Assembly: GCA_019828565.1 (NCBI GenBank)
Contig: JAHDYR010000034.1
Coordinates: 1-64,000 of the forward strand
Reading direction: 5' to 3'
Length of the DNA: 64,000 nucleotides
DNA from: Carpediemonas membranifera BICM
Taxonomy: Eukaryota > Protista > Fornicata
A model generated the notes under the pieces. That model did no database searches, was not told the DNA's origin, and saw only the letters and a list, made by a program, of their open reading frames with translations. Shown here one piece after another: positions 1 to 64,000 of the stretch. Position numbers and translations under genes: made by a program. The number at the start of each line of letters is the position of its first letter. The stretch's first letter is position 1.

Positions 1-11373: not shown

Positions 11374-14144
11374 TCAGACCAGCTCGAGCTCGCCCCGGGT
11401 CACGTGTGCGAGAACGTCTCCCAGGCGGACGACGACAACCATGGAGGGGCCAACCTCGGTCTCGCGGTCGTCCTCAGCGAGGGACAGGGGACCTACGAGG
11501 TCGATGCCCATCACATCGCGGTCCAGCAGCTTGTGCGACACCAGCACCGGCCTGGGATTGTCGGGGTCGTCGATGCGGGGCGGCAGAGACACGCAGACGT
11601 GCTGGGACAGCATCCGGGCGAGCTTGGCCGCGGCCTCGCGCTGGGACAGGCCGGACGATTCCCCAGGCGCGAGGATGTCGCCCGCCACTCGCCGGGCCGT
11701 ATCGATGGCGTGGGACTTCGCCGTCGCCACCTCGGTCAGGTAGCGCGCCTCTGCCGGCGAGAGCAGCTCGGCCGTCCCAGCCGCCTGGCAGGCCGTCGCG
11801 ACGTAGTACGGCGTCCAGGGATCGGCCTCGATCTTGCGGGCCCGCAGCGCAGCGTACTGGCGGGCAACGAACCGCCAGCGGGCGATGTCGGCGCGTAGCA
11901 CCGCCTGATCCAGCCCACCGACGACGCCCTCGTCGTCCCCGTCGGCCTGTGAGACCTCCGCGACGAGGGAGTGGACCTCCGCGAGGGCATGGGCCCCGAT
12001 GAAGGGCAGCAGCATCTCTGTGGCGGACTCGGCGGCCATGGCGCGCTGCAGCACGAGGAAGGGGTCATAGTTTGGGTCGAACGAGACGTCGCCGCTGGTG
12101 TCCCACTCATGGTCTGGGGCCACGGCGTAGAACACGGGGGCGAGCGATCCCGGGCCGTCTTCGTTGATCAGGGTCGGGGCTTCCCGCCGGGGAACGAACG
12201 TCGCCGCGAACAGGTCGAACAGGGCGCCGTCGGGCCCGTGCGTCTGGCTGACCCTGGCCTGGAGCACCTCGGGGTAGTCGAGGGCGTGCTTGGCCCGGAG
12301 TAGCTCGAACATCTGAGTGCGGATGTCGCACAAACTGCCACCGATGGCCGCCGCCTCGAAGGGGACGATGTTGCTCAGCACGAACTGGGGCCGGTAGACG
12401 TCGACGGCCATGACGGCGGCGGACAGCTTCGTCTTGCGGCGGACGAGCCACACGCGCAGGGCGTTGAGGATCCGCTGCTGGTCGTCCGGCAGGATCGCCA
12501 GGCTGTCCCGCACAGCGAACAGCAGCCGCTGCAGCTCGTAGATGTACCGCGGCACCTTAGCGAACGTGTCGGCGCCGTCCTCCGCGGCCTTGAGGGCGGT
12601 GAGAGCCTGCTCGGTGAACCAGCCCGGGGGGTGGACCGTCACCAGCCCCCGGGCCGCCAGGTCGCACGCAACCCACAGCGGCACCTCCTGCGGCTCGGCG
12701 CCGGTCAGGTCGCACACACGACGGAAGGCAAGGGACATGACATCACGGACGGGGGCGTTATCCACCGCGTCAACACGGACGAGCGCCTCGGGGTCGTGGA
12801 CAGCGTTGCCGCACATGACCTCCCGGACGGCCCTGGCGGTGCAGTCGAGGAAGGGGCGGGCGAGGTCGGACGCGGACCGGTACTCCTGCTCCCTCAGCCC
12901 GAAGGAGACGTCCGGCAGGAAGCACGACGAGTCGTTGATGCCCGTGTACTCCACAGTACGGTCCGTCACGAAGGCGTCCGTGCCCGCCGACGCCGCGAAG
13001 TCGACCTGCTCGGAGGCGCTGTAGGGGTTGTTGAACAGGGCGTCGAACTCGATGGCGAGGTCCCCCACCCCGTCGTCGCCGGCGGCGTCGTCCCACCACC
13101 CCTCAGCCAGGGCCTGCCGGGCACTCCAGACCGTCCGCACGAACTCCTGCTCGGGGGCCGCGATGGCCGACGAGACGGAGGGGTGTGCGGTGAGGGTGGA
13201 GTCCGCCTGCACGACGAGCTCGCCGTCCCAGGTGAGCGCGCTGATTGTGTTCAGCCGCTGGTCGAAGTACACGAGGCCGGCCCGCTTGATGGCCGTGCTG
13301 TAAGCGTTGGCAGTGCGGTAGTCGTTGGAGCGGGGGTCTCCCTCACACGCCCCCTTGATATCCCGCAGTGTCCGTAGCGTCCCGAACATCCGCTCGAGGT
13401 CCTCTACGTCCAGCGGCTGAAGATCGGGGCGGGCCGCCGCCCGAAGGACCTTGCTCAGCGTCCCAGTGATGTTTCGAGTGTCGGTGCGGGTATAGCGCGT
13501 CGACCGGCCCCCCGCCCGCTTGACGGTCTTCGCCTTCTTGCCGCGGCCGGTGTGGTACCCGAGCATTCGGCCACTGTGGGCCGCCTTGTTGAACACCCGG
13601 AGCTCTCCAGTCGTCATGCGCTGGACGAGGTCGTCGTTGGCGTTGTACTCGTTATTCATCGCCTTCATGGTGAACCCGCCGATGCGCCGCTTGAACGTCG
13701 CATCGATGAAGTCAACTATGTCCGCCCGGGATAGCTGCGGCATCTGCCGGGCGAGCTGGCGGTAGGACTCGTAGAACTGCGGCCTGTCGGACAGATCGGC
13801 GTCCTCAGGAGCACGGACAAGCTCGTCCTGGCGTGATACCTTATTGGCGTTCTGACTACGGCGGTTGGTGACGGCGCGGAACTCCTTGGGGATGAGTCGG
13901 TCGGCATCGATCGATTCGGCCACAAAAAGAGGCACAAAGAGGCTAGTGCCTTCCTTAATCTAGCGTAAGCTGTAGGACTTGAGACATACCTGTGTGTCTT
14001 GGTTAGAATAGCGTTGAGCATCGTGAATGTGGCCGGTGGCATCACACGGTTGTCCTGTGTTAGACGACAGTTATATATCATACGCATTCGAACCTCTATG
14101 GGTTCGAAAGAAGCCAAGAGCTCCTCCAAGGTGCCTTGGTTCAT
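11374..14144 (-). CDS. Single-polypeptide GINS complex: Psf3-Psf1-Psf2-Sld5 fusion, 903 aa, exons 14144-14084, 14054-13990, 13959-11374
   Basis: Introns 14083-14055 (GTATGA...CTAACACAG, 29 nt) and 13989-13960 (GTATGT...CTTACGCTAG, 30 nt) join the ATG at 14144 to the 853-aa ORF in frame. Psf3 motifs TLEELLASFEPIEVR, VPLFVA, PQFYE, TFKRR; Psf1 motif KRAGLVYFDQRLNTISALTW; Psf2 motif EVPLWVA...PPGW...RRKTKL; Sld5 motifs RWRFVARQYAALRARKIE, LSPAE, C-terminal VTRGELELV. Confidence 0.88.
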
Positions 14145-14411
14145 AGCGCGCGATTCCGATTATCCTTATTCTGCGAATTACTTGTCCGTGGCGAGGACGC
14201 CGTGGGGGGTAGCCGGCCGGTGGTGACTACCTGGTCCATCCTCGCTGGTCATCCAAAAGGTGGGTGTATTTCCGATGACATGCGCACTACCACAGGGGCA
14301 GGCGAGTGCCGGCGATTGGCCCAATGCACGGCTATCCTGGATGGGGACTTTAGTTTGGCAGCATTGTCGGGAAAACTGCGGGAGGGTTCATGACAAGACC
14401 GAAGAGGAGAA

Positions 14412-15662
14412 ATGCAGAAAACCGATGCTGTGAAGGGTACGCCCCTTGACCTTGCTCTACACTCCGTAACTACCATTACAAACGACGATTCCGGTCGGTG
14501 CGTGCTCGTTACACCGATACATGGCGTAGGGTCGCTTCCGACGCCGCAGATGTCTCGGATGACCATCCACCTCCGTATTGACGGCTCCCCGGTATTCGTT
14601 GGAACTGTCGGCGGCGGCATGATGGAGGCCAAGTGCCAGGCGCACGGCGTGGAGATGTTGAAGGACTCCACTCTCCCGGCCGTGTCCGCGCAGACGTACG
14701 AGCTGCGCCACGGGGACATCTCCATATGCGGCGGTACAGCGCGCTTCCTGTTTGAACGCGTCTGCCGCAACGACACTGAGACGAGGGCGGCGCTGCACCG
14801 CATGGCCGCCATCCGCCGGGAACCCTACCTCGTCGGCGTGGAGGTCGTGCGGCTGAGCCCCTACCCCGAGCCGGGCATCCACTCCCGCCGCATGGTGGTG
14901 CTGATCGACCCTCGGACACCAGGTCGCGTGCACTCTGCCGTGGGCAGTGTGGCCGTTGACGACGAGTCGGGCGCGGACGAGATGACGCGGTGGGCCCGGG
15001 AGAAGTGCGTTGCCATGGCTAGCGCGTCGCACATGGAGGTGTGCCGCTACCGGAGCATGGAGTTCTTCTTCTACACGGTCGCACCCCGCCCCACGCTGTT
15101 CATCATGGGCGGCGGTCACGTCGGGCAGGAGGTCGCGCACGTCATGTCCCGCACCGGCTTCATCATCCACGTCTTTGACGACAGGGCTGAGTTCGTCGAC
15201 CCGGCCATCTTCCCCGCGGACACCCACACCCACCTGGTTCACTTCACCCAGAAGGCGTTCGAGGCGGACGATGGCGCCGATAAGGAACGTCTGACCTCGC
15301 TACCTGTCTTCGGCACCCATGAGCTGCGCCGCCAGGCATGCGACCCCCTTCGCTCTTTCGTCGTCATCGTCTCCCGGGGCCACTCCTGCGATACAGACAT
15401 CCTGGACAAGGTCATCAAGGAGACCACGCCGCGGTACACGGGCATGATCGGGTCCCGTTCGAAGATCAAGAAGGTCTTCGCCGAGCTCGTCACCATGGGC
15501 GCCGACCAGGCCGAGCTCGATAGGGTGCATGCCCCCATCGGCCTCCCCATTGGTGGCGATACGCCCGGCGAGATCTCGATCAGCATTGCGGCCGAGATCA
15601 TCCAGGAATGGCGGCAGGGCCACAAGCACTTCACGGACGAGAGCAAGGTGCTGCTTGACTGA
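14412..15662 (+). CDS. xdhC: XdhC/CoxI-family molybdenum-hydroxylase accessory protein
   Basis: GTVGGG, ICGG, LFIMGGGHVG, DDRAEF, SRGHSCD, YTGMIGSRSK, APIGLPIGGDTPGEISISIAAEII. Confidence 0.92.
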   Translation: MQKTDAVKGTPLDLALHSVTTITNDDSGRCVLVTPIHGVGSLPTPQMSRMTIHLRIDGSPVFVGTVGGGMMEAKCQAHGVEMLKDSTLPAVSAQTYELRHGDISICGGTARFLFERVCRNDTETRAALHRMAAIRREPYLVGVEVVRLSPYPEPGIHSRRMVVLIDPRTPGRVHSAVGSVAVDDESGADEMTRWAREKCVAMASASHMEVCRYRSMEFFFYTVAPRPTLFIMGGGHVGQEVAHVMSRTGFIIHVFDDRAEFVDPAIFPADTHTHLVHFTQKAFEADDGADKERLTSLPVFGTHELRRQACDPLRSFVVIVSRGHSCDTDILDKVIKETTPRYTGMIGSRSKIKKVFAELVTMGADQAELDRVHAPIGLPIGGDTPGEISISIAAEIIQEWRQGHKHFTDESKVLLD

Positions 15663-15710
15663 GCCAGTAAATCGTTTATCTGCACTCTGCGGAGCCGGCG
15701 TGCGGTGCCC

Positions 15711-16049
15711 TCACCGGGTCCGGGGGTACTGCGCCTTCACGAAGTCGGTGCGGCGAGTCAGCGTCATTGGCTCAAACGTGGCCTTATCCACCCTTGCAAG
15801 CCTCCCAAATGGCCTAGGACCACTGAGCCATGCTTTCATCTTATCCACAGCGTCGCTGCTGCCCTCAATCAGGCCAGAAACGGTCCCATCGGGGTTATTG
15901 CGAACCCATCCAACCAAACCGAGCTCTTTCGCTTTAAGCACCGAATTCTTGCGAAAAAACACGCCCTGTACCCTTCCAGTGACGACAAAAGCGACTGCGA
16001 TCGTGGTGACCATCAACCCGGAACTTGTCCCTGGCAGGTCTACCGGCAT
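15711..16049 (-). CDS. acyP: Acylphosphatase (start may be the ATG at 16013)
   Basis: VTGRVQGVFFR...GLVGWVRNNPDGTV signature. Confidence 0.95.
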   Translation of the reverse strand: MPVDLPGTSSGLMVTTIAVAFVVTGRVQGVFFRKNSVLKAKELGLVGWVRNNPDGTVSGLIEGSSDAVDKMKAWLSGPRPFGRLARVDKATFEPMTLTRRTDFVKAQYPRTR

Positions 16050-16062
16050 ATGCCCTCAGCCG

Positions 16063-16668
16063 TCACCCGAGCCTGAGATCGCAGTCCTCGAGCATGCGCT
16101 GCTCCAGGCGCCCAGCCCTGATCCGGTCCGACTCCCACTCCTTGTCCCGCCGCTGCAGCTCGTCCTGCAGCTCACCCACCGTGCGTCGGGCACGATCCGC
16201 CTCAGACATGGCAGCAAGAGCCTGCTGGCGCCATCTCTCAGCGTCTGGCGCTGGGCAACGCATGGCGGCCACGCGGAGCTGAGCGATGAGGGAGGCAGCG
16301 GCGTCATTGGCGGTGGCAGCTTCCTGGTTTCGACTGTACACTGTCCGCTCCAAGGCGTCAATGCGCTTCATCAGCCCGACGATGCGGGCCTCATCCTCGC
16401 GGGCCCGGACGACGTCCATCGGGGTGGTCTGTGTTGATCGGCATATGCCACCGCTGTACGCTTGCACAGCCATATCGATTGTTGCCCTGCTTTCACCGAA
16501 GAGAGCCTGCTGGTGCTGCATGCGGCGCATCTTGTCCTCGTGGAACACCTTGAACCGACGAAGGGCGTCCGACAAGGCCCTGTTGCTTTCCTTGAGTTCT
16601 TCGACACTTATATCCCCTCGTGGGTCCTGGTATGCGCTGTTGGATGGGGACCAGTGGGGCGCCTCCAT
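16063..16668 (-). CDS. Hypothetical coiled-coil protein
   Basis: ORF from first ATG; heptad-like E/R/Q/A/L-rich sequence. Confidence 0.55.
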   Translation of the reverse strand: MEAPHWSPSNSAYQDPRGDISVEELKESNRALSDALRRFKVFHEDKMRRMQHQQALFGESRATIDMAVQAYSGGICRSTQTTPMDVVRAREDEARIVGLMKRIDALERTVYSRNQEAATANDAAASLIAQLRVAAMRCPAPDAERWRQQALAAMSEADRARRTVGELQDELQRRDKEWESDRIRAGRLEQRMLEDCDLRLG

Positions 16669-16963
16669 GGTTGGCGCCAAAGTCGGGACCAACTGACCTG
16701 CCACACGGTGCCACTCGCGGCTGAATGCTGGGCAGCTCAGGAGCAGTCAGGGCTGAACGAGTGACCTCGTCGTCTCACATTTTCTAGCCTCATGTTGGAC
16801 GAAGACCCGCCCCGGAACCTCAGCCCGGCGACACCAGCGTGGCCTCCTCATTGGCGTGTCAGTGGGGCACGGCCGATACCGTTCAATAAGATCTTGTGTC
16901 AAAAAATTCGTTGACCGTGTCAGCTGGAAGAACGCGGCGACGTGCTTGTATTAGGATTCCTCG

Positions 16964-17344
16964 ATGCCCACTGCACCAGAAAAATGGACAAAATATACAC
17001 AGATGAATGTGAACGTCCCTAGAGATGTTGAATTGCCGGCATCACCGCCATCCGCGTCGGAATCATGGGCAAGCTACGTACAGCGGCCGAAAAGCCCCAT
17101 GGACGTGGGATCGCCACCATCTTCGCGCCGAAAGATCGAATGCGGAGGTCCCTACCCGCCGTATTCCATCGCCAAACGGATATACCGCCGACGGATGACG
17201 TGGCTGTCGCGACAGGACGGGGTGCCTGAGGCATCCGAGACGGAGTGGTCCGACGCGGAGACAGTCGAGTACGTGCTGCCCGCGAACGCCGTGGTGAAGG
17301 TCATGGGGCCCGGTTCCCTCGGTGCCCGCCAGGCGTTCTATTGA
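16964..17344 (+). CDS. Hypothetical protein, 126 aa
   Basis: ATG-started ORF with GTAAA shortly after the stop; no family recognised. Confidence 0.5.
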   Translation: MPTAPEKWTKYTQMNVNVPRDVELPASPPSASESWASYVQRPKSPMDVGSPPSSRRKIECGGPYPPYSIAKRIYRRRMTWLSRQDGVPEASETEWSDAETVEYVLPANAVVKVMGPGSLGARQAFY

Positions 17345-17565
17345 ACACTCGACACGGGTAAACAGTCTTCACTATTCGTACGTTGTGTGGTTGTTTGAGC
17401 AGTGTGGTGATCTCTGGGACCGAGGCTCACAGGAGCGGCATGGGAGGGTGACCCGCTCCAAGACCACCACACGGAGATCAGCGGCTTGCCGATGCTGTCT
17501 GACACTTGCCATCCATCCGGACCTGGAGCATGCGGCACGGTGCCGACCCAGGCGACTGACAAACG

Positions 17566-19071
17566 ATGGTGAGGGGCGTGGTCGTGGTCAACGACGAGCA
17601 ATCGCAGGCCTATACGCAGCGATTCACTCAAGAATACACACAGCAGTGGTTCCCATCACAGGCTATGCCTAACGAGCCCACTACCACCGCAAACATTCAA
17701 AACTGGATCGGATTAGCTACGGAGAGCTCGTATCTCGTAGACGAGCGCTACGAGGCGTTTATTAACAATATTCCAGCCTCGATAGGAGCGAGAGAGGCTC
17801 TCCTTGGTCTCATTGGGGCGATGCGCTGCGAGGACTCGGTCGTCCCATTCATCGGGGCCGGCGTGTCCTGCGCAGTCGGCTACGAGGGCTGGTGGTCGTT
17901 ACTGAACCGCACAGCAGGCACTCTAGACGCGAAGACGTGTGCTGATGTTCGAGAATCCCTTGCCGCGGACGCGTTCTTGGAGGCCGCGGATAAGCTGGAC
18001 GCCGCTGTGCCCGGTGGGATGTCTGCAGTCATCAAGGAGACCTTTGGACCCAAGCCGGACATGGCCCAGGCGTTGGGTGGGCTGCTTCCGTCCTTCACCG
18101 GCCCTGTGGTGACGACCAACTACGACCCAGTGGTCGAGTCCGTCCTCGGAGTCGGGCCAGCCTGCGTGATCCTGCCGACAACGGGGCAGGACGAAGCTAT
18201 CAGGGCATTGGGGCTGGGGCAGGTGGTGGTCAAGATTCACGGCACGTTCGACGTCCCCTCGAGCCACATCCTGACGAAGCGCTCGTACGACTGCGCGTAC
18301 TTGGCGGATGGGAAGCCCGACTGGACGAAGCCCATACCATGCATCGTGCAGAGTCTCAACGCGTACAGGTCGCTGCTCTTCATCGGCTGCAGCCTCGTCG
18401 CCGACGAGTACCTGACTTGGCTCGCTCCCACCTCAGCCCGCCGCAGCCACTACGCCCTGCTCCCGTACCCCGGGGACGACGCTGTGGAGGCCCGCCTGAG
18501 CTTCCTGCGGGCCCTGAACATCGAGCCCGTGTGGTACCCGTCCGGGGGGGATTGGGGGCGGCACGCATACCTGCAGACGGTCCTCGCATACGCTCTGAGC
18601 GAGGCTGCCGTGGCATCTCCTGAGCCGAGTAGCACACAGGCTGTCTTATCGTTTGACGCACAGAACCTTGTGCGGTCGGCCTGGGCGCACAGCATATTCT
18701 CCCGACTCCAACCGGCGTTCGACCTGTACTCGCAGGCCCTGTCCGTTATCGTCGACGAGAAGGCGGTCCCAGATCTCGAGCTCTTCTCCAAGTGCAAGCT
18801 CGGTCTCGCGGCATCCGCCAAGGCACTCGGCCACCGAGATCAGGCCAGGGCCCTCGTCACCGAGCTCCTCACCGTCGACACCTTGGCCCGGACCACCGTG
18901 GTGGAGGCGTGTTGGCTGTTGGCGGAGCTGTCGTACCCGGACAGGTGCGAGGAGGCCCTCCATGCTCTGTACGGGGCGATGGCCAGCATCACGGCAGAGA
19001 CCTGGGGGTCCGAGGCGAGGGCTGTCGGCAAGCTGGTAGAGAAGCTTAGATTGACCGTAAATGAATGCTAG
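17566..19071 (+). CDS. SIR2-like (SIR2_2 / defence-type NADase) domain + C-terminal TPR-like helical region
   Basis: VVPFIGAGVS, VVTTNYD, VKIHG, SLLFIGCSL; no sirtuin Zn-ribbon; C-terminal helices AFDLYSQAL, LGLAASAKALGHRDQARAL. Alternative start ATG at 17665. Confidence 0.85.
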   Translation: MVRGVVVVNDEQSQAYTQRFTQEYTQQWFPSQAMPNEPTTTANIQNWIGLATESSYLVDERYEAFINNIPASIGAREALLGLIGAMRCEDSVVPFIGAGVSCAVGYEGWWSLLNRTAGTLDAKTCADVRESLAADAFLEAADKLDAAVPGGMSAVIKETFGPKPDMAQALGGLLPSFTGPVVTTNYDPVVESVLGVGPACVILPTTGQDEAIRALGLGQVVVKIHGTFDVPSSHILTKRSYDCAYLADGKPDWTKPIPCIVQSLNAYRSLLFIGCSLVADEYLTWLAPTSARRSHYALLPYPGDDAVEARLSFLRALNIEPVWYPSGGDWGRHAYLQTVLAYALSEAAVASPEPSSTQAVLSFDAQNLVRSAWAHSIFSRLQPAFDLYSQALSVIVDEKAVPDLELFSKCKLGLAASAKALGHRDQARALVTELLTVDTLARTTVVEACWLLAELSYPDRCEEALHALYGAMASITAETWGSEARAVGKLVEKLRLTVNEC

Positions 19072-19150
19072 AGGAATGATTGGCGTTCAATTCATTGCTT
19101 GACCAATATTGACCACATGTTGTCAACGATGGCTTGACAAGAAACACCAA

Positions 19151-20437
19151 ATGCAGCGCTTTGTTGCACCGGAACCAGATCAAACGAAGAGCAAGCATCA
19201 GGACTTTTCGAGCGAGACACCACAAGCTCAAGCAGCCACGAATCCGCACACTCTGCGGCAGTGCATCCGAGCCGAGGTGGGCATAATGGGCAAGGAGTAC
19301 CTACAACGGTGCCTTGAGCTTGGCGCGATCGACCTCCCCCAAGACATGTGGCGTCCGTTCGTCAACCTGCTCCTGTCTGTCGAGAGGGAGAGCTTCCTCG
19401 TCGACTGGACCGACTCGAGCGGCGGCCGCAGGAGGACCACCGTCGTCGGGGTCCAAATCGGGTACAACACGTTCGGCGAAGTCCAGTTCACGGCGGAGGA
19501 CACGGGTGACGGCCTCCTTATCACCGCGCTGAACCAGCTCTTGGCAAACGCCATGGAAGCTCCCGGGGTATGGGGTGGCGCCGCGGTAGCCATCCTCGCA
19601 GATCATTCCACGATGTCACAGGAGGACCGAACGACGCTCATCAACGCAGCAGTGCGCCAGGCCCGCCCTGCGTTCGGCGAAGCGGTCTTCCCCGCGCCCC
19701 CGATGACCTCAGCAGATATACACGCCCTGTCCACGTGGCACGCGGGACCAAATACTGACGGCCCGCTTGTTTGCCCGGTCGCCCACATTCTCGGCCGCCA
19801 CGCCGCGATGGCGCTAAGGGTCGGGCAGGACCTGCTGCCCCATGGCGTGCACAGAGCTCTCAGGGTTCGTATCGTCGGCGAGGTTGGTGTTCGGGACGCG
19901 CTCTCAGTTGCCACGGAGGCGGGTATGCGAGTGGTTGCCTGCAGACTTGGAGAGCACACGGTCGTCGATGCCGTGGGGCTTGACCTGTCTCAGGTCAGAG
20001 AGCTGGCCCGTGTTGGCCTGGAAGAGTTCTCCCAGGGCCACCCCACGACGGTCTGTGTTGATCGAGTGCCTACCGTTCTCGAATACGACGCGGTCTTGTT
20101 CCTGCCCGAGGCCAACCCGCCGACGATTGCCCAAGTCGACCGGATCCTGGGGGAGGCCATGATCGCCGTGGAGACGTATCCGCTCCTCGGCAGACACGCG
20201 CGGGAGCTGAGGCGACGGGGTCTCGTCCTCATCCCACCCTATCTCGCGGGGGTTTCCGCGGCGCTCGCCCTCGACAGACGTCCGGATGCCCAGATGAGAG
20301 AAGCACTTGCCCGCAAGACGACAGCAGTTCTGACTCAGTGCAGGCGAGAGGGACACGACGCAAGTTTGACCGAGGGGTGCGAGGCGCTGGCCATGACGGG
20401 CCTCATCACAGCATGGCGCAGGGAGGGCTTCCTATAA
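19151..20437 (+). CDS. Glutamate-dehydrogenase-like protein lacking catalytic residues (pseudoenzyme)
   Basis: Colinear Glu/Leu/Phe/Val dehydrogenase landmarks: WGGAAVAI (cf. GGAKGGI), FPAPP (cf. IPAPD), VVDAVGLDL (cf. YDPxGLD), RRGLVLIPPYLAG (cf. RGIxVIPDxLAN). Confidence 0.75.
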   Translation: MQRFVAPEPDQTKSKHQDFSSETPQAQAATNPHTLRQCIRAEVGIMGKEYLQRCLELGAIDLPQDMWRPFVNLLLSVERESFLVDWTDSSGGRRRTTVVGVQIGYNTFGEVQFTAEDTGDGLLITALNQLLANAMEAPGVWGGAAVAILADHSTMSQEDRTTLINAAVRQARPAFGEAVFPAPPMTSADIHALSTWHAGPNTDGPLVCPVAHILGRHAAMALRVGQDLLPHGVHRALRVRIVGEVGVRDALSVATEAGMRVVACRLGEHTVVDAVGLDLSQVRELARVGLEEFSQGHPTTVCVDRVPTVLEYDAVLFLPEANPPTIAQVDRILGEAMIAVETYPLLGRHARELRRRGLVLIPPYLAGVSAALALDRRPDAQMREALARKTTAVLTQCRREGHDASLTEGCEALAMTGLITAWRREGFL

Positions 20438-20457
20438 AGGAAGACCGATGATGCCGT

Positions 20458-21042
20458 TTAATAGTCCTCGACGAAGAGCTTGAAGTAGCCCTGGGGGTGT
20501 GAGCAGGCGGGGCACACCTTGGGGGCCTCCTTGCCGACGTGGATGTAGCCGCAGTTCAGGCAAATCCAGCGGCGCTCGTCTAAACGGACAAAGATCTCGC
20601 CCTCACGGAAGTTCTGGAGGAGCTTGGTGAAGCGGGCGTGGTGGGACTTCTCAACCTCACCGATGAGCTCAAAGCTGCGGGCAATGCGGTCGAAGCCCTC
20701 CTCGCGGGCGATCTTGGCGAAGGTAGGGTACATCTCAGTGAACTCTTCGTGCTCACCGTTCGCAGCGGCTTCGAGGTTCTGCTCGGTGGTGCCGATGGAG
20801 AGGGCAGGGAAGGTGGCAGAGATCTCAACATCCTCACCGTCCTTTGAGCTGACGTACTTGAGCCACAGCTTGGCATGCTGACTCTCCTGGAGAGCCGTCT
20901 CGCGGAAGATGGCAGCGATCTGGTGATATCCCTCCTTCTGGGCCTTGCTGGCGTAGTAGTCGTAACGGTTACGGGCACCGCTCTCACCGGCGAAAGCAGC
21001 CATTAGGTTCTTGTGAGTTCTAGTGCCACGGGTGTCCGACAT
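20458..21042 (-). CDS. rbr: Rubrerythrin
   Basis: NLMAAFAGES, ExxH di-iron motifs (ESQHA, EKSHH), MYPTFA, C-terminal CxxC...CPAC rubredoxin domain; start at MSDTRG. Confidence 0.97.
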   Translation of the reverse strand: MSDTRGTRTHKNLMAAFAGESGARNRYDYYASKAQKEGYHQIAAIFRETALQESQHAKLWLKYVSSKDGEDVEISATFPALSIGTTEQNLEAAANGEHEEFTEMYPTFAKIAREEGFDRIARSFELIGEVEKSHHARFTKLLQNFREGEIFVRLDERRWICLNCGYIHVGKEAPKVCPACSHPQGYFKLFVEDY

Positions 21043-21405
21043 TGATATCGATTCGTTGAATTTCCTTTTTTTCCAGAAAAATGTTATAAAAGCGAAAAAT
21101 GTTAAACGACAGCTGAGGACATCAGTGTGTGTTTTATGTCCATTCGGCTTATATAATCTTCCTTGACCCTTGTCCATCGTGTCCATCTCTTGGGGATTTT
21201 CGTAAATTCACGGTCCAAGTACATCATAAGTTACACCTCTACACTCTCCATCAGCCCGGCCAGCTCCTTCTGCTTCGGGTCTGTCCAATCACATCAGCTG
21301 TGGACACCAAGCATCGCGGCGGCCAGACTTGCCCACGGAAGCCTCAGCGTCTTTTTCGGGGCGTGCTCCGAGTCGGGGCATCGGACAGCTTTCTTTTAAA
21401 AAAAC

Positions 21406-22080
21406 TCACTGCATTTCCAGCAAGGCGTCAACGACCTTGCTAAAGTCCCTGCCTGCGATGATCATATCTGCTGCGTCAAGAGTGCCTTCGTGGTGGCAAT
21501 GGAAAGCCACGCCGAGTCCCGCGGCCTCGAATGCGGCAATGTCATTCTCACTGTCGCCGACGTGGACGACAGCACCGAGGTCCAAGCCCTTCTCCTTGGC
21601 CCACTGCCGCAGGATATGCCCCTTCGACAGCTCGCCCTCGAACCCGACCCGGGTGTCGACGCCGACAATGCGGCCCTCGTCATCGTGCATGAGGATGTTC
21701 GCAAAGCTGTCCATCACCGGGAAGTGCTTCGATAGGACGTTGTTGTTGATGTCGACACCGCCAGACAGCAAGATGATTTCCACACCGGCGTCAGCGAGGC
21801 GTTTCATGCCCTCAACAACGCCATCAAGGAACTTGGGGGTTTCAAGGGCCTTAACGGCCTCGGAATAGTCTCTTCCACGCCAAAGAGCAGCGTCTCTCTC
21901 TGCCCAGACATCGTATTCGATCTCTCCATTGAAATAAGCTTCTCTGTTTTGCCTGGCATTATCTGCTGTGCCAAGCTGCTCGTGGATCTCTATCCAACAA
22001 TATGATGATGTGAGCGTGCCATCTACATCAAAAGAAACGACCTTAAGGGGCTGGTTGAGGCGTCTTTTCGACGAGACCAT
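21406..22080 (-). CDS. HAD-IB hydrolase, phosphoserine-phosphatase-like
   Basis: FDVDGTL, LSGG, K of SKG, GDSEND motifs. Confidence 0.9.
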   Translation of the reverse strand: MVSSKRRLNQPLKVVSFDVDGTLTSSYCWIEIHEQLGTADNARQNREAYFNGEIEYDVWAERDAALWRGRDYSEAVKALETPKFLDGVVEGMKRLADAGVEIILLSGGVDINNNVLSKHFPVMDSFANILMHDDEGRIVGVDTRVGFEGELSKGHILRQWAKEKGLDLGAVVHVGDSENDIAAFEAAGLGVAFHCHHEGTLDAADMIIAGRDFSKVVDALLEMQ

Positions 22081-22350
22081 GAATGGCAATCAATTGATTA
22101 GGCGCAGCTCGTTGCCAGTAAGAGGAACGAAGTGATGCGAGACGAGACAGGAAGCCGTGGTACATAGTCTGGCCAGCCGCTTTCGTCAAAAGACCGTTAA
22201 CGCTTAAAATTGCCGAGCCAGAAGCCCATGTTGTGATATTGGCGGGTGGTATACACAGCCATTGATAACAAACCACCACGAGCCTGCTGGCTGCGACCAT
22301 GGATTGTGCAGTTTATGCTCCCTGCGCTGAGAAGACCACGACGAAGGAGC

Positions 22351-24178
22351 ATGAGTGAGGCGTGGTCACATATCCGAGTTCTCGGACGAGTTAGACCCCT
22401 ATTACAACACGAGCTCGCGACAAATGAGAAGGCGATCGTCAGTGCTCTTGCACAGGACTCGCTGTCTGTGTTCTACAACGAGCAGATGCAGAAATACAAA
22501 TTTCATCGTTGTTTCGGAGAATCCGTTGATCAAGATGACCTTTTTGAGCAATCTGGGGTGAAGGAGATGATTGATATGGCGTTAACGGGCTTTCGAGCGT
22601 CATGCTTTGCATACGGCCAGACGGGCTCAGGTTTGTGCGGTTCCCGCACCTAACACAGGCAAGACATACACGATGTTTGGTGATGAGACGAAGGGCACGG
22701 GCAAGGTGGGGCTGATCCCCCGCTCGCTGCGGTACCTCTTTGACGTGCTGCCCCCCGACGGATCGGTCAGCGTACGCATGTCATTCATCGAGCTGTACAA
22801 CGAGCAGGTGTTTGATCTACTCAACAGCAACCGCACGAACCTCAAGATCCGGTGGACGAAGGACGAGGGCTACTTCGCGGAAAACGCGTTCGTCGTGGCC
22901 TGTGACACCGTCGCCGACGCCATGGAGGTGCTCACGGAGGGCCGCCACAACCGGCAGGTGGGGTCGCATGACCTGAACCGCGACTCGTCCCGGTCCCACG
23001 CCCTGCTGTCCGTGTTCGTCGAGCAGCTCGACCCGACTCACGAATGCGCAGTGTCCACGGGCAGGGTCACGTTCGTAGACCTGGCGGGGTCTGAGAGGCT
23101 GCGGGACACGAACTCCGATGGCGTCACGGTGACCGAGGCACAGTCGATCAACAAGTCGCTCTTCGCCCTCGGTGCTGTCATATCCGCCCTGTCAACAGCC
23201 GCACGGAAGGGCAGGGCGCCCAAGAATGTGCCGTACCGAGACTCGAAGCTGACGAAGCTGCTCATGGACTGTCTCAGCGGCACGGCCATCGGGATGCTGC
23301 TGGCCTGCGTCTCCCCGGCCGAGCGGTTTGCGGAGGAGTCGACACGGACACTGGAGTACGCGCTGCGGGCCCAGAACATCTCGTCGAAGCCCCTGCAGAA
23401 CGTGGACCAGTCCTCGCTCATGGTCCGCGACCTACAGCAGGCCAACGCCCAGCTCAAGGCGCGGGTCCGGGACCTCGAGCTGCAGCTCCTCATGGCCGGT
23501 ATCACCCCAGACTCCGCGGAGTCCAGGGCGTCGAGCGCACGTGGCGTGGGGTCCGCTTACTCCAGCGGGTCGAACCCTCCCTCCCTCAACGCAAGCCTCC
23601 CCGCCAACGCAGAGGGGCCGGCACATAAGCCGCCGTCGCCCAGCGTGTACGGAGGCCGGCGCATGGAGCTGCCGCCGCTGGGGCTGCCCGGGTCAAAGGA
23701 CTCGAGCCTCAGCCCGGTCGAGTTCTTCGGCACCCCCACCAGCCTCGCCAGCAACTCGCCCATGGTCGCAAGCCCTGCGGTGCCCGTGCAGAGAGCCAAG
23801 GGACAGCCTGCCAGCCGGTCCGCTCGGCCCCTCTCGGTGCGGGTGCTCAAGCAGAAGGCCGTCGCCGGGCACGTGCACCCGTTTTCCGCGGGGGCCGGGA
23901 CGTCGCGATATGGGGACAACGCCACCAAGGACGAGCTCATCGGGGCGCTGGACCGCGTGACGGACGAGAACGCCGAGCTGACCCGGGCCGTGCAGGATCT
24001 GCATGTCCAGATGTCCCAGTACGGGTCCCCCAGCCGCGATAGGGACGGCTCTAGTGCCCGTCGGCCAAATGTTGTAACCAACGGGGACCTGGCGGCGTTC
24101 TTCAACCCCGTCAAGTCAACGGAGTCAGGATCCCCGGCCAGGGCCTCGGGCATCCCTAAACCCCGCCCAAAGGGATAG
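22351..24178 (+). CDS. Kinesin motor, KIF12-like; 28-nt intron 22631-22658
   Basis: Splicing GTTTGT...CTAACACAG restores the P-loop GQTGSGKT; SSRSH, DLAGSE, PYRDSKLT; LKIRWTKDEGYF resembles the KIF12 RW motif. Confidence 0.93.
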
Positions 24179-24287
24179 CGAATGTATGTTAAACTCACTT
24201 TTCTGCCACCTGTCTGTTGGTATTCCCGCATCGCTCTGATTGACGGCGTTTGAAAGTATTGTCAGATTTGACCAGCTATTGAAAGCG

Positions 24288-24608
24288 ATGCAGTTCTGCC
24301 CGACCTGCGCGAATCTGCTACTAGTTGAGGAGGCAGGGCAATCTGTTCGGTTCTTCTGCCCTACATGCCCCTTTGTATACAACATTAACCACAATATTAC
24401 CCGCAATGCTTTGTTGCAGAAGAAGAGAGTTGATGATGTCTTCGGTGGCAAGGATGCGTGGAAGAACGCCCAGCAGACAGAGACCAAGTGCCCTAAGTGC
24501 GAGCACAACAAGGCATACTTCATGCAGCTCCAGATCCGCTCGGCCGATGAGCCAATGACGACGTTTCTCCGCTGTGCCGAGTGCGGACACAACTGGCGCG
24601 AGGACTAG
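24288..24608 (+). CDS. RPC11: RNA polymerase III subunit C11
   Basis: [19 protein letters not shown]...[15 protein letters not shown]...W. Confidence 0.95.
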
Positions 24609-24703
24609 ATGCATTGTCCGGATCCAGTAACTTAACGGCCAAGATAAAGACGGCGCTCCTGTTTATGTATAATCCGATGCGAGAAGTGGATGCCGGGGCA
24701 CCA

Positions 24704-25301
24704 TCATGGTCTGGGCTCGGCTAACTCACGCTGCTTGATGCCGGCGCATGTAGGGCAAAGCCAGTGGTCGTCATTCTCGCCTGGGACCGGGACGCCCCTC
24801 TTCTTGAGGCACTCGGCGTGGAACCACCGGTTGAACGGGCATTTCGTCGACTCGCACTCGTACATCGTCTGACCATCGTCCGGCCCGCCACAGTAGCAGT
24901 AAGGGACGTTCTCATCGTCCTCTGCGGGGGACTGCATCTCAGACATCGACGACCCGAGGGTAGTCGCCAGGCGGTCGATGTAGAAGTCGCACATCTCCTG
25001 CAGGTGTGCGGATATCTCGACCTGTTCGTACTGGATGGCAACGAGCTCCTCGTAGTGTTCGCTGATCTCGGTTGCTAGTTTGGCGGCATTAGCATGCCTT
25101 CCGGTTCCCTTGACCCGATTTATCGTCCTCTGCTTAGCCACTTTTGTGTCGATCTTCGTCATGAGCTCTGCAACCTGCTCATGGAGAGAACCGATCAATT
25201 GAAGCCTTCTGACGATATCTTCGGGCAAATGGTAGGTTTTCAGCTGCGTAAATGGAAATAATCTGACAAGCTATGTTGTAATTGAACTGAACACTGCTCA
25301 T
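24704..25301 (-). CDS. ING-family PHD-finger protein; predicted 28-nt GC-AG intron 25271-25244
   Basis: N-terminal LPEDIVRRLQLI (ING domain); PHD PYCYC...MYECES..C...WFHAEC...WLCPTC; splicing gives MSSVQFNYNI|LKTYHLPEDI. Confidence 0.85.
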
Positions 25302-25643
25302 CTAAGCCCAGAATTTCGTCTTTTCGTTGCTTCGACAAGCCATGCATAAATCAACCGAAAAAGTAAATGGGAAATGTAATTTTTCAAAGTATGATCCTTG
25401 CACCATCACAGCATCCAAATTCGTGCCCTGTGCGCAGTCTGGCGATAGTCAAAACCGGGTTGCTGACTCTGATTGCAACGTTTGAGCATTGCTGAGGAAG
25501 AAATGAATCGCAGGCGCAACTAAAAACAACAGCCAGAATGAAACTTTATCATCTCTCGTCAACGATACATGCCCTTGTCCACGAGCGCAGACTCGACTCT
25601 AGGAGCAGTTTTGGCCTAGTCTTGAACAACAACGAACGAAAGC

Positions 25644-26477
25644 ATGAACAAATTTGGTGAGTTTGGACAGGAAATGGCGTACCTGGGCGGTGAATATATT
25701 GAGAATAACGAGATGAAGCCCACTGAACGCGAGAAGGGCAAGCAATTCCTCAGTGGTACCGCTCATGGCAACGAGTTCTCTCACTTCATCAGCCTTGCTG
25801 CCGAGGAGCCTTATACAGACGATTTTGAGCGCACCAAACGCGATGCGCGCGCAGCTAAGGAAAAGCTCTCTTCCTCCACGGCCTTCAAGCCTTGCAGCCC
25901 CTCGAAGCGCATGACTGGATCCGGCGACGTCACGGGCCTTTTCAGCCGCCCCAGCATCCCCGATGATCCGTATCAGCCGAAGTCTCCGATGTCCGCCAAG
26001 AAGGAGCCCCGCAACTTCTCCTGCTCCCCTCCGCGTCGCGGCCAGGGCGGGGTCCCCGGCACCCTCCTCTCGCCCTATCCGAAGCACAGACCCGACGTGT
26101 ACGAGAGTGAGAAGCTCGCCGCCAAGGCTGACGAGCGCAAGGCTCGCGAGAAGCGCAACGGCCCGATCCGCGTGGGCAAGCCTCCGTCCACGATCTCGCC
26201 GCCCATCTTCAACCCCGAGCCGATCACACGCCCCAAGCAGTACCAGCCCGACACGAAGATTACCAAGCCCTTCAGACCGGGCTCCCCCAGCCGCCGCGGG
26301 ATCGAGGGGACGTTCAGCTCCTACCCCGAGCACATCCCCGACCCCTACGACGAGCGTATGCGCAAGGCAAAGTCCATGGAACGCGGCGCTACCACAGACG
26401 GCATGAAGCCCGCGCCCTTCCGGAGCTCGTTCGCCCGTCGCTCCTCCCCTGTCCGCTCCATTCACTTCAGGAAGTGA
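25644..26477 (+). CDS. CFAP96/C4orf47 (DUF4586)-like cilia/centrosome protein
   Basis: KFGEFGQEMAYL, KGKQFL, AFKP...GSG, RNF..PPRRG.G resemble the remembered C4orf47 layout. Confidence 0.65.
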   Translation: MNKFGEFGQEMAYLGGEYIENNEMKPTEREKGKQFLSGTAHGNEFSHFISLAAEEPYTDDFERTKRDARAAKEKLSSSTAFKPCSPSKRMTGSGDVTGLFSRPSIPDDPYQPKSPMSAKKEPRNFSCSPPRRGQGGVPGTLLSPYPKHRPDVYESEKLAAKADERKAREKRNGPIRVGKPPSTISPPIFNPEPITRPKQYQPDTKITKPFRPGSPSRRGIEGTFSSYPEHIPDPYDERMRKAKSMERGATTDGMKPAPFRSSFARRSSPVRSIHFRK

Positions 26478-26876
26478 TCGTGTAAACAATGTCTCTCATG
26501 CTACCGAGGACGTCTGATTCCCGCTGTAAGCAATCAGTGAGGTTTATTCATCGATTGTGGCAAAGATCTTCACGCAGACAACGTTCTGTCGAGACTTTGC
26601 CCAACTCATTCCGGTGGGGCTGGAGGCTGTATCAAACCATCTTCCTCTAGCTCATCTTTGAATAGCAATGGCGGTGTTACCAATAGTTCGGCATAAAGAT
26701 TGTCCTCAGCGGCCCATACGCTTTCATCCGACATTATTGCGCAGTTTAAAGAAAAACTGCACCGCGGATCGGTGTGTAGAGATCAGGCCTCCAACCCCCG
26801 CCACACGCTGTTTCCCCGCTCGCTGCCATGGTGCCACTCCGAGCAGGTTTAGCCCAACTGTCTAAAACGAAAAGCA

Positions 26877-27296
26877 ATGCCCGTTGAAGTAGAAGTGAAG
26901 AAAGCGTCGGAAGAACCCGTCGAATCAACCGAAGAAACATCGATCGATGCCATGCTAGCCTATCTGAACAGCTGTGTCGGCCGAGGAGAATCAAACTGTG
27001 TCATTTCCGGGCAAGAGAAGATAATTGAGACGCTTAGCGGCCTGCTTTCCAAGATGGAGGCTTTCGAAGTTGATCAGGCATCCTCGCTGACTGAGCTTCA
27101 GCCAGTGTTGAAGCAGCACACCGAGGGGCTCAGGCGGATGAAGTCAGACATGCTGTCAGTCGGCAACATGATCCAGAAGATGAAGGACGCACTGAAGAGA
27201 GAGTTTGAGCTGGACTTCTCCGAGCCTTCGACTGAGCCGCTCGAGCTTCTCCAGACGCGCAAGTCCCGGGGGACACCGGTTGAGTCCGAGAAATGA
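26877..27296 (+). CDS. KxDL-motif protein (KXD1/BORCS4-like)
   Basis: LKQHTEGLRRMKSDMLSVGNMIQKMK matches the KXD1 pattern HTxxLxxMKxDLxxI. Confidence 0.6.
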   Translation: MPVEVEVKKASEEPVESTEETSIDAMLAYLNSCVGRGESNCVISGQEKIIETLSGLLSKMEAFEVDQASSLTELQPVLKQHTEGLRRMKSDMLSVGNMIQKMKDALKREFELDFSEPSTEPLELLQTRKSRGTPVESEK

Positions 27297-27416
27297 GCGT
27301 ATAGATGTGAAACACCACATGATTGCATAGTAAACGCTAGTTCACCCAGACTGAACGCATATTGGCGCGTTTCTGTCCATTGCAAGAAAAAATGCTCACA
27401 ACGAAACTACAACGAG

Positions 27417-30400
27417 ATGGACAGAACTCAGCGCCCAAAGAGCCCATACTCAACGGCTAGGAGCCAAGGAGTGCGCTCGACACCGAGAACTCCGTTGCGT
27501 ACCGCAATTTATGATTCGAAGCAAGCCAACGCCGTCGGATGGAGCAAGCTTGAGGTTGGACGGGTCACTCCTCAGCGCCGTTATGGCCACACACTCTCTG
27601 TTGTCGATGGTGTCGTATACCTCTTCGGTGGTTACGGCGGCCAGTACTTCGGCGACATGTACGTCTACGATCAGCGCAAGTCGTCTTGGTACCGCGTCGA
27701 CGCGGAGAACGGCCCCCTCGCTCGCCGAGGCCACGCCGCCACCGTCTTCAATCAGTTCATCCTGATCCACGGCGGTGACCTGGGCACCGAGTGCGGTGAG
27801 GACATGTGGGTGTTCAACACGGCTGAGGAGACGTGGGGCGTGCTGGAGGTGTCGGGCGACATCCCTCCGCCCCGCTACAACCACGCCATGTGCCTCTTCG
27901 GAGAGAACAAGATCGTCATGTTCGGCGGTGCGGACCGCTACCCGACGTTCTCTGACGACGAGCTCGCGGCCCTGCCCGCCGACAGGAAGAGCAAGAGCAA
28001 GCTGTATAATGATCTCTACGTCCTCGACACCGACACTATGGCTTGGACCCGCATCGTCACGCCTGCCGACGCGACGCCGTCCTGCCGCTACGGCCACTCC
28101 CTCACTGTTGTCAACAACGAGATCTACCTCTTCGGCGGGTTCAGCGGGGCCGATCGCCTAAACGACCTGTGGCGCCTGGACCTGCTGAGCATGAGCTGGA
28201 CCCAGATCCGCACCCGCCTCACCCCGCCCCCGACCACGGAGCACTCTGCCGTGCCCATGGGCGACGCCAGCCTCGTCGTCTTCGGCGGGAACACAGCGAA
28301 GGGCGCCACAGCAGATGTATGGGAGTTTAACGCCATGGCCAACCGCTGGGGCCCCTGGAAGCTCAACGAGCGCATGCCTTCCCGGGCCTCGGGCGTCCTC
28401 ACCCCCCACCCGCGTCACGCCCACGCGGTCGTGCCCCTGCCCAGCAACCGCATGCTGATGTTCGGCGGCACCGCGTCCCGGAGCTCGTTCTCGGACGTCT
28501 GGATCCTGAACGCCGGCAGCGGAGTCAACACTCTTATCCAGGACTTCCGCCGGGCCCACACGCCGCCCCCGGCCCGCCCCCTGAAGAGCCCCCGCAGCCT
28601 CCGCCTCCAGGGGAGCCCGACCGACGACGATGTCAAGCACGAAGTCCAGGCCCTCGAGCTGAGCGGCGTCGAAGAGCTCGCCAAGGTCCTCAGCGGGCAC
28701 GTCGAGGAGGGCCTCCAGGAGGTCAAGAAGATCGCCACCGACGCCCGGACATCCCTCGAGTCGCGCTTCGGGGAGATGGAGGCGACGTACCGCGACTTCA
28801 GCGACCAGGCCGCCGCGGCGAAGGAGGCGGAGGCGGCCCACCGCGAGGAGACGGCCGCCATGGTCCAGGGCGTGTCCGACGCCGTCACAGAGGCCAAGAA
28901 AGACGCCGCAGACAAGCTCGACGAGCACTCCGCCGAGCAACGTGCCATGCTCGCCGACGCCAACACTGCCATCGCCGCGACCCGGGAGCGCGTTGTTGCG
29001 ATAGACGCGCTCGTCGACGGGCTCAACACCCGGGCGGACGCTTTCGACGACAAGCTGGCCGAGGTGACCGACCGTACCGGGGCCATCGAGTCCGTCGTCG
29101 AGGCGGCCGAGGCCAAGTCAACTGAGCGCATGGACGCCATCGAGAGCGGTGTCAATTCGCTCTCGTCGGACCTCAACGAGATGCGCACGGACGCCTCGGC
29201 AGAAGTCAGCGCCGTCCGCGACACCATCACGGCCATTGGCGAGCGCGATGAGAAGCTCGAGGCCGACCTCAAGGGCGTGACAGCCGCCGTGGACGAGCTC
29301 AAGGCGACCCTCGCCGCACAGGGCGAGCGGGCCGACACACTGGCGGCCGAGGCCACCGGTGCCGTCGCCAAGCTGCAAGAGGCCCTGAGCGCCAACGACG
29401 AGAAGGATGACCAGCTGGAGGCGGCGCTTGCGGCAAAGGTTGACTGTACGGCCCTGGAGGTGGTCGAAGACCGCCTTGCGGAGCTTGCCCTCACCACCGA
29501 GACCCGCGCCGAGGCGACGGACGCCGCAGCCACCACGCTGTCGTCTCGCGTCGACGAGATTGACCAGCGTGTCGCTGCGTTGGAATCCGCGGAGCCTGCA
29601 TCCGCCAAGAGCGAGGAGGACACCAGCGCGGCCCTTGCCGACGTGGCCAGCAGGCTGGAGTTCGTCGAGACGCGCATGGACGAAGTGCCGACGGCCGAGA
29701 CTGTGGTGATGCTGCAGACGGAGATCCGCACGGTCAGAGCCGAGGTCGACCAGTGGCGGGACTCGTCAGACAAGGAGGAGGAGGCCATGCCCGTCATCGA
29801 GGTCAACCCCGCCGTCGAGGCCGCCATCAAAGCCGCAGTCGCCGCCGCGGTGTCGGGCCTCACAGCCGAGCTCAAGAAGCGCGACGCAGTGATCGAGCAG
29901 CTGCAGGAGACGTCTCGGGTCGGGCAGTCCGCGCAGCTCAACCAGACGTCCGTGCTGGCCGACCGGGTGGGGGCCCTGGAGGAGTGGCGGAAGGAGGGCC
30001 TCAAGGAGCGTCTGGACGGCGTCGACAAGGCCGTGCTTGACATCATGGAGAAGGTCAAGACGATCCACGAGAAGCTCGAGGGCCACGACTGGCGGATGCG
30101 GGCGATCAACCGCAGCATCAACGACATCACCTCGCCCATGAACCAGCACCACAGCCCCGTCGCCCCCGTAACTCCCCAGCTGCCTGCCGTGGTCGCCGCG
30201 CCAGAGGCCGAAGAGCCTGCCGGGGAGCCTGCCGTCGAAGAGGCCAAGCCCGAGGAGCCTGCCGAGGAGCCTGCCGAGGAGCCTGCCGTCGAAGAGGCCA
30301 AGCCCGAGGAGCCTGCCGAGGAGCCTGCCGTCGAAGAGGCCAAGCCCGAGGAGCCTGCCGAGGAGCCTGCCGTCGAAGAGGCCAAGCCCGAGGAGCCTGC

Positions 30401-30704
30401 CGAGGAGCCTGCCGAGGAGCCTGCCGTCGAAGAGGCCAAGCCCGAGGAGCCTGCCGAGGAGCCTGCCGTCGAAGAGGCCAAGCCCGAGGAGATCGCTCTT
30501 GAGGAGTTTGTTGACGTCAAATCCGAGGATCCAGCCGAGGAGAAGGTTGCTGATACGGAAGCACACACTGTTGATGTGGACGACACCGCGTCCACGCCCG
30601 GCACTGGAAGCGGATCCCAGACCCCGACGTCACCAGGCAACACTGGAAAGAAGAAGAACAAGAACAGAAACAAGAAGAAGAAGAACAAGGGAAAGAAGAA
30701 GTAA
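27417..30704 (+). CDS. Kelch-repeat beta-propeller + long coiled coil + acidic tandem repeat + basic tail
   Basis: Six R..H...(F/H)GG Kelch repeats, heptad region, EPAVEEAKPE repeats, KKKNKNRNKKKK terminus. Confidence 0.92.
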   Translation: MDRTQRPKSPYSTARSQGVRSTPRTPLRTAIYDSKQANAVGWSKLEVGRVTPQRRYGHTLSVVDGVVYLFGGYGGQYFGDMYVYDQRKSSWYRVDAENGPLARRGHAATVFNQFILIHGGDLGTECGEDMWVFNTAEETWGVLEVSGDIPPPRYNHAMCLFGENKIVMFGGADRYPTFSDDELAALPADRKSKSKLYNDLYVLDTDTMAWTRIVTPADATPSCRYGHSLTVVNNEIYLFGGFSGADRLNDLWRLDLLSMSWTQIRTRLTPPPTTEHSAVPMGDASLVVFGGNTAKGATADVWEFNAMANRWGPWKLNERMPSRASGVLTPHPRHAHAVVPLPSNRMLMFGGTASRSSFSDVWILNAGSGVNTLIQDFRRAHTPPPARPLKSPRSLRLQGSPTDDDVKHEVQALELSGVEELAKVLSGHVEEGLQEVKKIATDARTSLESRFGEMEATYRDFSDQAAAAKEAEAAHREETAAMVQGVSDAVTEAKKDAADKLDEHSAEQRAMLADANTAIAATRERVVAIDALVDGLNTRADAFDDKLAEVTDRTGAIESVVEAAEAKSTERMDAIESGVNSLSSDLNEMRTDASAEVSAVRDTITAIGERDEKLEADLKGVTAAVDELKATLAAQGERADTLAAEATGAVAKLQEALSANDEKDDQLEAALAAKVDCTALEVVEDRLAELALTTETRAEATDAAATTLSSRVDEIDQRVAALESAEPASAKSEEDTSAALADVASRLEFVETRMDEVPTAETVVMLQTEIRTVRAEVDQWRDSSDKEEEAMPVIEVNPAVEAAIKAAVAAAVSGLTAELKKRDAVIEQLQETSRVGQSAQLNQTSVLADRVGALEEWRKEGLKERLDGVDKAVLDIMEKVKTIHEKLEGHDWRMRAINRSINDITSPMNQHHSPVAPVTPQLPAVVAAPEAEEPAGEPAVEEAKPEEPAEEPAEEPAVEEAKPEEPAEEPAVEEAKPEEPAEEPAVEEAKPEEPAEEPAEEPAVEEAKPEEPAEEPAVEEAKPEEIALEEFVDVKSEDPAEEKVADTEAHTVDVDDTASTPGTGSGSQTPTSPGNTGKKKNKNRNKKKKNKGKKK
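30210..30491 (+). repeat. Coding minisatellite: 6x EPAVEEAKPE interleaved with 1-2x EPAE
   Basis: Exact repeats of GAGCCTGCCGTCGAAGAGGCCAAGCCCGAG and GAGCCTGCCGAG. Confidence 0.95.
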
Positions 30705-31019
30705 GAGTGTCAAGAAGTAAAATGCATTGGTTTACTGCAACGCTGAGCAGTTGTTACGACGAACGACGAATGTAGGCAGTGAGGGCGATGGATCTTGAAT
30801 CCGCTGCAGACTTGTGGGATATATGTTCATAAATACAGTGTAATAAGTACACTCTAGCACCTATGTTTCATCTGCTGCATTCCTAACAAAGAATAGAAGC
30901 GTTTCTCTTTCAAATTTTCAAAGCCATAAAATGAGCTCGATTTTGACCAAGTTATGCAAAATAGTATTGGTAAAAAATGGCGACGATTGGAAGACATCCG
31001 CTTCTCTAGAGTATAAGAA

Positions 31020-31436
31020 ATGGCTCGTACCAAGCAAACCGCCCGTAAGCAGCAGCCCGGTGGCAAGGCCCCCCGCAAGCAGCTCGCCGCTAAGGCCGCT
31101 CGTAAGACCGCCGCCGCCACCGGTGGCATGAAGAAGGTTCACCGCTTCAAGCCCGGCACTGTCGCTATCCGTGACATCAAGAAGTACCAGAAGAGCACTG
31201 AGCTCCTCATCCGCAAGCTCCCCTTCCAGCGCCTCGTCCGTGAGATCTCCCAGGACTTCCAGCTCGATCTCCGCTTCCAGTCCGCCGCTGTGAACGCCCT
31301 CCAGGAGGCTGCTGAGGCCTACCTCGTTGGCCTCTTCGAGGACACCAACCTCTGCGCCATCCACGCCCAGCGTGTGACCATCATGGAGCGCGACATGATC
31401 CTCGCCCGCCGCATCCGTGGTGAGGCCCGCGCTTAA
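31020..31436 (+). CDS. H3: Histone H3 (divergent)
   Basis: [10 protein letters not shown]...[19 protein letters not shown]...[12 protein letters not shown]. Confidence 0.98.
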
Positions 31437-31458
31437 GCGACCAACATTTATCAAAAAC

Positions 31459-31474
31459 GGTGTCATCTGACACC
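31459..31474 (+). promoter_or_regulatory. Histone mRNA 3' stem-loop-like element
   Basis: CAAAAAC-GGTGTC-ATCT-GACACC-AACA: 6-bp stem, 4-nt loop, A-rich 5' flank, 22 nt after the H3 stop. Confidence 0.7.
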
Positions 31475-31646
31475 AACAGTTAACAACATCAACCTTGAAG
31501 ACATGAGCAGAGAAAATAGCTGGGACAGCGCAGAAATCCTTCTCCTTCCACCAGCCTTGGAACAGTTACCGATCAACTCGAATGGCGCAGATAAATGCAA
31601 GTTCGTTGCTGCCCTTTATTATTATTCGCTCGCTATCTACAATCCT

Positions 31647-33269
31647 CTAGCGTCTGGTCTTACGACCACCCCCGAAGCCAGCCTGGGCCATGAAGGGGTT
31701 GGCCGAGTTGGATGTCGAGGGCGGTGGGGCGCCGAACCCTCGCGGGGCAGGTGAGGGCGCTGCCCCGAACGGTGTGCTCTGGCCGGGTGTGGCGGCGGGA
31801 CCGAATGGCGAGGGGGCAGACGCGGCAGCGGGGCCAGAGGGGTTTGAGGCGGGCTGGCCGAAGACAGAGCCTCCCGTTGGGGCAGGGGCTGCCGGTTGTC
31901 CGAAGGGCGACGACTGGGCCGCGGGGGCTGAAGCGAAAGGGTTGGGCTTTGGATCTGAGGCCGGGCTGGGGCCACTGCCGAAGGCGAACGCAGAGGACGC
32001 TGGGGCCGCGGGCTGGCTGGGCTGCGAGGTGAAGCCGAACGTCGGCTTGGCATCACCAGTAGGCCTGGCCTGACCACCGAACGCGAAGGCCGTGGCGTCC
32101 TTCTTGGGCTCGGGGGCGGCCTTGGCCCCGAAGGAGAAGGCTGTGGCGGCGGGCTGGGACGTGAACCCGAACGTCGGCTTGTCCGCCGAGGTCGTCTCCT
32201 GGGTCGGCTTGGGCTGGCCTGAACCGAACGTGAAGCCTGCCTTTGGCGCCTCCTTGGGGGTTTCTGCGGGCTTAGCGCCTCCGAACGAGAAGGCCGGGAC
32301 TGCCTTGGACTCGGCCTTCTGGGCCTCGGGTTGGACTGGCGCGGCGGGTTTTGCCGCTGCACCGAACGAGAAGGCAGGCTTTGGCGCCTCAGCGGGCTTC
32401 TCGGGGGCCTTCTCAGCTGACTTCTCAGCGGGCTTGTCGGCCGGCTTCGAGCCAAAGGTGAACCAAGAAGATTTCTGGTCCCCATTCTTGGGCTTTCCAT
32501 CCTTCTCCTCGGGCTTTGCGGGCTGGCCAAATGCGAGCCCGGTCTTGGGGTCGGCCTTCTTGTCCTCGGCGGGCTGTGGTTTGGCGCCGAAGGAGAAGCC
32601 AGCGGGGGGAGCCGGGGCGGGGACAGCCTTATCGTTGGCCTTCGTGTCAGGTGTGAATGACATGCTCTTCTTGGCCGGTGCAAGCTCCTTCAGGGCCGAG
32701 AAGCCGAGCGAGGGCACGTTGTCCTTGGTCCGGGGCGTCAGCTCGGGCGTCTTCGTCGGCCACACGGGGGTTTCCTGCGTGCTAGCAGGGGCAGGGGTGG
32801 TAACCTGCACGGCGCTGTCGACCATGACGGGCAGGGGCGTCTGGGACGACGGCTGGGGTGGGACGGGGGTGAAGGCCGTCGGAGAGCGCTCGACGGGCTC
32901 GGGCTCTGGTGACCGCTTAGAGGTGATAATTGGAGTTGCGGTCTCCTTTTCGATGTCGATCTCTGCCTCGAGGGCCTTGCGGGGACCTGCGGGCGATGCG
33001 ATTGACTGAATGATCGAGCGCGCGGTGCCTGACATCAAAGCAGGCTGCCGACGGGCAAACGATGATGCAGGAAGCTTGAAATTGTTTGGATCGAATCTCA
33101 CCTTGGCGGAAACGGTGGGCGTCTTGCTGATACGAACAATGCTCGAAGAAAGGCGCTTGTGCTTCGTGTGCTTTGATTTTTTCTTCTTGATCGGCGGTTG
33201 CTGGGGCACTGCCACCTGCATGGGCACATAATATCCGCCGTAACCGTAACCGTAGCCTGGATATTGCAT
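31647..33269 (-). CDS. FG-repeat nucleoporin, Nup1/Nup153-like
   Basis: Many FxFG and PFG repeats with K/P/A spacers; basic C-terminus GGGRKTRR. Confidence 0.8.
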   Translation of the reverse strand: MQYPGYGYGYGGYYVPMQVAVPQQPPIKKKKSKHTKHKRLSSSIVRISKTPTVSAKVRFDPNNFKLPASSFARRQPALMSGTARSIIQSIASPAGPRKALEAEIDIEKETATPIITSKRSPEPEPVERSPTAFTPVPPQPSSQTPLPVMVDSAVQVTTPAPASTQETPVWPTKTPELTPRTKDNVPSLGFSALKELAPAKKSMSFTPDTKANDKAVPAPAPPAGFSFGAKPQPAEDKKADPKTGLAFGQPAKPEEKDGKPKNGDQKSSWFTFGSKPADKPAEKSAEKAPEKPAEAPKPAFSFGAAAKPAAPVQPEAQKAESKAVPAFSFGGAKPAETPKEAPKAGFTFGSGQPKPTQETTSADKPTFGFTSQPAATAFSFGAKAAPEPKKDATAFAFGGQARPTGDAKPTFGFTSQPSQPAAPASSAFAFGSGPSPASDPKPNPFASAPAAQSSPFGQPAAPAPTGGSVFGQPASNPSGPAAASAPSPFGPAATPGQSTPFGAAPSPAPRGFGAPPPSTSNSANPFMAQAGFGGGRKTRR

Positions 33270-33419
33270 TCCAAGCCTGTGCACTTTTACATATGTTGTA
33301 TTTCAGCGTGTTTCCAGTGGCTAAGCAACGCATCGACCCAGTATTAGGGCGATGCTCTGGACTAGGGGCTCAAATCGACCTGAACCTAAATCTGCACAGC
33401 ACACCATCGTTCCAACGAT

Positions 33420-34943
33420 ATGTCCTCTGATGAGTTCTCACAGTCTTACAGTGACGATTTCGTTTCGGATTACTCATCGGACTTTGAATCTGAAAGTGAA
33501 TCCTCGGCGTCTTCAGTATACACACCAGGTTTCCCCGTTGAGGCAGGAATGCAGACAAGAAGGCGCGCAAAAGTGACACGATGCGATCAGACAGCTGCAA
33601 ATATCACAATGGATGTTTCCTGTCAAGTCCCAATTGTTGAAATCGCGCCGCCAACGACAGCACTCGACGCATTCCTCCTGAATGTGACGAGGCCGGTTGA
33701 AGAGGCGCTGGAAGAGAACCTCCACATGGCCGAGGTGGAGCTGCAGCTGCGGGCAGAAATAATGCCTCCCCAGTGCGCGGCAGACGCCATCGCTGTTAGC
33801 CTCAACAGAAACCCGCCCGCGTTCCTCAGCCTTCGCCGCGTGGACGGCCTTGCGCCGCTCGCGGATGCTGTGACAGTGCAGCAGGTAGAGTTCCGGACCG
33901 ACGCCCAGTACGAGCTGTTTGCCCTCTACGACGCCCCCCCGGGCACGCCCCTGCCACCACTGCTCCGTCCCGCCATGGCCAGCGCCGCCGTGGACGCTTC
34001 ATCGGCTAGACTGACGTTCATCGTCAAGTGGAACGCCGCAGATGCGGCGGCAGAATCGGCTACGGACGTGGCGCGCGTGTCCGTCCTCGTCGCCCCGAGC
34101 CCGCTGACGACGATCATGTACCACCCCGCCGCCCGCTGCCTAGTCGCCGGAACCGAGTGGGGCGGCATCGTCGTGTATCCCATGGCGGACCTGACCGCGG
34201 CGACGATGTTGACGATCTCGCCCGCGGTGACTCTGGCCGTGCCCCACTGCGGGCCCGTCGCCGGCCTGTGCGCCGCGACGACCGACACGGGCGCCCACCT
34301 CACGATCTCCGTCTGCAGCACGAAGGTGGTGTTCTGGGGCATGGGCGACCAGCCTGTCGTCGCACACGAGCGGGAGACCGGCGAGCACGGCATCCGGGCG
34401 GTCGCCTTGGCCGGTCAGGCGTACGCGGTCAACACAGACAAGGGCCGAGTCCGCACTGTCGGGCTGGACGGCGCTGCGGGCATGGAGTTCTGGCCGGTAC
34501 CCCGTAAGAATGTTCCCGTCGCCGTTAGCTCGATCAGGGCCACGCCGGCCGGCCAGGGCGTGGTCGCGGCGATGCAGTGCGGGTTCAGTCTCTTTCGCGG
34601 GGACGAGTGGCAGCCTGGGTACACGTACGATGCCTACCAGGACCATGTGATGACGGAGGACGACGCGGCCAATGACGCGATCCTGTCGCCATGGCACCCG
34701 GGCATCGCATTCTTCCTGGACGACGGCGAGTGCCGCATGGTCGACATCAACACGCCCGACACACCCGCGATGACGCTCTTCCCCCGCGGCCCCGGCCCCC
34801 GCGTCGGCTGCATGGCCCTGTCTGCCGTGAACGTGCGGCCAGACCGCCCTGACAGCGCCGTTCCCCGCCTGGCCCTGGGTGCCGGTGGGGCAGTCGTTGT
34901 CCAGAAACTGGCGCTTCCCATGGGTGATGCGGTCGTGTGGTGA
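33420..34943 (+). CDS. Divergent WD40 protein, dynein-2 intermediate chain (WDR60/WDR34)-like
   Basis: LDAFLLNVTRPVEEALEEN helix before the propeller; LVAGTEWGGIVVY, SPWHPGIAFFLDDGECRMVDI. Confidence 0.55.
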   Translation: MSSDEFSQSYSDDFVSDYSSDFESESESSASSVYTPGFPVEAGMQTRRRAKVTRCDQTAANITMDVSCQVPIVEIAPPTTALDAFLLNVTRPVEEALEENLHMAEVELQLRAEIMPPQCAADAIAVSLNRNPPAFLSLRRVDGLAPLADAVTVQQVEFRTDAQYELFALYDAPPGTPLPPLLRPAMASAAVDASSARLTFIVKWNAADAAAESATDVARVSVLVAPSPLTTIMYHPAARCLVAGTEWGGIVVYPMADLTAATMLTISPAVTLAVPHCGPVAGLCAATTDTGAHLTISVCSTKVVFWGMGDQPVVAHERETGEHGIRAVALAGQAYAVNTDKGRVRTVGLDGAAGMEFWPVPRKNVPVAVSSIRATPAGQGVVAAMQCGFSLFRGDEWQPGYTYDAYQDHVMTEDDAANDAILSPWHPGIAFFLDDGECRMVDINTPDTPAMTLFPRGPGPRVGCMALSAVNVRPDRPDSAVPRLALGAGGAVVVQKLALPMGDAVVW

Positions 34944-35015
34944 ACGCGGCGGCTGATCATATAAAGTATGGCCAGTCCGTATTTACCTTTCAACTCAAGC
35001 ATCTCCAGCATGGCG

Positions 35016-37307
35016 TCAGCCATCGCCCCGCAGCATCATCTCGTTGCGGAGGTTGAGCAGTATCTTGTCCTTCCGCTGAAGCAGGTCCTTCAGCCGCGCA
35101 TTCTCCTCTTCCAACCGGCCGGCCGCGTTGCTGTACACCTGCGATTGCTGCGCCTTCTGCAGATCCCGCCCCCGGCTCAGCTCCACAACGTGCCCCAGCG
35201 CCTTCTGTGCGCGCCCCTCGGCCTCCTTGACCTTGTCCTGCGCGGCCCTCACTTTGGCCTCTGCGGCCTTGACAGCCTCGTCGGCCTTGCGGATACGTGT
35301 CTCACACTGGGCGTGCTCTATGGCGAGTGCGGCGTACCGCTCCTGCTCCTCCCTGACCCTCGCGTGCAGCCCGTCGATCGCGGATCCCATGGTGCTCGCC
35401 TCATCCACGATCCGCGAGTTCAGCGCCTGTACCTCCTTCATGCCGCCGAATGACGGGATGAACGCCTCGCGACGCCGCAGCTCGGTCTCGGTCAAAGCGA
35501 GTGAGTCCCGCAGGCGCTTGTTCTCAGCCTCGAGGGACGCCGAGTCCTCCACACGCCGGGTCGACTGCATGCGGGTGTCGCCGAGCTCAGACTCGAGCAG
35601 CGCGACCTTCGACTTGAGTTCGAGCGTCTTGTCGTGGTCGGGCTGTATTTCTTCCATCTTCTTGTATGCCCGCTCGAGCTTGGCCGACTGAGCCTTGAGG
35701 TCGGCCTCGAGCCGCCTGATCGTGCCGACACGCTCCTCGGCCACCTTCTGGAACCGGGACACCTTCACAGACGCCTGTTCGTGCTCTGCCTTCAGTGCGT
35801 CATATCCCCGCTGGAGCTTAGTCAGGCGGGCACGGAGCCTCGCGTTGTCGTCCCTCAGCCGCTCGAACGTCTCCCGCTGCCGTCTGTACTTCTCCTCTGC
35901 CGCAGTGTCCACCGGGGCAGGCGTGGGCTCCTTCTTCTGCGGGTTCTTCGGCCGGCTGCGGGGTTGGGGCCGCTCGACGGGTCTGGCCTTCAGGGTGGCC
36001 ACCGTCTCCTGAAGCATCGCCTCCCTCGCAGCCAGGGCCTTTGCCTTCTCCTCGGCGGCGTCCTTGCCCCCCATGAGCGATGCCTCGCGCTTCTCGTGCT
36101 CCACGATGACCGCCTTCAGTGACCCGATCAGCGCATCACGCTCTAGCAGTGGCCGGCCGTCCTTGTACTCCGCAAGCTCCGCCTGGACCTCCCGCAGAGC
36201 GTTGGTCAGCTCGCAGACGAGCCTGCTCTGCTCGCTGCCCTCCGCCCTGAGGCCGTCCACTGTCTGACGCAGCGAGGCCACCGTCGCATCCACGCTCTGC
36301 TGTAGCTCGGGCTGGGTCAATCCCGCGCTGGAGCTGGCGATGGCGGCCCGGACACGTTCGAGCGCTCGGACCAGTCCGGCGATCTCGCCCGCCCGACCGG
36401 TGGAGAAGGCGGCCCGGAGGTCATTCATCTTCATATCGGCCTCCCGCCGGGCAATGAGTGTCTCCTCTCGCTGCTTCGCGAGGATGCCGAAGAGCTTCTC
36501 GATGAGGGCGTCCTTCTCGGCGACCTCCACACCGTGGACGTCTACCGCTGCCTGGCTCGCCTCTACGGCGCGGTTCAACGTCACGGTCCGCTGCAGCAGG
36601 TCGCTGTTGCGGCGAGCCTCCGTCTCGAGTCTGGACCGCAGTGAGGCGATCTCGGATCTGAGTGCGTCAGACTCGGACCGGAAGCCGCTCCGCTCCTCGT
36701 CGAAGTTTAGCCGGGATGCGTGTAGTGCCGAGCTGCTCTGCTCGACCTTGCACTCGGCCTCACCCACCTTCCTTTTCAGCGTGCTAATCTCGGCCTGCAA
36801 CGCCGCATTGCTCTCTACCAGCGCACTCATCTTCGATGTGTCGCTCTCTGGCGCTATTGAATGGAGCTGCGTCTCGACCTCGTCGAGTTGCTCCGCCAGA
36901 TGCTCCCGTTGGCGCTGGAGATCGCTGACGCGGCTCCTGCGCGTCCGAGGGCTCACGACACCAGCGGGGGTGGTTGGAATCCTCGGGCTGGGCTCCGGAG
37001 TATGGCTGACATTCATCACCTCCCCGAGGTCGGCCGGTGTGAGCGCGCTCCTGGTCAGCCGCCCTGGTGACGCCATGGGCGCCGAGTACGCGGACGACGG
37101 ACGCACGGCGACGTTCGCTGGAGACTGCTGCACGGAATCATTTAGATCCGTATGCCCGCCGTACTGATCGTGAGCCTCCATTGCTTGGCCGGGATCTGAT
37201 GATGGTACTGGTGTGGGGCCGACGTCGCTCGAAAAGCCCGGATTTCCGAGGAGAGCATTCAAATCCATGTTTCCTGGTACATCTGAGCTGTAGCTCGCGT
37301 AATTCAT
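35016..37307 (-). CDS. Large coiled-coil protein, 763 aa
   Basis: S/P-rich N-terminus then continuous heptads; GC-rich third codon positions. Confidence 0.85.
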   Translation of the reverse strand: MNYASYSSDVPGNMDLNALLGNPGFSSDVGPTPVPSSDPGQAMEAHDQYGGHTDLNDSVQQSPANVAVRPSSAYSAPMASPGRLTRSALTPADLGEVMNVSHTPEPSPRIPTTPAGVVSPRTRRSRVSDLQRQREHLAEQLDEVETQLHSIAPESDTSKMSALVESNAALQAEISTLKRKVGEAECKVEQSSSALHASRLNFDEERSGFRSESDALRSEIASLRSRLETEARRNSDLLQRTVTLNRAVEASQAAVDVHGVEVAEKDALIEKLFGILAKQREETLIARREADMKMNDLRAAFSTGRAGEIAGLVRALERVRAAIASSSAGLTQPELQQSVDATVASLRQTVDGLRAEGSEQSRLVCELTNALREVQAELAEYKDGRPLLERDALIGSLKAVIVEHEKREASLMGGKDAAEEKAKALAAREAMLQETVATLKARPVERPQPRSRPKNPQKKEPTPAPVDTAAEEKYRRQRETFERLRDDNARLRARLTKLQRGYDALKAEHEQASVKVSRFQKVAEERVGTIRRLEADLKAQSAKLERAYKKMEEIQPDHDKTLELKSKVALLESELGDTRMQSTRRVEDSASLEAENKRLRDSLALTETELRRREAFIPSFGGMKEVQALNSRIVDEASTMGSAIDGLHARVREEQERYAALAIEHAQCETRIRKADEAVKAAEAKVRAAQDKVKEAEGRAQKALGHVVELSRGRDLQKAQQSQVYSNAAGRLEEENARLKDLLQRKDKILLNLRNEMMLRGDG

Positions 37308-37632
37308 TCAGTTGGAACCTATGATGTCCGTCGAGATTTTGGACACAGATCGCAGTTTTTGGTAGAATCTGATGTGCCATTGAAAGGTCCTCCGATGGTA
37401 ACTTCTTGCTTGGGCGGCAGTTTTCTCGCTCCCGCATCTGTCCAATGTCCCCCCTGTGGCGCAAGGCACCGAGTCGGCCTGTTCTGCCGGTGGAGAGTTT
37501 CAAGCACTGGACAGCAGGGGGCGGTCATGGGAGAAGACTACCAACAGGTCAGCTGGGTCGCTGTTGCACCTGGGGCCCGGCATACGGCCGTGCATTGAAT
37601 TTTCAGGAAAAAATCTGGTCAAGACAATCGAC

Positions 37633-38226
37633 ATGGAAGAACTAATGGGAAGAGTAGACGAGCTGCTCAAGCAGCGTAACCTTGGCGGAATTGAGCATTT
37701 CAAGTCTCAGTTCTCCCTTGTGCTCGACGTGTCAAAGGAGTTCCTCGCCAAGGTCGAATGGAGAGATCCTATCATCGTAGGCTCTCTTTCGGCTGTATTT
37801 GTGATGCTTATGATCTCTTTCATGCTCCGCAAGAGCATCGTGCTCCTCATTGTGTACGCACTGCTCCTGCTGATCCTGGCGCTGGTCCCTCTCCTCCTTC
37901 ACAGCCAGATCAGCCAGTTTGAGGTGCTCAAGACGGAGCCTATCGCGTCCATGAACTACTTCGAGCCCGAGGGCATCTTCGTGTTCCTTCTCTTTAGCCT
38001 TCCCTGCATCGCCATTTCCATCATCACCATCGGCATCAGCTACATCAGAACCATCATGGCTCTTCGCGCCAGCAGCATGTACAAGAAGATGAACAGGAAG
38101 GCTGACCGCCCCGCCGGCCCCAACGTCCCTGCCCCCGACAAGGCCCCCGCTGCCGCGGACGAGCCCACCCCCAGCCCTCCCAAGAAGGCTGGCAAGAAGG
38201 CCAAGCGTGCCAAGAAGGTGGATTAA
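37633..38226 (+). CDS. TMEM18-like membrane protein
   Basis: VEWRDPII (cf. DWxEPWL), NYFEPEGIF..LLFSLP (cf. YFDxxGxF..xxFSxP), 3 hydrophobic helices, basic tail. Confidence 0.7.
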   Translation: MEELMGRVDELLKQRNLGGIEHFKSQFSLVLDVSKEFLAKVEWRDPIIVGSLSAVFVMLMISFMLRKSIVLLIVYALLLLILALVPLLLHSQISQFEVLKTEPIASMNYFEPEGIFVFLLFSLPCIAISIITIGISYIRTIMALRASSMYKKMNRKADRPAGPNVPAPDKAPAAADEPTPSPPKKAGKKAKRAKKVD

Positions 38227-38486
38227 GATACATAAATGGCTCCTAGCACTGTCTCCAGTCATTCATCATCTGATTGTCCGGGACACGACGCAGTTCCGGA
38301 TGTTTACAATCAGCACCTCAACGCGCAGCACACCACCGTCCTCCCATCAATCATCGATAACTGGCATGTGCGTGTCCATCGATGTCTAGGATCGGTCTTG
38401 TCCGTTCATCTTTGATATACTGTTCATGATGCGTGCTTTGCCGACGATGCGAACTATGTCGTACGAAGTCTAGACAAACGAAAGCA

Positions 38487-38843
38487 ATGGCTTTCAAAAC
38501 ATCAACAGTTCTAGCACTACTCTCAATCGTGGTCCCTACACTCGCAGAGGGCTCCGTTGCAACCTCCGTGAAGACGGTTCTCAGTGTCGCGCTGCTTGTC
38601 GGTGCCGGCGTTTTCTTCGTCGTGCTCTTCGCGATCCCAGCGTTCGCCCTGCTCATTCTCCTGGCGATCGCAGTGTCGACCAGCGTCATGATCATCGGCG
38701 TCATGTTCGCCTCGACGCTGTACTCGCCCGAGGCGAAGGGCTTCGAAAAGTTCCCCGCCTTCCAGGACCGCATCCTGCCGATCTATGACCTCACAACGCC
38801 ACCGCAAATCCCGCTGCCGACGAGCCCGCAGGCTGACGCATGA
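38487..38843 (+). CDS. Small membrane protein with signal peptide
   Basis: MAFKTSTVLALLSIVVPTLA signal-like N-terminus plus a ~48-aa hydrophobic stretch; GATAAA after the stop. Confidence 0.7.
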   Translation: MAFKTSTVLALLSIVVPTLAEGSVATSVKTVLSVALLVGAGVFFVVLFAIPAFALLILLAIAVSTSVMIIGVMFASTLYSPEAKGFEKFPAFQDRILPIYDLTTPPQIPLPTSPQADA

Positions 38844-39166
38844 GAGACAACTTAAGATAAATACCGTCATTTTGCGCGAAACGCCGCCTGGGACCGGCGG
38901 CTGCATTTCCGGGCCTGCTGCAGTTTGTTTTCCCGTGGGGGCGAGAACAATTCGCGGATTCGACTCAACGACACATTGTGTCGAAGTCACGCTCACTTCT
39001 TCGTGAAAGCTTCAATGTTCGTCTCCGAGCGCCCACCGAGGCAGAAACCGGTGCCAGAGCATTCCGCGCCCCCATAGCTCCTCGCCAGCGCGGCCTGGCG
39101 CTTCAAGCAGCGGAATTTTTGGCCCGAAATCTTGCCGTCGGCGCAATCCTCCCTCACACAGTCAAA

Positions 39167-40519
39167 ATGCGTGAATGCATCTCTATCCACATTGGTCAGG
39201 CCGGTGTTCAGATCGGTAACTCCTGCTGGGAGCTCTACTGCCTCGAGCACGGCATCCAGCCCGACGGCCAGATGCCCTCTGACAAGACCATCGGTGGCGG
39301 TGACGACGCCTTTAACACCTTCTTCTCTGAGACTGGTGCCGGCAAGCACGTCCCCCGCGCCGTCTTCGTCGATCTCGAGCCCACCGTTGTCGATGAGGTC
39401 CGCTCTGGCGTCTACCGCCAGCTGTTCCACCCCGAGCAGCTCATCTCCGGCAAGGAGGATGCTGCCAACAACTACGCTCGTGGCCACTACACCATCGGCA
39501 AGGAGCTCGTCGACCTCGTCCTCGACCGCATCCGTAAGCTCGCTGACAACTGCACTGGCCTCCAGGGCTTCCTGATCTTCCACTCCTTCGGTGGTGGCAC
39601 TGGCTCTGGCTTCGGCTCCCTCCTCCTCGAGCGCCTCTCTGTCGACTACGGCAAGAAGTCCAAGCTCGAGTTCGCTGTCTACCCCTCCCCCCAGGTCGCT
39701 ACCGCTGTTGTCGAGCCCTACAACACCGTCCTCGCCGCTCACTCCATGCTCGAGCACTCCGACTGCGCCTTCATGGTTGACAACGAGGCCATGTACGACA
39801 TCTGCCGCCGCAACCTTGACATCGATCGCCCCACCTACACCAACCTCAACCGCCTGATCGCCCAGTGCATCTCCTCGATCACCGCCTCCCTCCGTTTCGA
39901 CGGTGCCCTCAACGTTGATCTCACTGAGTTCCAGACCAACCTTGTCCCCTACCCCCGTATCCACTTCCCCCTCTGCTCCTACAGCCCCATCATCTCTGCT
40001 GAGAAGGCCTACCACGAGCAGCTCTCCGTTTCCGAGCTCACCAACGCTGTATTCGAGCCCGCTAACTCCATGGTCAAGTGCGATCCCCGCCACGGCAAGT
40101 ACATGGCCTGCTGTCTCATGTACCGCGGTGATGTCGTCCCCAAGGACGTCAACGCCTCCATCGCTACCATCAAGACCAAGCGCACCATCCAGTTCGTTGA
40201 CTGGTGCCCCACTGGCTTCAAGGTTGGCATCAACTACCAGCCTCCCACCGTCGTCCCCGGCGGCGACCTCGCCAAGGTCCAGCGCTCTTGCTTGATGATC
40301 TCCAACACCACCGCCATCGCTGAGGTCTGGTCCCGCATGGACCACAAGTTCGACCTCATGTACGCCAAGCGTGCCTTCGTCCACTGGTACGTCGGTGAGG
40401 GTATGGAGGAGGGTGAGTTCTCTGAGGCCCGTGAGGATATCGCTGCCCTCGAGAAGGATTACGAGGAGATCGGCGCCGACACTGCCGAGGAGGAGCAGGA
40501 AGAGGAGTTCGAGTACTAA
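39167..40519 (+). CDS. TUBA: Alpha-tubulin, copy 1
   Basis: MRECISIH, K40 in [15 protein letters not shown]-terminal EEFEY. Confidence 0.99.
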
Positions 40520-40613
40520 GCTTCATGTAAACCCCGCCCTTGAATCCTGATGCCCGCGTTTACTTCTCTGAATGGAGCCTCTAAAAGTAACAATAACCGA
40601 AATTTATCTGAGC

Positions 40614-42244
40614 TCACTCGTCGCCGACGAGCGAGACGTCGACACCGACGTCTGCGATCGCGTCATCCATCATATCCCTGTAGCGGAGGTACGTGCTGCG
40701 TGTGAACGTCACATACTGCACAGCACCGTTCGTGCGGGCCGTGAAGGTCGGCTCGAACGTGCTCTCCGTGCCCTCGATCGCCTCCAGGCCGAGCACGTTC
40801 CAGGGCTTCAGTGCGGCGACAAAACCGTCGCGGCCGAAGCGGACATTGACCTCGCCCTGCAGGACGATCGTGAAGTGGCAGTTGGGCTTCCCGAGCGTGT
40901 AGAGCTCGACGTCGGCGGCGATGCTCTCGGGGTCGTCGGTCATCTCCGACAAATCCAGTCGGGTCACCGTAGTGTGGTTCTCGCTCAGCCGCTGGCACCC
41001 GGCGACCGTGAGCTTCTTCGTGTCGACCACCATGCCCGACCGCACGAACGACTCGAGCGGAGTGGCTGAGAACTGGTTGGGCCCGAAGAGGTCGGGGTAC
41101 GTGTCGCGGAGGAAGGCCGCAGTCGCCTTCGCCTGGGCATGAGTCAGGTTGAAGTCGGAGCGGCGGTGGGCGAAGGCCAGCTGGCGCAGGTCCTCGTGGC
41201 GTGTCCGCTCAATGGCGTTGTAGTGGACCATGCCCATGTCGTCGAGCTCGACCTTGTCCGTCTCGTCGGCGATCTCCGTGTTCAGCAGGGCCTCGATGAC
41301 ATCCTCCATCGTCACGATGCCGCGGAGCACGTACTGAGGGTCTGCATCGCCGTCAGGGTCGACGACGACGTCCTTGACGACGGCGATGTGGGCCTGGCCG
41401 GACTTGAACGTGTTCATCAGCTCCGTGAGGCGCTCGTCGCTGTGCGTCTCGATCGGGGTGCGGCCGATGATGCCCATGAGGTTGCGGAGGGGGATGGCGT
41501 GCTCGGGCGACAGGATGATGAGGTCCTTGACGACAATGATGCCCACGATGTTCGTCCGGGCGCCGCTGTACACGGGGATGCGGCTGTGGCCCGTCTCCAT
41601 CAGCTGGCACATGGTGCGGGTGTCGAGGACAGAGTCGATGCTCATCATAAAGACGTCCTTGAGCTGGGTCATCACCATTGACACCGTCTTCGCCTGGAAG
41701 TCGATAGCCGAGGACAGCATCTTGACCTCGGGCGCGGTGAAGTCCGACGTCTTGCTGGGGAGGGTGGAGTGGTAGTCGAGGAGCTGCTTCAGCTCGGACC
41801 GGGAGTACACGGTCCCGATCTCCTCGCCCAGGAGGAAGTTCAGACAGAGGGCCAGGGGTAGCGTGATGGGCAGGAGGCAGATGAGGCAGATCCACACAGC
41901 GGGGGTGGCTACGGCGCCCACGTAGAGGCCGTATCGGTTGCATATAGCCTGAGGAATGATCTCACCAAAGAGCGTGATCAGGGCGGTGGCAATGAGGGTG
42001 CCGATGCCGTCACCGAAGAGTCTCGCGCTGATGACAGCAAGGACGGCGTTGACGAGGACGTTGGAGAGGAGGAGGGTGCAGAGCAGGAGGTTGCCCCGCT
42101 TCCGGAGCGGGAGGACAACCTTGGCGGCCTTCTTCTGTTTGTCCTTACCAGCATCGATAAGAACCTTCAGAGAGTGTGTATCGAGGCCAAGAAGACCAAG
42201 GTTCAGGCCGCTGAACAACCCAGAACAGAATAGAAGGAAAACGA
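40614..42244 (-). pseudogene. CNNM (DUF21-CBS-CBS-cNMP-like) Mg2+ transporter, 5'-truncated copy
   Basis: FSGLNLGL, LLCTLLL, FGEIIPQA, GHSRIPVY, GIVTMEDVIE; lacks the first ~26 codons including the ATG. Confidence 0.85.
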
Positions 42245-42341
42245 GACGTCGACACGAATAGCGCGAAGTCAGACTTCACCGAGTACACCTGGGTGGCACG
42301 GAAGAACATGCCGCAGGGTCTATCTTTACAACACACGCCAC

Positions 42342-44441
42342 TCACTTGCCCTCCCCGATCTGCGTCTTCCAAGCGGCGATGCGGGCCTGAACCGAGGAGA
42401 TACCGTCGATACCGCTGTTCCGCTTCAGCTTCATTTCCAACTCGCGGGCCTCGTCGTTGGAGGGCGGGCTCTGTTCTCCCGTTAGCCGCTGCGTCCGTGA
42501 CCTCAGCGCCATCAGCCGGTCTGCGACAGCCTGGTTGGGGGGTGTCGCCGGGCTGCCGGTCTGGGGCGTCAGGAGCAGCGCAGGCCTGCCGCTGTGGCTG
42601 GGCCGGAGCGTGGCGCTGGACGAAGACATCGCCAGCAGCGACTTCATCTGCGCTGGCCGCATCGTCGCACTCATGACGGGAGTGCGACGGGGCAAGGAAT
42701 CGTGGATGAAGGGTGTCGCCCGCCGCGGGGGCTCCTCGTCGCTCTCACTCTCGCTGCCCGTGTCGGTCTCGGTCTCGGAGTCCACCTGGCAGGCGTCCGC
42801 CAGGCCGGCCGAATGCTCGGGCTGGGATGGCGTCTCTGCCTGCACCTTATGTGGAGCGGGCTGGTTGACGGGGGTCTCCGGCTTCTTCGGCGGGGGCGGC
42901 GGGGAGTCGCGGACCAGAGGTGTCGTGGGCTTGGGTGGGACCGGCGGCGCCTTGCCCACAGGCGTGGCGATCGCCGGCTTGGGCGGGGGTGGCGGCGGGC
43001 CGGGAGTGAGCTTCGACGGGATTGGCGGGGCGGGCTTGCGGGCGTGGTCCTGCAGGGCCCTCTCGCGTGTGAAGCTGCTGGGCGTGCTGACGACGGACGC
43101 CGTGTCCGAGTCGTCGTCCGGGATGGGGCGGGATGGCGGGGGTGGGGGCGCGTCGAGCGAGAGGCTCGGTGTCCCGGCCGCAGCCTCGGTCTCCTGGGCA
43201 GCGGCCTCCTCGGGCGCCATTCGCTTGAAGCAGTCCATGCACACCCGCTGGGGCTTGTCGGAGAGGTGCTCAAGCACGACGCGGCCGCGGGAGCACGTTT
43301 TGCAGGCCAGAGCCCCGCAGGACCGGCAGTGGTGGCGCCGGAAGGTGAGCGTGAATTTGCGGCCGCACGAAGGACAGCAATCCTTCTCCTTGTCCGACTG
43401 CCACACTGGCGCGAGGCCCCGGGCATCGGTCTTGGGCAGGGCGGCGATGGTCGCCTCGATGTGTTGGACCCAGGTCTCTGTGCTCAGCTGGTCCGGACCG
43501 AACAGCTGGATGCTCTTCTTCTCCGTGAGAATAAGGATGGCGGTCGGGTCGTCCGCAGACGTCTGCACCTGGGCGCCCTGCAGGGGAAGCTGCATGTGGA
43601 ACTTGAACGTCGCCCCCAGCCCAGTCCCCAGCTCGGTCGCATAGACGATGCTATCGGACAGCAGGAAGATGTGGCGGGCCTTGCGCTTCTTGCGGCACTG
43701 CTTCGTGAGTGTCCCCTCGTATACGTAGCGGCGGGATGGCGCCACCAGCTCTGGGCAGCCCTGCATGTGGTACTGGATGTCCCGCAGCTTGTCCCGGTTC
43801 TCCTGGTCCCGGATGGCCTCGTTGATGCTCTTCGCGACCTTCTTGATCTCATCGAGAGCCACCTTCAAGTCGGGGTAGTCCGGGTGCCCCTCGACCGTGG
43901 CCCTGACCATGTCCTCCAGCAGCAAGGCGTACCGGGGCACGCGCTGGACGGGCATGATTAGGAGGGAGTGGATGTTCTGGCCAAAGCCCCCCATGTCGGC
44001 CCGGCTCGCCTCAAGCAGCGAGGCGAGCTTCGACGACCGCGCCTCGGCCTTGCGGAGGCGGTCAGAAGCGTTGTCGTACTTCGCAAGGTAGCTCTTGTAT
44101 ATGGTCAGGGTCTTGGCGAAGCGAGCGAAGGTCTTTCCGAGTCCGATGAATTCGACACCGTCCTGAGCCATGACGGTCTTGATGTCGTCCAAGAAGATGC
44201 TGTTGAGCTGATAAATGTTCTCAACACCTCTAAAAATGATCTCGAAGTCCTCTGTCGGCATCATCGCTGGGTCCGTTGCCATTGCGTCTTCAACGGCCTT
44301 TTTGTATTTGTTGACGATGGCATCTAAGTACATAACGTAGTTCTCTTCGGTCTTGTGTATCTCTTCCACAACAGTGGCACGGCCGCGCGCCATGCTATTC
44401 AACAATATTCGGTGGTTCGGTGGTATAGTCATAAACTGCAT
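42342..44441 (-). CDS. FGD-like RhoGEF: DH-PH-FYVE + proline-rich tail (start may be the ATG at 44393)
   Basis: EIHKTEENYV, LIMPVQRVPRYALLL, PH segment, WQSD...C..C...FT..FRRHHCRSCG...C...RVC..C. Confidence 0.93.
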   Translation of the reverse strand: MQFMTIPPNHRILLNSMARGRATVVEEIHKTEENYVMYLDAIVNKYKKAVEDAMATDPAMMPTEDFEIIFRGVENIYQLNSIFLDDIKTVMAQDGVEFIGLGKTFARFAKTLTIYKSYLAKYDNASDRLRKAEARSSKLASLLEASRADMGGFGQNIHSLLIMPVQRVPRYALLLEDMVRATVEGHPDYPDLKVALDEIKKVAKSINEAIRDQENRDKLRDIQYHMQGCPELVAPSRRYVYEGTLTKQCRKKRKARHIFLLSDSIVYATELGTGLGATFKFHMQLPLQGAQVQTSADDPTAILILTEKKSIQLFGPDQLSTETWVQHIEATIAALPKTDARGLAPVWQSDKEKDCCPSCGRKFTLTFRRHHCRSCGALACKTCSRGRVVLEHLSDKPQRVCMDCFKRMAPEEAAAQETEAAAGTPSLSLDAPPPPPSRPIPDDDSDTASVVSTPSSFTRERALQDHARKPAPPIPSKLTPGPPPPPPKPAIATPVGKAPPVPPKPTTPLVRDSPPPPPKKPETPVNQPAPHKVQAETPSQPEHSAGLADACQVDSETETDTGSESESDEEPPRRATPFIHDSLPRRTPVMSATMRPAQMKSLLAMSSSSATLRPSHSGRPALLLTPQTGSPATPPNQAVADRLMALRSRTQRLTGEQSPPSNDEARELEMKLKRNSGIDGISSVQARIAAWKTQIGEGK

Positions 44442-44679
44442 CGATCAGGCCGGCAATACTGGCGACAGGATCTGGCAGCTGTACGTCGGATGGCACAGCC
44501 GCCCTCTCTCTCCAGCGAGCTTGGGTCGACAGACGCTTTAAACTGCACCTTGGCCAATGCAACCGTTCGATTCGGACGCAAGACTAACGCACCCAAGCAT
44601 GCGAGCAGAGCTTCCCAAGCTGCTCTCTGATACGACAAGATAGACGTGGCGACCCGTGTGACTGTGTGACCCGCCGACA

Positions 44680-46011
44680 ATGGTCAGCCTACTGAAGACC
44701 AGCCAGGGACATTTTGATGCCCTCCTGGCAAGCGCCTCTGATGAAATTGAACTTCGTATTGCAGCTGTCATGAACAGTGGCCTTGTGAACGACTATGACG
44801 CGTTCTCTGTGGCGAAAGAGCGTTTGCTCGAGCTTGAGCCCGTCGTTTCCTATCTCACGAGCACCGAGAAGGCAATGTACAAGATGCTTGTGCATGAATA
44901 CCGAACTACTGTGGAATACATGGCGGACGTCACCTTGAAGCACGAGGGCATGGTGCTCGACGAGATCGCGGCAATCCGTGCCAAGCTCGATAATACCAGC
45001 AATATAGACGACCACGTCGCTCTCATGGGGCGTCTTGCTTCCCTTTCCCTGTACGACTACTCCGAAAAGCAGCCGTCTGGAAGGCCTGATCCCACTGACG
45101 TGGCACCCCCCAAACCGGGGCCACTCGGCGCCGTCATCGATGCAATCAGCAAGTATCCTATCGCATGCCAGTCGAATGTGGCTGCGGTGCGGTGCGACGA
45201 CCTGGGGCTCACCCGGTTGACGGCCCAAGCGGTCGTCCCCACCCTCGCCATGTTCGACCCCATCACCGCAGACACCGCACAGGCCGCATGCCACGTGCTG
45301 GCGGCGTCGCTGGGCATGCCCGTCACCCGAGCCCCGGTGTCGACGCTGCTGCTGCTGTACAGCGGGCTCGACGTCATCAGGGCCAAGTTCCCGGAGGTCC
45401 GGGTCGACGAGATACTCAAGCGGCTCCGTTCTGTCATACTGACCTCCGTGTTGACGGATTCGGGCCTCTCAGATCACATCGACCTGTTTGAGGCCCGCCT
45501 GGACGTCGCAGCCCGGGACAACGAGCGGGACCTGTCGGAGCAGCTCGTGTCAGAGTCGCTGTCTCCGATCTGCGAGACGATCACAGCCAAGGCTGCCGGC
45601 ATGCGGATGTTCCTGCCGACTGACGGGTTCAAGTCAGTCTTCGGACGGCTCATCAACGACTTCGTGTTCAATCGGGTTGTCGGGGCCATCTTTGCGCTGA
45701 AAGACATCAGCATTGCGACGTCCGAGGTGCTCCACACCTGGATCACGACGGAGATGCCGCGCTTCCTCCACACCAACGGGTTCAGCCCGACCAGTCCGGA
45801 CGACGCCCAGTACGTCAAGCAGTACCACCGTCTGATGGCGATTTCGTGCTTGCTCGCTATGCGCATGGCCGAGATCGGGCGGTATGTCGAGGACTGCAGG
45901 ACCAGCTGCCCCCTGACCGCGAATGAGCTCGAGCGGGTGGTGCGGATGGTGTTCACGGACAATGAGAACCGCGCGGGGCTGATTGCTAAGATCCGTGAGA
46001 CAGTGGGGTGA
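44680..46011 (+). CDS. ZW10: ZW10/Dsl1-like protein (shortened)
   Basis: C-terminal IFALKDIS...LTANELERVVRMVFTDNENRAGLIAKI matches the ZW10 pattern LEDIS...EVxxLIRALFxNxxxRxxxLAKI. Confidence 0.7.
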   Translation: MVSLLKTSQGHFDALLASASDEIELRIAAVMNSGLVNDYDAFSVAKERLLELEPVVSYLTSTEKAMYKMLVHEYRTTVEYMADVTLKHEGMVLDEIAAIRAKLDNTSNIDDHVALMGRLASLSLYDYSEKQPSGRPDPTDVAPPKPGPLGAVIDAISKYPIACQSNVAAVRCDDLGLTRLTAQAVVPTLAMFDPITADTAQAACHVLAASLGMPVTRAPVSTLLLLYSGLDVIRAKFPEVRVDEILKRLRSVILTSVLTDSGLSDHIDLFEARLDVAARDNERDLSEQLVSESLSPICETITAKAAGMRMFLPTDGFKSVFGRLINDFVFNRVVGAIFALKDISIATSEVLHTWITTEMPRFLHTNGFSPTSPDDAQYVKQYHRLMAISCLLAMRMAEIGRYVEDCRTSCPLTANELERVVRMVFTDNENRAGLIAKIRETVG

Positions 46012-46223
46012 GGACGTAAATGCCGCTTGCAAATCTGGTCAAGCCGGCTGAGCTGGGTCTACACAATTGGAGTGATGCGGCATATGATGATGATACACGG
46101 CGACGGCGGAGGGGATCACGGCACTCTTCTACGGCTCTTCTTCCAGTATGAGACCGAAACGAGTGTGCGTATTTTACAAAGTCAACCAATCACCGATTGG
46201 AAGAATCGAGCAGCTTGGCGTTA

Positions 46224-48875
46224 ATGATTCTGCACCGCTCATGTATCATACTATTCTTCATTCTTAGCCTTCTTGTGGCTGACAGTGCTTGTCTGGACAT
46301 TTATTCATTTGTTGACGGAATGATCCCGAACAACGGCCTGCTTCACCGAGTGCTCGAGAGGCTGAAGGATCAGGAGGAGTCGTTTCAAGACAGCATGTTC
46401 TCTATAGACCACATTGTGGTGACAAGCAACCAGACGGTGAACGTCACCGACCCGACGCCATACCACCCCGGCCAGGAGAACTTCCCCACGCAGGCCGCGG
46501 TCGGTACGTACACGCTGGTGCTCCCCACGCACGGACAGGACATCTATGTGTACACCCGTGCCGCGGGGGAGTACCAGTTCGACCTGTCCGGGCCCGCCCA
46601 GACGCTGACCTGGCCCATGGAGGACACGGGGGCGGCGACGTTCCTATTCTTCGCATCCATACTGAAGATGAACAACAACGGGGACGTCGTCATCTGCCGG
46701 GAGCCGATCGTCAACCCCACGGCCACTGTCGGCTACTCTCATGGCGTCCGGTGCCGCTACTACGACCTGGACACCGAGACCCTGACGTACACCGAGAACA
46801 CGGGGCTGCCCGCAGGCTGGGGCGGGTACACGGCGGGCCTGACGAGCGTGCAGCTGAGCCACCCGATGGGTTGGACCGACGGGGCGTTCGTGCTGTCGGT
46901 GGCCAACACCTCTCTCCAGACCATCTCCGTGGAGGTCTGGGAGGGTGTTTCATTCGACTACCTCGGCAGCCGGCGGTTCACCCTCGACGAGGGGGGCCAG
47001 GGGTACCTCTTCGGATACGCCGTGGACGTCAACGACGACACCATTTTCATCGGGACGCCCTTCGCCATGACGGTGTTCCAGTGCCCGATCGCCAACACGA
47101 CGGGCCCGATGGACATGGCGGACTGTGACTCGCTCATCTTCGGGGCGATGCCGATGGGGATGTTCTCCTCCAGTCTCAGCGCCGCAGACGGGTACATGCT
47201 CGTCACGGCACCCAGGGCGGCGCTGTCGGTGGCGTTCCCGTACATGACCGAGACCAGGACGCTGCCCGATAGTTCGTCCTTTACGATGCACCGCCTTCCA
47301 GACTCCATGGAGGACGCCTTCGTGTTCGAGTGGGACAACCCCTTCGCCCTCCCCGCGGAGTACACCACCGCCCGCGGCGGGTTCAGTGCCGTGGCTGGTG
47401 CTCTGGGCGATGTGCACCTCATCTACTTCCCCGGCCCCACTGACGCCCACAGGACCGCCATGACGGCCGACCTCAGTGCCACGATGCTGTGGGACACCAC
47501 CAGGGACATGGACGAGCCTCTCTGGGGCATCGTCAGACCCCACATGGGTTCCCCGGCGCAGGTCGACTTCCACGAGACGCACGACTGGGTCGAGCCCGTC
47601 AGCGTCGTCGTCGGCCGGCACCTGCACGACGAGGACACGACGCACACCGTCCACGAGCTCTGGGTATTCACGGTCGGACTGGCGACAGACTTCGCGGATG
47701 TCTACATCATTCTGTTCATCGCCTTCGTCGCCGCCGTCGCCCTCATCGTCCTCCTGCTAGCCGCCCTGCTCGCGGCCGTCTTCGTCGTATCGTCGCTGTC
47801 CTCCGTGCTGTTCATGCTCGCTATCATCGTCGGGGCGGGCCTCGTCTTCGGGACACTCGGCGGGTTGGTCGCCTCTGTCGCCTTCCTCGTCCGGTGGTCG
47901 TTCCGCATGGTCCGCATGAGGCGACAGAGGGCCGAGACGAAGGCCGAGCTTGCCCAGCTCAACATCCGGCCGGACCACCCGATATTCAGCACCATACTCG
48001 ACTTCTACGTCCCCCCCTCGCAGATCCAGGAGACGACTCTCATCGCGTCAGGTGGATTCGGGTCCGTGTCGCGTGCCGTGTACAAGGGCCAGGTGGTTGC
48101 GGTCAAGAAGATGCACGAGCTGATCCAGTCAGACCCGAAGGCCATGGACGAGTTCGCCCGGGAGGCGCGGTCCTTGGTCAACCTGCGGCATCGGCACGTC
48201 GTCGGGTTCGTCGGGGCGACCCTAAAGCTGCCCAACATCTTCCTCGTGACCGAGTACTGCCAGCTCGGCAGCCTCGACCAGTACCTCGCCACGCTGCGGA
48301 ACAAGCAGCAGCTCAGCGGCGCGCGGCTCACGGACCTGCTGGCGCAGGCGGCGGAGGGTCTGGCCTTCGTCCACTCGCGCCGCTTCATCCACCGCGACGT
48401 GAAGGCGGCGAACTTCTTCGTGGGTGTCGAGGACTACGTCGCCCTCGGCCGGCCCAAGCAGCGCATCGTCGTCAAGGTCGGCGACCTCGGCCTGGCCGTT
48501 AGCACGAAGAACAAGACCATCTCGAACGTCGGCACGCCCGGATACAGCGCGCCCGAGGTGCACCAGGAGACGTACACGAACAAGGTCGACGTCTTCTCGT
48601 TCGGCGTCACCATGTGGGCGTGCTTCTCGGGCCGCGAGCCCTTCGACGACATCCCAGACGCCCACCCGATGCAGATCCTCCAGATGGTCGCCGCGGGCCG
48701 CCGCCCCCAGCTCGACGCCGTCCCCGCGGAGGTCGCCCCGCTCGTGCAGCGCTGCTGGCAGGCCGAGGCCGACAGCAGGCCGACGATGCGTGAGGTCGCC
48801 ATAGCGCTCAGACACCTCGAGGGTGAGGTGATGACAGCCAACCCAGTGCGCGGAGCGGCCCGCAACACACTGTGA
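46224..48875 (+). CDS. Receptor-like TKL protein kinase 1 (signal peptide, FG-GAP-like ectodomain, long hydrophobic segment)
   Basis: SGGFGSV, VAVKK, HRDVKAAN, DLG, GTPGYSAPE, DVFSFG; ectodomain LFGYAVDVNDDTIFIGTP. Confidence 0.92.
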   Translation: MILHRSCIILFFILSLLVADSACLDIYSFVDGMIPNNGLLHRVLERLKDQEESFQDSMFSIDHIVVTSNQTVNVTDPTPYHPGQENFPTQAAVGTYTLVLPTHGQDIYVYTRAAGEYQFDLSGPAQTLTWPMEDTGAATFLFFASILKMNNNGDVVICREPIVNPTATVGYSHGVRCRYYDLDTETLTYTENTGLPAGWGGYTAGLTSVQLSHPMGWTDGAFVLSVANTSLQTISVEVWEGVSFDYLGSRRFTLDEGGQGYLFGYAVDVNDDTIFIGTPFAMTVFQCPIANTTGPMDMADCDSLIFGAMPMGMFSSSLSAADGYMLVTAPRAALSVAFPYMTETRTLPDSSSFTMHRLPDSMEDAFVFEWDNPFALPAEYTTARGGFSAVAGALGDVHLIYFPGPTDAHRTAMTADLSATMLWDTTRDMDEPLWGIVRPHMGSPAQVDFHETHDWVEPVSVVVGRHLHDEDTTHTVHELWVFTVGLATDFADVYIILFIAFVAAVALIVLLLAALLAAVFVVSSLSSVLFMLAIIVGAGLVFGTLGGLVASVAFLVRWSFRMVRMRRQRAETKAELAQLNIRPDHPIFSTILDFYVPPSQIQETTLIASGGFGSVSRAVYKGQVVAVKKMHELIQSDPKAMDEFAREARSLVNLRHRHVVGFVGATLKLPNIFLVTEYCQLGSLDQYLATLRNKQQLSGARLTDLLAQAAEGLAFVHSRRFIHRDVKAANFFVGVEDYVALGRPKQRIVVKVGDLGLAVSTKNKTISNVGTPGYSAPEVHQETYTNKVDVFSFGVTMWACFSGREPFDDIPDAHPMQILQMVAAGRRPQLDAVPAEVAPLVQRCWQAEADSRPTMREVAIALRHLEGEVMTANPVRGAARNTL
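48003..48845. repeat. 843-bp kinase module repeated at 50795-51637
   Basis: Identical apart from one synonymous change noticed (CGG/CGA). Confidence 0.95.
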
Positions 48876-48960
48876 TGAGCACTGCTGTCCATATAAACGC
48901 CCTAGGTAGAGACTACACGGCCGGAGTGTTCGCAGTTTAGTGCAACATGTTGATGAGGAG

Positions 48961-51670
48961 ATGAGGACTTTGTCCGTTCTCTACGATGTGTTCGCAATCA
49001 TGCTTGGATTCTTAATTCTACAGGACGCGACTGTATATCGCTATGATTCCGTGACGACATTCACTTCCACCAACTTCTCCGACTTCGGTCGCGGCCTGAA
49101 GATCTTCGAGCGCAGCGAGAATCTCCACATCATATTACCGCAGCCAGAAAACAATCGAGTCGACGACTACATCCTCACGAAGGGCCCAGGCACAAGCCCG
49201 ACGTTCACGATCGAACACTTCCACACGTTCACGTCCTCGCGCGACATGCCCCGCTATGGGCACTTCACCGCGCTGACGGACGACCTCCTGTTCCTCTCTG
49301 GGTCCTACCAGATCGAGGTGTACGGGTGGGACCGCATATCCGCGGTCTGGCAGGACACCCCAGTCGTGGTCGACAGCTATCCGGGGGCGGGGTTCAGCGA
49401 CGAAAGCAGCCTCTTCATCGCTGTCAACAAAGACAACGACCTGCTCACTGTCAAGCCCATCCCCTTCGACAACACCACGGACGGTACCGTCGCACACACG
49501 CATTGCTCGGGGGGCACCGCGCCCACATGCAGCCCACTCACGCTGATGCCTGAGCCAGCAGGCCTTGTGCGCCCCTTCGGCTACAGCACATATCTCGGGC
49601 ACGGCCTGGCGTTCCTGCCGCGGCCGAGCCCGACCGAGCCCGCCGACTTCTTCGTCGGAGCGATGTACAACGGCACCAGCTTCCAGGGCACCGTCATCAG
49701 CTACTCCGGGGGCGGGGCCGCGAGCGAGCTCGTGACGCTGGTGAACGACACGATGGCCTACTTCAACGGCCACACGTTCGAGGTGCACGACGACACCACT
49801 CGTTCACTTTTCTTCACGCTAATGGGCGGGACCGTCACAACCGCACGGGACGGCGACTGTCTGCTGTGGGCTGGGACCGGGCTGTCCCGCGTGTACGTCG
49901 CGTGCGTGAGCACGGGGTCAGTGTCCTGGGTGGACAACGATGACAACGATGGTCCAGACGCCGCTGTCAACTTCGGATACTTTATTACAGTCGCGGGGGA
50001 TATTGTCGGGATCACCGCAGACGCGACAGTCAACCACAGGCCCGGGACTAAGGAGGTGGACCTCGAGGCGCAGTCCTCCAAACTGTGGCTCTTCCGTCTC
50101 GGGCTCGGGCAGTTCGACTTCTACGCCGCCCCGAAGCTCGCTCTTAGGAATGCCAGCGTCGACGTGCTTGGGCACGGTCCTGTGTTCGGCCTGACCCAGC
50201 TCCCCACCAGCCTGCCCCGCCTGCCCAGATCCCACGAGGACTGGTACGGCGCGGACTACGAGAGCGCGCTGTACCCAATGGGCGACGATATTCTCGTCGC
50301 CACACGGCACCTCAATACGTCGGTGTCCGCGGAGTCGCCCGGGTCCGTCGTCTCGCTGTACTACCTGACTCCGCTGTCCGAGCCCGTGCTGCGGCCCTGG
50401 ATCCGGGGCGCCATCAACGGTGGCAGGGACCTTATTTGGGGCATGCTGTTCGAGGACAACGCCACCATCCGCACAGCGATGCAGGCCGCTGCCCTTGGAC
50501 TCGTGCTGATCTTCGCCGTCCTCACCACCGGCCTCGCCCTGATCGGTGGGACCATCTTCGCGGCGTGGCACGTCATCCTGCTCATCGGCGACGTCATAGT
50601 CACCGCCGGGGGGCTCGTCACCGCCGTGGGCGCGGTACTGTACGGCGTGCTGCAGGGCGTGCGGCTGATGCAGCGCAGGGCGCAGCGAAAAGAGACGAAA
50701 GCCGAGCTGGCGCTGCTGAACATCACGCCCGACCACGCCCGTTTGTTCATCGCCACGATTACCCGATTACACAGTGTTCAAGCTCATATTCTCGTTCTAC
50801 GTCCCCCCCTCGCAGATCCAGGAGACGACTCTCATCGCGTCAGGTGGATTCGGGTCCGTGTCGCGTGCCGTGTACAAGGGCCAGGTGGTTGCGGTCAAGA
50901 AGATGCACGAGCTGATCCAGTCAGACCCGAAGGCCATGGACGAGTTCGCCCGGGAGGCGCGGTCCTTGGTCAACCTGCGGCATCGACACGTCGTCGGGTT
51001 CGTCGGGGCGACCCTAAAGCTGCCCAACATCTTCCTCGTGACCGAGTACTGCCAGCTCGGCAGCCTCGACCAGTACCTCGCCACGCTGCGGAACAAGCAG
51101 CAGCTCAGCGGCGCGCGGCTCACGGACCTGCTGGCGCAGGCGGCGGAGGGTCTGGCCTTCGTCCACTCGCGCCGCTTCATCCACCGCGACGTGAAGGCGG
51201 CGAACTTCTTCGTGGGTGTCGAGGACTACGTCGCCCTCGGCCGGCCCAAGCAGCGCATCGTCGTCAAGGTCGGCGACCTCGGCCTGGCCGTTAGCACGAA
51301 GAACAAGACCATCTCGAACGTCGGCACGCCCGGATACAGCGCGCCCGAGGTGCACCAGGAGACGTACACGAACAAGGTCGACGTCTTCTCGTTCGGCGTC
51401 ACCATGTGGGCGTGCTTCTCGGGCCGCGAGCCCTTCGACGACATCCCAGACGCCCACCCGATGCAGATCCTCCAGATGGTCGCCGCGGGCCGCCGCCCCC
51501 AGCTCGACGCCGTCCCCGCGGAGGTCGCCCCGCTCGTGCAGCGCTGCTGGCAGGCCGAGGCCGACAGCAGGCCGACGATGCGTGAGGTCGCCATAGCGCT
51601 CAGACACCTCGAGGGTGAGGTGATGACAGCCAACCCAACCCATCTGCGGGGCCGCATGACGACGATGTGA
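48961..51670 (+). CDS. Receptor-like TKL protein kinase 2; 34-nt intron 50741-50774
   Basis: Splicing GTTTGT...ATTACACAG joins the ectodomain/TM ORF to the kinase ORF (DHA-LFKLIFSFYVPP), paralleling kinase 1. Confidence 0.9.
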
Positions 51671-51889
51671 GGCAACAGATGCTTAAATTGAACACACCGC
51701 CCGGTGGCCTTCAAGGGCCTGACGAATAAATGAATGGGAGCTGCTAAATGGTATTCACGTCTGAGAACCGCTGCGAACCTCGGTTACAGCGGCGAATCCC
51801 GTCGTCTGTTTTGGTCGTGTGCAGTTTTAGGTTCAACGGCATTCCCCCGCTTTTCTTCTTCAGACTCCCGTCAATCTCGCTAACAGCGA

Positions 51890-53600
51890 ATGAATACAGA
51901 TGAACTTATTGATATAGCAAAAGACTGGGGAAGTTTCTTGGGGTACTACGCCCTTCAAGCTTTTCTCTTCGTTTTCCTTCTATTCTGTTCTGGGTTGTTC
52001 AGCGGCCTGAACCTTGGTCTTCTTGGCCTCGATACACTCTCTCTGAAGGTTCTTATCGATGCTGGTAAGGACAAACAGAAGAAGGCCGCCAAGGTTGTCC
52101 TCCCGCTCCGGAAGCGGGGCAACCTCCTGCTCTGCACCCTCCTCCTCTCCAACGTCCTCGTCAACGCCGTCCTTGCTGTCATCAGCGCGAGACTCTTCGG
52201 TGACGGCATCGGCACCCTCATTGCCACCGCCCTGATCACGCTCTTTGGTGAGATCATTCCTCAGGCTATATGCAACCGATACGGCCTCTACGTGGGCGCC
52301 GTAGCCACCCCCGCTGTGTGGATCTGCCTCATCTGCCTCCTGCCCATCACGCTACCCCCTGGCCCTCTGTCTGAACTTCCTCCTGGGCGAGGAGATCGGG
52401 ACCGTGTACTCCCGGTCCGAGCTGAAGCAGCTCCTCGACTACCACTCCACCCTCCCCAGCAAGACGTCGGACTTCACCGCGCCCGAGGTCAAGATGCTGT
52501 CCTCGGCTATCGACTTCCAGGCGAAGACGGTGTCAATGGTGATGACCCAGCTCAAGGACGTCTTTATGATGAGCATCGACTCTGTCCTCGACACCCGCAC
52601 CATGTGCCAGCTGATGGAGACGGGCCACAGCCGCATCCCCGTGTACAGCGGCGCCCGGACGAACATCGTGGGCATCATTGTCGTCAAGGACCTCATCATC
52701 CTGTCGCCCGAGCACGCCATCCCCCTCCGCAACCTCATGGGCATCATCGGCCGCACCCCGATCGAGACGCACAGCGACGAGCGCCTCACGGAGCTGATGA
52801 ACACGTTCAAGTCCGGCCAGGCCCACATCGCCGTCGTCAAGGACGTCGTCGTCGACCCTGACGGCGATGCAGACCCTCAGTACGTGCTCCGCGGCATCGT
52901 GACGATGGAGGATGTCATCGAGGCCCTGCTGAACACGGAGATCGCCGACGAGACGGACAAGGTCGAGCTCGACGACATGGGCATGGTCCACTACAACGCC
53001 ATTGAGCGGACACGCCACGAGGACCTGCGCCAGCTGGCCTTCGCCCACCGCCGCTCCGACTTCAACCTGACTCATGCCCAGGCGAAGGCGACTGCGGCCT
53101 TCCTCCGCGACACGTACCCCGACCTCTTCGGGCCCAACCAGTTCTCAGCCACTCCGCTCGAGTCGTTCGTGCGGTCGGGCATGGTGGTCGACACGAAGAA
53201 GCTCACGGTCGCCGGGTGCCAGCGGCTGAGCGAGAACCACACTACGGTGACCCGACTGGATTTGTCGGAGATGACCGACGACCCCGAGAGCATCGCCGCC
53301 GACGTCGAGCTCTACACGCTCGGGAAGCCCAACTGCCACTTCACGATCGTCCTGCAGGGCGAGGTCAATGTCCGCTTCGGCCGCGACGGTTTTGTCGCCG
53401 CACTGAAGCCCTGGAACGTGCTCGGCCTGGAGGCGATCGAGGGCACGGAGAGCACGTTCGAGCCGACCTTCACGGCCCGCACGAACGGTGCTGTGCAGTA
53501 TGTGACGTTCACACGCAGCACGTACCTCCGCTACAGGGATATGATGGATGACGCGATCGCAGACGTCGGTGTCGACGTCTCGCTCGTCGGCGACGAGTGA
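51890..53600 (+). CDS. CNNM Mg2+ transporter with full 5' end but +1 C in the run at 52355-52359 (frameshift or sequencing error)
   Basis: MNTDELID... start; CTACCCCCTGG versus CTACCCCTGG in the other copy. Confidence 0.88.
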
Positions 53601-53694
53601 GCTCAGATAAATTTCGGTTATTGTTACTTTTAGAGGCTCCATTCAGAGAAGTAAACGCGGGCATCAGGATTCAAGGGCGGGGTTTACATGAAGC

Positions 53695-55047
53695 TTAGTA
53701 CTCGAACTCCTCTTCCTGCTCCTCCTCGGCAGTGTCGGCGCCGATCTCCTCGTAATCCTTCTCGAGGGCAGCGATATCCTCACGGGCCTCAGAGAACTCA
53801 CCCTCCTCCATACCCTCACCGACGTACCAGTGGACGAAGGCACGCTTGGCGTACATGAGGTCGAACTTGTGGTCCATGCGGGACCAGACCTCAGCGATGG
53901 CGGTGGTGTTGGAGATCATCAAGCAAGAGCGCTGGACCTTGGCGAGGTCGCCGCCGGGGACGACGGTGGGAGGCTGGTAGTTGATGCCAACCTTGAAGCC
54001 AGTGGGGCACCAGTCAACGAACTGGATGGTGCGCTTGGTCTTGATGGTAGCGATGGAGGCGTTGACGTCCTTGGGGACGACATCACCGCGGTACATGAGA
54101 CAGCAGGCCATGTACTTGCCGTGGCGGGGATCGCACTTGACCATGGAGTTAGCGGGCTCGAATACAGCGTTGGTGAGCTCGGAAACGGAGAGCTGCTCGT
54201 GGTAGGCCTTCTCAGCAGAGATGATGGGGCTGTAGGAGCAGAGGGGGAAGTGGATACGGGGGTAGGGGACAAGGTTGGTCTGGAACTCAGTGAGATCAAC
54301 GTTGAGGGCACCGTCGAAACGGAGGGAGGCGGTGATCGAGGAGATGCACTGGGCGATCAGGCGGTTGAGGTTGGTGTAGGTGGGGCGATCGATGTCAAGG
54401 TTGCGGCGGCAGATGTCGTACATGGCCTCGTTGTCAACCATGAAGGCGCAGTCGGAGTGCTCGAGCATGGAGTGAGCGGCGAGGACGGTGTTGTAGGGCT
54501 CGACAACAGCGGTAGCGACCTGGGGGGAGGGGTAGACAGCGAACTCGAGCTTGGACTTCTTGCCGTAGTCGACAGAGAGGCGCTCGAGGAGGAGGGAGCC
54601 GAAGCCAGAGCCAGTGCCACCACCGAAGGAGTGGAAGATCAGGAAGCCCTGGAGGCCAGTGCAGTTGTCAGCGAGCTTACGGATGCGGTCGAGGACGAGG
54701 TCGACGAGCTCCTTGCCGATGGTGTAGTGGCCACGAGCGTAGTTGTTGGCAGCATCCTCCTTGCCGGAGATGAGCTGCTCGGGGTGGAACAGCTGGCGGT
54801 AGACGCCAGAGCGGACCTCATCGACAACGGTGGGCTCGAGATCGACGAAGACGGCGCGGGGGACGTGCTTGCCGGCACCAGTCTCAGAGAAGAAGGTGTT
54901 AAAGGCGTCGTCGCCGCCACCGATGGTCTTGTCAGAGGGCATCTGGCCGTCGGGCTGGATGCCGTGCTCGAGGCAGTAGAGCTCCCAGCAGGAGTTACCG
55001 ATCTGAACACCGGCCTGACCAATGTGGATAGAGATGCATTCACGCAT
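53695..55047 (-). CDS. TUBA: Alpha-tubulin, copy 2 (protein identical to copy 1)
   Basis: Same translation; one synonymous difference noticed. Confidence 0.99.
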
Positions 55048-55371
55048 TTTGACTGTGTGAGGGAGGATTGCGCCGACGGCAAGATTTCGGGCCAAAAATT
55101 CCGCTGCTTGAAGCGCCAGGCCGCGCTGGCGAGGAGCTATGGGGGCGCGGAATGCTCTGGCACCGGTTTCTGCCTCGGTGGGCGCTCGGAGACGAACATT
55201 GAAGCTTTCACGAAGAAGTGAGCGTGACTTCGACACAATGTGTCGTTGAGTCGAATCCGCGAATTGTTCTCGCCCCCCACGGGAAAACAAACTGCAGCAG
55301 GCCCGGAAATGCAGCCGCCGGTCCCAGGCGGCGTTTCGCGCAAAATGACGGTATTTATCTTAAGTTGTCTC

Positions 55372-55679
55372 TCATGCGTCAGCCTGCGGGCTCGTCGGCA
55401 GCGGGATTTGCGGTGGCGTTGTGAGGTCATAGATCGGCAGGATGCGGTCCTGGAAGGCGGGGAACTTTTCGAAGCCCTTCGCCTCGGGCGAGTACAGCGT
55501 CGAGGCGAACATGACGCCGATGATCATGACGCTGGTCGACACTGCGATCGCCAGGAGAATGAGCAGGGCGAACGCTGGGATCGCGAAGAGCACGACGAAG
55601 AAAACGCCGGCACCGACAAGCAGCGCGACACTGAGAACCGTCTTCACGGAGGTTGCAACGGAGCCCTCTGCGAGTGTAG
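55372..55679 (-). pseudogene. 5'-truncated copy of the small membrane protein gene
   Basis: Identical to 38536-38843 but lacks most of the signal-peptide codons. Confidence 0.8.
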
Positions 55680-55782
55680 ATCTAGGGGAGTATGGTCCGC
55701 CGTAGCAAGCCACCTACAGCCTCTTGTCGACCGCGGCAATTCGACTGTGCAGGTTAGCCGCAATACGACCTGCGTGCACGAA

Positions 55783-57429
55783 ATGCCGAATGAGCAGAGT
55801 GCTGTGAATACGGACTCATGTGTAATAGAGAACACGTCAATCAAGACCTTTGGAACGGAAGTTCCTGTTTCCGGACGCTTATCTATCGAGAAACTTGGAA
55901 ATGGACTGTGGCACTTCATTTGGGACAGCTACACAGTCATCAACTCGAAGAACGTTGACAAGATCTACGATGACGAGGCTGAGTTCGACAAGGACCTGTC
56001 CTTCTCGATCCCCTTCTCCCAGATCAAGCGACTGATGCGAAGAATGCCCGTCAACGCCAAGAGCTTCCTGGTGCTGACTCTCACAAACCCCCTGGTCATG
56101 TACGGTCGCACAGTGGGCCCTGTCTATTTCGACGACGGTGGGCTGCCCGAGCTGTTCCGCTTCCTAATCAACCTCAACGCCATCCAGCTGCTGAGCCCCG
56201 ACATGTTCATACTGACGCAGACAGACGCCGCACCGGCCCGTACCCCGGACCCCCTGGCGTCTATATACAAGGATGTCCCCGCCAAGCCTGCAAACCTCCC
56301 GAACCGGCCGAAGAAGGAGCCGTACTACCGGCTGGTGCGCCGTATCAGCCCCCAGAAGTTCACGGAAGACGAGCTGAAGCAGATGGCGATCGAGGAGAGC
56401 ATGGACGGCAGCCGGGTGACGACGGCGTTCATCGAGAGCAACCTCATGGACTCCCGCGGCGTCGTCGCCTTCGAGGAGCTTCGGGCGAACCTCAGACACC
56501 GCAGCTCCGCCCCGGACGCGACGGCGTTCAGTCTAGAGATGCTTCTGGGCATCTTCCCCAAGGACAGCACGGCGGCAGACAGGGAGGACATCCGGGGGAC
56601 GGACAAGTGCCGCTACCTGCGGTACAAGCAGCAGGTGCTCTCATTCGACCCCGAGCAGCTCAAGAACTTCAGCACACTGGAGGAACACATGCAACGGGTG
56701 GAGAAGGACGCCGTCCGGGCCGACCGGGACAACGAGTTCTACGCCGACCAGCCGGACACGCCCGAGATCCTCATCGGGGGCATGCGGTGCCACAACCCGA
56801 ACATCCTGAAGGTGTACCACATCGTATGCGCCCATCTGATGCTCAACATGGACCTGGGGTACGCCCAGGGCATGACGGACTTCATCACGCCAGTCCTGGA
56901 GCTCACAGACGGCGACGAGGCCCGCACCTTCTGGATATTCGCGGCTCTCATGCGGCGGTACGGCGACAACTTCGGGCTGGGTGAGCGGAACACGATCCAG
57001 CGTCGCCTCGAGGAAGTGTGGCGACTGACGGCCATAGTCCATCCTGAGCTGGCGGCCGTGTTGCGGGACCGGGACTGCAAGGCGCTGTACTTCTCGTACC
57101 GCTGGCTGCTGCTGCTGTTCAAGCGGGAGATGGCGGACTACAGGTCCGTGCTCCGGCTGTGGGAGGTCGTGCTGTCGTGCCGCGAGACCCAGCACTTCGA
57201 CATCGTCATGGCCGTGGCGCACATCAACTCGTGTCTTCACGACTATGTCGCCCAGGTGACGTCCCCGGACGAGGTCACGGACGAGTATCTGCTGCAGGCC
57301 TCCTCGTCCTGGCCCACCATCGACGTCAGGGAGCTGGCGTTCAATGCGAACATGATTCTGGCGACCATCCACGACAGCCTCAACGAAGACTTCCTCGCAC
57401 CCCGCAAGCGCAGGATCGGCGATAGATAA
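55783..57429 (+). CDS. TBC-domain RabGAP, TBC1D15/Gyp7-like
   Basis: VEKDAVRADR (R finger), GYAQGMTD (Q finger), YFSYRWLLLLFKRE; PH-like N-terminus. Start uncertain. Confidence 0.9.
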   Translation: MPNEQSAVNTDSCVIENTSIKTFGTEVPVSGRLSIEKLGNGLWHFIWDSYTVINSKNVDKIYDDEAEFDKDLSFSIPFSQIKRLMRRMPVNAKSFLVLTLTNPLVMYGRTVGPVYFDDGGLPELFRFLINLNAIQLLSPDMFILTQTDAAPARTPDPLASIYKDVPAKPANLPNRPKKEPYYRLVRRISPQKFTEDELKQMAIEESMDGSRVTTAFIESNLMDSRGVVAFEELRANLRHRSSAPDATAFSLEMLLGIFPKDSTAADREDIRGTDKCRYLRYKQQVLSFDPEQLKNFSTLEEHMQRVEKDAVRADRDNEFYADQPDTPEILIGGMRCHNPNILKVYHIVCAHLMLNMDLGYAQGMTDFITPVLELTDGDEARTFWIFAALMRRYGDNFGLGERNTIQRRLEEVWRLTAIVHPELAAVLRDRDCKALYFSYRWLLLLFKREMADYRSVLRLWEVVLSCRETQHFDIVMAVAHINSCLHDYVAQVTSPDEVTDEYLLQASSSWPTIDVRELAFNANMILATIHDSLNEDFLAPRKRRIGDR

Positions 57430-57570
57430 AGTAGTAATGCAGCTGACCTTGTCCCGCTGCTGGGCAGGGCTCGCGACAGGGGTCCGACCCAGTCTGCGGT
57501 AGTTGTGGGTCCCTCGCCTCCCGGGGTACGTATCTGTGCTCGAGAGCGCCATCGTCCTGCGGCCACGTTC

Positions 57571-57888
57571 ATGTCCCACTCTCGCAGGCTCCTGATGCGC
57601 ACCCTCCAGACGCCAACCGAGGATCGGTCGGCAGTTCCATGCCGGAGCGTAACGTCCTCGGGAAAGGTCGAGGTCGAGGCCAGCGTGGTTGAAACCACCG
57701 ACCGCGCCGAGCTGTCCAAGGCCCTGAATGAGTGCATCAAGCTTTCCAAGAAAACTCAGCGCAAGTTGACCCGTCTGAACGACGGCGATGAGGAGCTGCG
57801 GAACAGCCTGAGGAAGACAACCCGGGACACCAGAGCCGATGTGGGGGTCATCAAGGTCTCCAGCAGCTCAGTGTTACGCAGTATATAG
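57571..57888 (+). CDS. Hypothetical small protein
   Basis: ATG-started ORF with helical C-half; no family recognised. Confidence 0.35.
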   Translation: MSHSRRLLMRTLQTPTEDRSAVPCRSVTSSGKVEVEASVVETTDRAELSKALNECIKLSKKTQRKLTRLNDGDEELRNSLRKTTRDTRADVGVIKVSSSSVLRSI

Positions 57889-57917
57889 CGCATTGTTCGA
57901 CCCTTCAGTAGCACGGA

Positions 57918-58604
57918 TCATTGTCGTCGTAAACTCAATTTATACACGCTCACGTAAACATCAGCAAAACCGCGCCCCGCGCGGCATGAGGTGACTTGTT
58001 GTCTGGTTAGATGGCCGCCGAAGCAGCCCTCACCTGGCCCCGGTAGACGTTGAAGATTGTGCCGCAGGATAAGAATACTTGAGTCCAGTCTGCGGAGCTT
58101 GGTGATGTCGCCGTGATCACGCTCGTATCTATCAACCTGCTCAGTGGTCAAATTCTTAGTTGCTGACCAATTCACGTGCACACGGAGGCGCCGCTTCATG
58201 GCTGGGGTGAGCACTGTCACTCCGCGATCGATGGTCATGAACCCAGGCCTGACCGGTGCCATCGGCACGAACGGAATGAGCTTCGGCTCTGGCAGGGCCT
58301 CCCTCCACATCGCCAGGTCGCCAATCCACCTGCACCGATCCGCTGCCTTTGCCTTCGACACCTTTTGCTGAGCAATGCTGACGATCTGCTTGAGGACCTC
58401 CTCGTCGAACAGGTTGACCGTCCTCGGTGGGGTCAACGCGTGCGCAGATGCAGAGACGCACGCAAGCAGGCAAGTGAATGTGTACTTAGCCTGCGTGAAA
58501 GAACGCATGCCCGGTTCAAGATTTCCTCGCCGCGGCGCGTTGTTATCGCCTCCGTTAATCTCGCCAATGGCCTTGTTAACGGAAGCCTTCACCTTGGAAG
58601 GCAT
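57918..58604 (-). CDS. Hypothetical protein, 228 aa (may contain unrecognised introns)
   Basis: ATG-started ORF; no family recognised. Confidence 0.45.
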   Translation of the reverse strand: MPSKVKASVNKAIGEINGGDNNAPRRGNLEPGMRSFTQAKYTFTCLLACVSASAHALTPPRTVNLFDEEVLKQIVSIAQQKVSKAKAADRCRWIGDLAMWREALPEPKLIPFVPMAPVRPGFMTIDRGVTVLTPAMKRRLRVHVNWSATKNLTTEQVDRYERDHGDITKLRRLDSSILILRHNLQRLPGPGEGCFGGHLTRQQVTSCRAGRGFADVYVSVYKLSLRRQ

Positions 58605-59042
58605 TGGAGTCTATTGAGCTGCATGCATCGATCATTTCTTTTCAGGGTTCATCAGCTAGCAGCATCCCTCAAAACACAAGAAACCAGCATCATACAACAT
58701 AAAGCGTCTTTACTACTAGTTACAACCGCTTTCCACCACTGGTGTCTCTCACAACAGACGAAGATGACGAAGACGACGACGACATGAGCTTCAGACGCCG
58801 GCAATGGACGGCAGATGAGCGCGTAACAGACGAGCACAGACGCGAAAGAAGACAGCAGCGTTCGACACAGACGCTGGACGACAGACGACGCATCTTTTCG
58901 TGCAGACCGGCGACTGAAAGCACGACAGACCGATGACACAGACGAGGGCTGAAGTGGGTGAGTGGAGGTAGTGTGCCGTGAGTCTATACCACAAAGATGG
59001 TGTCGTAAACTGCGGTCTCACAAACACGGCCGGCGCAACGGC

Positions 59043-59531
59043 ATGAATCAAGATCCTCCGCCAGTGAACGTTGCTCAACTGAAATCAAGCGAGGAGATCT
59101 TCAACTTCTTTGACACGGACCACAGTGGAACTGTGAATGCCCGTGATCTTGAGCGTGTGTTCAGCATTCTCGGTGTTGACCTTTCTTCGAAGGAAGCTCA
59201 GTCGATTATAACCGAACTGGATATGGATAAGTCGGGCAAGATAGACTTTATTGAGTTCTCAACAGTGCTGGGTTCCATCGACGCCATCGATCAGGACGCC
59301 GTCCTCAACGACTGCTTCTCCCTCCTGGCTGGCGACTCGGGCACTGTGTCACTGCGGTCGCTGTTCTCTGTGCTCAAGTCCCTCGGCTTCACCAGCAACT
59401 ACGACGACATGCTGCTGTTCGTGTCCCAGGTCTCCGACGTCGCCCTTGCTCAGAGGAAGGGGCAGATTGTTGTCGACAGGAAGCAGTTCGCCGCCCTGGT
59501 CCGCCTGGCTTACAGTCAGATCGGCAGCTGA
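59043..59531 (+). CDS. Centrin/calmodulin-like EF-hand protein
   Basis: FDTDHSGTVNARDL and LDMDKSGKIDFIEF; C-lobe EF hands degenerate. Confidence 0.9.
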   Translation: MNQDPPPVNVAQLKSSEEIFNFFDTDHSGTVNARDLERVFSILGVDLSSKEAQSIITELDMDKSGKIDFIEFSTVLGSIDAIDQDAVLNDCFSLLAGDSGTVSLRSLFSVLKSLGFTSNYDDMLLFVSQVSDVALAQRKGQIVVDRKQFAALVRLAYSQIGS

Positions 59532-59692
59532 GCCAGCTGGGTGCTCACACCGGAACAACTGGAATGGTGGCCCTGCAACGCATACGCCATGCCCGTCTCT
59601 GGCCTCTGGGATGATCGCGCGCTTGACTCCTCGATCCACTTGCCCGCAGTTTAAATCTCGATTTGACGACAGCCTTTTCCCCTGGATTGGAA

Positions 59693-60328
59693 ATGTCGCA
59701 CCAACCGGACTTAGGGCTGAATGTCCCCGATATTGATCCAAAAGGAGTAATATTCCCAGCAAAGGGGCCGCATCAAGGTTCGACGGACTCTCCATTCGTC
59801 GATGAGGACGTGGCAACAATTCCGCCAGTCCTTCCGCCAGACGGAGACGGACAACCGTCTGTATTGTCCCCGATACCAAAGATGCCCGCCATAGGAAAGG
59901 CTAGGATATCCAAGAGGAAGGCGGCCGGCCGGCGCGGTGCTGCATTCTCGACGTTCCAAACGTCTGTGTTGGTGCACTGCTTCAAGAAGTCTCAGTATCC
60001 CCGCCGGGAGGAGTTTGAGAATATTGCCCGCTTTGTCGGCCTCGAGGCGGACCGGGTGCGGGGCTGGTTCCAGAACTCCCGAACACGTGGCGTCCCCGCT
60101 AAGGCCAAGGTAGACGACATCGCCGTCCCCGCAGAGGCCATCATGGACGGGCTGGCGAGTCGGGGGGCCCAGCTGATGCCCCCGCCCGGCCCCTCCACCG
60201 TGGGGATCCCGATGGTCCCGCCCGTGGCGCGGATTGACGAGGCGTCTCAGTGCGACATAGTGCCTAGTGCGATACAGACGCTGTACCTGCAGGGGGCGTT
60301 TGATGAGGTGCTGCGGCGGGATGAGTAG
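59693..60328 (+). CDS. Homeodomain protein
   Basis: RRGAAFSTFQTSVL..CF....YP...E...IA...GL....VRGWFQNSR. Confidence 0.88.
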   Translation: MSHQPDLGLNVPDIDPKGVIFPAKGPHQGSTDSPFVDEDVATIPPVLPPDGDGQPSVLSPIPKMPAIGKARISKRKAAGRRGAAFSTFQTSVLVHCFKKSQYPRREEFENIARFVGLEADRVRGWFQNSRTRGVPAKAKVDDIAVPAEAIMDGLASRGAQLMPPPGPSTVGIPMVPPVARIDEASQCDIVPSAIQTLYLQGAFDEVLRRDE

Positions 60329-60500
60329 ACGCGTTTAGGGCATTAAAGCCATCATATACTGTGACCTCATACTGTGACGAGACAAGCGACCAGACTGTCG
60401 GCGCCGGGTTCCCGGGTGTCCGGTGCTTCTATTTTTCCCTGGTGCACTGCATTCATCCTCCGAAGTACCAGGTCCGCAGATCAAAACCACTGACCGAGCC

Positions 60501-61421
60501 ATGGTGGCCTTCATTGAGCCAGACGGATCCATAGTTCATCAACAGAGGAGTAGTAACACGAATGAAGAGAATACTCGCCGCGACAATGCGCCGACGAACG
60601 AGAGCCACGAGCCTGGCTCTGACGGGCCGTTGATCTCGAATCTGTCCGACGATACAACAGAGCAAGACGATGAGAGCCGTGATAACGCCAACAGAAACGA
60701 TCCTGCCGTTCACCGAACGCCGCCGTCATTGAACCGCCCGCCCGTGTCACGCATCACACAGTCCGCAGGCCCGGCCCAGTCGAGCAGGGCCCCGTTTGAC
60801 AAACTGCGCGCCTTCTTCGCCCGAGCGGTTACGGAGACGACAGCGGCCATTCTCCAGGCAGACGGCAGCCTCGCCTTCCTGGCTGCTGACTGCGACGGAA
60901 CTCCGCGGCCCCCGACGCCGCCCGTCTCCCGTTTCCTTTGCGACGATGACCCGGGTGATACTTTGATCGGCAGTCCGGCGAGAAGGGTTGGGTTCAGCGA
61001 GACCCTCCCGCGGAGAGCAGCCGACGGCGTGGCCACGACTTCCGCCCCGAATTGCGGGCCATACCGCAGCCCCTGCGTGGACGCATACTTGGCCAACAGG
61101 GTAGCGTACAGCCGAGTCATGAACCTCACCGCCTGGATCGGCCCGATGTGCCGCCAGACCGGGCTGGGGGTCGACGCGGCGATCCTTCGCCGGGTGCTGG
61201 GGCAGCTAGCCTTTACCATGGGTCCCGGGCCGACTGCTGAGTTCACCGCCGGCACATGGAGCGCCATGGCGGCCGTGTTGTGTCTCGTGCTGGCGGACTC
61301 CGCGGTCCACGAGACGGCGGGCATTGTGGTCGGGCCCCATGAGCGGTCCGAGCTCTTGGCGATGGCGGGCATCAGCAGTCGGCAGTATGGTCTCCTGCTG
61401 GACCTGTTCCAACCTGGGTAG
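60501..61421 (+). CDS. Hypothetical protein; C-half resembles the RPAP2 C-terminal region
   Basis: LGQLAFTM...TWSAMAAVLCLVL...AGISSRQYGLLLDLF; similarity is from memory only. Confidence 0.45.
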   Translation: MVAFIEPDGSIVHQQRSSNTNEENTRRDNAPTNESHEPGSDGPLISNLSDDTTEQDDESRDNANRNDPAVHRTPPSLNRPPVSRITQSAGPAQSSRAPFDKLRAFFARAVTETTAAILQADGSLAFLAADCDGTPRPPTPPVSRFLCDDDPGDTLIGSPARRVGFSETLPRRAADGVATTSAPNCGPYRSPCVDAYLANRVAYSRVMNLTAWIGPMCRQTGLGVDAAILRRVLGQLAFTMGPGPTAEFTAGTWSAMAAVLCLVLADSAVHETAGIVVGPHERSELLAMAGISSRQYGLLLDLFQPG

Positions 61422-61563
61422 TGTACAGCGGGGTGGGTACGAAGCCGGGTCGATGGAGCAGGGGAGCATCGGCGGATAGATCAGGCCTGGCCGATGGGTA
61501 CATAACCTGGCATGTATGCGAGTAAAGTGGATAGCATCATTAACGCCACGATCGAACCATCTC

Positions 61564-62223
61564 ATGTCAGACTTTAAGCTGGTCTTCTTAGGAGCAACAT
61601 CCGTTGGCAAAACAGTACGTTACCATTCCCACGTCTATTACTGAGACGCTGTTCCAGCGCTACACCAAGGGCTTCGTCTCTTCAACAACAACGAGCGTTG
61701 GAGCCAGTTTTGGTGTCAGGAAAGTCACCTGCGACGACAAAACGGTTGTTTCCCTTGGCCTGTGGGACACCGCGGGCATGGAGGTTTGTATCGGCACGGT
61801 CCTCTCACGCAGCGCTTCGAGGCGATCAGTAGGAACTATTACCGCGGGTCCGACGCCACGCTCGTACTATATGACGTCACAGACCCTGCCAGCTGGACTA
61901 AGGCGATGCAGTGGGCCGCCGAGGTGTCCGAGAGCCAGAAGTCTATCCAGATTGCCCTCATTGGGAACAAGCTCGACGCCCTGAAGAACCCTCGCGACGC
62001 GTACCCCTCCCATAAGGCGATCGAGAAGGCAGCGTCGCAGTACGGCGCCAAGGTCTACCAGATCTCTGCCAAGGAGGGCACCGGCACCGATGAGCTGTTC
62101 AAGGACCTCGCCCGCGTTCTCATGGAGCGCCGCGCGAAGGCAGTCAGCAGCCCGGCCCCCGCCGCGGTCCAGCTGAAGGGGGAGGCGGCGGGGAAGGGTT
62201 CCTCGCAGGGCTGTCCGTGCTAG
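61564..62223 (+). CDS. Rab GTPase (Rab24-like); introns 61615-61645 (31 nt) and 61784-61812 (29 nt)
   Basis: Spliced product has GATSVGKT, WDTAGMERFEAISRNYYRG, GNKLD, ISAK, C-terminal CPC. Confidence 0.9.
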
Positions 62224-62501
62224 ACTGGGCGGGTCATATTATTGTAAAGTAGCCTTATTGGCAGGGCTAAAATTGCAGATCGGACGCATCCGGCGCTTCT
62301 GGGCGTGTGAGGAACTCAACGGACGCTTTTGTATCTCAGGATCGTATTATTTGCAACCGGATCGCAGCCCACAATTGAACTCAAAATAGCGCTGAACCTT
62401 GCAGTTACAGTACCAGCGTCAGGTACACTACTACTACAGTCGGCTGTATCGGCTGACTAAACTGCACCTTGAACTTTCGACGAACACCGAGCAAACGAAA
62501 T

Positions 62502-64000
62502 ATGCAACCTATGGCTTCTAGAAACAATTCTAGGGCTTCAACTCCAAGAATACGGCGTGGTGATTCCGTTGTAGCATTAGATCAAGTCAAAAATCTCACC
62601 AATGCTGGTATTGCGACAAGTCCTGAAAATGTGAAGGTTGTGGTCCGTGTTCGCCCGCCAAACAACAGGGAAACAACTCTGGATGTTGTTGCAGAGGCAG
62701 ATGAACCAAATACGATTCACGTACGGCAGGTGACGAAGACGTTTGACCGCGTCTTCGGGCCGGGGTCCAAGCAGTCGCAGGTATATAACGACGTGGCCTC
62801 CAACTCCGTCTCAGCTGTGCTCGACGGCTTCAACTCGACGATCATCGCCTACGGTCAGACGGGTACCGGTTTGTTTCATGGCCCATCCCGCGGCTCCCCA
62901 CACTTACACAGGCAAGACGTACACGATGACCGGGGGTGGGGCCGAGGTGGACCTCAACTCCCCGACGTCGGTCCCGGAGGAGCACGTTGCGGACAGTGTC
63001 GAGGACAGCGCGGGTATCATACCCCGGGCCGCCTCGCACATCTTCCGGTTCGTTCAGGACAAGCTCGATGAGGTCGAGATCAATGTCTACTGCTCCTACT
63101 GCGAGATATACAACGAGCGTCTGTTCGACCTGCTCTACCTGCGGGACTCGGACCACGACCTCCCAGGCCACCTCGGCCCGGGCATTGTAAGCGTCCTCCC
63201 GACAGCTGCCAGCAACGGTACGAGAGCGGCGCTGAGCGCGCTGCAGCAGCTTGAGATCCGGGAGGACAAGGAGCGCGGCATCTTCGTCCAGGGTCTGACC
63301 GAGGTGCTGTGCTCGTCCGTGCAGGACGTGCTTTCCCTTATCGCCCAGGGCGTCAAGAACAGGGCCGTCCGGGCCACTGACTACAACGCCTGGTCGTCAC
63401 GGTCGCACTCGATCTTCCAGCTCATCGTGGAGAGCCGCCCCATCGATGGCCGGGAACCCATTATCACGAGGTCGAAGCTGAACCTTGTTGACCTGGCGGG
63501 GTCCGAGAAGTGGCGCACCCACATGGAGATGCAGGTCGACCGCATCGCCGAGCTGACGGCGATCAACCAGTCGCTGTCGACGCTGGGCAAGTGCATCCAC
63601 GCCCTCACACAGGCCGGGCGATCCCACATCCCATTCAGAGACTCGAAGCTGACCCGGCTGCTGGCGGACTCCCTTGGTGGCAACGCCAAGACGGTCTTCA
63701 TCGTAACGGTGTCGCCCTCGGTCCTCAATGAAGAGGAGACGCTCAGCACGGTCAAGTTCGCCGACAGGGCGAAGCGGGTCGTCACGCACGTGAAGCGGAA
63801 CGAGGTCCTCGACGGCACGATGCTCATCAAGCGGTACGAGGCGGAGATCCATCGGCTGCGGACCCTGTTGTCCAAGGGCGGCGTGGCCGAGGACTCCCAA
63901 CGGCTGGCCGCCTCCGAGGAGGAGAACCTGCGGCTCCGGGAGGAGAACTCGCGGCTGACCCGGCAGCTGTACCTCGTCCGGGAGGAGAACCGCGCCCTGG
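62502..64000 (+). CDS. Kinesin motor (runs off the window); 43-nt intron 62869-62911
   Basis: NVKVVVRVRP; splicing GTTTGT...CTTACACAG restores GQTGTGKT; SSRSHS, DLAGSE, HIPFRDSKLT. Confidence 0.93.

Follow-up and report, generated by a model that had tools for sequence, protein, structure and literature searches.

Organization of the locus

The window analyzed here is a 64,000-nucleotide stretch of DNA from the free-living protist Carpediemonas membranifera, positions 1 to 64,000 of contig JAHDYR010000034.1. On its minus strand lies a gene of three exons whose product is divided into GINS-type blocks and linkers, as follows.

14084..14144, minus strand: exon 1, with the first ATG at 14144; start of the Psf3 B-domain; its first 19 aa are absent from the public model
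14055..14083, minus strand: intron 1, 29 nt, GT-AG (GTATGA...CTAAC..AG), with a branch-like CTAAC; missing from the transcript contig
13990..14054, minus strand: exon 2, 65 nt, middle of the Psf3 B-domain
13960..13989, minus strand: intron 2, 30 nt (GTATGT...CTTAC..AG); missing from the transcript contig
11374..13959, minus strand: exon 3, 861 codons plus TGA
11332..14122, strand not given by the contigs: spliced transcript contig, 2,732 nt
13558..14144, minus strand: block 1, Psf3/GINS3, BA type, about aa 1-176 of the 903-aa model
13474..13557, minus strand: linker 1, basic, with 10 K/R in about 30 aa
13087..13473, minus strand: block 2A, Psf1/GINS1 helical A-domain, the weakest assignment
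12859..13086, minus strand: block 2B, acidic loop and candidate diverged Psf1 B-domain, a weak assignment
12274..12843, minus strand: block 3, Psf2/GINS2, BA type, on the Psf2 side of a 100/100 tree split
12088..12273, minus strand: acidic Psf2-Sld5 linker, about 62 aa (about 35 aa in a relative)
11374..12087, minus strand: block 4, Sld5/GINS4, AB type, its C-terminal B-domain ending at the stop

Exon 3 is read in a stop-free frame from 13959 to the TGA at 11376-11374 (861 aa), with a GC3 of 0.8-0.96 for the most part and 0.64 across the first 50 codons. It is identical to KAG9392667.1, an 884-aa C. membranifera entry on this contig named “GINS complex protein PSF3”. Removal of both introns yields 2712 nt, or 903 aa, free of internal stops; by splice-pair arithmetic, alternative GT-AG pairs could preserve the frame too. 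A sequence-only reading of this DNA had joined the ATG at 14144 to the long ORF through two micro-introns and had named RNA as the check on both introns and on a single transcript. The public RNA matches that arrangement. One spliced contig of 2,732 nt, present in two public runs, agrees with window positions 11332-14122 with 0 mismatches, and the only bases it lacks are 30 nt at 13960 and 29 nt at 14054 (2791-59=2732). Since the introns are missing from it, the contig derives from RNA, and since the two runs yield an identical contig at identical depth, we count them as one data set. The contig spans all three block junctions unbroken, a contig not being equivalent to a single molecule.

The public model begins at the second Met (14087) and is 19 residues shorter at the N-terminus. 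Exon 1 by itself fits the Psf3 N-terminus, with 2 of 2000 shuffles equally good, and the contig extends to 14122; for these reasons, the start at 14144 is the better one.

As to the surroundings, frames resembling RNase H/integrase and tyrosine recombinase, remnants of a retrotransposon-like kind, occupy window positions 9101-11332 and abut the GINS transcript contig where its 3′ end lies, at 11332. The upstream neighbour is a divergent XdhC-like gene (PF13478) at 14412-15662 (+), 270 nt from the GINS start, and a very deep 122-nt contig maps to 14421-14500. Further on lies a gene with a SIR2_2 domain, at 17566-19071 (+). Identical translated stretches on opposite strands, at 38993-41681 and 52305-55221, suggest a large inverted duplication.

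A relative with three of the four blocks

Homology searches were made with the individual exons and with the 884-aa KAG9392667.1 as queries. The full-length homologue search returned the C. membranifera protein itself only, and the exhaustive search found one long homologue, of 655 aa (E 6.6e-24), in GCA_002919055.1. Its gene is unannotated, consists of a single exon, and is located at 1859-3826 (+) of contig PPCM01001892.1, between the Hat1 and SSRP1/Pob3 genes. The 655-aa protein is collinear with residues 208-884 of KAG9392667.1 (E 8e-33, 25% identity over 721 columns) and is composed of Psf1-Psf2-Sld5, the Psf3 block being absent. A Psf3 profile found nothing at this locus. An upstream Psf3 exon was considered and rejected, there being 540 nt to the divergent Hat1 gene and no Psf3 HMM match.

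Identity of the blocks

Block 1 has no match in Pfam, PDB phmmer, Atlas or homologue word searches, and a metagenome scan gave no useful relatives of it. A Psf3 profile was built from 12 metagenome Psf3 proteins collected by DNA pattern, all 12 of which match PSF3_N. (Pattern matches in viral contigs were a phage tail protein and chance frames; those in prokaryotic genomes fell on bacterial or archaeal contigs and were taken for chance.) The profile aligns to KAG9392667.1 residues 18-153 with an hhalign probability of 88.6 (E 2.7e-6, 123 columns), and on block 1 it scores 21.5 bits, shuffles reaching 7.1 at most. A Psf3 HMM gives block 1 20.4 bits, against -1.4 bits for a Psf2 HMM, and in the tree a 100/100 split separates block 1, grouped with Psf3 on a long branch, from block 3, grouped with Psf2. 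Block 1 is a Psf3 subunit, B-domain first and then A, distinct from Psf2; block 3 is a Psf2 subunit with the same B-then-A layout. Linker 1, which follows block 1, resembles the C-terminal tail found on Psf3 proteins encoded alone, which is likewise basic (the alignment of Psf3 shows RKR tails), and this suggests that it may be homologous to the native tail, reused here.

Block 4 is an Sld5 subunit, A-domain first and then B. A pair profile of it matches Sld5 of PDB 8ouw_D (E 7.8e-4), the Atlas comparison gives TM 0.74-0.75 over residues 641-884, and the orthologue matches SLD5_C (E 0.01).

The case of block 2 is more delicate, and with it arises the question of whether the fusion is partial, that is, whether block 2 is a spacer that has decayed or is not Psf1, or whether the function of the Psf1 B-domain in contacting Cdc45 and Dpb2 has been lost, leaving an atypical complex. 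Block 2 has no Psf1-specific sequence match in Pfam, PDB or word searches, and no Pfam PSF1_C match to a Psf1 B-domain is found in either the C. membranifera protein or the orthologue. The comparison of block 2B with the matching region of the orthologue, a region that itself resembles the Sld5 B-domain of the C. membranifera protein (p=0.006), reaches p=0.04 only, and both Carpediemonas species are scored as lacking Dpb2/PolE2, which the Psf1 B-domain binds (PMC8516963 Supplementary Data 2). The orthologue's block 2, however, covers 86 of the 102 positions of PF05916 (E 0.005), and among the top 50 structural rows from 48,161 chains, the only one on block 2 is a human GINS chain, aligned from residue 1. 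The length of block 2 and its A-then-B layout fit Psf1, and its helix pattern mirrors that of block 4. We consider a partial fusion unlikely, and we assign block 2, weakly, to Psf1. Accordingly, the order read from the DNA, Psf3-Psf1-Psf2-Sld5 on one ORF, stands for Psf3, Psf2 and Sld5 and more weakly, partly by elimination, for Psf1; the motifs quoted for it are all found in the translation.

The reported GINS losses

In Supplementary Data 2 of Salas-Leiva et al. (PMC8516963), the GINS listing for C. membranifera consists of one PSF3 (J8273_5925), PSF1, PSF2 and PSF4 being absent; going by the name, J8273_5925 is presumably KAG9392667.1. It had been predicted from the sequence that, if the host was Carpediemonas-like, best-hit searches would score one subunit only; the suggested host is correct, and a listing of PSF3 alone is what the genome paper gives. 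The reported losses of three GINS subunits in C. membranifera look like an annotation miss. For C. frisia, the same table has one PSF2 and two PSF3. A triple fusion would yield this pattern of PSF2 with separate PSF3 and no PSF1 or SLD5, and so GCA_002919055.1 is probably C. frisia.

In the same study, all four GINS genes are present and separate in Giardia, Kipferlia, Monocercomonoides and Trichomonas; the table credits Spironucleus and Trepomonas with no more than 1-2 GINS subunits (Suppl. Data 2); and Cdc45, MCM2-7 and Mcm10 are scored present in C. membranifera. The “depleted” GINS of Carpediemonas is discussed there as a sign of unstable replisomes (supplement B2). The genus is reported to be the sole one among eukaryotes without ORC and Cdc6 and is cited as lacking canonical replication initiation. 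Provided that GINS has all four of its subunits here, the elongation helicase is complete, three reported gene losses are removed from a much-cited genome, and only loading and firing (ORC, Cdc6, Cdt1, Dpb2) are left as the puzzle. Other metamonad “losses”, such as those of GINS subunits in Spironucleus and Trepomonas and of Dpb2 in Carpediemonas, may likewise be hidden fusion or divergence, or they may be real co-loss.

Because outgroups have four separate genes, stepwise fusion is the simplest history. Psf1-Psf2-Sld5 would have been joined first in the Carpediemonas lineage, a state common to the relative, and Psf3 would then have been added at the N-terminus in C. membranifera. The states 1-1-1-1, 3+1 and 4 would represent the stepwise fusion of an obligate complex inside one group.

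A proposed single-chain GINS

In place of four separate polypeptides from four genes, we find one spliced ORF and one transcript with four GINS-type blocks of four different types, the Psf1 type weakly so, and no other GINS gene is reported from the C. membranifera genome. We propose, with a probability of roughly 0.8, that the product of the gene, one chain of ~99 kDa with the layout Psf3-linker-Psf1-Psf2-linker-Sld5 (BA-AB-BA-AB), is the entire GINS heterotetramer, folded intramolecularly. GINS subunits are of AB (Psf1, Sld5) or BA (Psf2, Psf3) type, with upper-lower contacts between Psf1 and Psf3 and between Sld5 and Psf2 (PMC3114041), and these contact pairs agree with the earlier remark that the fusion order keeps Psf3:Psf1 and Psf2:Sld5 as neighbours. 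The four units would fold into the usual compact trapezoid through these two upper-lower pairs, the former terminal tails would act as linkers, and the folded chain, together with Cdc45, would bind MCM2-7 to give the CMG helicase. A single promoter would fix the 1:1:1:1 stoichiometry. The AF2 models of the chain are of low confidence (pTM 0.25-0.30), single-sequence AF2 with Foldseek was uninformative, and a shallow internal-paralogy hhalign gave nothing useful; an uncleaved chain that folds and functions as a GINS tetramer is what we infer.

Might the chain instead be a polyprotein, translated as one and cut at the linkers to give an ordinary four-chain GINS? The linkers are long and charged, and their sequence is not conserved (p=0.6 for the acidic Psf2-Sld5 linker between the two species), and in human GINS the Psf1 A-B linker is protease-sensitive (PMC5223209). 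Yet the chain contains no 2A-like NPGP motif, the linkers of the two species share no conserved cleavage signal, neither a 2A nor a conserved protease site is found at the junctions, and the Psf1-to-Psf2 junction is very short, at about 5-10 aa. Moreover, cleavage would be unneeded, as the fused Sld5-Psf1 of Plasmodium berghei models into a normal GINS (bioRxiv 10.1101/2023.12.25.572958). Processing of this kind seems quite improbable.

Assembly in trans is less probable still. There, the linkers would prevent closure and two or more chains would come together, for example as a covalently linked double GINS, a picture to which the formation of some double tetramers by free human GINS (PMC5223209) lends itself; but two of the linkers measure 30-60 aa, a shorter Psf2-Sld5 linker suffices in the relative, and parsimony points to intramolecular folding. 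Finally, a merger of separate adjacent genes by assembly error or gene calling is largely refuted, even if the RNA contig may share a project with the genome, by the 861 stop-free codons with high GC3 across the junctions, the identity of the spliced contig to the window, and the recurrence of the block order in an independent genome.

We return to the uncleaved, intramolecularly folded chain. The Psf1 B-domain, normally mobile, packs on Cdc45 in CMG and binds Dpb2 (PMC5223209). The very short Psf1-Psf2 junction would tether this domain to Psf2, and it is tempting to speculate that its high divergence is linked to the reported absence of Dpb2. Taken together, it seems likely that this is the first natural single-chain eukaryotic GINS, fused stepwise and acting as one uncleaved CMG component, with a tethered Psf1 B-domain that has diverged alongside the apparent absence of Dpb2. 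If true, this would hint at rewiring of the route of CMG assembly and of the coupling to Pol epsilon, and a natural one-gene GINS would offer a template for single-chain GINS reagents.

Comparison with known GINS systems

Literature searches in open sources turned up no three- or four-subunit GINS fusion and no reference to this one; subscription journals lie mostly outside that coverage. The sequence-only reading knew of no single-chain GINS elsewhere, and for a four-subunit fusion this agrees with the open-literature searches. GINS fusion as such has precedent, because Sld5 and Psf1 are fused in P. berghei, and the relative carries a three-subunit version. As in Carpediemonas, the P. berghei fusion places GINS subunits in one polypeptide and was noticed only by structural annotation. 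There, two subunits are joined, named Sld5-Psf1 in that order by the paper, and Psf2 and Psf3 are separate and present in duplicate, whereas in C. membranifera four are joined and Sld5 is last; we infer that the two fusions are of independent origin. An ESM Atlas cluster of 102 members (408 aa), mostly from Apicomplexa, constitutes a double-length GINS family. It is probably the apicomplexan Sld5-Psf1 fusion, which would hence be wider than Plasmodium.

The 655-aa relative has the same collinear Psf1-Psf2-Sld5 but is encoded by a single exon and lacks the Psf3 block; for C. frisia, separate PSF3 genes are listed (PMC8516963), whereas Psf3 is fused in C. membranifera. Archaeal GINS, a Gins51/Gins23 alpha2beta2 assembly or a homotetramer (PMC3114041), is likewise a tetramer from fewer than four genes, but there identical subunits are repeated, while here four paralogues are fused. 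Canonical GINS (Sld5, Psf1, Psf2 and Psf3; PDB 2E9X/2EHO/2Q9Q) shares with the Carpediemonas protein two AB and two BA paralogues, a total of ~100 kDa, and encoded Cdc45 and MCM partners. It differs in being built from four genes and four chains, whereas C. membranifera has one gene and one 903-aa chain, in which Psf1 and Psf3 are very diverged.
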